Positions 1 through 64,000 of a stretch of 64,000 nucleotides of DNA are shown here, piece after piece. The notes below the pieces were generated by a model. The model made no database searches. It had not been told where the DNA came from and saw nothing but the letters and a program-made list of their open reading frames with translations. The translations under genes and the position numbers were made by a program. Location of the stretch: the NCBI GenBank assembly GCA_047947115.1, contig CP170459.1, positions 3,616,001 through 3,680,000 on the forward strand, written 5' to 3'. The stretch comes from Verrucomicrobiota bacterium (GTDB lineage: Bacteria; Verrucomicrobiota; Verrucomicrobiia; Limisphaerales; AAA164-E04). Position 1 is the stretch's first letter. Each line of letters starts with the position of its first letter.

Positions 1-238
1 TACCTGTTCCGTGAATGCCGAAACCGAGACATCCAAGGATCGATGCTCGCAAAACGAAGCGTTTGTTGATCGTGTTGCAAGACTCAATGTGCTGCAGACC
101 ATGGAGCAGATTACCCAGAACAGTCCGACGCTGAAAAAACTCGTTGATCAAGGCGAGATACTTCTCGTTGGGGGTATTTATGACGTGAGCACCGGGCTTG
201 TGGAGTTTCTGGGTGAACATGCCCACGGTGAAAGTTAA
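1..238 (+). CDS. beta-class carbonic anhydrase, C-terminal fragment (5' end outside window)
   Basis: C-terminal pattern NVLQTMEQITQNSPTLKKLVDQGEILLVGGIYDVSTGLVEFL is typical of beta-CA. Confidence 0.75.
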   Translation, partial: TCSVNAETETSKDRCSQNEAFVDRVARLNVLQTMEQITQNSPTLKKLVDQGEILLVGGIYDVSTGLVEFLGEHAHGES

Positions 239-365
239 ACTGTCCGGATTCCTATTGGTTTGTCGTATATGTGAGTCTGGAGATGGGCCATTGCGTTTGC
301 GTAATCGGGTCTCGCCTGGGGCCTATAAAAAGGTTAGTATCCTCGTAGATAAATCCGCGAGCATC

Positions 366-2216
366 ATGAAATACCTTCTACTTGCCCTAATTCGTTGCAG
401 TGCCTTGCTGAGCTTGGCCGCTTTTTTGAATCCTCTGGCAAGTGCGGCCGGTGGGGCCGTTCACCCTGATCTGGATGCTTACTTTGAGGCCGAGGTCAAG
501 GGGATCGAGAAGCGTACGCATCATGTGATGCACCCGGAAAGTGCCGCAAAGTGGGAGGATCAAAAACCAGAGCTGAAGCGTCAGTTGGCCGAAATGCTCG
601 GTCTTGATCCGATGCCTTCCCGCACACCGCTTGAACCGGTGGTGACTGGACGTATTGAGAGAGAGGATTATGTGGTGGAGAATCTTCATTTTCAATCGAT
701 GCCAGGATTGTATGTCACAGGAAATCTCTACCTTCCCAAACAGATCGACGAAGCGGTCCCAGCTATCTTATATGTGTGCGGACACGCCCCTGTTAAGGAA
801 AATGGGGTGAGTTATGGTAATAAGACCGCATATCAACACCACGGTATCTGGTTTGCCCGACATGGTTTTGTTTGTTTGACCATCGACACCATCCAATTGG
901 GAGAGATCGAGGGAATTCATCACGGTACATATCGTGAGAACCGATGGTGGTGGAATTCCCGAGGTTACACCTCAGCCGGTGTGGAGACTTGGAACGGGAT
1001 TCGTGCGCTGGATTATCTTCAATCCAGACCCGAAGTGGACGGAGAACGACTGGGGATGACCGGACGTTCGGGTGGTGGTGTGTATTCTTGGTGGGTCGGA
1101 GCGCTTGATGACCGTGTCAAGGCGATTGTTCCGGTAGCGGGGATAACCGACTTGAGAAATTATGTGATCGATGGCGCTGTGGAAGGGCATTGTGATTGCA
1201 TGTTTATGGTGAATCGTTATCGATGGGACTATCCATTGATTGCCTCGCTCATTGCTCCTCGGGCTCTGTTGATTGCCAATTCTGACAAAGATTCCATTTT
1301 TCCGCTGGATGGGGTGGTTCGGACACACCGTCAGGTGCGGGATGTCTACGGATTGTTGGGGGCGGAAGATCGATTGGGGTTATTAATCACAGAAGGTCCT
1401 CACCGGGATACCCAGGATTTGCAGGTGCCTTCGTTTCGCTGGTTTCAGCGTTGGCTCAAGGAGAGCGATGAACTGATCGGGAGGGCAGCCATCAAGGAAA
1501 TTGCCCCGATTGAATTAAAAGTGTTCGAAAAAATTCCGCCTGATGAAATCATCACGACGGTTGACGAGGTCTTTGTTCCTATGGCGAAAGCCCGGGAGCT
1601 GCCCAAATCGATTTCAGAATGGGATCGTTTCATTGAACAATTGCGGGCCGCGCTCAGATTTGAGGTTTTTATGGGGTGGCCGCAGGAGGAGCCAACCGGC
1701 GAGTTTGTGCCCGGCTTTACTTTTTGGAAAACGTCCGGTAACCCGTCGGGACGACTGCTGTTTCAGGTGGATGACGCTGGCAAAGGGTTTTATCAGGCAA
1801 GCGGCCATCAGCGGAACCAGATTCGGCGGCGATACATGCTAATCGGCCAGACCTTGGATTCCATGCGTGTTTTTGAAATGAAGCGTTTTATGGAGCAACT
1901 GTCCGGCAACGATGACATCACGCTGGCAGCAGATGGAGACATGGCGGTGAACCTGCTTTATGCCGCGCTCATGATGGATGTGCCCCGATCGTTAAATCAC
2001 GGCTTTCGTCTCCAATTGTCAGGACTTTCAGAGACATTGAAGGAAGCTCCAGATTTTCTGAACATCATGAAAGTGACGCGTCTGGATGAATGTCTTGCCG
2101 CGGTATCCCGTCGTTTTGATGTGGTGGTGGAGGATTGTCCCGGTGCGGTGACGGACTATGCATCACGCCTGAACGTTCGTTTGGGATCGAATGCCTGTCG
2201 GTTGACGATCAAGTGA
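366..2216 (+). CDS. secreted alpha/beta hydrolase, acetyl xylan esterase-like
   Basis: Signal peptide MKYLLLAL..., YVVENLHFQSMPGLYVTGNLYLP, nucleophile motif GRSGGG, DSIFP; common PVC family. Confidence 0.8.
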   Translation: MKYLLLALIRCSALLSLAAFLNPLASAAGGAVHPDLDAYFEAEVKGIEKRTHHVMHPESAAKWEDQKPELKRQLAEMLGLDPMPSRTPLEPVVTGRIEREDYVVENLHFQSMPGLYVTGNLYLPKQIDEAVPAILYVCGHAPVKENGVSYGNKTAYQHHGIWFARHGFVCLTIDTIQLGEIEGIHHGTYRENRWWWNSRGYTSAGVETWNGIRALDYLQSRPEVDGERLGMTGRSGGGVYSWWVGALDDRVKAIVPVAGITDLRNYVIDGAVEGHCDCMFMVNRYRWDYPLIASLIAPRALLIANSDKDSIFPLDGVVRTHRQVRDVYGLLGAEDRLGLLITEGPHRDTQDLQVPSFRWFQRWLKESDELIGRAAIKEIAPIELKVFEKIPPDEIITTVDEVFVPMAKARELPKSISEWDRFIEQLRAALRFEVFMGWPQEEPTGEFVPGFTFWKTSGNPSGRLLFQVDDAGKGFYQASGHQRNQIRRRYMLIGQTLDSMRVFEMKRFMEQLSGNDDITLAADGDMAVNLLYAALMMDVPRSLNHGFRLQLSGLSETLKEAPDFLNIMKVTRLDECLAAVSRRFDVVVEDCPGAVTDYASRLNVRLGSNACRLTIK

Positions 2217-2304
2217 GGATCATGATGGTTTTCCCTGAGGAAGCGGTGGCCTTGTCTTATGATTGGCATGACATGAGGGCTTGAATCACCCTGCATTTTT
2301 CTTC

Positions 2305-5133
2305 ATGCTTCCAGGCATGATTCCAACCCATCAATCTCAGTGTCTGCGCTGGTGCTTTTTGCCTGCGTGTTTGCCGGGATGGATCTTTCCGGTTGTTCTT
2401 TTGTGCTGGAGCAGGCCATCGGCATTTGCCGCTTCTCACTCGTTCGAGTATGAAATGGGTGGTTTGGTGCGGCGTTACTGCGTTGAATGTCATTCCAGCG
2501 AAAAGCAGAAGGGAGACATTGATTTGGAAGTGATGCTGACTCCCGGGCAATTTGCCCGATTCTTCAGGGAATGGGAAATCGTGGTGGAGCAGTTGAATGC
2601 GGGAGACATGCCGCCGTCAAAAGCCGATCAGCCCTCGGCAAACGAGCGAACCGGAATGATAGAAGCTGTTCGCCGGGAAATCAAGCGCCTGTCCACGCAA
2701 CAATCGGGTGATCCGGGTGAGGTTCTGCTTCGCCGGTTGACGCAGGCGGAGTATTTGAATTCCGTGCAGGACTTGACCGGGATTCGGTTTGATCTGCGGC
2801 GCCTGCTTCCCGATGACGCGGTGGGTGGAGAGGGTTTTGCCAATACCGGCGAGGTTCAGTTTACCCAAAACTCCACCATTGAACGTTACCTTGAGGTGGC
2901 TCATAAGGTGGCTTCTCACGCCTTGATCGGTGCTGGAGATCTTTTCTTTTTTCGTGATCCGGGAGACACCGGACAAGAGTTGTCGGCGATTGAGCGAATT
3001 CAGGCGATTTATCGTCAACATGGTTTCAGGGCGGGGGCAGGTGAAGGTGCTGAGCCGTTCGGTTTGGATATCTTCTCGAATGCTATTCTGGCACTTTGGG
3101 TGGAACAATACCGTCGAGAATTGGGGTTGACGGATTGGTCGCTTGACGATTCCGCCGCTTTCGCGGGTGTGCCGGTTACATTCGTCAGGCATCTTTCCCT
3201 AGCCATGGTTCAGCCTGATGCTCAAGAAGCTTTGAGTGATATTCAAGACGCGTGGAAGGCGTTGCCTGCGCCGTCCGGAATGGATCTTGAAGAGGAAAGA
3301 GATCGGCTCATGCCATTCGTGGACGCCTTGTTTGGCAGGGTCAAGGCCTGGCAGAAGCAATTTGCCAAAAAGGCAGGGCATGTTGAGGAATCGGCTTTGC
3401 TGGATTCCAATGCCTCAGCCAATGGGGAGGATGCCGCCGCCAACGAGTTTGCACACTATTTTCCGAGTGTTTCCCAGCGTGAACCAGCCCCTTCGGACAG
3501 GGATCCCATTCCAGCGCCCTATGACAACAGCTACAACAATGCAGAACGAAATGCGTTTCATTACCAGATAAAATATCATCGTGACGACCGTTTCCTGGTT
3601 GAACACATTCTTGATCCATCGACAGCCCGGGATCTGGATATTGCCTGGACCGATTTGTATGACTCCTTCGGCTATCATCAGGAGCATTTGAATCTTCTGA
3701 TCCGGCATTTTGTTTCGGAATCTGCGGAGGTTCCGGACATCGCCGTATTGAACCCTGATCGCATCGCCCGGATGCCTGAATCGTTGCGGCAATGGGTGTC
3801 GCCTCTCAAACAGCATTACGACGCAGTAAAGGAAGCGATGTCAAAACGTCATGGCTTCCATTTGGAGCAGTGCCTTCAGTTTGCTTCCAGAGCTTGGCGC
3901 CGCGGGTTGGATCATGACGAAAAGGAATCACTGCGTTCATTTTATTCGAGAATGCGAAACGAGCTGGAATTATCGCACGAAGACGCCATACGGTCATTGA
4001 TTGGACGGGTGTTGATCTCTCCCTCCTTTCTTTATCGAATTGAATCGCCCAGCCGGGAATTGGCCCCCGTGTCATCGTCTGAAATGGCCACACGATTGAG
4101 TTATTTTTTATGGGCTTCCCCTCCCGACGCCCCTTTGCTGGAAGACGCAGCTGCGGGACGCTTGCAGGATGACGGGACGCTTAGTCGCCATCTCAGACGC
4201 ATGCTGAAGGACGCGAGGGTGGCTCGATTTGCCGAGGAATTCTTCGGGCAATGGTTTGGTTATTACCGGTTCCCCGAATTCAATGGCGTGGATGAAAAAC
4301 ATTTCACCTACTGGAATGCCTCGCTGCGCCGATCTCTTTACAGGGAAGCCAATTTGTTTTTCACCCATCTTTTGCTGAATGATGCAGTGATAGACCAGGT
4401 GGTGTTGTCCGATGATGGATTTTTGAACCGGGAATTGGCCGAGCATTACCGGATTCCATGGAGTGAAACGGCCGAAGATGACTCATTTATTCGAGTTAAT
4501 CATCTGGTGGAACATCAGCGTGGAGGATTGCTGGGGCTCGGTGTGGTGCATGCCATCACCTCTGCTCCGCTTCGAACCAGCATCGTCAAACGTGGGGATT
4601 GGATTCTGCGACGCGTTCTGGGGACACCCGTACCGCCACCGCCGGCCAATGCAGGCTCGATCGCGACCGAGACGGAATCAGCCAGGATGAAATCCATGCG
4701 AGAACTGCTGCAGTCCCATCAAAAGGAGGCTGCATGTGTCAGTTGTCATGCCCGGATGGATCCTTTGGGTTTTGCCATGGAGATTTATGACGTGACCGGA
4801 AAAGTGCGCAAAGTATATGAGAATGGTCTGCCCGTGGAGGATTTTGGCGAACTGCGCGACGGATCCATGGTGAAAGGGTTTGGAGGTATTCGTCATTACC
4901 TGAAACAGCATATCGATTTGTTTCATCGCACCTTCTGCACCAAACTCATTGGCTATGCCCTTGGTCGCAAGGAACAACTTTCAGACCGTAAACTCATTGA
5001 TGCGATGATGGAATCACTTGAGCGGGGAGAACCGATATCAAGGCAATTGGAATGGATCGTGTTGAGCCCGCAATTCAGGCAGAAACGTGGCATCGAACCC
5101 GAAATGAAACATCAGCAAGCCGCAAATCCTTAA
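2305..5133 (+). CDS. DUF1592/DUF1588/DUF1587-type planctomycete cytochrome c domain protein
   Basis: Heme motifs CVECH and CVSCH, LRRLTQAEYLNSVQDL, RLSYFLWASPPD, PPPP motif; directly followed by a DUF1552 gene. Start uncertain (2281/2305/2317). Confidence 0.9.
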   Translation: MLPGMIPTHQSQCLRWCFLPACLPGWIFPVVLLCWSRPSAFAASHSFEYEMGGLVRRYCVECHSSEKQKGDIDLEVMLTPGQFARFFREWEIVVEQLNAGDMPPSKADQPSANERTGMIEAVRREIKRLSTQQSGDPGEVLLRRLTQAEYLNSVQDLTGIRFDLRRLLPDDAVGGEGFANTGEVQFTQNSTIERYLEVAHKVASHALIGAGDLFFFRDPGDTGQELSAIERIQAIYRQHGFRAGAGEGAEPFGLDIFSNAILALWVEQYRRELGLTDWSLDDSAAFAGVPVTFVRHLSLAMVQPDAQEALSDIQDAWKALPAPSGMDLEEERDRLMPFVDALFGRVKAWQKQFAKKAGHVEESALLDSNASANGEDAAANEFAHYFPSVSQREPAPSDRDPIPAPYDNSYNNAERNAFHYQIKYHRDDRFLVEHILDPSTARDLDIAWTDLYDSFGYHQEHLNLLIRHFVSESAEVPDIAVLNPDRIARMPESLRQWVSPLKQHYDAVKEAMSKRHGFHLEQCLQFASRAWRRGLDHDEKESLRSFYSRMRNELELSHEDAIRSLIGRVLISPSFLYRIESPSRELAPVSSSEMATRLSYFLWASPPDAPLLEDAAAGRLQDDGTLSRHLRRMLKDARVARFAEEFFGQWFGYYRFPEFNGVDEKHFTYWNASLRRSLYREANLFFTHLLLNDAVIDQVVLSDDGFLNRELAEHYRIPWSETAEDDSFIRVNHLVEHQRGGLLGLGVVHAITSAPLRTSIVKRGDWILRRVLGTPVPPPPANAGSIATETESARMKSMRELLQSHQKEAACVSCHARMDPLGFAMEIYDVTGKVRKVYENGLPVEDFGELRDGSMVKGFGGIRHYLKQHIDLFHRTFCTKLIGYALGRKEQLSDRKLIDAMMESLERGEPISRQLEWIVLSPQFRQKRGIEPEMKHQQAANP

Positions 5134-5154
5134 CAATAAACCATTGTAAAAAAG

Positions 5155-6504
5155 ATGAATCACATGAGCACATCGCGGAGAAGATTCTTGAGAGGCTTGG
5201 GGTGCAGCCTGGCTCTGCCCTGGATGGAGTCGCTGCGTCTTTATTCGGAGGAAACCGGCAAAAGACTTACCCGTGGCGTTTCAATGAAGCCGCCGAACAG
5301 GTTTGCCTGCATTTATTTCAGCAACGGTGTCGAGCCTGCGCATTGGTGGGCCAAACAGAGTGATTCATTGATGGAGATCGGGCCGGGATTGGCGCCACTT
5401 CAGGATTATCGGGATGACATTGTGTTTCTGAAGGGACTGTACAATCAGCAGGCTGTCGATCATCCGAGCCCGCATTTGGGGCGTATTCCCAATCTCTTGT
5501 CCGGTGCCTGGGTGAGCAACGAGCAGAGCGTCATTCGGGTGGGGGAAACCATGGATCAGGTGATGGCCAAGGCGCTGGGTAATCGCACGGCATTGCCAAG
5601 CCTGGCGTTGGGGATCGAACCCACCGAACTGCGTTTGGAAGACGGGTTGTCCATGCTCTACGGTTCCTGCATTTCCTGGGCAAGTGACACCAAACCAGCC
5701 ATGAAAGAAATCTACCCGGCCCGGGTCTTCGACATGCTGGTTGGGGACGGTTCCGGCAGGCGTCTGGATCGGAGCATCTTGGACGCTACCATGGAAGATG
5801 CCAAAGCGATCCGAACGCGGTTGAACGCGGAGGATCGCTCCAAACTGGATGAATATCTCGAATCCATTCGAAGTATTGAACGCCGCATCGAAATGGCAGG
5901 AAAAGAGGAGACAGTGGAAGGATGGCGCCCGACCTTGGATCAGCCGGATATGCCTCGTCCGAAGGATGGGTTACCAAGAGAAATACCGCGTCACATGCAG
6001 CTCATGCTGGACCTGGTGGTGATGGCTTTCCAGATGGATAAGACGCGCATTGCCACCTGTATGCTGAACAATGATTTGTCCCAGATGAATTTTGGTTTTC
6101 TGAAAGACGTGAAAGGCAGTCTTCATTTGGATCTGACGCATAATGGAAAGGATCCGGCGCTGGAAGCCATGTATCTCAAGACGAATCAATTCCATGTGGA
6201 ACAGTTTGTTTATATGCTGGACCGTATGAAGTCGATACAGGAAGGAGGCGGCACATTGTTGGATCATTCAATGTTGTTGTTTTGTTCCAATTTGTTTGAT
6301 GGAGACCGACATCAGGCAGACGAGATGCCCATGATTCTGGCGGGTAAGGGTGGGGGAACTCTTCAAACAGGTCGGGTGCTGGATTATATGCAGCAGCCTG
6401 AAGAAGAACGCCGTGCCTGTAATCTTTATCTGTCATTGATGGAAAGAATGGGGTTACAGACCAATCGTTTTGGAGATGCCGATCGCTCGTTGAAATGGTT
6501 ATAG
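5155..6504 (+). CDS. DUF1552 domain-containing protein (Tat signal)
   Basis: SRRRFLRG Tat motif, [33 protein letters not shown]; canonical partner of DUF1592 proteins. Confidence 0.9.
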
Positions 6505-6814
6505 GAGTGTCTTTTGCAGGATTTTTGGTTGCCTCGTTGAGGGTTTGATCGTCCCGCCCCGATTCTGATCGAATCCGAAGTCTCAACAGCCCAGGACGGG
6601 ACCACCTCCAAGGCATGCAATGCCCGATGTCCATCCTGTAAATTCTATTCATTCCCTGAAAAGGACACCTTCCGAGGTTGGACGCCAGGTTCCAGGAAAT
6701 GCAGTTAGGAGTGAGTGTGTGTACCACATCCTGGCGCATCCGGTTATTTTCCATAGAAAGGAGTTCTGGTTTTTATTTGCGGATTTTGTTGTTTCGTGGA
6801 ATAAAAATGGTCAG

Positions 6815-8101
6815 ATGCTACCTGAACTAACCATGCGAGTGGTGCGTACGACGGATCCCAAGGCCTTGATGAAGTTTGCATGGCTGTTTGGGATCAAGGG
6901 CATGTTGTCGGTTGAAAGATTCAAACGCAGGGCGAAAAAGGGTATTTATTTCCCTCCTTTCCTATATTTGAGTATCATCAACAGCTGTAATCTGCGCTGT
7001 CAGGGATGTTGGGTTGATGTCGAGTCACCTCGGGAAAGCATTGATATCAAGCGCCTCAATCGCTTGATTAACGACGCCAAGACGCATGGGAACAGTTTCT
7101 TCGGGCTGCTTGGAGGAGAACCCTTCATGCATCCGCAATTGTTGGATGTTTTGGCTCATCAGCAGGATGCCTATTTTCAGATTTTTACCAATGGCCAGTT
7201 GATTACCGACAAAGTTGCGGCCCGATTGCGTGAGTTGGGGAATGCGACGCCTCTCATCAGTATCGAGGGACGCGAAGTGGTCAGTGATCAGCGGCGTGGC
7301 AAGAAAGATGTTTTTAACCGTACCCTAAAGGGATTGGACACTGCCATTCGCCATAAATTGTTAACAGGTGTCGCGACCAGCGTATGCAAATCGAATATAC
7401 GCGATTTGCTGACCGAATCCTGGTTGGATGAGTTGATTGATCGGGGTGTGCATTACGTTTGGTTTCATTCCTATCGCCCGGTAGGGCCCATGATGCATGA
7501 AGATTTGGGACTCACCAGGGAGGAACTGGTTGAGACGCGGCAATTTATTACCGAAATGCGCACCAAGAAGCCAATTGCCATAGTGGACGCTTATTACGAT
7601 CATAATGGCAATGCCCTGTGCCCCATGGCAACCGGGATCAGTCACCATGTGAATCCCAAAGGCGGGATCGAACCCTGTCCAATCATCCAGTTTGCCAGCG
7701 AGTCGATAGATGATGAACGCGGTATTTACAACACTTTGACTCAGTCCAAATTCCTGAAGGACTTCAGGGAAGCCACTGCGCGAGAGACACGTGGGTGCGT
7801 CATGCTGGAACGCCCGGATTTGGTGGAGGAGTTGATTGAGCGCCATGACGCGAAGGACGTGACGATCCGTCAAACAGCCTTGAAGGAGCTACAGGCGATG
7901 AAACCACGGCACAGTCAATGGTTGCCTGGAGATGAAATACCGGAGAAACATTGGATGTATCGCTGGGCGAAACGATTTTTCTACACCGATTTCGGTGTGT
8001 ATCAAAACATCCGAAATATGAAACCGTTGCATGAGCAGAACGGTCATAGCAATGAAAGCCAACAGGATTCCTCGACGCGAGCCGTTGTGGAAAAGGACTA
8101 G
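6815..8101 (+). CDS. radical SAM protein with C-terminal SPASM/twitch-like Cys cluster
   Basis: CNLRCQGC (CxxxCxxC), GGEPF, FTNG, and C-terminal CPMA...IEPCP...GC. Start at MLPELT inferred. Confidence 0.9.
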   Translation: MLPELTMRVVRTTDPKALMKFAWLFGIKGMLSVERFKRRAKKGIYFPPFLYLSIINSCNLRCQGCWVDVESPRESIDIKRLNRLINDAKTHGNSFFGLLGGEPFMHPQLLDVLAHQQDAYFQIFTNGQLITDKVAARLRELGNATPLISIEGREVVSDQRRGKKDVFNRTLKGLDTAIRHKLLTGVATSVCKSNIRDLLTESWLDELIDRGVHYVWFHSYRPVGPMMHEDLGLTREELVETRQFITEMRTKKPIAIVDAYYDHNGNALCPMATGISHHVNPKGGIEPCPIIQFASESIDDERGIYNTLTQSKFLKDFREATARETRGCVMLERPDLVEELIERHDAKDVTIRQTALKELQAMKPRHSQWLPGDEIPEKHWMYRWAKRFFYTDFGVYQNIRNMKPLHEQNGHSNESQQDSSTRAVVEKD

Positions 8102-8117
8102 ATGACAGGACGATTGA

Positions 8118-9851
8118 ATGGATTCAGGAAATAATATACTCGGGACGGCGCCTTTGAAATTGCCTAAATTGACGCCTCCTCAACGGTTTAGAGCTCCCAA
8201 GAAAAATCTTCCGCAAACACCGGAGGAGCGTGCCGGGATTCTTCAGGCCGTGCGGAATTACGTGGCTGAACACAATCCTGTTCCCCCTATGCCCATGGAT
8301 GACATCAAGGTGCATGCAGACAAGCTGGTGGAAATGTTGGGGTGCGATCCGGTTTATCGTGATTATATCGGGGTGCTGATCAACAACGAAATGTGGCGCG
8401 ATTCGCTCGCTGCTATCCCTTATGAGCGTCGGTTGTTGTTGTTACCCAAATGTCTGCGTATTGAGAGCAAATGTCCTGCCCCATTCGATGAGTTCGGTTT
8501 GTTGTGCAAACAATGTGGGCTTTGTTCCATTCAGGACCTGCAAAACGAGGCGGAAAGACTTGGATATGCCGTGCTGGTGGCGGAAGGATCGGCCATCGTG
8601 ATGTCCCTGATCCAGACCGGTAAAATCGAAGCGATTGTAGGTGTGAGTTGCCTGAGTGTTTTGGAACGCGCTTTTCCTTACATGGAAGCGGCGGCGGTTC
8701 CGGGCGTGGCCATTCCGTTGCTTCAGGATGATTGCATCGATACCACGGTAGATCTTGATTGGATCTGGGATTACATCCATCTGACCAGTGAGGACCGTAG
8801 TTTGCGCCTGGATTTGGGGGGATTGCGAGAGGAAGTTGATTTTTGTTTTACCCCGGCTTCGCTTGAATTGATTATGGGGTCAGGAAGTGGTGAAACCGAG
8901 AAATTAGCCAGGGAATGGCTCATGCGTGCCGGCAAACGGTGGCGTCCGTTTTTGACGGCATCGGTCGTCAAAGCCCTTTCCGATAACAAGGAAGAGGGTC
9001 TTTCTTCCGATCTGCAGAAAATTTGTGTGGCAGTGGAATGTTTCCACAAGGCTTCGTTGATTCATGATGATATTGAGGACAACGACGATGAACGATACGG
9101 GGAACAAACTCTGCATGCTTCACACGGCATTCCGCTTGCCCTCAATGTAGGGGATTTATTGATTGGTGAAGGTTACAGATTGATTGCCGAAACGAACTTA
9201 AGTCCTGAGCAGAAATCCGCGATGCTGCGTATTGCTTCCGAGGGCCATCGCCAGCTCTGCCGCGGGCAGGGAGCCGAATTAAGCTGGATGCGTCAACCGC
9301 GTCCTCTCAAGTCCGTGGAGGTGTTGGACATTTTCCGCAGCAAAACGGCACCTGCATTCGAGGTGGCTCTTCAAATGGGAGCTGTCTTTGCGGGTGTTGA
9401 GATCCATGCTGGAGTCAGTGAAACCATACACGCGTACAGTGAAGCGCTGGGCATCGCTTATCAGATCCGTGATGATTTATCGGATCACGGTGAAGAAGGG
9501 GAAACAAACGATCTGGAGCAGCTTCGGCCCAATCTGCCTCTGGCACTCGCGCATGAGAAAGCGAAGGGTGAGGCCAAGGAACAACTCGAAACTGCTTGGA
9601 AACGCGAGTTGAACGGCAAGGTTTCTCACAAGGATATCGAAGAACTTTGCAAGCAGTTGAATGTCTTGGATCGTTCGGAACGGTTGCTGGAAGCCTACAA
9701 GGAACAGGCGATTCGTTCGATTGCCGAGCTTGATAATCCAAGTCTCAAAGGTCTGCTTCGTCGCTTGATTGGTAAAATCTTCAATGACACCGAAATCAAG
9801 GGATGGTGCAGTGAAGTGCTAGAAGATCAATTGCATGCCGAAACCCGGTAG
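8118..9851 (+). CDS. DUF116 domain fused to trans-polyprenyl diphosphate synthase
   Basis: N-half has the DUF116-like Cys pattern LLLPKCLR..CPA..CKQCGLCSI..GVSC. C-half has GKRWRP, first Asp-rich motif HDDIED, GQ, KT and second motif QIRDDLSD. Confidence 0.9.
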   Translation: MDSGNNILGTAPLKLPKLTPPQRFRAPKKNLPQTPEERAGILQAVRNYVAEHNPVPPMPMDDIKVHADKLVEMLGCDPVYRDYIGVLINNEMWRDSLAAIPYERRLLLLPKCLRIESKCPAPFDEFGLLCKQCGLCSIQDLQNEAERLGYAVLVAEGSAIVMSLIQTGKIEAIVGVSCLSVLERAFPYMEAAAVPGVAIPLLQDDCIDTTVDLDWIWDYIHLTSEDRSLRLDLGGLREEVDFCFTPASLELIMGSGSGETEKLAREWLMRAGKRWRPFLTASVVKALSDNKEEGLSSDLQKICVAVECFHKASLIHDDIEDNDDERYGEQTLHASHGIPLALNVGDLLIGEGYRLIAETNLSPEQKSAMLRIASEGHRQLCRGQGAELSWMRQPRPLKSVEVLDIFRSKTAPAFEVALQMGAVFAGVEIHAGVSETIHAYSEALGIAYQIRDDLSDHGEEGETNDLEQLRPNLPLALAHEKAKGEAKEQLETAWKRELNGKVSHKDIEELCKQLNVLDRSERLLEAYKEQAIRSIAELDNPSLKGLLRRLIGKIFNDTEIKGWCSEVLEDQLHAETR

Positions 9852-9989
9852 GATGACCTGTGGCATGACGTGTCACTTTGACTCGTTTGTCATCAAATGG
9901 TTACCTGGGGCTTGAAATTATTTGCCTCATGCTAGGTCTTTGATCTGGTCCTGTCAGGGCGGGAGAAGACGATCCTTGCTGATGGATAG

Positions 9990-10175
9990 CCTATCTGCCG
10001 GGATCCGTCTTTTACGCCGGAAGCTGTATTCGAAAAGGAAAAGAAATACTTCCCTCGCATCAAACTCGCTCAACCCGAACTGCCCGATGGTGTGCGATGG
10101 GAGAAAGACTTGGTTTATCATGTGTTCACCAATCCCCAGGATGACGTACGAACTCTTCCGGTTCATGAAAAATAA
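9990..10175 (+). pseudogene. probable remnant of an esterase/alpha-beta hydrolase N-terminus
   Basis: Start-less frame between stop codons reads PICRDPSFTPEAVFEKEKKYFPRIKLAQPELPDGVRWEKDLVYHVFTNPQDDVRTLPVHEK, resembling the N-terminus of lipase/esterase-type hydrolases; absent from the ORF track. Confidence 0.45.
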
Positions 10176-10458
10176 ATCTTACATTTGGTCGATGATGGTT
10201 GGGAGTTCGTTTGGTTCGTTGAGGGGATGGAACGCTCCGGGTGTTGACCTCTGAGAATCTTCTGTTTTCATGACGTTTTGATGACACTTAACGTTCTTAT
10301 AGCCTCAGTCGTCAGTTGATATGTCATTTCTTCCCTTACCTTCTGCATATCTTTCACTTATCGCTCAATTTGCTTCCAAAGTTACCGATACAATCCCGTG
10401 TTGTGAATGCCGTGTTTGGATCGACACCGCCGACCTGCGAGAGGGAAAACGTTTAAAA

Positions 10459-11832
10459 ATGGATCAAACAATGAACACGCGATCATGGATTGTTTTCACA
10501 TTCGGAAGTTACTTAACTGCTCTTTTATGTTTCGTTTCCACACAGTTGCAGTGTGGCGATGTCCCCGGTGATACCCTTTTGTCACGAGATTATCTCACCG
10601 GAGATTGGGCGGGAAGCCGCAATGAACTGTCCATACGGGGCATTGATTTTGGATTTGGTTATACCAGTGAAGTGATGAGCAATCGATCCGGCGGATTGGA
10701 TATTGGCACGGCCTACAATGGTTTGGGTGAGCTGGGAGTGGATTTGGATTTGGAAAAACTGACTTCCTGGTGGAAGGGCGGAAGTTTTCGGGTCAATAGT
10801 ATCTGGCTGCATGGCAGAAGTCCGTCGGATCATTACGTAGGCGATGTGATGGCTTTGTCCAATATTGATGGGCATGACAGCATACGTCTCTACGAAGTCT
10901 GGTGGATGCAGCAGTTTTTCGAACAGCGTTTGACCTTGCAGGTCGGGAACATGCTGGTTGATGAAGATTTTACCGTGAATGACATGGGGGGACTGTTTCT
11001 CAACAGCGCTTTTGGCTGGCCCCAGTTTATCACCGCCAACTCCGGGACAGTCGTTCCTGCCTTTTTTGCAGCCGCTCCGGGCATTCGCATCGGTATTGAG
11101 CCCAATTCAAGATGGATAGCCCAGGCAGGGATATATGACGCCGATTCCTTTGACAGCCCTACCGGGGATCCTGAAATCAATGAGCGGGGAACCCACATTG
11201 AGATCAGTGGAGACCAGGGATATTACGTCGCTTATGAGGTGGGGTATCGACACAATCAATCGGAATCTGATACAGGATTGCCCGGAACCTATAAATTGGG
11301 AGGTTGGTACCACTCCGGAGATTTTGATGATTTATATCGGGACTTGAATGGTAATGCAGCAATTGTGACAGGTGTGGCGCCCCGGGTGCATGAAGGAAAC
11401 TATGGTTTATATGCTTCCGCTGAACAGCTGGTATGGCGTGAATCCGCCAACGATCCCGGTCAAGGGTTGGGGCTGTTTGGGCGCTTTGGATTTGGGCCGC
11501 GGAATCGCAGTGAATATGACTGGGTTGTGGATGGCGGTTTCAATTACACCGGTCTGATTCCATCAAGAGAAGAGGATGTGTTTGGTATTGGTGTTATATG
11601 GGCGAATGTCAGTAGTGACATGCGCCGTCAACAACGTGCCGACCGGGACATAAACGGCTCGCCCGTTCCCTCCATTTCCGATCATGAAATTGCTGTTGAA
11701 GTGACTTACTACGCAGATATTACTCCATGGTGGAGCATTCAGCCGGACATTCAATACATCATCCACCCGGGTGGTTCGTCCGAATTGCCGAATGCGTTTA
11801 TGATTGGTTTGAGGTGCAGCTTGACTTTTTGA
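10459..11832 (+). CDS. OprB-family carbohydrate-selective porin
   Basis: YLTGDWAGSRNELSIRGIDF N-terminus, RLYEVWW, QPDIQYIIHPGG, terminal Phe. Confidence 0.9.
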   Translation: MDQTMNTRSWIVFTFGSYLTALLCFVSTQLQCGDVPGDTLLSRDYLTGDWAGSRNELSIRGIDFGFGYTSEVMSNRSGGLDIGTAYNGLGELGVDLDLEKLTSWWKGGSFRVNSIWLHGRSPSDHYVGDVMALSNIDGHDSIRLYEVWWMQQFFEQRLTLQVGNMLVDEDFTVNDMGGLFLNSAFGWPQFITANSGTVVPAFFAAAPGIRIGIEPNSRWIAQAGIYDADSFDSPTGDPEINERGTHIEISGDQGYYVAYEVGYRHNQSESDTGLPGTYKLGGWYHSGDFDDLYRDLNGNAAIVTGVAPRVHEGNYGLYASAEQLVWRESANDPGQGLGLFGRFGFGPRNRSEYDWVVDGGFNYTGLIPSREEDVFGIGVIWANVSSDMRRQQRADRDINGSPVPSISDHEIAVEVTYYADITPWWSIQPDIQYIIHPGGSSELPNAFMIGLRCSLTF

Positions 11833-11844
11833 AGTGTCAGTGGG

Positions 11845-12546
11845 TCAAATGCGGCGGATCAGCATGGCCGTATTCCAGGCCAGGAATTCTCTCAGGAGGG
11901 GCAAGTCCATCAGGAATCTGAATTCATTGTAATAGCGGGGGACGCAGGCCGACACGTTCAAACCCTTGAGTTCGTCGATCCATTTCAGCGTCTTACCAAT
12001 GTAGGTTGGATAAAGGGTTTTGTAAGGGTGATGGATCCTGGGTTTGCCGATCAGTTTGTCGTATAGAGCCGGCCCCCGCAATGGTCCCAGATAATGAAAG
12101 GGCGAGAAATCATGGCCTCCCCATGGGGATAACCAATTGGTCCAACTGAGGTATAGATAAGCTCCCGGGTTCAACAGGTCGCGCATATTCCTGAGGAATC
12201 GCTGCGGATCCGACAAGTGTTCGAACACATTGGAACAAACGATCAGGTCGTGGCTTCCCAGTTTTTCATAATCATCATGGTCCAGATCTATTTGGATAAA
12301 AGGTGATCTGGCTCGTTCCGGGATCAGGTTGTTTTCAATATCGGCATAGGTCAGATTGCATGCCTTTTTCTCCAGTTCCCCGCCAAACACACCGTGGCCA
12401 CACCCCAGATCGAGAGCCTGAATCTCCGCATGCATAGGGACGTTTTGTTGAAGCATCCATTCAACCGCATCGATGGCCTGCATTTCGTAGAAACGAGTGT
12501 CGTCTCCGTGTTTCAGGTGGTGGGCTATCAATTGATGAATGATCAT
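11845..12546 (-). CDS. class I SAM-dependent methyltransferase
   Basis: ALDLGCGHG motif I; DLIVCSNVFEHL; LNPGAYL. Confidence 0.9.
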   Translation of the reverse strand: MIIHQLIAHHLKHGDDTRFYEMQAIDAVEWMLQQNVPMHAEIQALDLGCGHGVFGGELEKKACNLTYADIENNLIPERARSPFIQIDLDHDDYEKLGSHDLIVCSNVFEHLSDPQRFLRNMRDLLNPGAYLYLSWTNWLSPWGGHDFSPFHYLGPLRGPALYDKLIGKPRIHHPYKTLYPTYIGKTLKWIDELKGLNVSACVPRYYNEFRFLMDLPLLREFLAWNTAMLIRRI

Positions 12547-12581
12547 AGGTGCGATTTTATCCCGGCCTTGGAGGTGTTTCC

Positions 12582-14009
12582 TCAGGCAAGTAATTCAGGA
12601 ATGATGTTACCCGCGATATCGGTCAGACGATAGTGTCGTCCCTGAAACTTGAAGGTCAGTTTGAGGTGATCAATTCCCAGCAGATGCAACATGTTGGCGT
12701 GTAGATCATTGACGCTGACCGGGTTCTCGGCAATGTTGTAGCTGAAATCGTCAGTGGTGCCATATTGGGTGCCCGGTCGAATGCCTCCGCCGGCCATCCA
12801 GATGGAAAAGCATCGCGGGTGGTGGTCTCGGCCGTAATTTTTTTCCGTAAGTGTGCCCTGACAGTAAACGGTTCGCCCAAACTCGCCTCCCCACACAACC
12901 AGGGTTTCGTCCAGTAAGCCGCGTTGTTTGAGATCGGTCAGGAGTGCTGCCGAAGCCTGGTCGGTTTGTTTGCAGCGTTCTTTGAGACTGCTGGGCAGGG
13001 CGGAGTGATGATCCCATCCACGGTGCAACAACTGAATAAATCGCACATCCCGCTCCGCAAGGCGTCGAGCCATCAGGCAGTTGTGAGCGAAAGTGCCGGG
13101 TTGACGCGCTTCTTCTCCGTAGAGCTGGAAGGTGGATTCGGATTCTCCGGACAGATCCGTCAAATCCGGTATGGATTGCTGCATTCGAAACGCCATTTCG
13201 TATTGAGCGATTCGTGTCAGGATTTCCGGATGCTGTGACTTACCAAAGGACTCAAGGTTCAAGGCGGCAATGTCATCCAGTACCCGACGGCGAGCTTCTT
13301 TGGGGAACCCTTTGGGATCGGACAGGTAAAGTACCGGATCACCTTTGGAACGGAATTTCACACCCTGGTGAACCGAAGGCAGGAAACCGCTGCCCCACAA
13401 ACGGTCGTAGAGCGGTTGGCCGCCTCGATGTGAAACCATCACCACAAAGTTGGGAAGGTTCTGGTTGGCTGAACCCAGTCCGTAGGAAAGCCAAGAGCCC
13501 ATGCTGGGGCGTCCGGATAGTTGAAATCCCGTCTGGAAAAAGGTGATGGCTGGATCGTGATTGATCGCTTCGGTGTGCATGGTGCGGATGACGCAGAGTT
13601 CATCTGCCACACCCTGCAAGTGCGGCAGGGCGCTGCTCATCCATTGTCCTGATTGACCATGTTGATTGAATTCAAAGCCGGACGGAGCCACCGGGAAAGT
13701 ATCCTGACCGGCCGTCATGCCGGTGAGGCGCTGCCCCCTCCGCACCGAGTCCGGAAGATCCATGCCCGTTCGTTTGTGAAGGCCGGGTTTGTAATCAAAC
13801 AAATCCAACTGGGAAGGGCCCCCCGATTGAAAAAGGTAGATGACCCTTTTTGCTTTGGCTGTGTGATGGGTCGTGCCAAGGATGCCCTTGAAAGGCTCTT
13901 GAACGACCGGAGCAGCCTTGGCTTCCAGATCCATCAACGCCATGGTTCCCAGTCCGGTGGACAATTGTCCCAGGAACGTCCTTCGGCTTTTGATGGTAGA
14001 ATCATTCAT
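12582..14009 (-). CDS. DUF1501 domain-containing protein (Tat signal)
   Basis: SRRTFL, KAKRVIYLFQSGGPSQLDLFDYKP, WGGEFGRT, GRDHHP. Alternative start 14045. Confidence 0.9.
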   Translation of the reverse strand: MNDSTIKSRRTFLGQLSTGLGTMALMDLEAKAAPVVQEPFKGILGTTHHTAKAKRVIYLFQSGGPSQLDLFDYKPGLHKRTGMDLPDSVRRGQRLTGMTAGQDTFPVAPSGFEFNQHGQSGQWMSSALPHLQGVADELCVIRTMHTEAINHDPAITFFQTGFQLSGRPSMGSWLSYGLGSANQNLPNFVVMVSHRGGQPLYDRLWGSGFLPSVHQGVKFRSKGDPVLYLSDPKGFPKEARRRVLDDIAALNLESFGKSQHPEILTRIAQYEMAFRMQQSIPDLTDLSGESESTFQLYGEEARQPGTFAHNCLMARRLAERDVRFIQLLHRGWDHHSALPSSLKERCKQTDQASAALLTDLKQRGLLDETLVVWGGEFGRTVYCQGTLTEKNYGRDHHPRCFSIWMAGGGIRPGTQYGTTDDFSYNIAENPVSVNDLHANMLHLLGIDHLKLTFKFQGRHYRLTDIAGNIIPELLA

Positions 14010-14103
14010 GTGATTTCGGGCTGCAGAATCTGATTTGAAGGACATTTAATCATGGTGTTCCGGGTTTGACAATGCATTCATCACTTGATGGGGTGATGCA
14101 AAC

Positions 14104-16152
14104 ATGCTACTTCAAGCCCATACCATGATGAATCCAAATACCTCCAAGCATCAATGTCGGCGGGTTGCCGGTGGGCTCATTGCCATTGTACAATGTTGTT
14201 TAATCACTCTCCTGATATCGACTTCGAACGTGGATGGTCAGGGTTTGATGGAAAAGGGCATCGAGATCCCCTCCCAAACCAAGCGCGCACTCACCGAAGC
14301 CCTTGAGCCTCTTGAAGCTGCTGTTGAGTATATTCACCAGAGCGAGGATCCCTTTGTGCGGGCCTATGCGCCGGATGTGTTGATTTATTTGAAAGCGGTC
14401 AAGGGCGCACTGGATGCCAATGAATTTCATCGTGCTGCTCAGTTTGAGGTGGCGGAACAATTGATCGTTCGGGGGCTAGAAAGGGCGGCGCTCCTGATGA
14501 ACGGCAAGGCACCATGGGCTCGGCAAACCGGGTTGGTCGTGCGGGGATACCGGTCGAGACTCGACGATTCCATCCAGCCTTATGGATTGGTCGTGCCAGA
14601 GTCCTGGCAGGCGGAGGCGGGGCAAAGTCATCGTTTGGACGTTTGGTTGCACGGTCGGGACAACAGCTTGACGGAACTGAAGTTCATCGATCAGCGCGAG
14701 CGATCACCGGGGCAATTTACTCCCGACCATACCTTTGTGCTTCATCCTTACGGGCGCTTTTGCAATGCCTTTAAGTTTGCCGGCGAAGTCGACGTTTTTG
14801 AAGCGATGGCACACGTTAAGGAACAGTATCCCATAAATGAAGACCGAGTGTCGGTTCGGGGATTCTCGATGGGGGGTGCCGGGTGCTGGCACTTGGCGGT
14901 TCATTATGCCGATCGATGGGCCGCAGCCGCCCCGGGCGCAGGATTTGCCGAGTCGGCGGATTATCTGGGATTGTGGAAAAAGGAAACCAAACCCACATGG
15001 TATGAAAGCAAACTATGGAGACTGTACGATGCGGATGAATATGCTCTGAACCTGTTTCATTTACCCACGGTTGCCTACAGTGGCGGAGCAGACAAGCAGA
15101 TTCAGGCCGCCCGCATGATGGAGCTTGCTCTGGAACGTGAGGGAATGCAACTGGCGCACATCATTGGTCCCGACACCGGTCATCGCTATCATCCCGAAGC
15201 CAAAAAAGAAGTGGAGAGAAGGGTGGATCAACTGGCTTCCATTGGACGCCAGCGCATTCCTCATAAAGTGAAAATGACCACTTACACATTGAAATACCCG
15301 GGGATGCACTGGGTACAATTGACCGGACTGGAGCGCCATTGGGAAAAAGCCGTTGTGCATGCGGAAATTCAAGGCGATGCAGTAGTCGAAGTGAAGACAA
15401 AGAACGTGACCGGTTTGAAGCTGACCATGCAAGCCGGAGAATGCCCCCTTGATCCGGGTGCAACGCCAGTGGTGAAGATTGACGGACAATCATTGAACGT
15501 CGATAAGGTGGAGACCGATTTGTCCTGGAATGTTTCCCTGGCAAAACAGGATGGCCATTGGAAGAGAGTGGATGCCGGAAATCGTGGAGTGTTGTTGAGA
15601 AAGAAACCCGGATTGCAGGGGCCCATCGACGATGCTTTCATGGATCGATTTGTGATTGTGAAACCCAGCGGTAGGGTGAGCCGAAGTTTGTCGGATCGCT
15701 GGATCCGGCGCGAACAGGTTCGATTGGAACAGGAGTGGCGTGAGCAGTTCCGCGGCGAAGCGCGAGTTGTTTCCGATTTGGAATTCAAAGCTGATCAATG
15801 GAAAGATGCCAACTGGATACTTTTCGGGTCCCCCGAAACAAATGCCCTGATCAAGCAGATGGCACCTTTCCTTCCCATTCAATGGCGCGCGGGCAACATT
15901 CGTGTGGGAGAGCATGTGTTTGATGATACCCGGCATGTTCCGGTGCTGATCTTTCCGAATCCCATGAACCCCGAGAAGTATGTTGTCTTGAACAGCGGCT
16001 TCACTTTCCGCGGCTACGGCAGCAACGCGACTCAAGTTCCACGATTGCCGGATTACGCCATCATCGACACGCGCGTACGCGCCACGAGTGAAACTCCCGG
16101 GGGAATTGTCGTGACAGGATTTTTTGACGAACACTGGCAGTTGAACTTCTAA
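14104..16152 (+). CDS. secreted alpha/beta hydrolase (prolyl oligopeptidase/esterase-like)
   Basis: Signal-like N-terminus, VWLHGR, nucleophile motif GFSMGG, GH near the end of the hydrolase domain. Confidence 0.8.
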   Translation: MLLQAHTMMNPNTSKHQCRRVAGGLIAIVQCCLITLLISTSNVDGQGLMEKGIEIPSQTKRALTEALEPLEAAVEYIHQSEDPFVRAYAPDVLIYLKAVKGALDANEFHRAAQFEVAEQLIVRGLERAALLMNGKAPWARQTGLVVRGYRSRLDDSIQPYGLVVPESWQAEAGQSHRLDVWLHGRDNSLTELKFIDQRERSPGQFTPDHTFVLHPYGRFCNAFKFAGEVDVFEAMAHVKEQYPINEDRVSVRGFSMGGAGCWHLAVHYADRWAAAAPGAGFAESADYLGLWKKETKPTWYESKLWRLYDADEYALNLFHLPTVAYSGGADKQIQAARMMELALEREGMQLAHIIGPDTGHRYHPEAKKEVERRVDQLASIGRQRIPHKVKMTTYTLKYPGMHWVQLTGLERHWEKAVVHAEIQGDAVVEVKTKNVTGLKLTMQAGECPLDPGATPVVKIDGQSLNVDKVETDLSWNVSLAKQDGHWKRVDAGNRGVLLRKKPGLQGPIDDAFMDRFVIVKPSGRVSRSLSDRWIRREQVRLEQEWREQFRGEARVVSDLEFKADQWKDANWILFGSPETNALIKQMAPFLPIQWRAGNIRVGEHVFDDTRHVPVLIFPNPMNPEKYVVLNSGFTFRGYGSNATQVPRLPDYAIIDTRVRATSETPGGIVVTGFFDEHWQLNF

Positions 16153-16163
16153 GGGATTGCTTC

Positions 16164-17039
16164 ATGGGACAGCCAACAAAACGCGTTCAAAAACGCAAAA
16201 CTGTGATGAGGAAAAAGACTGCCAGGGCGACAACGTCAAAGGTGGCCCCTCTTGAAGTAAAGTCTCTTTCCGTTCAAAGAAACGGAAAACGCATATTAAA
16301 CAATGTCCATTGGAAGATCCAACCGGGAGAAAACTGGGTGGTGCTTGGTTCCAACGGCTCGGGAAAAACCACCCTGTTGAGCACTTTGCTTGGCTATTTC
16401 ATGCCGACAAAAGGGGACATCAGTTTGTTGGGGCAACAGTATGGAGACTGTGACTGGCGGGAGTTGCGAATGAAGCTTGGCATCGTGAGTTCCTCCCTCC
16501 GGCAGCTCATGGCGGATGAGGAACCCGCACTGCATTCCGTGATAACAGGCAAATACGCCATGATCGATCTATGGGGGAAACCCAAAGAAAAAGATGTCAA
16601 GGAAGCCATGAAAATCCTCCGTCAGATAGAATGCCAATCTCTTGCCAATCGCCCCTGGGCGGTTTTGTCTCAGGGAGAGCGTCAACGGATTCTCATCGGG
16701 CGTGCCCTGATGGCTCAACCTGAAGTGTTGATTCTCGACGAACCCTGTGCGGGATTGGATCCGGCTGCGCGGGAGCATTTCCTCCAGTTTCTGGAACGAC
16801 TGGGAAAAGCCTCCAACGCGCCCACTTTTATTCTCGTCACCCATCATGTTGAGGAAATCACCCCCATGTACACCCACACTTTCATGCTCAAAAAAGGGAA
16901 AGTCATCGCTTGTGGGCCCATCTCAACAACTCTCAATTCCGCCCATCTCAGCGAAACCTTTTCCGCTTCCGTGAAATTGCGACGACAAGGGGGCAGATAC
17001 GCATTGGAGATAGGTCAGACCCGTGGCAAATGGATGTGA
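16164..17039 (+). CDS. ABC-type ATP-binding protein (ModF/YlmA-like)
   Basis: Walker A GSNGSGKT, signature LSQGE, Walker B LILDEP, H-loop VTHH. Confidence 0.9.
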   Translation: MGQPTKRVQKRKTVMRKKTARATTSKVAPLEVKSLSVQRNGKRILNNVHWKIQPGENWVVLGSNGSGKTTLLSTLLGYFMPTKGDISLLGQQYGDCDWRELRMKLGIVSSSLRQLMADEEPALHSVITGKYAMIDLWGKPKEKDVKEAMKILRQIECQSLANRPWAVLSQGERQRILIGRALMAQPEVLILDEPCAGLDPAAREHFLQFLERLGKASNAPTFILVTHHVEEITPMYTHTFMLKKGKVIACGPISTTLNSAHLSETFSASVKLRRQGGRYALEIGQTRGKWM

Positions 17040-17233
17040 AGTGGTGAAAAGGTCCTGTTTTCATCTGCTCTCGCATCGATCCATCACGGGAGAACGGTCC
17101 TGATGTGACGAGTCTGCGGCTGCAAAAGGCTGGAATCACCGATTAATGGGACAAACGACCCTCTGAACTTGTTTGGCTGCTTGACAAGTGATTGGTGTCA
17201 GGGAGAGACTGCCTCTCTCGTTTTTTTACCATT

Positions 17234-18676
17234 ATGGCGGAACCGAAAGCAAATGAACTCATGGAAAAAATCGTGTCGTTGTGCAAACGACGCGGATTCA
17301 TCTTTCAATCATCTGAAATCTACGGCGGCATCAACGGCTTCTGGGATTACGGTCCATTGGGTGCGGAGTTAAAGCGCAACGTCAAAGATCTCTGGTGGCA
17401 CTCGATGACACGGGACCGTGAGGATGTGGTGGGATTGGACGCCACAATCATCATGCATCCCAAGGTCTGGGATGCCAGCGGTCATACCTCCACCTTCAGC
17501 GATCCGATGGTGGACTGTAAGGATTGCAAGGGGCGTTTCCGTGCCGATCAGGTCGACAATACCCCTTGTCCGAGGAAATCGAGCAAAATGGTGTCCGAGT
17601 GTGGTTCAGAAAAGACCGAGCCCCGCGCTTTCAATTTGATGTTCAAAACCTATGTCGGACCGGTGGAGACCGAGGACAATGTGGCCTATCTGCGTCCCGA
17701 GACCGCCCAGGCGATCTTTGCACAGTTCAAAAACGTCTCCGAAGTTTCCCGTCAGAAGGTGCCCTTTGGAATCTGTCAGATCGGTAAAGCCTTTCGCAAC
17801 GAGATCAATCCGCGCAATTATACCTTTCGTTCGCGGGAATTCGAGCAGATGGAACTGGAGTTCTTCATCAAACCGGATGAAGTGGCTCACGGGCAGGGAG
17901 GAGCTCCGGCCGAAGACGCCCCGACCGAAACACCCGCACCCAACTGGGGATGGAAGCAATGGCATTCCTACTGGGTGGACCAACGCCTGCGCTGGTATGA
18001 AAGCATCGGGTTGCCGGCGGATTCTCTGGAACTTTATTGGCAGACCGAGAAAGAGTTGGCTCATTATGCGCGCGCGACGGTGGATATCATGTATAAATTT
18101 CCATTCGGCGTTCAGGAATTGGAAGGTGTTGCGGCCCGCTCCGATTATGATTTGACCCAGCATCAGGAACATAGCGGCAAGTCGATGGAGTATTTTGACG
18201 AGGAATCCAAAGCTCGTTACATCCCCCACGTGATCGAGCCGAGCGCCGGAGTGGATCGCATGGTGCTGGCCCTGATTTGCAATGCCTATTACGAAGCCAT
18301 GATTCCCAACGCGAAGGGCGTACCGGAAAAACGTGTGGTGATGCGTTTTCATCCCAAGGTGGCTCCCGTCAAGGTCGGGGTCTTTCCTTTGTTGAAGAAC
18401 AAGCCGGAACTGGTTGATAAAGCCAAAGCCGTCTATGATTTGCTCAAGCCCCATTTCAACTGTTTCTATGACGAAGCGGGCGCCATTGGTAAACGTTACG
18501 CCCGTCAGGACGAAATTGGCACACCCTTCTGTGTCACGGTGGATTTCGACACGTTGGGCGAAAATGCGGATCTGTTGGATACCGTGACCCTGCGTGAACG
18601 CGATACGACCAACCAGAGTCGGGTCGCCATCAGTGAATTGTTGGGAACCCTGAAAAAGGGGCTTGGATTGCCTTGA
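17234..18676 (+). CDS. glyQS: glycine--tRNA ligase, alpha2 (dimeric) type
   Basis: LCKRRGFIFQSSEIYGG, YLRPETAQ, GKAFRNEI, FRSREFEQME, IEPSAGVDR, anticodon domain IGKRYARQDEIGTP. Confidence 0.97.
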   Translation: MAEPKANELMEKIVSLCKRRGFIFQSSEIYGGINGFWDYGPLGAELKRNVKDLWWHSMTRDREDVVGLDATIIMHPKVWDASGHTSTFSDPMVDCKDCKGRFRADQVDNTPCPRKSSKMVSECGSEKTEPRAFNLMFKTYVGPVETEDNVAYLRPETAQAIFAQFKNVSEVSRQKVPFGICQIGKAFRNEINPRNYTFRSREFEQMELEFFIKPDEVAHGQGGAPAEDAPTETPAPNWGWKQWHSYWVDQRLRWYESIGLPADSLELYWQTEKELAHYARATVDIMYKFPFGVQELEGVAARSDYDLTQHQEHSGKSMEYFDEESKARYIPHVIEPSAGVDRMVLALICNAYYEAMIPNAKGVPEKRVVMRFHPKVAPVKVGVFPLLKNKPELVDKAKAVYDLLKPHFNCFYDEAGAIGKRYARQDEIGTPFCVTVDFDTLGENADLLDTVTLRERDTTNQSRVAISELLGTLKKGLGLP

Positions 18677-18689
18677 ACGACCGGATGCC

Positions 18690-20360
18690 ATGGTTTGTTT
18701 TTTACGGGATCAACTCGGAAAACGGACCTGTTGGGTTGCTCCCTGGGTGCTTTGTCTTCTATTGGAAGGATGTGGCGGCGGAGCGACCCCACACCATCCG
18801 CCTGACGATACCTTAATCGGAGCACTGCAGGTTGTGGCCGAGCAGGGCACTCCCAAGGTGCCTCTTCCGACTTTTTCATGCTGGAATACAGGCCAAAGCG
18901 GTCCCGGTTGGCGCCCCTCAGAGCAATTGAGGTTTTTCAGCGAAGCCCCAGGATGGCTGCCCTGGTTTGAGTTGTATGCGGACCTGATTCCCCGGTCCGT
19001 TGATGATGATTATTATCGGGCTAGTTGGGCACATGCACGAGAGCGTGGATTGCCGGTGCATTTCGTGTCCGATAATCTGGTTGAATCTTTCAGAACCTAT
19101 CGAGGCCCTGGAAACTGGCGTGAAGCCCAGGAGGAATCGGAGCATCCATGGATTGTTAATGAGGATGGTTCTTTCGTCAAATTGGCTTCGCCGCTGGGAA
19201 CCAAATCACATTGGTTTGAGTTGGGGAAAATCATTGGGACAGCGCTCAAACCTTTCGCCGAAACCTACGTTCCCCCTTATGTCCTGCTCTCCGACAACAA
19301 TGAAAACGGTTTCGTTCGAATGCGAACCTTTCACGAAGATTACCGTCTGGCCCCTTTGTTGGCGGAAGCAGAACCTGGCGAGGAAAGGGAAACTCTGAAG
19401 CGTCGTCTTTACCGCGAAGGTCAGGGAGAGCGTTATCAGTTGATGAGAAAAGGGATTGAATCGGCAGTTCCCGAGTGGGAAGGGCGCGTTCATATGATGG
19501 GCTACGGAACGTTTGGACAGAAATTCGGTGTGTCCCGATCCCGGACTTTTCCTAATCGATACAACGTGCCATGGGTGACGCCTGAAGGTCAGGGCAAGGA
19601 AGATCTGACCCATCAAGGTGTCTGGTCCAATACGGGTTACCTGACTTACCGAAAACATCATCAAGTGGCCTCCGGAGCGGTGGAATCCTGCAATCTTCAC
19701 TACGCATGGCATCATTTCGAAAATCAACATCACCCGTTCATTAAGGGACAAATCTTCTGGCAGGTTTCCAATAGTGCCATCAGCATTGACCATTGGATGG
19801 CACATATCCGGTCCTGCATGTGGCTGGCCAAACCGGAGCATGTGATGTATTTTCTGAGTTCCTCTAGTTTTATTTTGGATGGCGAGGATTGGTTTCTGGC
19901 ATTGCGTGCAGCGGTATTTGAGATTCATAAGGACCCGGTGCTGCGACGACATTGGCTTGCCGGCCATTTGGTGGAAAATCCAGAGGGACATCCATATCAG
20001 GAGATGCTCCCCGATACCTATAAAGACCCGGTGAACCATCGATGGTTCCTTCTTGATGCGCCCATCAACCGGCGTTTTGATGAACAGGGACGGGACAGAT
20101 GGCGTTTGGATCTTGCACGGCAGACCATTGTCGATGTCTGGGCTTTTGTCTCCGAACTGAACCTGAAGGACGGACGGATCGAGCGCCTGATTTATGCCTG
20201 TTCCACCTATCGAGCACTTGAAAACACCCAGGTCAAGGTTCCGGGTGTGGGGATGGTGACCTTGCCGGAAGTTTCCAAGCGCGGCGAATTTTATCTGCTT
20301 CACGAGGACGGTTCCCTCCAACGGAATCAAACACCGCTCGACGAGATTGAATGGAACTGA
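18690..20360 (+). CDS. hypothetical lipoprotein, possibly a glycoside hydrolase-like fold
   Basis: Long ORF with lipobox-like LLLEGC, Trp-rich, SDNNE motif; no family recognised. Confidence 0.6.
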   Translation: MVCFLRDQLGKRTCWVAPWVLCLLLEGCGGGATPHHPPDDTLIGALQVVAEQGTPKVPLPTFSCWNTGQSGPGWRPSEQLRFFSEAPGWLPWFELYADLIPRSVDDDYYRASWAHARERGLPVHFVSDNLVESFRTYRGPGNWREAQEESEHPWIVNEDGSFVKLASPLGTKSHWFELGKIIGTALKPFAETYVPPYVLLSDNNENGFVRMRTFHEDYRLAPLLAEAEPGEERETLKRRLYREGQGERYQLMRKGIESAVPEWEGRVHMMGYGTFGQKFGVSRSRTFPNRYNVPWVTPEGQGKEDLTHQGVWSNTGYLTYRKHHQVASGAVESCNLHYAWHHFENQHHPFIKGQIFWQVSNSAISIDHWMAHIRSCMWLAKPEHVMYFLSSSSFILDGEDWFLALRAAVFEIHKDPVLRRHWLAGHLVENPEGHPYQEMLPDTYKDPVNHRWFLLDAPINRRFDEQGRDRWRLDLARQTIVDVWAFVSELNLKDGRIERLIYACSTYRALENTQVKVPGVGMVTLPEVSKRGEFYLLHEDGSLQRNQTPLDEIEWN

Positions 20361-20365
20361 TAGGT

Positions 20366-21517
20366 ATGACCCACTTGAAAACATCCGGATCCAAATCGTC
20401 CGTTCATCAACTCCTGATGGACCTTATAGAATTGCCCAGTGTGAATCCTGCTTTTTGTCAGGATCCCGCCTTGGCGGGAGAGTGGCGTGTGGCTGACTAT
20501 TTGGAGCATGCCGGGAAAAAGGCTGGGTTGAGTATTCGGTGGCAGACTGTTTCAAAAAAGCGTAAAAACCTGATCCTGGTCTACAAACCGCGATCCCGGA
20601 CAACCCACAGACTTTTGCTGGCTCCCCATATGGACACCGTGGTTGCTTCTGGTGAACAACTCAAGGCAAGGACAAAGCTAAATCGGATCCATGGCCGTGG
20701 TGCATGTGACACCAAAGGCAGCATCGCCGCCATGCTGGATGCGCTGCGCCAGTTAATCATGCAATCCGACCGCCCGAAGCATACCGAAATTCACATTGCC
20801 TGTCTTGTCGACGAGGAACATGGTCAGTTGGGATCTCGTGTCTTTGCCGCCAAAACCAGACCTTACGACCTGGCTATCGTGGGGGAACCCACCTCCAATC
20901 GTGTTGTCACCGCTCACAAAGGGGTCATGTGGTTCCAATTGCACACCCAGGGCAAGGCGGCGCATGGATCTCGCCCATCCCTCGGCGTGAATGCCATCGC
21001 ATCCATGGCGGAAGCGGTGCGTTACCTGGACGGTGAATACAGGGAACATCTCAATTTGACACAGCACTCTCTTCTTGGTGCTGGGACCATCAATGTCGGA
21101 ACCGTTCAAGGAGGGAAACAGCCGAACATTGTGCCGGATGCCTGCTCCATCTGGGCCGACCGACGTACCTTGCCCGGGGAATCGTATCAAGCCATCCAAG
21201 CGCATCTGCTCAAGGCTCTGAAACAAAGGGGAGTCCAAGCCAGAATGGATTATCGCGGCGACTGCGAATGTCCCGCCCTCGAAACGGATTCCAATCTGCC
21301 CTGGGTTCAGGAGCTCATGCAGCAGGTGCGACAAAAGAATTTGGTAGGTGTGGATTACTTTTGTGACGCCGCAGTGATCGCACAAAACGGGACGCCTTGC
21401 GTTGTATTCGGTCCCGGAAGTATTGATCAGGCACATACCCGGGATGAGTGGATTTCGATTCGTTCATTGGAGAGCTGTGTGCGTCATTATTTCCGGTTTT
21501 TTCAATCGCTGCCATGA
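20366..21517 (+). CDS. M20 family metallopeptidase (ArgE/DapE-like)
   Basis: HMDTV, GRGACDTKG, DEE, GEPT, GKAAHGS, GPGSIDQAHTRDE. Confidence 0.92.
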   Translation: MTHLKTSGSKSSVHQLLMDLIELPSVNPAFCQDPALAGEWRVADYLEHAGKKAGLSIRWQTVSKKRKNLILVYKPRSRTTHRLLLAPHMDTVVASGEQLKARTKLNRIHGRGACDTKGSIAAMLDALRQLIMQSDRPKHTEIHIACLVDEEHGQLGSRVFAAKTRPYDLAIVGEPTSNRVVTAHKGVMWFQLHTQGKAAHGSRPSLGVNAIASMAEAVRYLDGEYREHLNLTQHSLLGAGTINVGTVQGGKQPNIVPDACSIWADRRTLPGESYQAIQAHLLKALKQRGVQARMDYRGDCECPALETDSNLPWVQELMQQVRQKNLVGVDYFCDAAVIAQNGTPCVVFGPGSIDQAHTRDEWISIRSLESCVRHYFRFFQSLP

Positions 21518-22542
21518 GCGTTTCACTACCAACTGTCACCATCATCATCGCCGCTCCGCCCGAACAGGAAACACTTGCTTCCTTGGAATCTCTCAAACGC
21601 CTTTCACCATTCAAAATACCCGTGGAAGTTCTGGTTGCACGAGGTTGCATGCCGTCAATTCAACGCAACGTGGCCGCCGGACATGCACGCAGTGAGTGGC
21701 TTTATTTTTTGGATGATGATTCGATGGTGGATGGACAGGCCATGAACAGCCTGGAAAGATGGTGCGACAAGACCGAGGCTGCGGTGGTGGGAGGACCCAA
21801 TATTTGCCCGGACTCCTGTAGTTTCATTCAGTCCGTCTTTGCCGTCCTTTTGGGAAGCGCTTTGACCTTTGGACCCAGTCGTTCACGGTATGTGCCCACA
21901 GGAAACGTCCGGCTCTCCAATGAAAAGGAATTGATCCTTTGTAACTTATTGATTCGAAAAAAATTCTTTGAAATGGCCGGGAGATTTGACGAATCACTTT
22001 ATCCCAATGAGGAGAATGCCCTGATGGAATCCATCGCCCATAAAGGGGGTAAGCTTTGGTATGATCCCGACTTCTTTGTGAGGCGTTACCCGCGGAAAAC
22101 CCTGGGCGCATTCTTTCAAATGTTGTTTCGATACGGACGAGGACGCGCCCAGCAGTTCAGGAAATACCCAAGCGCCGGGTCACTTTTGAATATGGCCCCC
22201 TCCGTGTTTGGGCTGTATCTCATTTACCTGCTGGTCTGGTTTTTGACGGGAAATGGGAAAAGCCTTTCCGATACTGCGAGTCAAATCGCTCTGATTCCAA
22301 TGGGCCTTTATGGGATGGTGCTGATACTTCAGTTGATCCTGAATATTCCCCGTTTCGGGCCCTTGCGAAGTGGTCCGGCCGTGGTTTTAATGCCCTTTTG
22401 CCACCTGTTGTATGGTGCAGGATTTGTGCTGGGTTTGGTGGGCTCGATGGATGTTCCCAATTCAGGGAGGGCGACCGTGGACGACGTCATCTTGGAGCAC
22501 TGGACCATGGAACATGGGCAACTGATGCGACTCACACCATGA
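21514..22542 (+). CDS. glycosyltransferase family 2, membrane-associated
   Basis: QRNVAA, FLDDD, FDESLYPNEE, QMFRYG, C-terminal TM helices; ATGA overlap with the M20 gene. Confidence 0.88.
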   Translation: MSVSLPTVTIIIAAPPEQETLASLESLKRLSPFKIPVEVLVARGCMPSIQRNVAAGHARSEWLYFLDDDSMVDGQAMNSLERWCDKTEAAVVGGPNICPDSCSFIQSVFAVLLGSALTFGPSRSRYVPTGNVRLSNEKELILCNLLIRKKFFEMAGRFDESLYPNEENALMESIAHKGGKLWYDPDFFVRRYPRKTLGAFFQMLFRYGRGRAQQFRKYPSAGSLLNMAPSVFGLYLIYLLVWFLTGNGKSLSDTASQIALIPMGLYGMVLILQLILNIPRFGPLRSGPAVVLMPFCHLLYGAGFVLGLVGSMDVPNSGRATVDDVILEHWTMEHGQLMRLTP

Positions 22543-23855
22543 GTTTCTTTCGGCAAAGTTCATGGATGATGCTGTGTAACACGCTGGCTGGTGTGTTGAT
22601 GTTTGGGGTGCACATTCTGGCGCCTTCGATGTTGGTGCAGGCGGGGGAATATGGATTGTTCATCGCACTTCTTGGTGTTTTGAATGTGATGATGAGTTTT
22701 ACTCCCGGCATACAGACAGTATTCACTTATGAAGCCGTCGCTGCTGGCGACGGGGAAGCAAGACAAAACCTGGTTCGTTATGCCATGGGAGTGATCAAGG
22801 TCACGACATGGTTCTGGGTGATGCTGGTGGTTCTGATCATGCTTTGGCGCAAGCAGGTGATGAGTTTTTACAAGATGGAAGAACCATGGGCCTTGGGGAT
22901 TACCCTGGTGGCCGGGTTGCTTCAACTCTGGCTTCCCGTGGCGATGGGGATGCTTCAAGGTTTTCAACGGTTTTCCTGGCTGGGGTGGGCGTTGCTGACT
23001 AACGGTGGAGGGCGCTTGCTGGCAGCGGTGACGTTTGTTGCCCTCTTGGGAGGAGCCGCTTCTTCCGCCATGCTGGGAGCTTTGACCGGTGTTGCTTTTG
23101 CCTGCTTTGTTTCGTTGATACCTCTGCGTTTTTTGCTCGAGACCCGGGGGGGGCGTCCTTTACAATGGATGCCTTGGATTCGCCGCATGTTGCCTCTTGC
23201 ATTGGCTCCTGTTGTTTTTCAGTTGATGATGAGCGCCGACTTGGTTTTTTTTCGATCGATCCTGAATCTGGAGGAATCGGATTTTTATGGAATCGCGGGA
23301 ACTCTCGGGCGTGGATTGGTCATGCTGCTTGGACCTCTGGCCGGTGTGATGTTTCCCAAATTGATTCAATCCAATCGTGATGGAAAAGCAAACGTTCTGC
23401 TATGGAACACTCTTCTGGGAACATTGGTCATCGGGGGACTGGTGTGTCTTTTCTTTGTTGGGCTGGCGTGGGGGTGGCCCAATGTGGTGAATGCTCTTAA
23501 GGAATCTTCCGGGAATGGAACTGCTGGCGTTTTTTTTGCCCGGGTACTGGCCAAAGAGCAGGGTTTGGGATTTGCCATGGATTTGCTTCCGTGGTTCGCG
23601 GCAGGGATGCTCTGCCTGTGTTTCAGCAATGTGCTTCTATCCAATCTGCTGGCTTATCAGCAATACCGTGTGCTGGCCATACCATTCATCATTGTGTTGG
23701 GGTATGTGATTTGTCTGGCTACTTTGCCTCAAAATGGAAAACATCTTGTTCAGTTGATTTTCCTCTTCAATCTTTTGCTGATGGTGGTTTTAATGGGGCT
23801 CGTTTTCTGGACCGGAACATGGAGGGGAACGTCATCCCAAGCGATGGATAGGTGA
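22539..23855 (+). CDS. oligosaccharide flippase (Wzx/MOP superfamily)
   Basis: Many TM helices, GMLQGFQRFSWLG, VMFPK; ATGA overlap with the GT2 gene. Confidence 0.82.
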   Translation: MSFFRQSSWMMLCNTLAGVLMFGVHILAPSMLVQAGEYGLFIALLGVLNVMMSFTPGIQTVFTYEAVAAGDGEARQNLVRYAMGVIKVTTWFWVMLVVLIMLWRKQVMSFYKMEEPWALGITLVAGLLQLWLPVAMGMLQGFQRFSWLGWALLTNGGGRLLAAVTFVALLGGAASSAMLGALTGVAFACFVSLIPLRFLLETRGGRPLQWMPWIRRMLPLALAPVVFQLMMSADLVFFRSILNLEESDFYGIAGTLGRGLVMLLGPLAGVMFPKLIQSNRDGKANVLLWNTLLGTLVIGGLVCLFFVGLAWGWPNVVNALKESSGNGTAGVFFARVLAKEQGLGFAMDLLPWFAAGMLCLCFSNVLLSNLLAYQQYRVLAIPFIIVLGYVICLATLPQNGKHLVQLIFLFNLLLMVVLMGLVFWTGTWRGTSSQAMDR

Positions 23856-23861
23856 ATACCA

Positions 23862-25379
23862 ATGAATCAAGAACTGCGCGTCATTATTATCGAGGACTCC
23901 GAGTTTGATGCTGTTGTCATGGCAAATGTATTGGAGCAGGGGGGCTATGTTTTGGATTTCGAGCGTATCGAAACGGCTGAGGAATTGAAGAAAGCCCTCT
24001 CTGATCGGTCCTGGGATTTGATCCTATCTGATTACAATTTGCCCGACTTCAACGCTCCCCAGGCATTGAGAATCCTTCAGGAAAGCAAATTGGATCTTCC
24101 TTTCATCATTATTTCAGGTGGCATTGGCGAAGACGTGGCTGTCGCAGCCATGAAATCCGGCGCGCACGACTATCTGATGAAAGGGCAATTGGCCCGCTTG
24201 GTGGTTGCTGTCGAACGTGAACTGGGTGATGCCGCCACGCGAAAAGCCCGCAAACAAGCAGAAGAGGAACTCAAGGAAAACGAACTGCGATATCGTCTGC
24301 TGTGGGAGAATTCCAATGACGGCGTTGTTCTCATGAATGATTCGGGTGAGATTTTGTTTGCCAACCCGGCCGTTACTCAAATGTTTGGCTACGATTCCGA
24401 AGTTTTGCTCGGATCTAATCTTGCGAGGTTGATTGACCATTCGGATGACTCACTTGAAACGGAGGAAACGGTCCCCAGTCTGATTCATTCCGAACAGCAG
24501 TTGAAGGAAGTGAAAGGGCGGAGAAAGGATGGAACCACCTTTCCAGTTGAAATCAGCTGCAGTTTCATGGATATGCACGGACACCGGTTACGGGCGGCAT
24601 TTCTGCGTGATATCACCCAGCGCAAAGAAACAGAGCGCGAACTGGAAGTCCACGAAGAACGTCTGGAAGCCGTTCGTGAAATACAGCAATGGATGTTTCC
24701 CAAGGTGCCCCCCTCGGTGGGGGGATACGACATCGCCGGGGTTTCATTTCCGGCGGATGCCGCTGGTGGGGATCACTTCGACTACCTGCCCATGAAGGCG
24801 GGGCGCATCGGCTTTGTGGTTGCGGATGTCACTGGCCATGGTATCGGTCCGGCGTTGTTGATGTCTGAAGCTCGGGCTTATCTCAGACTGTTGGCGCTCA
24901 ACCGGGATTCCACGGGAGAAATCCTGACACGCGCAAATGAGGTCTTGTCGGATGACCTCAATTTCGAGCGCTATATCACCATGGTGCTGGTTTGCCTTGA
25001 GCCTGAAAAACATCAACTCACCTTCAGCAATGCCGGCCATCCGGCTGGACTGGTGATTGATGCTTCTGGCAAGGTGAAAACCAGGCTCAAACGCAATGGC
25101 GTTCCGCTGGGGATCAGAGCCAAAACCACTTACCCCACCTCCGAGAAGGTTGATTTGACTTCAGGTGATCTGATTTTCCTATATACTGATGGATTTGATG
25201 AAGCCATGGCGGAGGATGAATCATTTTTCGGCGTCGAAAGAATGGTTGATCTGATTCATCAAAAAAGATCCCTGCCTTCACGTGACATTCTTCAGGAGTT
25301 GTTTCGATTGGTCGATGAGTTCACAGGACACCAACCTCAGTCTGATGACTTGACCGGAATTCTGATCAAGGTCTTATAG
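23862..25379 (+). CDS. REC-PAS-SpoIIE (PP2C/RsbU-like) serine phosphatase
   Basis: Receiver DLILSDYNLP; PAS ANPA...RRKDGTTFPVEIS; PP2C motifs GGDHFD, DVTGHG, NAGH, YTDG, DDLT. Confidence 0.93.
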   Translation: MNQELRVIIIEDSEFDAVVMANVLEQGGYVLDFERIETAEELKKALSDRSWDLILSDYNLPDFNAPQALRILQESKLDLPFIIISGGIGEDVAVAAMKSGAHDYLMKGQLARLVVAVERELGDAATRKARKQAEEELKENELRYRLLWENSNDGVVLMNDSGEILFANPAVTQMFGYDSEVLLGSNLARLIDHSDDSLETEETVPSLIHSEQQLKEVKGRRKDGTTFPVEISCSFMDMHGHRLRAAFLRDITQRKETERELEVHEERLEAVREIQQWMFPKVPPSVGGYDIAGVSFPADAAGGDHFDYLPMKAGRIGFVVADVTGHGIGPALLMSEARAYLRLLALNRDSTGEILTRANEVLSDDLNFERYITMVLVCLEPEKHQLTFSNAGHPAGLVIDASGKVKTRLKRNGVPLGIRAKTTYPTSEKVDLTSGDLIFLYTDGFDEAMAEDESFFGVERMVDLIHQKRSLPSRDILQELFRLVDEFTGHQPQSDDLTGILIKVL

Positions 25380-26172
25380 GTTGTAGATCAAGAGTTATTA
25401 AGGGGTGGGGTGGATGTGTGCTTCTGTATCTCTCGATCGTCTGCGCTTTAAAAAATCAGTGAACAATTGTTCTGGGTTGTTCGGCTCGTTCCTAAAATAA
25501 GTATGGCGTAATTTCGTTGTAAGATTTTGAGTTTTTACTGGTTTTTATTTTTTTTCTTAAGTGTTCCTTCCAGTTAGCCGATGCATTCCAGTGGAGGTAA
25601 TCCTTGGTTTGTGGTCGCATCACGAGGATGCGCCAGGATAGCTGATTGGAATGGGGATCGTTTGTGAGTCCAACTTTTATATCAGGCTGGTGGAGATCTT
25701 CATGCAACCTCAAAACCAGGTTGTTTCCGTGGCTGATGCAAGGATGCGGAGGCCGAGAAAGAGGGTGGAAACAGACATGTCCTCTTTGAAACAGGTATAA
25801 CTACAAACCAGATACATAGTGCCTGAGAGAAAACTCCTCAGTTTTTGAAAATTTCACTGACCGCTGGCGATTCTTGCGGGCGGAAGTCGGAGACACACGC
25901 CTTGAAGTGCGTGTTTTCCTCCGGAACACATCAAACTGTCGTTTTTTTGCCTTTTTTGATCTGAAGATGTACACGCCACTTGTGTGATAGGTCTGCTTGT
26001 TAGTGAAAATCTATACCGAGCTTAAGCCGCTTTGGCTTTTTGCTCCGCAGCTTGCCGTTGTTTCTCTATCAAGGCTCGCCCGATACGATGTAAATTATAA
26101 GCCAGCACCCCAAATCCAGCATATCGTTTGTACCCTGATAGCCCTTTGTCTGGGCATCGGTTCAGTCCGTGA

Positions 26173-26541
26173 TGTGAGCTGGTCCTCACCAACCTGCCAA
26201 TCGAGGCTCATGTCATCCAGGAGCAGATGGAACGATGGGTCACGGTGCCAAGGAGGGATCCATTTCAACATTTCATTGCCCAGGACGGATATCCGGGTGC
26301 AGGGGCTTATCTTACTTTAAGCGCTGTCTGGAGGCAAACCGGGAGCCGGCTGGCCGTCATCAACCAAAAGGTGGTGGCCGAAGGCGATACCATCAAGGAT
26401 TACCGGTTGGAGCGTATTGAAGGGGAAAGGGTTTGGGTGCACGGTCCGGTTGGGCTGGAGCCATTGGATCTCGAACTTATCCTCACCGAAGCCGCCCATC
26501 AGCGCAAGTTAACCGAATGGGCGACTAAACAACTACCCTGA
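26173..26541 (+). pseudogene. 5'-truncated MshK/PilP-like pilus/secretion accessory protein
   Basis: RRDPF motif and LSAVWRQTGSRLAVINQKVVAEGDTIKDYRLERIE. In-frame TGA at 26170-26172, with no N-terminal membrane anchor in frame; directly upstream of a secretin. Confidence 0.55.
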
Positions 26542-26585
26542 AACCAATCGATAGATATAAAAGGAACCAAAAGGGACAACCAGCC

Positions 26586-28210
26586 ATGAACAATGCAATT
26601 TATCAGACAACCAGCCGTTACCAGACTTCAGTTCGGCGTGCGGCAACCAGATGGGGCATGCTTGTGCTCCTGACGACATGGAACACTCAATCCGCCGAGG
26701 TGAGTCCAGTGGTGGCCGAAATTCAAGAAGCCCCAACATGGGAGCAGGTAGAGGCCGCATCGGTGGAGAAAATCGCAGAGCTGGAAGGGTTCATCACCAC
26801 TTCCGACACGGAAGCATCCCTTGAGTCGCCCCGCAGGGTGGTGGAAGTCGCCGAAAATGTCGTCCCTCCCACTCAGAACTTTCAACTGCCTGAATCCACC
26901 AAGGATGAAAAGTTGTATTCCTTCAATGCCGATGGGTTGGAACTCAAAACTGCTTTGGCTTTGTTTGCGCGTGCCAATGGATTGAACATTGTGCCTGATA
27001 ATACAGTCGCCGGTGCGGTTACTCTGTCAGTGCACGACCTGCCTCTGAACAAGATCATGCAGGCCTTGTTGGAGGCTTATGATTACTCATGGTCGGATGA
27101 AGACGGCTTGATTCGTGTGCGTGCGGCAGAAACCAGGATGTTTCAGGTGGATTATTTGCGTTTGGATCGCAAGGGAAACGGTAAAAGCTCCGCCACTCTC
27201 ACATCGGCCAGTTCCGGTGGGGCAGGAGGGGGCGGTGGCGGAGGAGGTGGCGGGAATGAGCAGGGCGGGTCCTCCATCGATGTCACCCAGGAAAACCCGG
27301 TCGCCTTCTGGACCGAGCTTAAGGAGGAGATCGGCATGCTTCTCACCCCGACTGGAAAGCAGAACCTCGCCATCAATGAAACTGCGGGATTGGTCCAGAT
27401 CACCGACCGACCCTCTGCGTTGAAACGCGTGGAAATCTACCTCGAGCAGATACATCAATCCGTCCTGCGGCAGGTGGATATCCAAGCCAGGCTATATGAT
27501 GTCACTCTGACTGATCAATCTCAATATGGCATAGATTGGAGTCACGGCTTTAGTATGGTTGATGGAGGAGCGGTGGTGGGTGGCAGCCCTACCGTTGTGC
27601 AACCTTCGGGCGGGAGCATGTTGTCGCCGGCATCGTTCAGCACGGTGTTTGCCAATCAAAATACGGACATCGTACTGCAAGCTCTGGAAGAGCAGGGAAG
27701 GGTTCAGGTCATTTCTCAACCTCGCTTGCGCACTTTGAATAATCAGACCGCCCTGATCAAGGTTGGAACGGAAATGCCATTTTTCAATCAAACCACCACG
27801 TTTTGCCGGGAACATTTGCCGCCAACACAACCACGGCCGTGGAGTCGGATCAGATCCAATTGATCACTGTCGGAACCATCCTCTACATCACGCCTCAAAT
27901 CAGTGAGAGTGATTGGATTACCATGGACCTGTCTCCTGTAATCACCAGTTTGGTTGAGACAAGGATTTCGCCCAGTCAATCGACCACTGCTCCCGTTCTG
28001 GATATCAAGCAAGCCTCGACTCTTGTGCGAATGAAAAGCGGCCAGACCATTGTGATTGGTGGTTTGATTCAGGACACTATTGCTTCGGACGAGCGGAAGG
28101 TTCCTTTGCTGGGGGATATTCCCGGGATTGGATTGTTGTTTCGCGGGACGGTCAAGTCGACGGAGAAGAAAGAACTGGTGATCTTTTTGACCCCCAGGAT
28201 CGTGTCCTGA
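26586..28210 (+). pseudogene. MshL/GspD-type secretin split by a frameshift
   Basis: TRMFQVDYL, Gly/Ser linker, QPRLRTLNNQTALIKVG in ORF 26586-27863. The C-terminus (ITVGTILYITPQI...VPLLGDIPGIGLLF..KKELVIFLTP) is in another frame (27803-28210); one extra T in the T4 run at 27801-27804 would rejoin them. Confidence 0.85.
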
Positions 28211-28255
28211 TGTGTGCCTGAAAGCTGCTTTAGGGAAGACGAATGCTTCAACAAA

Positions 28256-28281
28256 AACGGCCGGGAAAAATCCCGGCCGTT
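28256..28281. terminator. bidirectional rho-independent terminator
   Basis: Perfect stem aacggccggga-aaaa-tcccggccgtt between convergent secretin and csp genes. Confidence 0.8.
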
Positions 28282-28310
28282 GTGTTTTAAGATGATGTTA
28301 TGGAATTAAA

Positions 28311-28508
28311 TTAGCCGACGACTTTGACTTCAGTGGCGCAAGGCCCTTTGCGTCCTTCGCCAGGCACGAATTCGACACGGTCGCCTTCATTGATCATTCC
28401 ATTTTCCAGTGCGGATTTGTGGACAAAAATATCCTGGCCGTTGTCTTGAAGGATAAATCCATATCCCTTCTCGACATTGTACCATTTTACTGTTCCTTGT
28501 TCTGACAT
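28311..28508 (-). CDS. cold-shock domain protein
   Basis: GTVKWYNVEKGYGFI (RNP1), DIFVHKS (RNP2). Confidence 0.95.
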   Translation of the reverse strand: MSEQGTVKWYNVEKGYGFILQDNGQDIFVHKSALENGMINEGDRVEFVPGEGRKGPCATEVKVVG

Positions 28509-28551
28509 ACGTGATGATGTTTTCTAAAAGAGTGAAAAATTTTGTTACAGA

Positions 28552-28911
<360 letters not shown>

Positions 28912-29171
28912 GATGTTACTTGAGCAGTGGAAAAATACCTTCCCGTGCATTCGGGGATACCAACTGACTGAAGAATGTTCTCAAACGAAGGAGGGCCTAC
29001 TTTTGAATTGATCCGCTTTCTGTCGGCGACTAAGGTCTTTGACCACTTTGTTGGCGAGACAATGGTTGAACCTGCCCGTTCTGTCAATCTCCAATCCATG
29101 ACCAGACAACTTTTTAGCAATCATTTTCGGAGGGGCTTCAAGCTCATGCAATCCCCTTTGTTTTCAGTAGA

Positions 29172-32100
29172 ATGAACAAACATGCTCATCGGGCTTCAGA
29201 TGATCCCTTAGCCAGTTCCCTATTGGAACAACTTTCAGAATGCACCGCCAGGGATGCTTTCAAATTGGATGCAGTTCTGCACCGGTTGCTGCGGCAGGGA
29301 AACAGGGGGGAATCCGGTCGCAAACAGCTCCAATCCATCGCTCAACGCATCCAGCGCTCAAAAGAGATGGTTCAAAAGCGCAGGAATCTCCTGCCTCCGG
29401 TCCAATATCCTGGACATTTGCCCGTTTCCAATCGGGTGGAGGAGATTGTGCGTGCGATTCAGGAACATCAGGTGTTGGTATTGTCCGGGGAAACGGGATC
29501 CGGCAAGAGTACTCAGATCCCTAAAATGTGTCTGAGTGCCGGTCGCGGCTTAAGGGGAAAAATCGGATGCACCCAACCCCGCCGTGTTGCAGCTCAATCT
29601 CTGTCGAAACGGGTTGCTGAAGAATTAAATGTGCCATTGGGACGAGAAGTAGGGTGCAAGATCCGTTTTCAAGACGAATCATCCCCCCAATCCTACATCA
29701 AATTCATGACCGATGGGATCCTTCTCTCGGAACTTCAAAATGATCCCTCTTTGAGTGATTACGACACCCTGATCATTGATGAGGCGCATGAACGGTCCCT
29801 GAATATTGATTTTATTCTGGGCCATCTGCGTGGGTTGCTGGAATCACGTCCCGATCTCAAGTTGATCATCACTTCGGCCACCATTGACACACGCACTTTT
29901 TCAGAAGCTTTTCAAAATGCCCCGATCATCGAAGTCTCCGGAAAGCTGTATCCGGTGGAAGTGCTTTATCGGCCCATGGACGAAGCAATGGTGGAACAAG
30001 GCAACCTGTCCTATGTGGATGCCGCTGTTGATACGGTATTGGAGATACTGGGGGACAATCACCGGGGCGATGTGCTGGTTTTCATGCCTTCCGAGCGGGA
30101 TATCCGTGAAACCGTGGACGCGCTGGGGAAACACATATCGGGCTCAGTGGAATTGATGCCTCTTTTTGGGCGTCTTGCAAGCGGGGATCAGCAGAAGGTT
30201 TTTCAATCCGCCAGCAAACAGCGTGTCATCGTCGCCACGAATATCGCCGAAACTTCATTGACCCTGCCCGGTATACGCTTTGTGGTGGACACTGGTTTGG
30301 CTAGGGTGAGTCGTTACAGTCCAGGAACCCATACACGACGCCTGCCTATCGAACCGATTGCGCAGAGCAATGCCAATCAGCGCAAGGGGCGTTGCGGGCG
30401 AGTTGCCGAAGGGGTTTGTTATCGCCTTTATTCGGAAGTGGATTTTGAAGCTCGACCTGTGTTCCTTCCGCCTGAGATTCAGCGGTGCAATCTGGCTGAG
30501 GTGATTTTGAAAATGAAGGCCTTTCACCTCGGTGACATGGAGACGTTTCCTTTCATACAACCTCCCAAACCGTCCGCCATCAAGGCGGGCATGCAATTGT
30601 TGAAGGAATTGGGCGCTTTGGACGTCAGGAATGAATTGACTTCGCTGGGAAGCAAGCTGGCACGGCTTCCTTTGGATCCGACTATTGGGCGGATGATATT
30701 GGAAGCGGAAAAGGAAGGAGTGGTTGAGGAAATTGTGATCATTGCCTCGGGCTTGAGCATTCAGGATCCCCGGGAGCGTCCCATGGACGCCGCCGAACAC
30801 GCGGATCGTGCTCATCGGCAGTTCTTGCATCCAAAATCAGATTTCCTCACCTTGTTGAATCTGTGGAATGCCTTTCATGACGAATGGGAACGTCTCAAAA
30901 CACAGAATCAACTTAGAAAGTTCTGTCGTGCCCATTTCCTCAATTACATGAGAATGCGCGAGTGGCGAGATATTTATCGCCAGATACATTCCGTTCTGGG
31001 AGATATCCGGATTCGTATTTCACCTTCATTCGGCGAAGGAAACAAAGCCGAAGATCAACGATGGTATGCTGCCATTCACCGAAGTATCCTGTCCGGTCTG
31101 CTCAGTCAATCTGCTCGACGAAAAGATCGAAACCAATACGCGGGCGTTTCGGGAAGGTCTTTGAGTCTGTTTCCTGGATCCGTCCTTTTCGAACGTCAGG
31201 ATCCCAAGGAAGCCAAGGTTGGAAAGAAGAAAACGAAAAGGAAAGGGGGATCGGAATGGATTGTATCCGCCGAAGTCGTCGAGACTTCCCGGACCTATGC
31301 CCGGACCAATGCGGCCATCCAAGCCGACTGGATTGTTAAATTGGGGGCCCATTTGTGCCTTTATTCTCATTTGAATCCTCGATGGGATCGTTCATCCGGT
31401 CGGGCTGTATGCACTGAAGTTATTCGCATGGGGGGCGTTGAAATCATGGCGCGGCAGGTGGATTTCGCTCAGTCCAATCCTGATGCCGCCAGGGAAATCA
31501 TGATATACGAGGGCTTGATTCGTGAGCGCCATGAGACCCAGCTAACCTTCCTGGCCGAAAACGATCGCGTCCTCCAGTCGGTCGAAGAGAGATTGACCCG
31601 GATTCGACACGGGGCCTTCATGAATCTTGAAGACCTGCTCTTTGAGTTTTACCACCAACGACTGCCTCGGGATGTGTCGAGCATTTCCGGACTGCAACAT
31701 CACTTGAGACGCCACCCTGAAATAGCGGATGGTTTAAGAATGAAGGCGGAAGATCTGTTGAAAGACCGGGTCAGTGGTTCGGATCTTTCGGATTACCCCA
31801 ATGCGCTCCAATGGGGAGATCATGAGATCAAGGTGGAATATGCCTACGCTCCAGGGGAGACTCATGACGGCATTACCTTGATCCTTTCTCCCGAAGCTGC
31901 GGCTTCATTGCAGGATTTCTACTTGCCGTGGTTGATTCCGGGTAACCGCGAATCAGTGATACAATACCTTTTTAAGTCGCTGCCCAAATCCAAACGGCGG
32001 GCCATCATGCCTGTCCAGGACAGGGCTCGCGCCGCTTCAGTGGCAGTCGGATCCTGTGGTTGTCACGAATACCTGACCTTTTTATCGGATTGGCTGGAGG

Positions 32101-33152
32101 ACCGGTTTGATTTGAAGGTGCCAGAACACGAATGGGATCTCGGGGGATTGCCTGATCACTTGAGGCCTCGCCTTAATATTGTGAGTCGAAAAGGCAAAAC
32201 CGTTTATCAGGGGAAACAACTTCAGCAGAGCGAGAAAGCAGTCCTGGACCATCGGAAAGAATTGCAACTGGAAACATGGGAGGATGCTTGTCGAAAATGG
32301 GAGCGCCACGATATCCACGGCTGGTCCTCGGGAGATATGCCTGAGCGGGTTTTGGTGGGGCGACAGGGCGATCAGCCTTTGTACGCATACCCCGGGCTGT
32401 TGTCGCGGGATGGAATGATTTCGGTTCGTCTGTTTTCCTCCAGAGCGGATGCGGAAACGGCCACTCGACTGGGGTGGGTGGCTCTTTGTGAGAAGGATTT
32501 TGATCGGGAATTAGGGTGGTGGCGACGTGACTTGGCTCAGTCAAAACCTCTTGAACCTGCACGCACGTATCATGTGGCAATGGGGAGTTCGGAGTGTTTT
32601 GCGCAGGATGCTTATGCATGCCTTCTGGGATACTTGTTTGAGACAGACAACTATCTGCCACTCACCAGTGCCCGATACGAATCGGTTCTGAGTCAAGCGC
32701 GAGCCCGGATCATGGGGCTTTGGGCTGAAGCAGTGGATTTGTTGAACCTGACGATGGAATCTTGGCATGCGTTGGCCGTGCATTCCGATCCCTACCCGGG
32801 AATGAAGGGGGATTTGGCTTCATTGTTTCCTGCCAGATGGCTTGCACATGTTCCGTATGTGAAATTGCGGCATTATCCGAGGTACCTAAAAGGAATGCTG
32901 GTTCGGTGTGAGCGAGCAAAGTCTAACGCGGTCAAGGACCGGGAAAAAACAGCACGATTGGCACCCTGGTTGAAGCGTTTGAACGAAGTGTATGGCCGTC
33001 TTGGGGTGGGCGATCAGCGGTGGAAGGATTGGGCGCAGCTGAGATGGATGTTGGAAGAGTACAAGGTGTCACTCTTTGCTCAGGAATTGGGCACTGCCGA
33101 GCCTGTTTCCGAGAAGCGGATGGCGGCTATTTTGGAAAAGTTGGAGGGATGA
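29172..33152 (+). CDS. hrpA: ATP-dependent RNA helicase HrpA
   Basis: GETGSGKST, TQPRR, DEAH, SAT, TNIAETSLT, QRKGRCGR, C-terminal WMLEEYKVSLFAQELGT. Confidence 0.95.
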   Translation: MNKHAHRASDDPLASSLLEQLSECTARDAFKLDAVLHRLLRQGNRGESGRKQLQSIAQRIQRSKEMVQKRRNLLPPVQYPGHLPVSNRVEEIVRAIQEHQVLVLSGETGSGKSTQIPKMCLSAGRGLRGKIGCTQPRRVAAQSLSKRVAEELNVPLGREVGCKIRFQDESSPQSYIKFMTDGILLSELQNDPSLSDYDTLIIDEAHERSLNIDFILGHLRGLLESRPDLKLIITSATIDTRTFSEAFQNAPIIEVSGKLYPVEVLYRPMDEAMVEQGNLSYVDAAVDTVLEILGDNHRGDVLVFMPSERDIRETVDALGKHISGSVELMPLFGRLASGDQQKVFQSASKQRVIVATNIAETSLTLPGIRFVVDTGLARVSRYSPGTHTRRLPIEPIAQSNANQRKGRCGRVAEGVCYRLYSEVDFEARPVFLPPEIQRCNLAEVILKMKAFHLGDMETFPFIQPPKPSAIKAGMQLLKELGALDVRNELTSLGSKLARLPLDPTIGRMILEAEKEGVVEEIVIIASGLSIQDPRERPMDAAEHADRAHRQFLHPKSDFLTLLNLWNAFHDEWERLKTQNQLRKFCRAHFLNYMRMREWRDIYRQIHSVLGDIRIRISPSFGEGNKAEDQRWYAAIHRSILSGLLSQSARRKDRNQYAGVSGRSLSLFPGSVLFERQDPKEAKVGKKKTKRKGGSEWIVSAEVVETSRTYARTNAAIQADWIVKLGAHLCLYSHLNPRWDRSSGRAVCTEVIRMGGVEIMARQVDFAQSNPDAAREIMIYEGLIRERHETQLTFLAENDRVLQSVEERLTRIRHGAFMNLEDLLFEFYHQRLPRDVSSISGLQHHLRRHPEIADGLRMKAEDLLKDRVSGSDLSDYPNALQWGDHEIKVEYAYAPGETHDGITLILSPEAAASLQDFYLPWLIPGNRESVIQYLFKSLPKSKRRAIMPVQDRARAASVAVGSCGCHEYLTFLSDWLEDRFDLKVPEHEWDLGGLPDHLRPRLNIVSRKGKTVYQGKQLQQSEKAVLDHRKELQLETWEDACRKWERHDIHGWSSGDMPERVLVGRQGDQPLYAYPGLLSRDGMISVRLFSSRADAETATRLGWVALCEKDFDRELGWWRRDLAQSKPLEPARTYHVAMGSSECFAQDAYACLLGYLFETDNYLPLTSARYESVLSQARARIMGLWAEAVDLLNLTMESWHALAVHSDPYPGMKGDLASLFPARWLAHVPYVKLRHYPRYLKGMLVRCERAKSNAVKDREKTARLAPWLKRLNEVYGRLGVGDQRWKDWAQLRWMLEEYKVSLFAQELGTAEPVSEKRMAAILEKLEG

Positions 33153-33157
33153 AAATC

Positions 33158-33186
33158 ACTCCGCAGATGCAAAACATCTGCGGAGT
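33158..33186 (+). terminator. rho-independent terminator after hrpA
   Basis: Stem actccgcagatg-caaaa-catctgcggagt followed by T-rich sequence. Confidence 0.75.
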
Positions 33187-33258
33187 TTGTCTTACGATTA
33201 TATTTTAAGACTCGGGTCATCTAGTTGGTTGAGCCGAGTGGGGGGAAGCATTCAGTGA

Positions 33259-33936
33259 CTACTTCTTCTTTTTAGCGGCTTTCTTTTTGGCTGGAGCCTT
33301 CTTGGCTGCCTTTTTAGCAGGCGCTTTTTTGGCGACTTTTTTTACTGCTGCTTCTTTCTTCGCAGGAGCTTTTTTAACCGCTTTTTTGGCAGGTGCCTTT
33401 TTCGCGACCTTCTTCGCAGCTTTCTTTTTGGCGGGTGCTTTTTTGACTGCTGCCTTCTTGTTCGCCGCTTTCTTTACGACTTTTTTCTTGGCGGGTGCTT
33501 TTTTAGCCACTTTTTTTGCAACCTTCTTGGCGGGTGCTTTCTTGGCTACTTTCTTAACAGCCTTCTTCTTGGCGGGTGCTTTTTTGACAGCGGCTTTCTT
33601 GGCCGGTGCTGCCTTTTTCACCGCTTTCTTTTTAGCTGGCGCCTTCTTGGCGGCTTTCTTTTTGGTTTTCTTCATTGTTTGTTCTTTGGGTGTGTCTTTT
33701 TTGTTGGGGGGAGCCGTTTTTTCATGGATGATTTCACGCATGATATCGATTCTGCCGTCGACTTCCTTGCGTGCTCGTCCAATAGCAGATTGAGCCTTGT
33801 TGATGGTGTCGCTGAGGACATGACACCCGTCCCGCAGCCGTTTGGTGAGAGAGGCATCTTCTTTTAGCTCAATACCGCGGTCTTTTAAGAACAAATCCAA
33901 ATGACGAAAGAGATCGTCTCGCTTTATTTGTTTCAT
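33259..33936 (-). CDS. protein with unknown helical N-domain and histone H1-like Lys/Ala repeat tail
   Basis: About 85 aa N-terminal domain followed by a K/A/V/P tail with 10 APAKK motifs. Confidence 0.85.
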   Translation of the reverse strand: MKQIKRDDLFRHLDLFLKDRGIELKEDASLTKRLRDGCHVLSDTINKAQSAIGRARKEVDGRIDIMREIIHEKTAPPNKKDTPKEQTMKKTKKKAAKKAPAKKKAVKKAAPAKKAAVKKAPAKKKAVKKVAKKAPAKKVAKKVAKKAPAKKKVVKKAANKKAAVKKAPAKKKAAKKVAKKAPAKKAVKKAPAKKEAAVKKVAKKAPAKKAAKKAPAKKKAAKKKK

Positions 33937-34025
33937 GATTGAATTGTAAAACGATCGTTTGCGTAATGTAACACAATTTGATGAAAATCCCAAATTGTTT
34001 TTATCCTATTGCTTGACGCCGTGTT

Positions 34026-35750
34026 TCATTGGGTGTTCGACGTCGCTTTCCATGGCCACGGCTTGACGAACGCACGATGCGCCCATGCATTCCATTTCGC
34101 TTCCAGTTCCTCAATCTTCTTCGGGTGCTCGCCGGCCAGGTCGTTCATTTCTGAACGATCCGTCGCCAAATCATATAGCTCCCAAGGACTCGATTCTCCG
34201 TTTTTCATGCTGCCTTTTCGTACCAGTTTCCAATTATCCACCCGAACGGCACAGTTGGCTTCATGTTCCCAATAGATCGCTTCGCGTTCAATGGGTTGAT
34301 TGTCGAAGGCCGGCTGCAGTGAACGACCTTCCGGTGGGTGGATGGGATCATGCCTGAATGTGACGGGGTAGCTTGCGTTTGAAACATCCAGGCAAGTTGC
34401 CATGATGTCGATCAAATGTCCGGGTTGATGCCGTAGTTCGCCTGCGGACCTGATTCGGTCCGGCCAGTGAACGATCAGCGGGGTCGATATGCCTCCTTCA
34501 TGCACCCAATGCTTGTATTCCTTGAAGGGGGTGTTGGAAACATTGGCCCAGTTGCGTCCGTATGCAATGTAAGTGTCTTCAGGTCCGGGCATGACTCCGG
34601 GGCCTCCTTGAACCGGCCGTCCGTCTCTGGTTTTCATCGGGGGCCAGAGTGTGGGTTGAAGTTCGTCCCGGTCCATGGGTGTTCGGTCTTTGATCGCTGA
34701 AACCCACTGATCATTGATGTTTTCACCACGACCAAATCCTTCCGCACACCCGCCGTTGTCTTGCAGAAACAGGATGAGTGTGTTGTCCAGCATCTCTTGT
34801 GCCTTCAGCGATGTGATGATTTTTCCAATGCCCTGATCCATGCGGTCCACCATGGCCGCATAAACTTCCATGCATTTGATTTCCCATTCCTTGTGCGAAG
34901 TGTTGTTCCAGTAACCTGCGGCGGGGCTCAGAACGGTTTCCCGGGGGATCAGTCCCATTTGCTTCATGCGTTCATAGCGGCGTAAGCGGATGAAATCATA
35001 CCCTTTGTCGTATTCTCCCTCGTACTTCCGGATGTCTTCCGGCAATGCCTGCATCGGCCAATGTGCCGCCGTGTAGGATACATACATGAAGAAGGGATCA
35101 CCTTTTCTTTCCAGGTTATGTTGATTTAGAAATTGCAGGGCATTGTCGGTGATGGCGTCGGTATAATAAAAGGTCTCGGGTTGATATTCCGGATCGTTGT
35201 CCGGAGTAATGAAAGTGTTTTGACGGCAGAGTGTGTGCGGGTCGAAGAAGCTGCCCGCTCCGATGATGGTTCCGTAGAATTTTTCAAAGCCGCGCTGCAA
35301 AGGCCAGTTGTCCTTCGGTCCTTCGGGGTGTGTATGGGTGGTGACATGCCACTTGCCACTCATGTAAGTGCGGTAACCCGACATGCCCAAGGCTTCGGCG
35401 ATCGTTACGCAATGATTGTTCAATCCGTTCTGATAACCAGGTAATCCGCGGTCGCCAAGCATGTGTCCGACGCCTGTTTGATGCGCATACAAGCCTGTTA
35501 ACAGGGAAGCACGCGTCGGACAACAGCGCGCGCCATTGTAAAATTGCGTGAAGCGAAGTCCGTTGGCCGCGAGTCGATCGAGGTTGGGAGTGTCGATCTC
35601 ACCGCCATAACACCCAATGTCTGAAAACCCCATGTCGTCCGACATGATCAGCAGAATGTTCGGTCGTTCGGCCGCTTGTGAAATGACCGCCAGTGACAGA
35701 AACGTCATGGTGCACCACCTCAAGAAACGAATGTTGGCTTTGCTTCTCAT
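34026..35750 (-). CDS. arylsulfatase (formylglycine-dependent, S1 family)
   Basis: RPNILLIMSDD, CCPTRASLLTG, GKWH, DNG. Start uncertain. Confidence 0.95.
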   Translation of the reverse strand: MRSKANIRFLRWCTMTFLSLAVISQAAERPNILLIMSDDMGFSDIGCYGGEIDTPNLDRLAANGLRFTQFYNGARCCPTRASLLTGLYAHQTGVGHMLGDRGLPGYQNGLNNHCVTIAEALGMSGYRTYMSGKWHVTTHTHPEGPKDNWPLQRGFEKFYGTIIGAGSFFDPHTLCRQNTFITPDNDPEYQPETFYYTDAITDNALQFLNQHNLERKGDPFFMYVSYTAAHWPMQALPEDIRKYEGEYDKGYDFIRLRRYERMKQMGLIPRETVLSPAAGYWNNTSHKEWEIKCMEVYAAMVDRMDQGIGKIITSLKAQEMLDNTLILFLQDNGGCAEGFGRGENINDQWVSAIKDRTPMDRDELQPTLWPPMKTRDGRPVQGGPGVMPGPEDTYIAYGRNWANVSNTPFKEYKHWVHEGGISTPLIVHWPDRIRSAGELRHQPGHLIDIMATCLDVSNASYPVTFRHDPIHPPEGRSLQPAFDNQPIEREAIYWEHEANCAVRVDNWKLVRKGSMKNGESSPWELYDLATDRSEMNDLAGEHPKKIEELEAKWNAWAHRAFVKPWPWKATSNTQ

Positions 35751-35907
35751 GAATGGAATATGGCGCAGTATGTTCCTTTTCAGGTGTTGCGTAAAGAAAG
35801 AAGTCATGTGATTGCAAATTAGCATTGCAGTTCTCCCTTTCCTGCGGCAAAAGTTCCGACCGCTTTTTGCTGAGCACTTAAATCATTTTTGAATTTGTTA
35901 ACGTCCC

Positions 35908-36573
35908 ATGGCCAAGAATCAATTGACTGAAAAAGAAGTTGTCGAACTGCTCCAATCCGTGTTGTCCAAAACCATGGAGGACTCGCATCTCGCACAAAAG
36001 ATCGTCGACAGTATCCGGAAGGAAATGGAAAGGAAGAAGCAGGCTCAAGCTTTCCAGGAATTTTGTCGCCGATGTCCGTTGCCTGATTTGAAAGATGAAA
36101 CGTTGAAAGAGGTCACCAATCGGTTTGAAGAAACCTTTGGTCGTGACTTGATTGATTTTGTGGTGAATGAAAAGGACGGCACACTGAATGTGGAACTGAA
36201 TGTGCCCAATGGGCCGCTTGTCAGCGCCATTGAGATCAATGACCTTCCTCTTAACGAGGAAGAATTGCCACCTGAGGTGAAGATCAAGTTTGTGCCGTTT
36301 CCTGTGGCATTGCCGGGGGACCCGGAACTGATATGGGTGTTTGCAAAACGTGAAACCATGACCCCGGAGGAAGCTGCCCGCGCGCTGCACGAAGCTCAGG
36401 CGGAATTCTGGGAATCAAAGAGCGGTCAGTTGCAGTTGAGGAAAGGTGCGGATCGCACCTTTCCTGAGTTTGTTCAGCGCGTGCCCGCAAAGTTCCTCTC
36501 CGAGGTGGGTTTGAAACGGCATTATAAAGATCCCGAGCCGCTCAAGGTGCTGCGCAAAGAGCCCAAGCATTGA
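35908..36573 (+). CDS. hypothetical protein
   Basis: 221 aa ORF with protein-like composition filling the gap between minus-strand genes; no family recognised. Confidence 0.75.
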   Translation: MAKNQLTEKEVVELLQSVLSKTMEDSHLAQKIVDSIRKEMERKKQAQAFQEFCRRCPLPDLKDETLKEVTNRFEETFGRDLIDFVVNEKDGTLNVELNVPNGPLVSAIEINDLPLNEEELPPEVKIKFVPFPVALPGDPELIWVFAKRETMTPEEAARALHEAQAEFWESKSGQLQLRKGADRTFPEFVQRVPAKFLSEVGLKRHYKDPEPLKVLRKEPKH

Positions 36574-36581
36574 GCCTTTGA

Positions 36582-38144
36582 TCAGGCTTGTTGCATCCAA
36601 TTCCACAGAGGTTTCAAATCCTCACGTTTGAATTCCGGGTGAACGCCCATACCGAACCCGGCGTGATTGTGGTGCCGATACAGCAGGCACAAATCGTCAT
36701 ACGCGTCGGGGAATGTTTGGCACCACTGCCGGAGTTGATCGTAAGGGGTGTCTCCAGGCTGTGTGGTCAGCTTGTGGTCGTGCACCCAGGCCTGGAAGGC
36801 TTCCATTGTGTAAACAATCAGGCGGTCATCCTTCCAGGCCTGGGATGTTCGGGATGTGAACGGGTTGGGATATTGTTTGAAGGAGACGGTTTTACTTTTG
36901 ATGCTGGAAACGCTTTGTCGACGCTTTTGATGGGGAGATTGCAGGCGTCGCAGCTTCAACCATCGAAGCCACGAAGACCACCATTCTCTGAACAACGCTC
37001 CCAGCATGGTTCTGTTTCGATAAGCGAACCAGCAGATCAAGAGGATCACCGTGGCCCAGAACAGCCATTGCAACCATGAACCTGAGATTCCTGGGGTGGA
37101 GGGTGAAGATGGAGTTGGAGTATTGGCTTCACCGTTCTTTCCGTCCGACGAGGCGCCTTCATTTCCTGGCGCAGGGGGCGAATGGTTTCCGCGCTCACCG
37201 TCCTCACCGGCCAGACTTTCCGCGATTCGGTTTCCCAGAGTCTTGCTTTCCTGACCCTCCATGCCTTCTCCTTTCCCGGAAGGATTCCATTTCATGGCCC
37301 ATTGGCTGGCTTCACCTATCTTTGCATTGATGGACTTCGAAGTGTGGGTCCACTGTTGCGTGGCTCCCGGCCTCGGGGTCAACCAGGCGATTAGGCCCAC
37401 AACCACTATCAGCCATGCTCCGGATGCGAACCACCGGATGCCCATTTGCTGCGGCATCTTCGCGCGCCGTTGTCTCAGGGTGAACCGCAAATTCAAAAAA
37501 CGTGTCGACATCAGCAACATCAAGGCTGCGGTGAGATACAATCCAAGCCAGACCCCCGAGCGGGTGTGAAGCAAGGGGACATCTTGCGGAAGCAGTACTT
37601 TGCCGATCCCGAACAACGGGATGGCACCGATGGAAAAATAAACCACCCACGCCCCGGCACGTCGCTTTTCCTCCGGGTTTTTGGCGGGTTTACTCTCTGG
37701 TTTGGGGGTGAAACCGGGGATTGCTCGTTCGAGGATGCCTCCCAACACTCGCTGGGTAGGGTCCTCTCCAAAAAAATCCTCAGATTTTGCGCAATCCTTG
37801 ACCAGGCGATGAGCGCACCACCAAATAAACGCTAATAAAAAGATCCCCAGCATGAACCCTTCATGTGTGCTCGAAATATAGAGCCAGGTTGCAAAAGCCA
37901 GTGACAAACCATAAATATTCGCGCTAAAAGCGCCTCGTTCAACGCTGATGCGGGCAACAGCCACGATTGCAATGACATACCAAAACATCATCCAGCGAAT
38001 CCCTCCGGCCATCACTCCACTGTAAAACACATCAAGAAGGAAAAAAACCAGGCTGCCCACAAGGATGGCAATGAGTAAAGGGCTCAAGGCGATCGCCAGA
38101 TAATCACCAAAAGTGGGCATTTCTTTGTGCCTTGATGCAGTCAT
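36582..38144 (-). CDS. multi-pass membrane protein (C-terminal DUF4129-like region possible)
   Basis: Several TM helices, Pro/Gly/Ser-rich loop, C-terminal TPYDQL...LY..AGFG pattern. Confidence 0.7.
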   Translation of the reverse strand: MTASRHKEMPTFGDYLAIALSPLLIAILVGSLVFFLLDVFYSGVMAGGIRWMMFWYVIAIVAVARISVERGAFSANIYGLSLAFATWLYISSTHEGFMLGIFLLAFIWWCAHRLVKDCAKSEDFFGEDPTQRVLGGILERAIPGFTPKPESKPAKNPEEKRRAGAWVVYFSIGAIPLFGIGKVLLPQDVPLLHTRSGVWLGLYLTAALMLLMSTRFLNLRFTLRQRRAKMPQQMGIRWFASGAWLIVVVGLIAWLTPRPGATQQWTHTSKSINAKIGEASQWAMKWNPSGKGEGMEGQESKTLGNRIAESLAGEDGERGNHSPPAPGNEGASSDGKNGEANTPTPSSPSTPGISGSWLQWLFWATVILLICWFAYRNRTMLGALFREWWSSWLRWLKLRRLQSPHQKRRQSVSSIKSKTVSFKQYPNPFTSRTSQAWKDDRLIVYTMEAFQAWVHDHKLTTQPGDTPYDQLRQWCQTFPDAYDDLCLLYRHHNHAGFGMGVHPEFKREDLKPLWNWMQQA

Positions 38145-38246
38145 AATCAGGATTTATCTGCAAAAAATGCCATAAACCTCTTGAAATGGAAAGAGAATGT
38201 CTTTAAAAGAGTGTCTTGCGGTGACTAAAAAAGGCAGCGAGGAACA

Positions 38247-38361
38247 AGGCGAGCTGGTAGGATGAACACCCCTGGAGGTCTTTTACACCGCACGACTAAG
38301 ATACACCAAAAGAATTACGTCAACCAGATTGCACGAGTGGTTTCTACCTACCAGCTTGCCT
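38247..38361. repeat. 15-bp inverted repeat enclosing 85 nt (REPIN/MITE-like or structured RNA)
   Basis: aggcgagctggtagg (38247-38261) pairs with cctaccagcttgcct (38347-38361) with a single G-T pair. Confidence 0.6.
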
Positions 38362-38406
38362 GATGTTTCCACCTTATCCCCTGATCCGGCTGACGACCAG
38401 ACAAAG

Positions 38407-38426
38407 TTATTCACAAGTTATTCACA
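38407..38426 (+). promoter_or_regulatory. two tandem DnaA-box-like 9-mers
   Basis: TTATTCACA at 38407-38415 and 38418-38426, both matching TTWTNCACA. Confidence 0.45.
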
Positions 38427-38434
38427 GCTTGTTT

Positions 38435-40111
38435 TTACTTGGTCTGCTCCGAGTTTTCCGCTTCCAATGCCTGATGTAAACACTTGGTCAGATAGGGTAG
38501 AAGCTGCTTCTTACGTGAGACAATGCCCGGTAGCTCGTAGACATCATTGTCGGCAAGGTTGTATTGAATGGCTGCCATCAGTTCTGCATCCGCCGCCACC
38601 AACAAAAGCGAGGTTTGTGTTACCACATCTGTGATCAACAGTGCGGAAAAGTAATAGTGGTTCTGGTGGCGATAATCTTCAATCGCCTTGAAAAGCGTGT
38701 CCTTTTGTTCCCAGAATTGTTCGAATCCAATCTCCTCAATTTGAGCCACACTGAATGTCTTGCCTTCTTCTTCGTATTCCTTGCAGTCGTTTGTAATGGC
38801 TTGCTTGGGTGCACGATGGGTCAGGACGGATCCGGAACTGAATAGGGCGTCAGTGAATTCTGCTGCATTGAGTTCGGTCACTTGTTCCAGATATTTCAGC
38901 ATATTGGAGTCGGTTTTGGTGGCCGTGGGGGATGTCAGGTTCAGGGTGTCGGATATAATGCCTGAAAGCAGCAGTCCTGCAATGGGTTTGGGGATTTCGA
39001 TGCCGGCATTCAGATACATTTCCGATACAATCGTGCTGGTGCTTCCAACGGGGCGATTGACAAATAGAATGGGCTGCTGGGTGGTCAGGGAGCCAATACG
39101 GTGGTGGTCGATGATTTCCAGGATCTCCACCTGGTCCGCTCCTTTCACCGCTTGTGAGAGTTCATTATGATCCACCAGTATCAATTGTCGTTTGACGCGT
39201 TTGACAAAATCAGTTTTCGAAAGGATTCCGACAACCCGCTTGTGTGCATCCAATACTGGGAATGCCTGAAATTGAGAGGATATGGCTACATCGCGGATGG
39301 AGTTAAGGGATTCGTCTTCATTGAAATACAAGAAATGTTCTGTCCGGATGTGCTTTACCGACACTGCCGCCCGACACAGCATGGCCGTGGTCGCCGAGTC
39401 GTGTTCCGATACGAGGATGGACACCCCATTTGCTTCTGCAAGCGCTCGTATCCCCGGGCTGACTTTCAACCCTCCGGTGATGACCATTACTCGAATGCGC
39501 TTCTCTATGGCGTAAAGTTGTATGTCCTCACGGTCTCCGGCAATCAACAGGATTTTACTGGGATCATAACGCTCCAAGCGCTTTTCAAAGGAGTCCACGC
39601 GCATGGCCCCGATCATCAGGACAAGTTCTTCTTCCTTATCAGGTTCCTGAAGTCCCAATGAATCGGCGTGGAGCACTTCCTTCAGGTGGTTCAGGTTTGT
39701 CAAGATGCGTCGTGTGTCCTGAATGCGGCTGTGGCCAGGTAGAAAAAACTTGCTCATCTTGAACACCGAAACCAATCCATGACAGCGTCTGTCCTCATCA
39801 AGGATCGGCAAGGTTCGAATGTTGTGCTGATCCATGATTTCCAGTGCTTCAAACGCGCTGGTGTTCTCGGTCACTTCAATGACCCGATGTTGCATGACGT
39901 CCCGAACCTTGGGACGCACATCCGCCACAAAGCGTGGTGGAGCCACACCGAATTTACGGAGGACAAAGTCGATGCGATCATTGATGTCACCACAGCGGGC
40001 GGCGATGGCGTTCGTGACGCCTGTTTTTCGTTTGAAATCAGCATAGGCAATGGCTGCACAGATGCTGTCCGTGTCCGGATTGCGATGACCGATGACCAGT
40101 ATTTCGCTCAC
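38435..40111 (-). CDS. ppaC: Mn-dependent family II inorganic pyrophosphatase with CBS and DRTGG domains
   Basis: GHRNPDTDSI, CBS pair, GDR/TGG, LVDHNE, IIDHH, SDT, C-terminal SRKKQ. Confidence 0.93.
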   Translation of the reverse strand: MSEILVIGHRNPDTDSICAAIAYADFKRKTGVTNAIAARCGDINDRIDFVLRKFGVAPPRFVADVRPKVRDVMQHRVIEVTENTSAFEALEIMDQHNIRTLPILDEDRRCHGLVSVFKMSKFFLPGHSRIQDTRRILTNLNHLKEVLHADSLGLQEPDKEEELVLMIGAMRVDSFEKRLERYDPSKILLIAGDREDIQLYAIEKRIRVMVITGGLKVSPGIRALAEANGVSILVSEHDSATTAMLCRAAVSVKHIRTEHFLYFNEDESLNSIRDVAISSQFQAFPVLDAHKRVVGILSKTDFVKRVKRQLILVDHNELSQAVKGADQVEILEIIDHHRIGSLTTQQPILFVNRPVGSTSTIVSEMYLNAGIEIPKPIAGLLLSGIISDTLNLTSPTATKTDSNMLKYLEQVTELNAAEFTDALFSSGSVLTHRAPKQAITNDCKEYEEEGKTFSVAQIEEIGFEQFWEQKDTLFKAIEDYRHQNHYYFSALLITDVVTQTSLLLVAADAELMAAIQYNLADNDVYELPGIVSRKKQLLPYLTKCLHQALEAENSEQTK

Positions 40112-40295
40112 TTTCTAAACTTCTAATTAAGGTTAATGGGATATTCCTGACTGGGGCAGCGGCAAGGCTCCCAGGTGAGATAAGTATGATTCGGATGCAA
40201 CGGGGTTGTCGATTTGTTTTGGTGATAATGTTTTTTGAATACAGGGTTTAACATCCATTGCAATCTTTCGTGCATGGATTACTATGCTTGTCAAC

Positions 40296-40853
40296 ATGAG
40301 TCAGGATTCGAAGGAAATCAAATTATCGAGAGATTGTGAAGCGGTTCAAATCCCGTCCGGGCAGAAATCTCTGCTGCCTGCAGGTTTTGAAGTTTACATT
40401 GTCCAGGAACTAGGAGGATCTTTCACTGTTCGAGCCATGAATGGCTTGTTCCGGATTGAAGGCAAACATGCGGATGCACTCGGACGGGAGGTGGATGCTT
40501 CAGGTCCAGATCGTTCTCCGGATGCCATTCAAGTCAAGGGAACCTTCGATGAAAAATATGTCTGGGAAGCCTTGAGAGCTTGTTTTGATCCCGAAATCCC
40601 GGTCAACATTGTGGATTTGGGTTTGATATACGACTTGAAATCAGAGGAAGTGGTTGATGGGATGTTCCGGGTGCAGGTGAAAATGACCCTGACGGCGCCT
40701 GGGTGTGGCATGGGGCAGGTGATTGCCAATGACGCACAGGACAATATTCTCAAAGTGCCTGGAGTGGCGGATGCCATTGTTGAAATCGTTTGGGACCCGC
40801 CCTGGCACCAATCCATGATTACTCCGGAGGGGCGCAAGGTTTTGGGGCTTTAG
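40296..40853 (+). CDS. sufT: putative Fe-S cluster assembly protein SufT (DUF59)
   Basis: RDCEAVQIPSG, QELGGSFTV, DPEIPVNIVDLGLIY, MTLTAPGCGMG, VWDPPW. Confidence 0.92.
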   Translation: MSQDSKEIKLSRDCEAVQIPSGQKSLLPAGFEVYIVQELGGSFTVRAMNGLFRIEGKHADALGREVDASGPDRSPDAIQVKGTFDEKYVWEALRACFDPEIPVNIVDLGLIYDLKSEEVVDGMFRVQVKMTLTAPGCGMGQVIANDAQDNILKVPGVADAIVEIVWDPPWHQSMITPEGRKVLGL

Positions 40854-41086
40854 TTTGGAAAAAACTTTTCAAGGGAACCTGGCACCGGTAGGTTTCACGT
40901 TGCTAGGCTTAGAGCGCGTTCGTGTGAGGGGCCTTAGGAAGGCTTTCCCCGCGTTTATGGAGAGGCCGTTCCTTTCAATCACCCCGGAAAGGGGGCGGTT
41001 GGGAGGTGTCTTTGGATCGCCCCGTGAGCAGGATTCGATTCCGCTTTGTTCCTAGAAGAAAATCCTTATTTGAAAAACGAGAATAC

Positions 41087-42145
41087 ATGAAGAGTTACGA
41101 CATAGCAGTCATTGGCGGCGACGGAACAGGTCCCGAGGTAACACGCGAGTCCATCAAAGTTCTGGACGCTGCCGCAGCCAAGTTTGGTTTCAAACTCAAT
41201 TACACCGATTTCGATTTCGGCGGGGACCGTTATCTGCGCACCAACGAGGCTCTGCCCGACAGCGCGGCAGATGATCTGCGGCAATTCCCCGCCATTTTGT
41301 TGGGCGCCATTGGCCATCCCGACGTCAAACCCGGCATTCTTGAAAAAGGTATTTTGCTTCGCCTGCGTTTTGAGCTGGAACAATACATCAACCTGCGCCC
41401 GGTTAAGCTTTATGACGAGCGGTTCTGTCCATTAAAAGACAAGAAACCTGAGCATGTCGATTTCGTCGTGGTCCGCGAAAACAATGAAGGGCTTTATACT
41501 GGTTCCGGTGGATTTGTTTTCAAAGGAACTCCGCATGAAGTCGCCATCCAGGAAAGTGTCAACACCCGTCGTGGTGTCGAACGTTGTCTGCGTTTTGCTT
41601 TCGAATATGCACGTCGCCGCAACAAGGAAAACAAGCTGACCCTCTGTGGTAAGACCAATGTTTTGACCTATGCATTCGATTTGTGGGAGAGAGCTTTCCA
41701 TGAGATTGGCGAAAAGGACTTCTCAGATATCAAACGGGATTACGCGCATGTGGACGCAACCACCATGTGGTTTGTCAAAAATCCCGAATGGTTTGATGTC
41801 ATTGTGACCGACAACATGTTTGGCGACATCATCACCGACCTGGGAGCCATGGTGCAGGGTGGCATGGGGATCGCCGCCGGTGGTAACCTGAATCCCGAAG
41901 GAACCAGCATGTTCGAACCCATCGGTGGTAGTGCTCCGAAATACACCGGTCAGAACGTCATCAATCCATTGGCCGCCATCTGTGCCGGTCAGATGATGCT
42001 CGACTTCCTGGGTGAACGGGAAGCTGCCAAGTGCATCGAGGATACCGTGATCAAAGTAACCCGTGAGAAGATCAAGGACCTGGGGGCAGGCCGCATGGGA
42101 TACTCCACTACCGAAGTGGGCGATCTGGTGGCTGAAGGTCTCTAA
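41087..42145 (+). CDS. leuB: 3-isopropylmalate dehydrogenase
   Basis: [47 protein letters not shown]. Confidence 0.92.
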
Positions 42146-42163
42146 GGCGTCATGATACTTTCA

Positions 42164-42199
42164 AAAAAAGACGGAAAGCATTCGCTTTCCGTCTTTTTT
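42164..42199 (+). terminator. rho-independent terminator after leuB
   Basis: aaaaaagacggaaagc-attc-gctttccgtctttttt. Confidence 0.88.
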
Positions 42200-42309
42200 A
42201 TTTGTCTTCCGGGCATGGGGAGCATTGAATTCACTCTGTCCAGCCATTGGCTTTCCTTGGTGGATGGTGTTAGGTTTGGATTGGGACAAATACAACATAC
42301 GGTTAACGA

Positions 42310-43200
42310 ATGAAGGATGTTAAAAAAATTCTGTTGGCAACCGATTTTTCATCGGGCGCGACCGCCGCGCTGAAGCAGGGTGTTCGCATGTGCGAGCGTG
42401 ACGGCACTCAGCTTGAATTGCTCCATGTGGTGGATTCTCACGACATGGTGGATCTGGCGGAGGCGCTCAAACAGGGAGTGGAGGAGACTGCCAAACAATT
42501 TGAAGAAGACGCCACCACTCAGGTAGGCCAATGGCTGAATGATGCCGGAGTCGATCCATCCTATCCGGTCAACGTTGTTTCGGGGCAACCACTGGACCGT
42601 ATCATGCGTCACATCCGTGAGAAGGAAATAGACCTTCTTCTGGTGGGGCTGACGGGACAGGAACATGAAGATGCCAAAGACGCGGTGGGAGTGATGGCCA
42701 GTAAATTGATCCGGGTTTCACCAGTCCGCGTGCTTGCCGTTAAACCCGGGCAATCACAGGATTTTCGTCATGTGGTTGCCTGTGTTGATTTCTCGAAAAA
42801 CAGTCGGGAAGTCGTGCGTCAGGCCATATTGGTGGCGGAGATGGAGCAGAGCCATCTTTCTGTCATCCACGTTTTCAATCCACCCTGGCATCGCCTGCAT
42901 TATCGCGCTCCATCAACTGGTTCAGATGTGGCTTTTCAAAAGCGCTTTGAGACCGCTTTGACGCAGAAGTTGAAGGATTTTGCCCCCGTTCCCGACGGCA
43001 TCAAACATAACTACCACCTGGTGGATGCCTCCAATTGTGGTTATGGCATTGCCAGTTATGCCCGAAGATGTGGTGCGGACCTCATTGTAATGGGAACCAA
43101 AGGGAAGTCCAATCTGCACTATATGCTCACCGGTTCCACAGCTGAAAGAGTACTGCGCGAACTCCCATGCTCGGCTCTGGTCGTTAAACCGGTTGCCTGA
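42310..43200 (+). CDS. tandem universal stress protein (UspE-like)
   Basis: KILLATDFS and VVACVDFS domain starts; DLIVMGTKG...GSTAERVLRELPCSALVV. Confidence 0.93.
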   Translation: MKDVKKILLATDFSSGATAALKQGVRMCERDGTQLELLHVVDSHDMVDLAEALKQGVEETAKQFEEDATTQVGQWLNDAGVDPSYPVNVVSGQPLDRIMRHIREKEIDLLLVGLTGQEHEDAKDAVGVMASKLIRVSPVRVLAVKPGQSQDFRHVVACVDFSKNSREVVRQAILVAEMEQSHLSVIHVFNPPWHRLHYRAPSTGSDVAFQKRFETALTQKLKDFAPVPDGIKHNYHLVDASNCGYGIASYARRCGADLIVMGTKGKSNLHYMLTGSTAERVLRELPCSALVVKPVA

Positions 43201-43242
43201 CGAGTGTTAATACGGTTTGTCTGATAAATCTGATCCGCCCTC

Positions 43243-43276
43243 TGCCCGGGGATGCGATAGGAATCTCGGGCATTTT
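43243..43276 (+). terminator. possible terminator after the usp gene
   Basis: tgcccgggg...tctcgggca stem followed by tttt. Confidence 0.45.
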
Positions 43277-43392
43277 ATGTCCACGGGAATCCTTTTATGG
43301 ATGACAAGCTGAGAAGAGAGTCCGGGGGATAGCCCGACGAGACCCCACGTTCTAACTCCGGCACATTTTTCTACGCTTTGAAAAGGATGGGT

Positions 43393-44193
43393 TCAGATCG
43401 CAACGGATGAGTGCTGACGCTGTGAAAAACGTCGCCAGTGGGTGTATCCAACCCGCTTGGCCAGCTGGACTGCCTCGGTGAAGTCGGCTCCGACTTCGTT
43501 CGGGGCATGGGCATCCGAGCCAAAAGTCAGTGCGACACCCATTTGCTGAGCCATTTGCAAGAGATCGGGACAGGGATACATTTCCTTACATTCTTTGCGC
43601 AGACCGGCTGTGTTGATTTCGATGGCAACATCGTGTTCCCTGGCGGCGGTCAGGAACTGGCGATACCAGGGAGTCGGATCCTTTTGCGGTCGGTAGTTGA
43701 ATTTTTTGCACAAATCGGCGTGACCGATTATCTGGTATAGTCCGGAACTTGCGGCTTGGGTGAGCCGGTCAAAATAGGCCTCCCAAATACCATCCACATC
43801 TCCTTGTTCCCACCGATCTTTCTTGTTGGGATTGTCGATGTCGAATTCGTCGCTGATGTAGTGCACCGATCCGATGAAGTAATCGAAGGAACGTTTGCTT
43901 TCCAGTTCCCGAACCCAATCTTCATGCCCGGGAATGAAATCGACTTCCAATGCCAGCTTGATCTGTAATTCGGGGAAATCTGTCTGCGCCTTGCGTACAT
44001 TTTCCACATAGAGGTTCAGGTCCTCCAGGTACATATGCCAGTCATCCCAATCATCCTTCATCATGGGGTTGTGCTCGGAAAAACCGATTTCGGTCAATCC
44101 TTTGGCCACCGCTTGCTCCGCCAGTTCCCAGGGTTCACCCTTGGCGTGATGGCAAAGGGGGGTGTGCATGTGATAATCCGCCGGCAAATTCAT
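43393..44193 (-). CDS. histidinol-phosphatase, HisJ/PHP family
   Basis: DYHMHTPLCHHA, SEH, GSVH, GHADL, EINTAG, GSDAH. Confidence 0.9.
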   Translation of the reverse strand: MNLPADYHMHTPLCHHAKGEPWELAEQAVAKGLTEIGFSEHNPMMKDDWDDWHMYLEDLNLYVENVRKAQTDFPELQIKLALEVDFIPGHEDWVRELESKRSFDYFIGSVHYISDEFDIDNPNKKDRWEQGDVDGIWEAYFDRLTQAASSGLYQIIGHADLCKKFNYRPQKDPTPWYRQFLTAAREHDVAIEINTAGLRKECKEMYPCPDLLQMAQQMGVALTFGSDAHAPNEVGADFTEAVQLAKRVGYTHWRRFSQRQHSSVAI

Positions 44194-44318
44194 CGCCTCA
44201 AACCATTGTGTAACTTGGTTGATTTGCCAAGTTTTTAGTTCCAAACGATCTTTGAAACGTTGAGATGTTTTGATGATAAGGCCTGGATTCGGCGGCATTG
44301 TTTTGGTATTCATGCTTG

Positions 44319-45422
44319 ATGCTTACTCAAATACGACCGATGGGTATTGCTTTGTGCTGCCTGAACTTGATCCTCCTTTTCTCCCAGGCCAAAGCTCAGC
44401 CTGTCGTGCACGCGGACCGAACGGTGACATTCACCCTGTATTCACCGGGTGCAGGCAAAGTTCAACTGAATGGATTGCCAGGCATTGGTTCGGTGCAGAT
44501 GCACAAAGCAGGGGAAGGGAACTGGGAGATTACCGTCGGACCGTTTGAACCGGATCTTTACAGTTATAGTTTTGCGGTGGATGGCGCATTGACCATTGAT
44601 CCCAAAAACCGGAACGTCAAAAAATGGCGTACACTCAACTCCATGGTGGAAGTCCCCGGAGAAAACCCTCAATCGCTGCATGCTCTCAAAGATGTGCCTC
44701 ACGGAACCGTGCATCGCCATTACTATCACTCATTGGTAGCCGGATCCCAACGTTCATTGCTCGTTTACACCCCGGCTTCCTATGTTTCTGATCGTGAGGC
44801 TCGGTTTCCTGTTTTGTTCCTCTTACACGGTTTCGGGGATGATGAAACCGCTTGGACTGAAGTGGGAAGGGCTCATTTTATTGCCGATAATTTGATGGCG
44901 GATGAGCGTGCCAAACCGATGATCATCGTCATGCCGAATGGCCATCCTGTTCTCATTCCGGATGGACAGCGTCCCGAGAATTACAGTGAAGATAACCGAC
45001 GCGCTTTGGATGCCGAAATCCGCAACGAATTGATTCCATTTCTGGAGGGGCATTATCGCATTGAAACGGATGCTTCAAAACGGGCAATCCTTGGTTTGTC
45101 GATGGGAGGTGGACAGTCTCTTGACATTGGGCTGACACATCTGGATCTATTTCAGTGGGTGGGCGGATTCAGTTCGGCGGCGCCGGGAGGTAATTTGAAT
45201 GAACACTTTTCGACTCTCAAAGACGCCACCTCATCCAGCCGCCCCGAATTGCTATGGATTGCTTGTGGTAAAGAGGATTCTCTTCTGGAACGTAATGAAA
45301 CCTTTGTCGCCTGGTTGAAAGAACAATCCATGCAGCACACCTGGCGCCTCACCGAAGGTGGCCATGAATGGCGCGTTTGGCGACGATATTTGACCGAGTT
45401 GTTGCCGTTGCTTTTCCGGTGA
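44319..45422 (+). CDS. esterase (CE1-like) with N-terminal CBM48/E-set domain
   Basis: TVTFTL..YSYSFAVDG..DP domain, LLHGFGDD, GLSMGG, GGHEW. Confidence 0.9.
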   Translation: MLTQIRPMGIALCCLNLILLFSQAKAQPVVHADRTVTFTLYSPGAGKVQLNGLPGIGSVQMHKAGEGNWEITVGPFEPDLYSYSFAVDGALTIDPKNRNVKKWRTLNSMVEVPGENPQSLHALKDVPHGTVHRHYYHSLVAGSQRSLLVYTPASYVSDREARFPVLFLLHGFGDDETAWTEVGRAHFIADNLMADERAKPMIIVMPNGHPVLIPDGQRPENYSEDNRRALDAEIRNELIPFLEGHYRIETDASKRAILGLSMGGGQSLDIGLTHLDLFQWVGGFSSAAPGGNLNEHFSTLKDATSSSRPELLWIACGKEDSLLERNETFVAWLKEQSMQHTWRLTEGGHEWRVWRRYLTELLPLLFR

Positions 45423-45450
45423 ATTTTAGAATCGACCTGCAGCATGCCCA

Positions 45451-45651
45451 AGGTAGAACGTGCCTGCCTGTCCCGCGACTGCGTGGATCCTTGGCGCTTT
45501 CCTCGCGGCGTCGGAATTGCCATGAACGTTCCTTTTGGGAAGCCCGCGATATGGAAAGTCGGGTGTTGGGTGTCCTTGGGTTTTCCTTTGTGTGGTGATT
45601 CCGGAATAAGGATGTCCTGAGGGTTGCGCGCCGAGACGCCACGCTCTACCT
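45451..45651. repeat. GTAG-type REP doublet (REPIN-like) element
   Basis: Left arm aggtagaacgtgcc... and reverse complement of right arm aggtagagcgtggc... form imperfect terminal inverted repeats between convergent genes. Confidence 0.5.
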
Positions 45652-45666
45652 CACCCGGCGAGTTTA

Positions 45667-45704
45667 ATTCACCATTCACCATTCACTATTTACTATTCAC
45701 CATT
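45667..45704. repeat. heptamer tandem repeat (ATTCACC-like, about 5.4 copies)
   Basis: attcacc attcacc attcact atttact attcacc att; overlaps the pyrF stop codon. Confidence 0.8.
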
Positions 45705-46412
45705 TGAAAGCAGGGATTCGTAAATGTTTTGGGCCGCTAGCGCCGCATTGGGAGCGGCTGTGATAGGGCGACCTATTACAAGACGGCTGGCTCCTGCGTC
45801 CATGGCTTCCTTCGGCCCGAGGGTGCGTTTCTGATCTCCCATGGCATCACTTTTGGCTCGGATGCCGGGGGTGACCAGATGGATGGAATCCGGAAGGATG
45901 CTCCTTAGTCGCGGTAGTTCCAAGGGGGAGCAGACCAATCCGCGCAATCCATTCGAAACGGCCATTTCAGCCAGCCGGGCGACTTGATCTTCAAGGGCAT
46001 CCTTCACGCCGGTGGCAGTCAATTGATCCTGATTCATGCTCGTGAGCACCGTGACTCCGAGAACAACCGGTGCCTTGATGCCCAATGTAGCGGCGGTTTC
46101 CTGAGCAGCGTTTTCTGCGGCTTTGACCATTTCTGGACCGCCTGAGCAATGAATGGTCAACCAATCCACATTCAATCGAGTGGCATTTGCCACCGCTTTG
46201 GCGACCGTGTTGGGGATGTCGTGAAATTTTAAGTCGAGAAAAAGTTCTTTCCCAAATTGCTTGATGTCCTGAACGACTTCCTTGCCTCCATGTGTGAAAA
46301 GTTCCAGTCCAACCTTGAAACCGCCGACGTGCGGCGACAGGACCTTGGCGATTTCGATGGCTTTCTCTGAGGTTGGTACATCCAGGGGGATCAATATAGG
46401 GTTTGTATCCAT
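45693..46412 (-). CDS. pyrF: orotidine-5'-phosphate decarboxylase
   Basis: FKVGLELF, FLDLKFHDIPNTV, VTVLTS, VTPGIR, GDQKR, VIGRPIT. Confidence 0.97.
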   Translation of the reverse strand: MDTNPILIPLDVPTSEKAIEIAKVLSPHVGGFKVGLELFTHGGKEVVQDIKQFGKELFLDLKFHDIPNTVAKAVANATRLNVDWLTIHCSGGPEMVKAAENAAQETAATLGIKAPVVLGVTVLTSMNQDQLTATGVKDALEDQVARLAEMAVSNGLRGLVCSPLELPRLRSILPDSIHLVTPGIRAKSDAMGDQKRTLGPKEAMDAGASRLVIGRPITAAPNAALAAQNIYESLLSNGE

Positions 46413-46444
46413 GTTCTGATGGTTATGACGGTATGCCGGGCGGA

Positions 46445-48676
46445 TTAAAGGCCCAGTTCTTTCAGTTTGGGTTCCATGGCTTCCGCCCACAGACGATATC
46501 CATCGGCATTCAGGTGCAGCGCATCCGGCATGATGGATGCCGGCAGTTGACCATCCTCATTGAGAAAGACTTCGCCGATGTCCAGGTAGTGGACACGCTT
46601 TCCATCCGCGTAACGGCGAATGATCTGGTTGATACCCTGATTGATGATTCGTCCACGGTCGAAGGGAGTGCGACCTCTGGGAAAGACTCCGAGCAGTAGC
46701 ACTTTTGTGTCCGGTGTACGCTCTTCCAGAATGTCCAGAATGCGCTGAACGCCTGCCGCCGTTTCCGCAGGATCCTGTGCCTTATGGCCAGTGTTATTCG
46801 TCCCGATCATGACGACGGCAACTTTAGGGGAGATACCGTTGAGGTGTCCCTTTGTCAGTCTCCAGATCACATGTTCGGTACGGTCCCCGCCGAATCCGAG
46901 GTTCACCGGTTTACGATTGGCATAGTATTCGGCCCATACCTCCTTGCCGTTGCCTTCCCAGCCCTGAGTGATGGAATCCCCGATGAAGGCGAGATCGACA
47001 TTTCCTTCACGCACAATGGCGCGTTTTGCCTGGTCCCGTTCGTTCCACCAGCCCTCATCGCCGCGCGAATTGGGGATGACTGCCGGGTTCACGTCATAGA
47101 ATGTTCGGATGTCATTGTATCTTTGCTGCAGGCCTGCAAGGATATCCTTGTAAGCAGGATCATTGTGGAGACTTTTCATTTCATGCGGATCGGCGTCCAA
47201 ATCAAACAGACTCCACTCACGGGTGCGAGGGAAAAACATGAGTTTGTGGTTTTCCGTCCGAACACCATCCTGAATCGGGACGGCATGCACCGCGGCATTT
47301 TCATAGTAGGCGTAATAAATCGCATCCCGCCAATCCGGTGTTTTGGCGCCACCGTTCTCGAACAGAGGTTTCAGGCTGCGTCCCTGCATTTCTTCCGGCA
47401 CGTCCACCCCGGCGATGTCCAAAAAGGTGGGGCCGTAATCAATGTTCTGAATGAGCGCATTGGAACGTGTGCCGGGTTTGATCTTGCCGGGCCAGCGGAC
47501 GAGGAAAGGCATCTTGAGCGATTCTTCAAACATCCAGCGCTTGTCGTACCAACCATGCTCGCCCAGATAGAATCCCTGGTCGGAGGAGTAAATGACAATG
47601 GTGTTTTCGGAAAGGTCGTTCTGGTCAAGGAAATCCAGAATGCGCCCGACACTGTCGTCCACCGCCTGGACGGACCCAAGGTAATCGTGCATGTATCGCT
47701 GGTATTTCCAGCGGAGGATTTCTTCCTCTGACATTTCTCCCGACTTCATCTTATGGATGAAAGACTGGTTTTGCGGCTCATAGTAATCGTCCCAAGTCGC
47801 CTTTTGTTCGGGAGTCATCCGGGCATATTCTCCGTTTCCAAGGTTCTGGAAGTGTTCCGTGAACTGATTGTCCCCATGAAACTTTGCGTCGTGTCCCCAG
47901 TGGAAATGATCCTTGATCGTCATTTCGTTTTCCTGAAGCAGTTTGGATCTGCCCGCATAATCATCCATCAATGAATCCGGCTCAGGAATACTGCCCATGG
48001 GATAACGTCCAAAGTGACGCGGGTGAGGGGACCAGTTGCGATGGGGCGCTTTGTGTTGGCACATCAGCATGAATGGCTGGTCGCTTTCTTTCTGTTCCTT
48101 CATCCAGTCCAACGCCAGGTCGGTGATTTGGTCGGTACAGTAGTTCTGGTAGCGTTTGCGGGTGCCATCCATCTGTATGAGGTCCGGATTGTAATAGTTG
48201 CCCTGACCTGGAAGGATTTCCCAGTAGTCAAATCCCACTGGATCGCTGCCCAGATGCCATTTGCCGATAACAGCGGTTTTGTATCCGGCTCCTTGCAGCA
48301 GTTTTGGAAAGGTTGTCTGATTCGGGTCGAAGCGGTCCCCATTGCGCAAAAAACCGTTCAAATGACTATGTTTGCCGCTCAAAATGCAGGCACGTGATGG
48401 GCCACACAGCGAATTGGCGCAAAAGGAATTCACATACAAAGCACCTTCGTGAGCCAACCGATCAATGTGCGGTGTGCGGTTGACCTTCGATCCATACGCC
48501 CCAATGGCCTGAACTGCATGATCATCGCTGAAAATGAACACGATATTCGGGCGCTTGGCTGCTTGCAATGGCGCAGCACACAAGAGAGCGAAAGCAGTCA
48601 GACAGGTTCCTGCCAGGTATCGGCTCAAACTAGATGGGCGCAACCGTCGAAAAAATCGATCCAAAGGAATTTGCAT
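46445..48676 (-). CDS. sulfatase (S1) fused to C-terminal SGNH/GDSL esterase
   Basis: FSDDH, CGPSRACILSG, GKWH, SDQG; C-terminal FIGDSITQGW, GFGGDRT, GTNN, DALH. Confidence 0.93.
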   Translation of the reverse strand: MQIPLDRFFRRLRPSSLSRYLAGTCLTAFALLCAAPLQAAKRPNIVFIFSDDHAVQAIGAYGSKVNRTPHIDRLAHEGALYVNSFCANSLCGPSRACILSGKHSHLNGFLRNGDRFDPNQTTFPKLLQGAGYKTAVIGKWHLGSDPVGFDYWEILPGQGNYYNPDLIQMDGTRKRYQNYCTDQITDLALDWMKEQKESDQPFMLMCQHKAPHRNWSPHPRHFGRYPMGSIPEPDSLMDDYAGRSKLLQENEMTIKDHFHWGHDAKFHGDNQFTEHFQNLGNGEYARMTPEQKATWDDYYEPQNQSFIHKMKSGEMSEEEILRWKYQRYMHDYLGSVQAVDDSVGRILDFLDQNDLSENTIVIYSSDQGFYLGEHGWYDKRWMFEESLKMPFLVRWPGKIKPGTRSNALIQNIDYGPTFLDIAGVDVPEEMQGRSLKPLFENGGAKTPDWRDAIYYAYYENAAVHAVPIQDGVRTENHKLMFFPRTREWSLFDLDADPHEMKSLHNDPAYKDILAGLQQRYNDIRTFYDVNPAVIPNSRGDEGWWNERDQAKRAIVREGNVDLAFIGDSITQGWEGNGKEVWAEYYANRKPVNLGFGGDRTEHVIWRLTKGHLNGISPKVAVVMIGTNNTGHKAQDPAETAAGVQRILDILEERTPDTKVLLLGVFPRGRTPFDRGRIINQGINQIIRRYADGKRVHYLDIGEVFLNEDGQLPASIMPDALHLNADGYRLWAEAMEPKLKELGL

Positions 48677-48783
48677 GTCAACAGACTCCGCAAGACGGCC
48701 CGCTTAGTCAAGTCAGTCCTTGACTCATCTCAAACAAAACCAACACTCGCCAGTTCTTCTGGTTCCAAGTATAAAGGAGGCAC

Positions 48784-50619
48784 GTGAAAGGTATCGGGGC
48801 CATGGTTCAATCTCTGTTGCAATCCTGTCATTTGTTCGTGCGTCGGCATTGGCAGGGGTTTTTGGCGTGGAGGGAACGGTTTCGATTCACCGAAGAAGCC
48901 TTGCATCTGGTGATTGCCGGGGGAATCGGCGTCATCGGGGGCGTGGTGAATGTGGTGTTCGTGCAGATTATTGTAGGTTTTCAACATCTGGTCTGGAAGA
49001 ACCAGGGTGCCAATGACCTGTCCCCGTTTCAGGGGAGTGAATGGGAGCGTTTGCTGGCTCCCGTTCTCGGGGGAATTGCTGCAGGTCTGATGCTTTATCT
49101 GGGACTCAGGTGGGCGGGCAGGAAGGGAAGTAATAATTTTCTCGAAGCTGTTTCGATGGGGGATGGTAAGTTACCCTTTCGAAGTGCCGTGAGTCAGGCT
49201 TTGTCCTCGATGGTCAGTATCATTTCGGGTGCTACGATTGGCCGTGAGGGTTCCATTACCCAGTTTACCAGCACGCTCGCTTCAAAGTGGGGGAGTTTGG
49301 CTAAGTGGCATCCTTATCGGGTTCGATTGATGGTGGCTTGTGGGGCCGCTTCCGGGATGGCGGCTGCTTATAATGCCCCGATTGCCGGAGCGGTTTTTGC
49401 GGCTCACATTGTCCTTGGCAATTTTTCCATGCACTTGTTCGCACCGCTGGTTTTTTCTTCGGTGATTGCTTCGATGGTTTCCAGAAGTTTTTTCGGAATG
49501 GAACCGCTTTATCATGCTTCTTCCGAAATGACCATCACCCTGATCCAGCTTCCCTGGTTCGTGATTCTGGGGATAGTGTGCGGTCTGGTGGGAGCATTGT
49601 TTCTGAAATCCATGAACTGGTTGCGTGGTTTGGTGCAGAAAATGTCAATGCCGCTTCCATTACAACTCGGGTTGGGAGGGCTGGCCATAGGTGGTGTTGC
49701 TTATTCTTTTCCTCAGGTTTTGGGGAATGGTTACTCCGGGGTGAACCTGATTTTGGCGCATCAAATGGAGTTGACCGCGGTGCTCGCTTTGTTTGCCCTC
49801 CGCTGGTTGGCGACCATTGTTGCTGTTGGTTCGGGAGCCGTGGGCGGTGTGATGACGCCGACTTTGTTTTTGGGCGCTGCTTTGGGTGGTGTGTTTGGAC
49901 TTTATACCCTGCAGGAACAATGGCACCTGGGGATTCCTGTCGGGGTGTTCGCCCTGGTCGGCATGAGCGGCATGCTGGCGGCCACCACGCACAGCCCGCT
50001 GCTGGCGATGATTATGGTTTTTGAGATTTCGTTGAATTACAACCTCATGCCAGCGCTCATGATCGCCTCCGCCATCGCTACTCTGGTCGCCAGACAGGTG
50101 CATTCTTCCAATATCTACACCGAGGCACTCTATGCCAGGGGGATGGACGGCACCTGGGAATCTGATCAGGTCGGTGAAGCTTCCCGGCAAAGGGTGGGGG
50201 ATCTCATGCGACATCCCGTGCCCCCGCTGCGGGATAATTGTCTGTTTCCGGATATTGCCGATCGGTTCATTACGTGTTCGTTTCATTTTCTACCCGTCGT
50301 GGACGATCAGAACCGTTTGCTGGGGATGGTGGCTTTGAGTGATTTGAAGGAGTATTTGCACATGGGGGAACAGTTGAAGAGTGTGATTGCCTATGATATC
50401 ATGCGGCCCGCTTCCAAATGCCTCACACCGGGACAACGTCTCGATGAGGCTTTGCCCATTTTGCTGGAGGCTGAAATGCGCAATGTGCCGGTGGTGAATA
50501 ATCGTCGTGAGAAGCGACTGGTAGGGGCTGTAAACCGCGCCGAAGCTCTGGGGCAGTTGGCCGAAGCCATGACTTCGAGGAGTGTCAAAGGCTCAGTGGA
50601 ATCAAGCGAAAAAAAATGA
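48784..50619 (+). CDS. ClC-family chloride channel/transporter with CBS pair
   Basis: GREGS, CGAASGMAAAYNAPIAG, GGVMTPTLFLG, IY, two C-terminal CBS domains; AAGGAGG upstream. Confidence 0.93.
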   Translation: MKGIGAMVQSLLQSCHLFVRRHWQGFLAWRERFRFTEEALHLVIAGGIGVIGGVVNVVFVQIIVGFQHLVWKNQGANDLSPFQGSEWERLLAPVLGGIAAGLMLYLGLRWAGRKGSNNFLEAVSMGDGKLPFRSAVSQALSSMVSIISGATIGREGSITQFTSTLASKWGSLAKWHPYRVRLMVACGAASGMAAAYNAPIAGAVFAAHIVLGNFSMHLFAPLVFSSVIASMVSRSFFGMEPLYHASSEMTITLIQLPWFVILGIVCGLVGALFLKSMNWLRGLVQKMSMPLPLQLGLGGLAIGGVAYSFPQVLGNGYSGVNLILAHQMELTAVLALFALRWLATIVAVGSGAVGGVMTPTLFLGAALGGVFGLYTLQEQWHLGIPVGVFALVGMSGMLAATTHSPLLAMIMVFEISLNYNLMPALMIASAIATLVARQVHSSNIYTEALYARGMDGTWESDQVGEASRQRVGDLMRHPVPPLRDNCLFPDIADRFITCSFHFLPVVDDQNRLLGMVALSDLKEYLHMGEQLKSVIAYDIMRPASKCLTPGQRLDEALPILLEAEMRNVPVVNNRREKRLVGAVNRAEALGQLAEAMTSRSVKGSVESSEKK

Positions 50620-53600
50620 CAAAAACGTATATGAATCAACAATGGCTCATCTGTATGGAACGATGGCAAATAGCCTTCCGAAGCTTGCTGTTCGCATTGA
50701 TCCCAAGTTTGTGTGGCATCTGCCATGCCGCCGAGCCCGTAGCCGATGCCGAACGTTTGCCAAGACTGAAACCAACCGAACTTGAACAGGTGATGGATAC
50801 CTTTGAGGTCAAGGAGGGGTTCGAGCTGGAGTTGGCGGCTGGGGAGCCTTTGGTGGTGGATCCGGTGGCCATGGATTTTGATGTTTTCGGACGTGCTTAT
50901 GTGGTGGAGATGATCGGTTATTCGGAGCGGCGTCCGGAACGTCTGGGACGGGTTCGTTTTTTGATCGATGAAGATCAGGACGGGATCTTTGATCACAGCC
51001 ATCTGTTTGCTCGGGACCTTCCTTGGCCCACAGCGCTTGTTTGTTATGACGGCGGAGTATTCGTTGGAGCAACGCCGGATATCTATTATCTCAAAGACAC
51101 CGATGGCGATGGTATTGCGGATCTGCGTCGAAAGGTGTTTACAGGTTTTGCGGCGGACAGCGCGCCTTACCGGGTGGATCAGCTCAACATGCAGGCCATG
51201 ATGAACTCCTTTCACTGGGGAGCGGATAATCGAATCCATGGCGCGACGGGATTGGTGGGCGGTCGGGTCTATTCACCGATGGTTCCGGGGCAGCAACCTG
51301 TCAATTTGCGTGGTCGTGATTTCTCTTTCGATCCGCGTTCGCTGGATATTCGTCCCGAAAGTGGCGGGGCTCAAAATGGGATGTCGTTTGATGCGAATGG
51401 TGAAAAGTTTGTGTGCAGCAACAGTGATCACCTGCAGCATGTGGTTTACGACGATGTGTATGCCGGAATCAATCCCTTGGCACCATCTCGTCTGGCGCGA
51501 ATCAGTATTGCCGAGGACGGCCCCGCCGCTCCCGTATTCCGGATCAGTCCGGATGAACCCTGGCGTGTGATCCGGACCAAGTGGCGCGTGGCTGGCGCCG
51601 TGGGAGGACCGGTGGAAGGAGGTGGAACTCCCTCGGGATATTTTACCGGAGCAACCGGAGCGACCATTTTTACGGGAGATGCCTGGGGGGATGAGTTTTC
51701 TGGTAGCGCGTTCACTGCGGATTGCGGGAGTAATCTGGTGCATCGCAAACAACTTTTCCGCAACGGTTACACCTGGACGGCGCGCCGGCCGGCGTCGGAA
51801 CAGGGGACGGAGTTTGTAAGGTCATCCGACAACTGGTTTCGTCCGGTGCAATTTGCCAATGGCCCGGATGGCAACCTTTACATTCTCGATATGTATCGGG
51901 AAGTGATCGAGCACCCATGGTCTATCCCGGCGGGGATCAAACAGTTTCTGGACCTCAACAGTGGAAATGATCGGGGACGAATCTATCGACTGAAAAGAAA
52001 GGGTGCCCAATTCTCCCAGCGCCCAATGCCTGGGCACCAGGAGACAGCCAATTTGATTCCCATGTTGGGGCATTCAAATACCTGGCATCGGATCACAGCG
52101 ACACGTTTGCTGTATGAACGACAGGACGCATCCCTTGTACCTGTTTTGCGTGATGTGATCAAACACTCAGATCGCCCTGACGCCCGGATGGATGCGTATC
52201 AAGTGCTGGATGGTTTGGGGGAATTGGGTGCTGACGATGTTTTGGATGGGCTGAGGGATGATTCGAGCAAAGTGCGCCTGGCCATGTTACGACGTGTGGG
52301 CCATATGGATCAGTTGCCCGTCAGTAGAGAGGCATGGCTTGGTGTCATGACTGATCTTGTATTGGATCGAGAAGCGCGCTTCCAGGCGATCCTGGCCCTG
52401 GCGCGGCATCCGGTTGCTTCAGGGGCCCAGGCTTCATTGTTGTGGCAGGCCATGGCGTTGGAAACCGAGGATAAACGCTGGCTGCAGTTCGCTGTCTTGC
52501 AGGCGATGGGGAACTGTCAGGCCGAGTTTCTCAATAAACTGATTGTCATGCGAGATACGGGTGCTTCGGTTTTTCATGATGCAGCGGCGTTCTATCGGAT
52601 GCTGGGAGCCTCGGGAGATAAAGAGCGGATTTCCCTGGGTTTTACTTGGCTGCAGATCAAGTCGGTGGGCCTGAGTGAAGTGGCGTTTCTAACATCCTTG
52701 GGAGAGGGTTTGAAGCTGTCAGGGCAGTCCTGGGGGACTGTTTTAAATGAGGGACTTTCCCAAAAAGCCAGGAACAAATACCAAGGTTGGTTGAGTCATT
52801 CCGGATTAACTCACAAACAATTGGCTCAACAAGTGATCGCATTGATGGGGCAATTCCTTTCCGCTGAGATCAAACAACAATGGTGGGAGTGGTTGGAGGC
52901 GGAAGCATGGTTGCCGTTGCATGCCGACTTGTTGGCAGCTTTGAAATCATCGTTGGATGACCAGGATCTCGAGAGGTTCTGGAGTGCCTGGCCGCATTGG
53001 TCGGCTCAATCGCGTCAAGTCGCCACCGCTCATTTGCTTTCCAAGCATGCGTGGACTGAGCGCTTTTTGCGTGAAGCCGAAGAAAAACCATATATGCTGG
53101 GTGATTTAACCTTTGCCCAGCGTCGCGGTTTGCTTGGCCACAAGGCCGCATCCATTCGAAGTTTGGCCGGGGAATTATTGACGCCGCATGAGTCTGTAGC
53201 CGACGAGTCGCTTACTGCCACATTCCTGCCTTCCCTGTTGTTGGAGGCAGATCTGGAGAATGGTCACCGATTGTTCATGGAACGTTGTGCCACTTGTCAT
53301 CGTGGCAACGGAGAGGGCTTCGCCGTGGGGCCTGATCTGGTCTCTGTGAAAACGTCCGGTAAACATCGATTATTGGATAGCATTTTGTTTCCTAACAAGG
53401 AGGCTCAGCCACAGTTCATGTCCTACCTTGTCAGTACCAAAGACGGTGAAGAATATGAAGGACTGGTAGGGCAGGAAACAGAATCCTCCATCACGCTGCG
53501 TCAGTCTGGTGGACTAAACGTCACTGTTTCTCGCGACAATGTTCAAATATTTCACGGTACAGGCAGGTCCTTGATGCCCGAGGGACTTTCGGCCGGTATG

Positions 53601-53654
53601 AATGTTCAGGACATGGCAGATTTGCTGGAGTTCATCGTTCGCTTAAAGCGCTAG
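50616..53654 (+). CDS. PVC-type heme-binding CxxCH protein (membrane-bound dehydrogenase-like propeller, HEAT repeats, cytochrome c)
   Basis: GFELELAAGEPLVVDPVAM, DTDGDG, WFRPV..GPDG, DRGRIYR, C-terminal CATCH..GPDL..SLMPEGL. Confidence 0.92.
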   Translation: MTKTYMNQQWLICMERWQIAFRSLLFALIPSLCGICHAAEPVADAERLPRLKPTELEQVMDTFEVKEGFELELAAGEPLVVDPVAMDFDVFGRAYVVEMIGYSERRPERLGRVRFLIDEDQDGIFDHSHLFARDLPWPTALVCYDGGVFVGATPDIYYLKDTDGDGIADLRRKVFTGFAADSAPYRVDQLNMQAMMNSFHWGADNRIHGATGLVGGRVYSPMVPGQQPVNLRGRDFSFDPRSLDIRPESGGAQNGMSFDANGEKFVCSNSDHLQHVVYDDVYAGINPLAPSRLARISIAEDGPAAPVFRISPDEPWRVIRTKWRVAGAVGGPVEGGGTPSGYFTGATGATIFTGDAWGDEFSGSAFTADCGSNLVHRKQLFRNGYTWTARRPASEQGTEFVRSSDNWFRPVQFANGPDGNLYILDMYREVIEHPWSIPAGIKQFLDLNSGNDRGRIYRLKRKGAQFSQRPMPGHQETANLIPMLGHSNTWHRITATRLLYERQDASLVPVLRDVIKHSDRPDARMDAYQVLDGLGELGADDVLDGLRDDSSKVRLAMLRRVGHMDQLPVSREAWLGVMTDLVLDREARFQAILALARHPVASGAQASLLWQAMALETEDKRWLQFAVLQAMGNCQAEFLNKLIVMRDTGASVFHDAAAFYRMLGASGDKERISLGFTWLQIKSVGLSEVAFLTSLGEGLKLSGQSWGTVLNEGLSQKARNKYQGWLSHSGLTHKQLAQQVIALMGQFLSAEIKQQWWEWLEAEAWLPLHADLLAALKSSLDDQDLERFWSAWPHWSAQSRQVATAHLLSKHAWTERFLREAEEKPYMLGDLTFAQRRGLLGHKAASIRSLAGELLTPHESVADESLTATFLPSLLLEADLENGHRLFMERCATCHRGNGEGFAVGPDLVSVKTSGKHRLLDSILFPNKEAQPQFMSYLVSTKDGEEYEGLVGQETESSITLRQSGGLNVTVSRDNVQIFHGTGRSLMPEGLSAGMNVQDMADLLEFIVRLKR

Positions 53655-53662
53655 CACTATTC

Positions 53663-54643
53663 ATGTCAGGCTCACCCAAACAGTTCAGGATTCTGGTCAT
53701 CACCGATATCCATTTTGCATGTGACCTTGAAAGAGCCAGGGGCGATTATGAATCCCGAACGGTATCCCATCCTTTGCTGAGATTTTTGCTTCGACAGTAC
53801 CGGTATTTCCTGTGGCGTCGTGATCCGTTTGGGTGGAATCATTATGTGCAACGGTTCATTGAACGTGCAGGGGAGGCAGATTGTATCATAGGTAATGGGG
53901 ATTACTGCTGTGATTCGGCCTTCATCGGAGTGGCTGATGATCCTTCTTTGCAGAGTTCAAAGGAATGTCTTGGCAGGATACGCAATGCATTTGGCGAAAA
54001 GTTTATCGGAATCATCGGGGATCATGACATAGGAAAAAAGAGCATGTTCGGGGGTTTTGGCGGCATGCATCTGGATAGTTGGGATCGTTGCCTGGAGGAA
54101 CTTGACCTGAAGCCCTTTTTTCAAGTGGAATTTGGCCGGCATGTGCTCATGGGATTGAATTCCACCTTGATCGGTTTGCCTTCGAACCTGGCAGACTGCG
54201 CCGCTGCTGATGCGAGTGCCTGGGAAATGCAACGCAACGCCCATCTGGAAACCATACGTGCGGCTTTGGGGAAATTGAGCAAAGATCAGCGTTTGCTTTT
54301 CTTTATACATGATCCATCCGCCTTGCCCCACCTCGCGAAATTTGGCTGGATGAGGGAACACTTTCATCGCCTGGATGGGACCTTTGTGGGTCATTTACAT
54401 TCCGAAATCATCATCAAGATGAGTCGAATGTTGGCCGGAATGCCACGTATTCACGGATTGGGGCATACTGCTTTGAAAATGTCCACGGCATTACAGAAAG
54501 CCCGGGAATGGAGACCCTTCAAGGTTCATCTTGTGCCTGCTCCGGGGGGGATTCAGATAAGCAGGCGTGGTGGCTTCGGTGAAATATTGATTCCGCCGGA
54601 CGGAACAGGGCGTGTTGGGTTTAAGGTGCATTCACTGGATTGA
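53663..54643 (+). CDS. calcineurin-like metallophosphoesterase
   Basis: TDIH, NGD, GDHD, IH, GHLH metal-binding motifs. Confidence 0.85.
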   Translation: MSGSPKQFRILVITDIHFACDLERARGDYESRTVSHPLLRFLLRQYRYFLWRRDPFGWNHYVQRFIERAGEADCIIGNGDYCCDSAFIGVADDPSLQSSKECLGRIRNAFGEKFIGIIGDHDIGKKSMFGGFGGMHLDSWDRCLEELDLKPFFQVEFGRHVLMGLNSTLIGLPSNLADCAAADASAWEMQRNAHLETIRAALGKLSKDQRLLFFIHDPSALPHLAKFGWMREHFHRLDGTFVGHLHSEIIIKMSRMLAGMPRIHGLGHTALKMSTALQKAREWRPFKVHLVPAPGGIQISRRGGFGEILIPPDGTGRVGFKVHSLD

Positions 54644-54647
54644 ATTG

Positions 54648-55556
54648 TCATCGTATATCAGGAGACGACAATACCCATTCGATCGCAGACGGTATGACTT
54701 GAATTTTTCCGTTGCTTGCCCGGGTGATTTCCCCGTCAAGATTCCACAGTGTAGGTTTGTCGGATTGAATTTCGAACTGTTCTATCTGTTTGTAAAACAC
54801 CTGAGGAAGTTCGATATGGTGACCTTTGTGGAGTTTGGAGAACAGGTGCAGCAGTAGCGATCTTCCGGCCTTCCGAAGATACAGAAGATCCATAAGTCCA
54901 TCGTTAAAGCTCGCCTTGGGGGAGAGGAACATGCCTTTTCCCACATATTTGGAGTTGCTGGCAACGATCAGTGAGTAGTCGGTCTCATCTTGTTCCTGTC
55001 CGATGATGAGATTGCCTCGTTGTGTCGGGTTTCGAAGTATTTCCAAGAGTCCGGCGATGTTGTAACGTTGCGTGCCCAGCCATCTCAAGGATTCTGCGCG
55101 ATGATTTCCGCTGGCAAACAAGCCCCATCCGCAAACATTGAAAACATACCTCGTTTGATTGTTCAGATCCGCTTTGAAGAGATCAACCGGACACCGTTGC
55201 CCATTCAGAAGCGTCACGATAGCTTGTGTGGGTGTGGTGATTCCGATGTCTTCCATGAACGAATTTCCGGTGCCTCCGGGAATGGATGCAACGGGCATCC
55301 GTTCACCCTGTGGCCGCTTCATCTGGCCGTTGATGATTTCATGCATCGTTCCGTCGCCTCCGATGCCACAAAGGGTGGTATCTGACTGGAAGGGAATGGT
55401 GGCGCTCAGTTGTTCGGCGTGCCCTTTTTTCGCCGTAACATGACGAATCACCTTCCAACGATGCTGCACCAAGTCCGTCTCAACATGGCTGGCCAGCTGG
55501 AGATTGTCGCCGACGCCTCCTTTTGGGTTGGTGATGAGATGGACGGTACGAGTCAT
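54648..55556 (-). CDS. diacylglycerol/sphingosine kinase family lipid kinase
   Basis: NPKGG, GGDGTMHEIING, IPGGTGNSF, DGLMD, DGE. Confidence 0.92.
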   Translation of the reverse strand: MTRTVHLITNPKGGVGDNLQLASHVETDLVQHRWKVIRHVTAKKGHAEQLSATIPFQSDTTLCGIGGDGTMHEIINGQMKRPQGERMPVASIPGGTGNSFMEDIGITTPTQAIVTLLNGQRCPVDLFKADLNNQTRYVFNVCGWGLFASGNHRAESLRWLGTQRYNIAGLLEILRNPTQRGNLIIGQEQDETDYSLIVASNSKYVGKGMFLSPKASFNDGLMDLLYLRKAGRSLLLHLFSKLHKGHHIELPQVFYKQIEQFEIQSDKPTLWNLDGEITRASNGKIQVIPSAIEWVLSSPDIR

Positions 55557-55648
55557 GCGGTTGCATGGTAGGAAAAGATGAGTTCTGGTGTCCAGAAAAG
55601 GTGTGGATTCATGATTGACTTGATCCCGCTGTGAGACACCATTTCCGC

Positions 55649-56284
55649 ATGAGTAAGAAAAACTCCGGAAGTATTTGGAAAATATTGTTGCTGATCGGTG
55701 TCGCCGCTTTGGTTGGAGCTGGCTATGTGCTGTATCAGAAACCTGAAGTTCAGGAGAAAGTGGAGGATGCACGCTGGATTTATGAGCACCGGGAGGCTGA
55801 CCTTTATCAAGGTATTGACTGGACCGACGGAGAAATCGTCAAGGTGCTCGATGGAAACTGGGTTTATGTCAAAATTAAAGAAGGATTCGTTTACGCCTTG
55901 CGCATACGTGGGCTGGAAGCGCCCACGCTGGCGGTTCGCTTGAGCGATGACACCCTCAAGCTGGGGCAGGCTTCCAAAAAGTTTCTCGAAGAACTTGCTC
56001 TCAAAAAGCCCATGCGATTTCAAGTGATTGACATGAGTGACCAGAGGTATGGCCATGGGTATATCGAGTTGAACGATGAATCGATTCTGTTTCCAATGAT
56101 CAAGGCTGGTATGGCTCGATTGAATCGATCAGAAATCACCCACTTTGACAACCAGACCCTACTTGACCTGTTCCAGACAGAACGAGAAGCTCAGAAATCC
56201 GGCGTTGGTATTTGGGAACCTTCCTTGCAAATCGACTGGACCGTCGGAGACTTCAGCCAAACGGAGCAAGCTCCCCAACTGTGA
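55649..56284 (+). CDS. membrane-anchored thermonuclease (SNase)-fold protein
   Basis: N-terminal TM; VKVLDG..LRIRGLEAP..GQASKKFLEEL..MIKAGMAR..EREAQKSGVGIW. Confidence 0.8.
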   Translation: MSKKNSGSIWKILLLIGVAALVGAGYVLYQKPEVQEKVEDARWIYEHREADLYQGIDWTDGEIVKVLDGNWVYVKIKEGFVYALRIRGLEAPTLAVRLSDDTLKLGQASKKFLEELALKKPMRFQVIDMSDQRYGHGYIELNDESILFPMIKAGMARLNRSEITHFDNQTLLDLFQTEREAQKSGVGIWEPSLQIDWTVGDFSQTEQAPQL

Positions 56285-56373
56285 TACCACCCGCAGTCCC
56301 TCGACAGAAGCGGTGCGCTTTTGCCAGCACAGACTCGTGGTGTTGTTGAACGTTTTTCTTCCTATTCATCATG

Positions 56374-56409
56374 AAAAAAATACCCGGAGCCTGTAAACAG
56401 GTTCCGGGT
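56374..56409 (-). terminator. rho-independent terminator after the PA14 protein gene
   Basis: acccggagcctg-taaa-caggttccgggt stem preceded by A7 (U-tract on the minus strand). Confidence 0.75.
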
Positions 56410-56430
56410 GCTTGGTCATGATTGGAATGC

Positions 56431-59043
56431 CTAATTGTCCCTTTGTACTCGATAGAACTTTTGTGCGCCATGAATGTCCGCCTGCCAGGAGGTCGAATTA
56501 CCTGATGCGCTGACGCCAGAGGCGACTTCAGACCAATTGCCCGATGCAATGTCATCTGATGACAGAATGGTGTATGAACCTCCGGAAACGCTGCTGAAGG
56601 TTAATTCAAACTGCCCGCCTGAGATCTGTGCGGAACCAAGCACTGGCGCCTCCAAAGGTTCTGGCTTACCTGTCTGAACCCCTTTCGCGTTGAAGACTCT
56701 CACGTTGTCAATAAAGACGTCCACATATCCGTCAAAACCTCCCTGTGAAACCAAGTTGATATTCGGCGCAGGGTCAGCCCAGTCAACGGATGCCAGATTG
56801 ACGGAGGTGGTTCGGCGCACTTCGCTGCCCACCCAGTTCGGGGTCAGACGTAGACCGGTCGCCGAAGGTAGGAACTGGAACCACGAGACCGCCGTATTTG
56901 GATCCGGAACGATGACGAAGTCGTAGCTCAATGTGTAGTGCACACGGTCTTCAGGAGCTATGCCCGCGATGATCGAATTGAAAGTGGCATTTTGAGATAG
57001 CTCCATGACGGCTACAGTGGTCCAACCTCCATCGTCGATTTCAATCCAGGCCGCTCCATCACCTTCCGAAATGCGTGGATCATCCGCGCCTTCTCGCGCG
57101 TAGTCATAAAGAGGGAATCCACCCTCGGTCAACAAAACCAGATCAGGGCCTTCCAATCCGTCGATCAAGGTTTCTTCAGGTGCATAACCCCTGGCATAGG
57201 TGTCAAGCAAACGGATGTTGTCAATATATAGTTTGCTTGCTTCGCTCAAATCTCCATTGAACCCGAAACCAATGGCAATGCGTCCGTCTTCGTTGGGCAC
57301 CAGATCATTTCCATTACGGACCGAATCAAATTCAATAAAGGCGGTCACGGGTTCGTCCCAGGTTCCATTTGCTTCGATCTGATCTCCATAAGTAGCGTCT
57401 CCGATCCAAACCGGGTTGTTTGCCCAGTTTCCGCCACCACTGCCAAAGGTGATGTCATACAGTAACCACCAGCGATGCGGGGCATCTTCGTTCCAGGCTT
57501 CTAGTAAAGTCGAGGAAGCCTCAGGACTAAGTAACACTTGGAAGTCCTGAACCCATCCGGACATGGTGTTGAAGGATACTTCCAGTGCCTTATCGCCGTC
57601 GGTAACTCCTGCAATGGTGCCGTCGGCTGTCAGATCCGCTACCTTGTATTCGGTCCGGTCGCCGTTCCAGAGGATCGCGGTATCCAGAATGGATTCGTTG
57701 TCGGCTTCTTCAAAGGATTCCAACAAAACGGTCGGTAAAACGACAGGCTCCTGTTTCACCAGGCTGGGGAGCGTGATGGGTTCTTCCAGAGGTTGGAATA
57801 TGAGGTTGGTCAACGGTGCTCCGTCCATGGTTAAATCAATGCTGGCTCCACCATGATCTCCCGCTTCACTTGTCCAGTCTCCGTTGAACCAGTTCACTTC
57901 GATTGGATATAGTCCGGCAGTGGTAAAAAAGGCGCTGCCATCCGGATTTGGTCCGGGTGCGCCGTGGCCGCCGTCGTTGTTTACGACTACCTGATTGCTG
58001 ATTCGAACGACGGATCCATCATCCGAAGCACTGGTGAAATCATGCTTTCCAGGGGTGTCGATTTGAATCAAACCTCTCAGCTGGATCATGCCGTCATCCA
58101 GATTGCCTTCCGTTCCGGAAAATGAACCGCTGTCACCAGCCAACCAATCCAGGATAGGTGTCAAATCATCGCCAGTGTAGCTAACGTTGGTCGAAACAAA
58201 GGTGCCTTGCGGATCGGAATTGATCATGAAGATGCCATGATCATCTCCCGGCACGGTTTGGAAAACCGGCCCTTGGGTGCCTTCGCCGAATTCAAACCCC
58301 TTGGGTTCCGTGGTCCAGTATTTGCCGGCCAAGCCTGCGTCACCCGATTCGGCAGATATAGCGGATACCCCGATTGCTGCGGCTCCGACATCTGAAGCGC
58401 TGTAGAGCAGGTCACCGGAAATGGCTTCACCATCGGCGAGGATATTCAGGCTGGCGCCACCGTGGTCTCCAGCATCACTGGTCCAGTCGCCATTGAACCA
58501 GGCGATTTCAATGGGATACAGGCCTGCTTGTTTGAAATCGAATGATCCATCCGGTGCATCGCCTGGAGCCCCGTGACGGCCATCGTTGTCGACCACACGT
58601 TCGCCGGCAATCCAGATGATGGAACCGTCGTCGGATTCACTGCGCAGGTCCATGATGCCCGGAGAATCCACACGCAGGTATCCGGTGAAACTCAATAATC
58701 CATCATCCATGTTGCCGTCCGCTCCGACATAAGACGCACCATCAGCCTGGAGCCAGTCTCGGACAGGAGTCAGGTCATTGCCACCTTGATAGCTCAAGCC
58801 GGTGGCAGTGAAAGTGCCGGTAGGGTGGGCTCCGCGAATGATCTTCAAGCCGATGTCCTTTTCACCGCCTTTGTCATCCAGGTTGTCGATGGTTGCGACA
58901 CCTGCGTGCCAGTAACGACCGTCCAGGCCGCTGCCCGTATCAGGTATTCCGTTGAGAGTGAGAATCTCCTGGGTGAGTACATTCGTTGACATGCACATGG
59001 ATAAACCGCATGTGGCGAACACACGAAAAAGGTTTCTGGACAT
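56431..59043 (-). CDS. secreted protein with two tandem PA14-like domains and C-terminal FYRV-type domain
   Basis: Signal peptide; duplicated GLxGxYW...SDDGS...VVxNDGxHG...GLYPIE units; acidic beta-rich middle; ends QKFYRVQRDN. Confidence 0.85.
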   Translation of the reverse strand: MSRNLFRVFATCGLSMCMSTNVLTQEILTLNGIPDTGSGLDGRYWHAGVATIDNLDDKGGEKDIGLKIIRGAHPTGTFTATGLSYQGGNDLTPVRDWLQADGASYVGADGNMDDGLLSFTGYLRVDSPGIMDLRSESDDGSIIWIAGERVVDNDGRHGAPGDAPDGSFDFKQAGLYPIEIAWFNGDWTSDAGDHGGASLNILADGEAISGDLLYSASDVGAAAIGVSAISAESGDAGLAGKYWTTEPKGFEFGEGTQGPVFQTVPGDDHGIFMINSDPQGTFVSTNVSYTGDDLTPILDWLAGDSGSFSGTEGNLDDGMIQLRGLIQIDTPGKHDFTSASDDGSVVRISNQVVVNNDGGHGAPGPNPDGSAFFTTAGLYPIEVNWFNGDWTSEAGDHGGASIDLTMDGAPLTNLIFQPLEEPITLPSLVKQEPVVLPTVLLESFEEADNESILDTAILWNGDRTEYKVADLTADGTIAGVTDGDKALEVSFNTMSGWVQDFQVLLSPEASSTLLEAWNEDAPHRWWLLYDITFGSGGGNWANNPVWIGDATYGDQIEANGTWDEPVTAFIEFDSVRNGNDLVPNEDGRIAIGFGFNGDLSEASKLYIDNIRLLDTYARGYAPEETLIDGLEGPDLVLLTEGGFPLYDYAREGADDPRISEGDGAAWIEIDDGGWTTVAVMELSQNATFNSIIAGIAPEDRVHYTLSYDFVIVPDPNTAVSWFQFLPSATGLRLTPNWVGSEVRRTTSVNLASVDWADPAPNINLVSQGGFDGYVDVFIDNVRVFNAKGVQTGKPEPLEAPVLGSAQISGGQFELTFSSVSGGSYTILSSDDIASGNWSEVASGVSASGNSTSWQADIHGAQKFYRVQRDN

Positions 59044-59103
59044 GCTGTATCTCGTAATCTTTCACATAAAAGTGTCAAGTCTATAGAGGTAAGGTTGATT
59101 GAG

Positions 59104-60381
59104 TCATATGAATGGCGTCACTCCGGGAACTGCGATGGGCGCATCGGGAGCATCGCCCCAGGCATAATTCGCAGGTGTCAGATCTTCCTTTGATTCCAGG
59201 GCCTGTTGCCAGGTGATTTCCTGTCCGGTGTATGTTGCCATGCGTCCCATGATGGCGAGCAGGGTGCTCATGGCCATGTATTCTCCATTGTTGATTGGTT
59301 CTCCTGCGCGGATGGCAGCAAACATTTCATCGTGCTCGGTTTGATAGACATTGTTGTCCTCGCCATCATAGATCCAACGATCTTTTCCGGTTGGTTCCAT
59401 GTAGATGCCACGACGACGTTCGTTGATATTTGCTTTTCCCCGGCTTCCGTATATCTGGGCGCTCATGTCATTTTTGCAACCGCGGATCTGACGTGTGTTG
59501 GACACGAGTCGTGCGCCATCTTCAAATTCATAGGTCACACTGTGATGATCGAAGATGTTTCCATATTTTTCTTCCTTCCGAACCTCGCGGCCTCCCATGC
59601 CGACCGCTTTCACCGGGTATCCACCTTTGGCCCAAGCACAGATGTCCAGGTAATGAACATGTTGTTCCACGTTGAAATCACCGGAGAGCCAGGTGTAGTA
59701 ATACCAGTTGCGCATTTGATAATGCATGTCGGTCCAGTCAGGTTGACGTTCTTTGTACCAGATGCCACTGCGATAATCGTTGGCGAACATGGTGTGAATG
59801 TCCCCGATTTCACCTCCATGAATGCGTCGCATGATTTCACGGAATCCATATCCATATCGCAGGCAGAGTCCGCTGACCACGCTCAGTTTTTTCCTTCTTG
59901 CTTCCTCGCACGATGCGAGCACCGAACGCACACCCGGTGCGTCCACAGCCACAGGCTTTTCGGCAAAAACGTGTTTGCCGGCAGCGATGGCGGCTTTCAA
60001 ATGAGCCGGCCGGAAATGCGGTGGTGTCGTTAGAATCACGCTGTCGACATCGCTGGCCAACACCTGTTCAAAGGCGTTCCATCCGACGAATTGGTGATCC
60101 GGCTTGACCTTGACCTTTTCTGCGACCGCGGACGTTTTGGTGAGCGTGTTCAGGCTGGTTTCCAAGCGGTCCGCAAACATGTCGCCCATGGCGACCAGTT
60201 CAACGTTGTTGTCTGCTTGAAGAGCCTGGGCGGCTGCGCCGGAGCCTCGTCCGCCGCAACCAATCAGGCCGACCCTGATTTTCTCGTTGCCCGCAGCATG
60301 CACGGCAAGGGGAGCGATCGCAGCAGCAAGAGTGGTTTGTTTCAAGAATTCCCGACGATTGGTTGGATTGGATGGATTCAT
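59104..60381 (-). CDS. Gfo/Idh/MocA family oxidoreductase (Tat signal)
   Basis: NRREFL, GLIGCGGRG, TPPHFR, GKHVFAEKP, EQHVH. Confidence 0.93.
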   Translation of the reverse strand: MNPSNPTNRREFLKQTTLAAAIAPLAVHAAGNEKIRVGLIGCGGRGSGAAAQALQADNNVELVAMGDMFADRLETSLNTLTKTSAVAEKVKVKPDHQFVGWNAFEQVLASDVDSVILTTPPHFRPAHLKAAIAAGKHVFAEKPVAVDAPGVRSVLASCEEARRKKLSVVSGLCLRYGYGFREIMRRIHGGEIGDIHTMFANDYRSGIWYKERQPDWTDMHYQMRNWYYYTWLSGDFNVEQHVHYLDICAWAKGGYPVKAVGMGGREVRKEEKYGNIFDHHSVTYEFEDGARLVSNTRQIRGCKNDMSAQIYGSRGKANINERRRGIYMEPTGKDRWIYDGEDNNVYQTEHDEMFAAIRAGEPINNGEYMAMSTLLAIMGRMATYTGQEITWQQALESKEDLTPANYAWGDAPDAPIAVPGVTPFI

Positions 60382-60469
60382 GAAAAAGGATGTTGATGGT
60401 TTTCGCGGGCAAGTCAATCATCAAGGAAATCGTCGTGACATGACCTTCCCAGCCGCTAAACTTTTTCTT

Positions 60470-61393
60470 ATGGACCACACCTTATCACGCCGCAGATTTC
60501 TTGGTGCTTCAGTTGCCGCCCTGGCCACGTCACCCACCTGGTTGCAGGCGCAATCAAAGGAGCCCACCGGGTTTCAATTGGCATGTATGACGTTGCCCTA
60601 TGGTCAGTTTCCTTTAAAGCGAGCTTTACAAGGGATTCGTGCGGCCGGATTTGATTATGTGGCTTGGGGGACGACTCATCGGGAGACGCCGGGAGGTGAC
60701 CGCATTCCAGTGATGCCGACCGATGCCCCGACGCATCGCGCCAAAGCGTTGGGGCAAGAGTGCCGGGACATGGGCCTGACTCCTCTGATGATGTTCAGTA
60801 CGGTTTACCCCGAACACAATGATGGTTTGAAGATCCTGACGCATCGGCTGAAACAGGCGGCTGCGGCCGGTATTCCGCAGGTGCTGACATTTGGGCATAC
60901 CCAGGGAGGAAACCGACCGGTGTGGGTGGCGCGATTCAAACAACTCGGTCCGATTGCAAGAGATCTGGGCGTGACATTGGTTGTCAAGCAACACGGGGGA
61001 GAAACCGGAACCGGAGAAGATTGCGGGGAGATCATCCGTGAGGTGAATGATCCGGGAGTGCGTGTCAATTATGATGCGGGCAATGTCATGGATTACCTCA
61101 ATGTGGATCCGATTCCGGATATCCAAAAATGTGCCGATGTGGTTCACAGTTTCTGCATGAAAGACCACCGCAACTGGCCAGAGGATCGCGACTGCGGACC
61201 CGGGTGGGGGGAGATTGATCATTATCGCTTGTTACATCCGGTGGCATGGACCGGACGAGATATGCCTTTGTGTTGTGAAAACATATTCAAACCCCTGGTG
61301 CCGCGTCCCGAACAGGCGGAAGGCATCGATGATTTGGCCAGGAGTGTTCGGAAATACCTTCAGACTGTTATTGCAGGCTTGAAGACTCTTTAG
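60470..61393 (+). CDS. sugar phosphate isomerase/epimerase (TIM-barrel) family protein, Tat signal
   Basis: SRRRFLG, AGFDYV, KQHGG, NYDAGN, MKD, GWGEID. Confidence 0.85.
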   Translation: MDHTLSRRRFLGASVAALATSPTWLQAQSKEPTGFQLACMTLPYGQFPLKRALQGIRAAGFDYVAWGTTHRETPGGDRIPVMPTDAPTHRAKALGQECRDMGLTPLMMFSTVYPEHNDGLKILTHRLKQAAAAGIPQVLTFGHTQGGNRPVWVARFKQLGPIARDLGVTLVVKQHGGETGTGEDCGEIIREVNDPGVRVNYDAGNVMDYLNVDPIPDIQKCADVVHSFCMKDHRNWPEDRDCGPGWGEIDHYRLLHPVAWTGRDMPLCCENIFKPLVPRPEQAEGIDDLARSVRKYLQTVIAGLKTL

Positions 61394-63411
61394 AGATCAC
61401 TCAGTTGGCGTCGCACCCAATCTTCGTTGAAGGACCGGGCATAGATGCGGTTGCGAACAGAGATGCCTTGATGTTGGATGGAGATGATGCCGGAGAGCCT
61501 TAAAGGGTGTAGGACCGAATCCTGAATGCTTTCCATGGGGACCGGGGTAGCGGTCAATATCTGCTGATATGATTCCATGACTTCTTTGACAGGCGTCCCT
61601 GAAGCCAGCAGCCAGCGGCGGACGAAATTCAGGTTGTCATCTTCTTCCTGGGCTTTTGATGTCAAAAAGAGATTTTCGCACAGCGCGTCCACGTCTTCTT
61701 TTTGTTGCACCGATGTGTCTTCCGCAATACTGCGGCAGAGTCGTTGTGTGAGGTAGGGATGTCCATTGGTCCAGTGAAAGACCCGTTCAAGCAACTGACC
61801 TGCGATATTTGCTTCACGGTTCAATCCATCTGCCAGCGCTTTGATGGCTTCCGGTTCGAAATCGGACAGCTCGATGCGATGAGCAATATTGAAAGGAGTG
61901 GAACGTTCGTCGGAAATCAAGTCATCGGGTTTGGCCACCCCGAGCAGGCAAAAGGTCAATCGGTGGAAGGCTGCATCCTCAGCCCGACGATTGAAACATT
62001 CACGCATGGCTGCGAAGAATTCATCGGTGGCGAACGGCAAGCTTCGTACTGCGTCGACTTCGTCGACAAACAAGACCAGCGCCCCCGAATACTGTTCCAT
62101 GGCGATGTCGCGTAATGCACCGAAAAGACGTTGGACCGGACTCAATCGTTCGTATTTGAACCAATAATCCTCCATTTCATCCTCCAGACGCAACTGTCGT
62201 GCAGCGCGGTTGAGCAGGCCGTCATACCATTGCTCGGGCGTCACATTCTGGCCGACAGCGGTGAGGTCGAGCACGACCACACCGATTCCTTGTTCGCGTA
62301 GTCTGGCGGCGGATCGTACCATGAGCGAGGATTTGCCCATTTGCCGGGAAGTCAGCACATACCAAAGTTCCGATGCCAGCAAATTGGAAACGAGTTCGCG
62401 GTCCGCTTTGCGTTCGACGTAGCTGCGGGCGTCGGCCCGTAATGTGCCTTTGTCATGGAAAAATCCTGTTTCCTTGCGTTGAATTTCCTGAAGCTGCTTT
62501 TTGGCCAGTGCGGATTCGACGCGGGCAAGGAGCAGCGTGGTGTTGCAGGGTTTGGGAAGAAAATCGTCCGCGCCCATCTTGATGCAATGGACCGTGGTGG
62601 AGGTTTCATCCGAGGCGGACAGCATCACTACGGGAATACGGCTGAGCGTTGTATCGGATTTGAGTTTGCTGAGTATTTCAAATCCGTCCATTTCGGGCAT
62701 GATCATGTCCAGGAGCACCAGGTCGACCGATTCCGAACGGAGCATTTCAATGGCCTTTGGGCCGCTCTCCGCTGACAGTGTCTTGCAGCCCTGGCGTGCC
62801 AATCGGCGCTCCATGAGATCTCGGTTCAAGGGGTCGTCATCCACGACCAGAATGGTGGCATTGTTCCATGCGGGTTCGGATACATCGATGGGAGAGGCGG
62901 CCGCCACAGGGACCGACGGCCAGCTGATATCCGGTATTTTCTCATTCTGAAGGATGTCTGAAGCGTCCACGATGAGGTGAGCTTCCAACAGTTCCAGCAA
63001 CGTTTTGGCGGCAGTGATGACACGCTCGAGATCCTTGATCTTGATAGTGTCATCGAACTCTTCAGCTTGTTCGATCAGGATTTCCGCATAGCCGATGATG
63101 TGATTCAGCGGTGTGCGAAACTCATGTTGCACCCTTGGAAGATCCAGCTTGGCGGGGCGTGTTTGCGAGTCGTCGAAATAGTAGCGGACTTGTGTGAGGA
63201 GTTGGCGTCCCGCATTCAGGATCTTTTCCAGATCGGAATCATATTTATCCCAAGCTTCGTCGCAAGACTCTTCCAGCAACATGTCCGAATACCCCAGGAT
63301 GTGGTTGATGGGAGTCTTCAGGTCATGGCGGATTCGGGCCAGACGAGCATTCTTTGTCGATGCTTGCACGTCGGTAAGGGCTGGACACTTGTCATCTGGT
63401 TCTTGGTTCAA
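61390..63411 (-). CDS. HisKA-HisKA-receiver-AAA_35 (STAND-like NTPase) fusion protein
   Basis: RHDLKTPINHILGY and QHEFRTPLNHIIGY H-boxes; receiver VVDDD..LLDMIMP..KP; YVERKAD, SRQMGKSS (Walker A), LFVDEVD (Walker B), TPFNI, WTNGHPYL, RNRIY. Confidence 0.85.
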   Translation of the reverse strand: MNQEPDDKCPALTDVQASTKNARLARIRHDLKTPINHILGYSDMLLEESCDEAWDKYDSDLEKILNAGRQLLTQVRYYFDDSQTRPAKLDLPRVQHEFRTPLNHIIGYAEILIEQAEEFDDTIKIKDLERVITAAKTLLELLEAHLIVDASDILQNEKIPDISWPSVPVAAASPIDVSEPAWNNATILVVDDDPLNRDLMERRLARQGCKTLSAESGPKAIEMLRSESVDLVLLDMIMPEMDGFEILSKLKSDTTLSRIPVVMLSASDETSTTVHCIKMGADDFLPKPCNTTLLLARVESALAKKQLQEIQRKETGFFHDKGTLRADARSYVERKADRELVSNLLASELWYVLTSRQMGKSSLMVRSAARLREQGIGVVVLDLTAVGQNVTPEQWYDGLLNRAARQLRLEDEMEDYWFKYERLSPVQRLFGALRDIAMEQYSGALVLFVDEVDAVRSLPFATDEFFAAMRECFNRRAEDAAFHRLTFCLLGVAKPDDLISDERSTPFNIAHRIELSDFEPEAIKALADGLNREANIAGQLLERVFHWTNGHPYLTQRLCRSIAEDTSVQQKEDVDALCENLFLTSKAQEEDDNLNFVRRWLLASGTPVKEVMESYQQILTATPVPMESIQDSVLHPLRLSGIISIQHQGISVRNRIYARSFNEDWVRRQLSDL

Positions 63412-63426
63412 ACCGTTTAAGAAAGG

Positions 63427-63789
63427 TTAGGAAAGCAAGTTTTGGATCTTTTCAAGCAGGCGTTTCAAATCCACGGGTTTGGTGTCGAAATCACCACAAC
63501 CGGCTTCGCGCGCTTTGGCCTCATCGGATTCCATGGCGTGAGCGGTGAGGGCGATGATGGGAATGTTGCGGGTTCTTTCATCCGCTTTGAGTTGTCGCGT
63601 GGCTTCCCATCCATCAATCTCCGGCAAGCTCATGTCCATGAGGATGAGGTCAGGCTTCTCGTTGGATGCCATGTCAATGCCTTCCTTGCCATCAACAGCA
63701 ATGGCGACCTCGAACTCACGACGCTGAAGCCTTCGACTCAGCATGTCGCGGTTCATTTCATTATCTTCCACCAACAAAATTTTAGGCAT
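63427..63789 (-). CDS. single-domain response regulator (CheY/DivK-like)
   Basis: ILLVEDN, LILMDMSLP, ALTAHAM, TKP. Confidence 0.95.
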   Translation of the reverse strand: MPKILLVEDNEMNRDMLSRRLQRREFEVAIAVDGKEGIDMASNEKPDLILMDMSLPEIDGWEATRQLKADERTRNIPIIALTAHAMESDEAKAREAGCGDFDTKPVDLKRLLEKIQNLLS

Positions 63790-64000
63790 AAAAATTCTCA
63801 GGGTTCATAGCGCCATCAGGCTGCGATCGGCTATTCGGATTGAGCATGCATAAAGTGTTGGAATGGGCGATTTAATTTTTTGTGGAAATGGATCGTACCT
63901 CTCCATTGCCTGAAAAAAGAACTACGAGGGTTTGGCTTTTCGATAATTCTCTGTGAAATACGGGTGAGCTATGGTAGGAAGTGGCTCATCTGAACGAAAT

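Follow-up and report, generated by a model that had tools for sequence, protein, structure and literature searches.

In the Spo0F-Spo0B-Spo0A relay a single receiver stands between kinase and output, and Spo0B, ChpT, and RedE are homodimers that carry a degenerate ATPase domain. PhyT is a DHp-type phosphotransferase with a degenerate ATPase domain (accessible text of PMC5898713), and RedE of Myxococcus is kinase-like, does not autophosphorylate, and dephosphorylates RedF (accessible text of PMC2755868). The protein described here, encoded in a window of 64,000 nucleotides (the whole stretch of DNA that was analysed), resembles Spo0B, ChpT, PhyT, and RedE in possessing a kinase-derived His module that would not autophosphorylate and that would stand between single-domain and output receivers; unlike them, it has no catalytic domain, carries two hairpins in one chain, and is fused to its presumed target receiver and output. 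The DivK-PleD operon of Caulobacter likewise places a single-receiver gene directly before a receiver-output gene; here, by contrast, an NTPase takes the place of GGDEF as output, and the single receiver is preceded by a tandem DHp module.

The protein also has a receiver, a signalling helix, an ATPase of AAA+ fold, and a C-terminal helical, DNA-binding-like domain in common with NtrC1, NtrX, and LuxO (1ny5, 5m7o, 5ep0), and receiver control of assembly is the logic that all of them likely share. It differs from these regulators in its STAND/MNS-like ATPase, in lacking GAFTGA, in ending with a winged helix where they have a Fis-type HTH, and in its built-in tandem DHp.

MNS-clade STAND NTPases were reportedly treated by Leipe in 2004, and NAIP-NLRC4 is a sensor-helper pair of NLRs. 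The division of labour proposed here, with one STAND subunit that senses and another, bearing TIR, that executes, is similar to that of NAIP-NLRC4; however, the input would be aspartyl phosphorylation instead of ligand binding to repeats, and no PADLOC model matches the NTPase. The Npun2340/2341 family has been named among the MNS-clade STAND NTPases (accessible text of PMC8195603). PAB2304 and Npun2340/2341 share with the present NTPase the P-loop, helical, and winged-helix domains and the existence of two subfamilies that are often paired (AAA_35 is not equated here with Npun2340/2341); unlike in those proteins, the NTPase is C-terminal, lacks sensor repeats, and has two-component domains in front of it.

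Results

Domain architecture

The 673-aa ORF, which starts with TTG, is a genuine gene that is conserved in uncultured Verrucomicrobia, with the Pfam domain order HisKA-HisKA-REC-AAA_35 (Table 1). HisKA matches in two stretches (58.8 bits; cut-off 26.9), which contain His29 and His96. Response_reg covers residues 187–298 (105.8 bits), and the domain has the acidic pocket, phosphoacceptor Asp, switch Ser/Thr, and Lys of a response regulator: D191, D192, and D235 are invariant in 35/35 aligned family members, S/T265 is present in all 35, and K287 in 34 of the 35. The closest PDB sequence to this receiver is the first receiver of PleD (1w25). AAA_35 (PF14516) matches residues 321–662 (105.7 bits; cut-off 27) over profile positions 3–330 of 331. 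The first-pass annotation had read from the letters two His-bearing HisKA bundles, an intact receiver, an AAA_35 domain without sensor repeats, and a DivK-like receiver gene 15 bp upstream, and each of these was recovered.

Table 1. Features of the locus, in coordinates of the window.
Feature	Position	Strand	Details or basis
Tandem DHp (HisKA-HisKA), receiver, and receptor-type AAA_35/STAND NTPase with terminal winged helix	61390..63411	-	673 aa
AAA_35 NTPase, receptor (R) subfamily	61393..62466	-	Pfam, model, Foldseek, tree
Winged helix	~61396-61590	-	within AAA_35
Walker B	~62053-62073	-	within AAA_35
Walker A	~62329-62355	-	within AAA_35
Helical domain	within 61393..62466	-	within AAA_35
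Receiver with C-terminal signalling helix	62497..62862	-	Pfam Response_reg; phosphoacceptor Asp235 at 62707-62709
Flexible linker, residues 149-182, at the HATPase position of a kinase	62866..62967	-	pLDDT, dN/dS
DHp hairpin 2, ~residues 88-148	62968..63150	-	second HisKA stretch; His96 at 63124-63126
DHp hairpin 1, ~residues 20-80	63172..63354	-	Pfam HisKA 23-80; His29 at 63325-63327
Single-domain DivK/Spo0F-like receiver	63427..63789	-	120 aa; Pfam; 15 bp upstream of the 673-aa ORF

No HATPase_c family matches the protein at E ≤ 0.1, and hairpin 2 is separated from the receiver by a linker of only 34 aa (pLDDT below 50 over residues 148–178; dN/dS about 0.94 vs. G626); a hybrid histidine kinase was rejected on both grounds, and a kinase domain hidden by a frameshift on the length of the linker. 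Pfam detects no WD40/TPR-type repeats, and the protein stops directly after the winged helix. Since its stop codon overlaps that of a convergent gene and the homologues in the aligned family stop at the same point, with the winged helix as terminus, no repeats lie 3′ of AAA_35. Repeats split off downstream by a frameshift were rejected because the adjoining gene is convergent and, as weaker evidence, because none of the 120 long relatives listed (1179–3365 aa; 120 of 401 matches) has a receiver match.

The NTPase has the layout of STAND proteins, a P-loop domain with Walker A and B followed by helical and winged-helix domains, and its Walker residues are invariant in the aligned family, Thr replacing the first Gly of Walker A. 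The canonical NLR layout (N-terminal effector, C-terminal repeat sensor) is not seen, as repeats are absent in the aligned family. In a Foldseek search with the protein model, the REC-AAA+ proteins NtrX and NtrC1 come first, and AAA_35 aligns with PAB2304 (PDB 2qen; TM 0.57 on target, rmsd 8.5 Å, 16% identity). GAFTGA, the loop motif of sigma-54 activators, is absent and Pfam gives no Sigma54_activat match, which rejects membership of the NtrC family of activators; an antiviral STAND protein of Avs/bNACHT type was rejected because PADLOC models match the receiver only (21–22 bits). The neighbouring genes are metabolic and signalling genes, with no defence context among them.

Conservation and modelling of the tandem DHp

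His29 is present in all 33 AAA-type family members covering the site and in 85/87 other cassette proteins covering it, and His96 in 29/35 family members. Thr at H+4 of the H-box, which is associated with phosphatase activity, is kept in both hairpins (27/33 in hairpin 1, 29/35 in hairpin 2), so that phosphate could flow either way, a point against the relay order proposed below. The hairpins are modelled as a single-chain four-helix bundle (pLDDT 87, pTM 0.82), for which Foldseek found no match at E ≤ 0.001 in a library of single chains and VIA-align, also with single chains, returned generic four-helix bundles (top Z 15.2, rmsd 2.9, 139 aligned). A conserved H-box His, a four-helix bundle, and no active ATPase domain are features of DHp-type phosphotransferases. 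Phosphotransfer by the HisKA pair, as had been suggested from the letters alone, is plausible in view of this confident model and of the agreement of the pair's docking residues with the neighbouring kinase (see below).

Distribution of the fusion and of its cassette

The first-pass annotation had allowed that the architecture might be common and already described. HisKA-HisKA-REC-AAA_35 occurs in 37 of the 120 homologues listed, receiver-AAA_35 fusions without HisKA being about equally common (36/120), and no description of it or of a tandem HisKA-receiver cassette was found in literature in which subscription journals are thinly covered; a partly accessible survey of 589 STAND clades (10.64898/2026.01.04.697583) may list the clade. 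Junction-alignment scans of sequence collections returned one family member, L126 (on the same contig as G442), among the matches listed; the patterns were unspecific, and almost all of those matches are generic receivers. Protein-atlas leads were all under 0.9.

HisKA2-REC is a widespread cassette (2233 matches among 8000 scored candidates) in the gene order kinase, DivK-like, HisKA2-REC-output, which was found at L025–L029, L217, and L222; at L217 (G328) the AAA version lies behind a LamG-type hybrid kinase. Among the 89 non-AAA matches listed, the outputs are SpoIIE (46), class III cyclase (34), HATPase (5), or none listed (4); the first-pass annotation had stated that HisKA-REC modules usually feed cyclases or phosphatases. 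AAA_35 occupies the position held by cyclase or SpoIIE in these sister cassettes, and the domain comparison supports the suggestion that the 673-aa protein is domain-shuffled. P0291 joins an R-type AAA_35 directly to an ectodomain homologous to the LamG/propeller/TM ectodomain of the kinase.

Neighbouring receiver and kinase genes

The DivK-like gene is likely co-transcribed with the 673-aa ORF; it lies immediately upstream of the fusion in 7/9 fusion-bearing genomes and was not found at the other two loci. Because a cognate-looking membrane sensor kinase is encoded divergently, just past the window edge, the system has a kinase, albeit one broken in the source strain, and the earlier statement that there is no kinase catalytic domain is right for the protein but wrong for the system. 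At H+7, 8, 11, 12, and 15, which we take to be the kinase-receiver specificity positions, both hairpins match the divergent kinase best among 34 other parsed H-boxes (6/42 HisKA matches did not parse), although its docking-code score of 22 is just one point above that of the next kinase, two others scoring 21 and 19. The kinase docking code is identical or differs at one position in 8/9 cassette loci. The DivK-like protein is the top helix-1 match to the receiver of the ORF, scoring 37 where the runner-up among 51 others scores 26 (52/69 receivers scored).

AAA_35 subfamilies and the TIR-AAA_35 partner

The AAA_35 tree splits into receptor (R) and effector (E) subfamilies with support 100/100. 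R-type proteins are normally AAA-WD40 and often encoded beside a TIR-AAA E type, as in the adjacent pairs of E-type and long R-type genes at L033, L034, L035, and L250/L259 (WD40 confirmed in L033 and L035); the E-type proteins here bear N-terminal TIR or kinase domains. Of the 120 long relatives listed, 114 carry the winged-helix-ended domain as their N-terminal module, most of them with WD40/TPR. The first-pass annotation had proposed a switch in which phosphorylation would control oligomerisation of the NTPase; its R type suggests assembly with a separate TIR-AAA_35 protein into a hetero-complex, and not self-oligomerisation alone. A Rosetta-stone fusion of R and E was not obtained: each of the three double-AAA proteins examined is R-R, and one triple is also all R-type.

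The sole E-type AAA_35 gene of the source genome, G000, encodes a TIR-AAA_35 protein at ~4.338 Mb, and by sequence the ORF and this gene of the same genome qualify as a paired AAA_35 module. An E-type gene is present in 9/9 fusion-bearing genomes vs. 63/401 genomes of the order, although the nine are kin and thus not independent, and in 63 of the 70 AAA_35-bearing genomes (absent from 7). In the source organism's taxonomic family, 11/14 genomes have both R and E and 3/14 have neither, the genes being unlinked where checked; no E-type gene adjoins the fusion at any of the nine loci within the flanking sequence covered. Support from a predicted R-E heterodimer is weak: it scores 0.59 vs. 0.08 for the best of three controls, none of them a homodimer, with contact agreement of at least 89% and partner pLDDT of at least 83. 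The mark for such scores is reached by 116/157 solved pairs and 2/215 mismatched pairs, but among the scores that reach it without exceeding 0.60 there are just 18 solved pairs, alongside both mismatches.

In predictions of this kind, paralogous AAA+ domains may dock by resemblance.

Four of the 11 aligned TIRs, including the partner TIR of the source genome and genus, have Gln at what is presumably the catalytic Glu; an NADase output is therefore doubtful here.

Integrity of the locus

The REC-AAA junction (~62466) is bridged without a joint by single contigs in 4/4 runs from four studies, and the architecture recurs in the homologues counted above, which together reject the assembly chimera for which the first-pass annotation had proposed a check near 62450–62500. 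None of the outcomes that the annotation had listed as refuting it was observed. Full-length copies are present in 7 of the 9 fusion-bearing genomes examined; the copies of G249 and G626 are truncated, the latter by a deletion of 693 bp within AAA, the G626 kinase also carries a stop, and a homologue query did not find the fusion in G424. The adjacent kinase is broken in G000 and run X1 by a frameshifting deletion (L001:5561) and a stop (6661–6663), at which sites three other runs have extra sequence and Trp, respectively. The DHp and AAA parts have dN/dS of 0–0.09 (0.06 over the first 111 codons of AAA_35; values vs. G189 are saturated). Contigs from RNA runs cover the ORF and the DivK-like gene (X15) and the TIR-AAA_35 gene (X15, X16) and end just upstream of those genes, a weak hint only, as contigs cannot show transcription.

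Discussion

We infer phosphotransfer steps and their direction, ATP turnover, a hetero-complex, and an output as follows. The divergently encoded membrane sensor kinase would phosphorylate the DivK-like protein, which would pass the phosphate to His29 of a single-chain four-helix bundle mimicking a kinase dimer (His96 appears dispensable in some members); the bundle would then phosphorylate Asp235, and the receiver, once phosphorylated, would act by way of its C-terminal helix to release the ATPase, in the manner of NtrC-type proteins. Lacking any enzymatic or repeat domain itself, the ATPase would assemble with TIR-AAA_35 and cluster its TIR domains, the whole amounting to a two-protein STAND switch whose sensor subunit is gated by a Spo0F/Spo0B-like relay. 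That the 673-aa protein both completes a four-step phosphorelay and serves as sensor subunit in a two-protein, NLR-like STAND switch we hold tentatively, at somewhat under an even chance; through it, such a phosphorelay would probably activate a TIR-ATPase partner whose gene lies elsewhere in the genome.

The Foldseek ranking of NtrX and NtrC1, the modelled terminal winged helix, the fusion loci that no E-type gene adjoins, and the R-R contacts suggested by the tandem R-R proteins would all suit a self-sufficient, NtrC-like regulator, in which the relay phosphorylates Asp235, a homo-oligomer acts on DNA or a client via the winged helix or ATPase surface, and TIR-AAA_35 is unrelated. We regard such a regulator as rather unlikely, given that GAFTGA is absent, that the same domain is mostly an N-terminal module of WD40/TPR proteins among the long relatives listed, and that R and E are kept or lost jointly in 14/14 genomes of the source family. 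The tandem DHp might instead be a phosphatase, a sink, or a DivL-like binding site for the DivK-like protein, tuning or timing a signal that the kinase delivers directly to Asp235, since the kinase could dock either receiver because both carry the same helix-1 code; the H+4 Thr of both hairpins would fit, as would the dephosphorylation of RedF by the analogue RedE (accessible text of PMC2755868) and the dual role of PhyT (accessible text of PMC5898713). Yet His29 is near-invariant in the AAA, cyclase, and SpoIIE versions, which fits a phosphoacceptor (although RedE needs its His too), and the fixed gene order with a central single receiver resembles Spo0F-Spo0B-Spo0A, leaving this alternative unlikely in our estimation.

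The polarity could also be that of standard STAND proteins, whose N-terminal domain is usually the effector (accessible text of PMC8195603), as the TIR or kinase domains of the E-type proteins illustrate; the NTPase would then be the input, and its nucleotide or partner state would control phosphotransfer from DHp2-REC to the DivK-like protein. This we consider improbable, for the N-terminal cassette is shared with cyclases and SpoIIE phosphatases, both of them outputs, the NTPase is not followed by sensor repeats, and in P0291 a transmembrane sensor immediately precedes an R-type AAA. The broken kinase of G000 and X1, the lesions of G626 and G249, and the lack of a match in G424 would be explained if the locus were a decaying relic in this lineage, an intact ORF deprived of its input; the intact kinase sites in three other runs, the low dN/dS of the DHp and AAA parts, the seven full-length copies, and two other kinases with a near-identical docking code make decay very improbable.

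A wider form of the proposed relay-gated switch, which we advance as a doubtful possibility, is a Verrucomicrobia NLR-like hub in which one TIR-AAA_35 executor is switched by interchangeable, unlinked sensor subunits that read phospho-signals of the cell itself: the present protein would couple a His-Asp relay to STAND hetero-oligomerisation through its tandem DHp, and an AAA_35-FHA sister would read phospho-threonine. Should the relay-gated switch hold, STAND NTPases would join the known outputs of response regulators, NLR-like proteins would be switched by the cell's own phosphorelay and not by a foreign ligand, and two-component signalling and NLR-type machinery would be directly joined. 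The DivK-like protein, the 673-aa protein, and TIR-AAA_35 form a small, soluble trio that is tractable for the unstudied paired AAA_35 systems, and as the tandem-DHp cassette fronts many uncharacterised cyclases and phosphatases, one test of phosphotransfer would bear on the whole class.

Domain Architecture and Conservation of the Fusion

The 673-residue product of the open reading frame (ORF; see table) contains two HisKA stretches, an intact receiver (residues 187–298) and a full-length AAA_35 domain (residues 321–662; 105.7 bits against a Pfam cut-off of 27), and a Pfam search to E ≤ 0.1 returned no HATPase_c; the architecture proposed in the first-pass annotation is thus borne out, including the AAA_35 assignment of the C-terminal domain and the DivK-like receiver gene 15 bp upstream. 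The stop codon of a convergent sugar-isomerase-like gene overlaps that of the ORF, so no sequence follows the NTPase, which ends, as first described, without sensor repeats. By the tests applied to each class, the protein belongs to the response regulators and to AAA_35, and is not a histidine kinase, a sigma-54 activator or an NLR of canonical layout; a search against defence models found no defence marks. In its AlphaFold2 model (mean pLDDT 80), four long helices are followed by a disordered linker (148–178), a receiver whose C-terminal helix is long, and an NTPase that includes a helical and a winged-helix domain. Modelled separately, the tandem hairpins form a single four-helix domain, predicted with confidence (pLDDT 87, pTM 0.82); fold searches returned generic bundles and no specific structural relative, and the identity of the hairpins as a DHp dimer therefore rests on sequence.

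Features of the locus and of related genes elsewhere in the same genome (G000, contig C1; L numbers are extracted loci)
Feature	Location	Strand	Description
ORF	window 61390-63411	-	673 aa; HisKA-HisKA-REC-AAA_35
DivK-like gene	window 63427-63789	-	120 aa; single receiver; end 15 bp upstream of ORF
His37 codon	window 63301-63303		second His (H+8), first hairpin
His104 codon	window 63100-63102		second His (H+8), second hairpin
PA14 protein gene	window 56431-59043	-	870 aa
Sensor kinase	L001:4014-7959 = G000:C1:3680014-3683959	divergent	just past window end; LamG, carboxypeptidase-regulatory, propeller, PAS, HisKA, HATPase
Second kinase	G000:C1:1727360-1730398	+	nearly the same DHp docking code
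Third kinase	G000:C1:330449-335545	-	nearly the same DHp docking code
TIR_2-AAA_35	L006:8128-9687 (G000 about 4.338 Mb)		orphan, E type; proposed partner
AAA_35-FHA	L005:8802-10238 (G000 about 2.153 Mb)		50% identical to the ORF's NTPase

Among 120 homologues in the matches listed, 37 (the window's own counted) combine HisKA, receiver and AAA_35, and 36 (518–579 aa) carry receiver and AAA_35 without HisKA; the source labels of the listed fusion proteins are Verrucomicrobia. A junction profile matched 10 of the 401 genomes of the order, nine with the fusion and one (G367) with a cyclase version; G626 and G249 carry truncated copies. The whole ORF is spanned joint-free by single contigs in all four runs compared, from four estuary or seawater studies; run X1 may be the window's source sample. 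These contigs, which answer the read check suggested for the REC-AAA junction, together with the family of homologues, rule out an assembly chimera.

All 35 aligned members keep the Asp residues of the receiver and the residues of both Walker motifs (A and B) unchanged; His29 is present in 33/33 members covering it and His96 in 29/35. Relative to G626, the hairpins have a dN/dS of 0–0.09, the receiver 0.24, the NTPase (first 111 codons) 0.06 and the linker 0.94, values resting on one sequence pair and few changes. Both hairpins carry a further conserved His at H+8 (His37 in 30/33 and His104 in 26/35 members of the AAA family), a position that is Ala in the cognate kinase. Nine DHp2-REC-AAA sequences (tandem hairpins, receiver and NTPase) form one supported clade (97/97), with a tenth, P0045, placed outside it with weak support. 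Receiver-AAA_35 proteins of about 520–580 aa (L261–L263, L271, L272; P0049–P0087) form a separate clade, their genes interspersed with those for hybrid kinases and further receivers; HAMP-AAA_35, AAA_35-PAS-AAA_35, AAA_35-DUF2092 and triple AAA_35-CHASE2 architectures were also found. Elsewhere in the window, an 870-aa protein begins with a signal-peptide-like segment and contains PA14 domains; most of its C-terminal half has no Pfam match.

The Putative Relay Cassette and Its Candidate Sensor Kinase

The DHp2-REC front half is a widespread cassette: of the 120 best matches to residues 18–312, 89 were non-AAA proteins, with SpoIIE phosphatase (46), class III cyclase (34), HATPase (5) or no listed output (4), in keeping with the earlier statement that HisKA-REC modules usually feed cyclases or phosphatases. 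Its gene order is kinase, DivK-like receiver, DHp2-REC-output (L025–L029, L222); in the AAA version the DivK-like gene lies directly upstream in 7/9 genomes, and G328 has the complete three-gene order.

Five DHp positions, which we take to be determinants of receiver specificity, were compared. The closest code to that of the hairpins, among 34 other parsed H-boxes (6/42 were left unparsed), belongs to the divergent kinase, narrowly (22 vs. 21 and 19); in helix 1, the ORF's receiver is matched most closely by the DivK-like protein (37 vs. 26; 52/69 receivers scored), and the kinase docking code is identical or one position off in 8/9 cassette loci. These docking codes fit a putative Spo0F/Spo0B/Spo0A-like chain with its last two steps fused; PhyT (PMC5898713) offers a precedent for such a relay module. 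P0291 (2243 aa) joins a LamG-PA14-propeller-Y_Y_Y-TM ectodomain, of the kind seen in hybrid kinases, directly to an R-type (receptor subfamily) AAA_35, with no kinase domains; ectodomain and transmembrane helix are homologous to those of the divergent kinase, so the same sensor can reach the ATPase with or without a relay, and this single example supports a placement of the ATPase downstream of the sensor.

In G000 the kinase is in three pieces, owing to a deletion with frameshift near L001:5561 and a stop at 6661–6663, and both breaks occur also in run X1. Runs X5, X10 and X15 have Trp at the internal stop and extra sequence at 5561, and G626 is ~1 kb longer across the deletion interval; the broken form is thus a genuine allele of the strain, and the population contains both broken and longer alleles. 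Two more kinases share nearly the same docking code (table), and could by that code stand in for the broken neighbour as input to the putative relay.

AAA_35 Subfamilies and a Candidate TIR Partner

A tree of 47 hand-picked rows split AAA_35 domains into two subfamilies (100/100). E-type (effector) domains score about 200–370 bits and have N-terminal TIR, Ser/Thr kinase or cyclase-like domains; R-type domains score about 80–125 bits and are N-terminal in 114/120 long relatives among the matches listed, most of which carry WD40 or TPR families. The ORF's NTPase is R type, and by Foldseek resembles PAB2304 (2qen), of the MNS clade. E and R genes lie side by side at L033, L034, L035 and L250/L259. 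On contig C219 of G606 (L250, L251, L254), a TIR-AAA_35 gene occurs with a long R-type protein and at least two tandem Ser/Thr kinase-AAA_35 genes.

G000 has three AAA_35 genes, far apart: the ORF, an R-type AAA_35-FHA and one E-type TIR-AAA_35. The AAA_35-FHA architecture recurs, unlinked, in many TIR-AAA_35 genomes, and is the sole other AAA_35 found in some complete genomes. An E-type gene is present in 9/9 fusion-bearing genomes, which are kin, and adjoins the fusion in none within the flanks fetched. Across the order, AAA_35 occurs in 70/401 genomes, 63 of those 70 with E type; in the window's family, also of kin genomes, 11/14 have both types and 3/14 neither. A predicted complex of the two NTPases (ORF and TIR-AAA_35) was a weak pass, at 0.59 vs. 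0.08 for the best control (no homodimer among the controls), with contact agreement ≥89% and partner pLDDT ≥83; the pass mark was reached by 116/157 solved and 2/215 mismatched pairs, of which 18 solved pairs and both mismatches scored 0.60 or under.

Proposed Mechanism and Alternatives

Phosphate would pass from the kinase through the DivK-like protein and His29 to Asp235, whereupon the receiver helix would release the R-type ATPase for assembly with TIR-AAA_35, a tentative scheme that is the likeliest of those considered and to which we give somewhat less than an even chance. A phosphorelay coupled to a STAND hetero-oligomer is itself doubtful. The output is the weakest link: the TIR position compared, presumably the catalytic Glu, is Glu in 7/11 and Gln in 4/11 aligned TIRs, G000 included (Gln76, common to the genus), and from these residues the TIR of the genus may be an adaptor, not an NADase.

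Foldseek likens the overall layout of the protein to NtrX and NtrC1, consistent with a self-sufficient NtrC-like homo-oligomer, which is unlikely if credible. The DHp pair might instead act as a phosphatase or sink, an improbable reading favoured by the Thr retained at H+4 in both H-boxes and by RedE, another precedent for the module, which is reported to serve as a phosphatase (PMC2755868). Reversed polarity of the protein is highly improbable, and local decay of the locus the most improbable of all.

The accessible parts of Kaur 2021 (PMC8195603) name, from the MNS clade, the Npun2340/2341 family, and also conflict-system receivers that are independent of a kinase, and those of Kaur 2020 (PMC7159879) place receivers and FHA domains among effectors, with no histidine kinase domains; neither describes a HisKA-REC-AAA_35 fusion there, and the main text seen of a 2026 STAND survey (10.64898/2026.01.04.697583) mentions neither receivers nor AAA_35. 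With no published description found, the HisKA-HisKA-REC-AAA_35 fusion is apparently undescribed in the searchable literature; it is real and conserved, and is assembled from parts already known.
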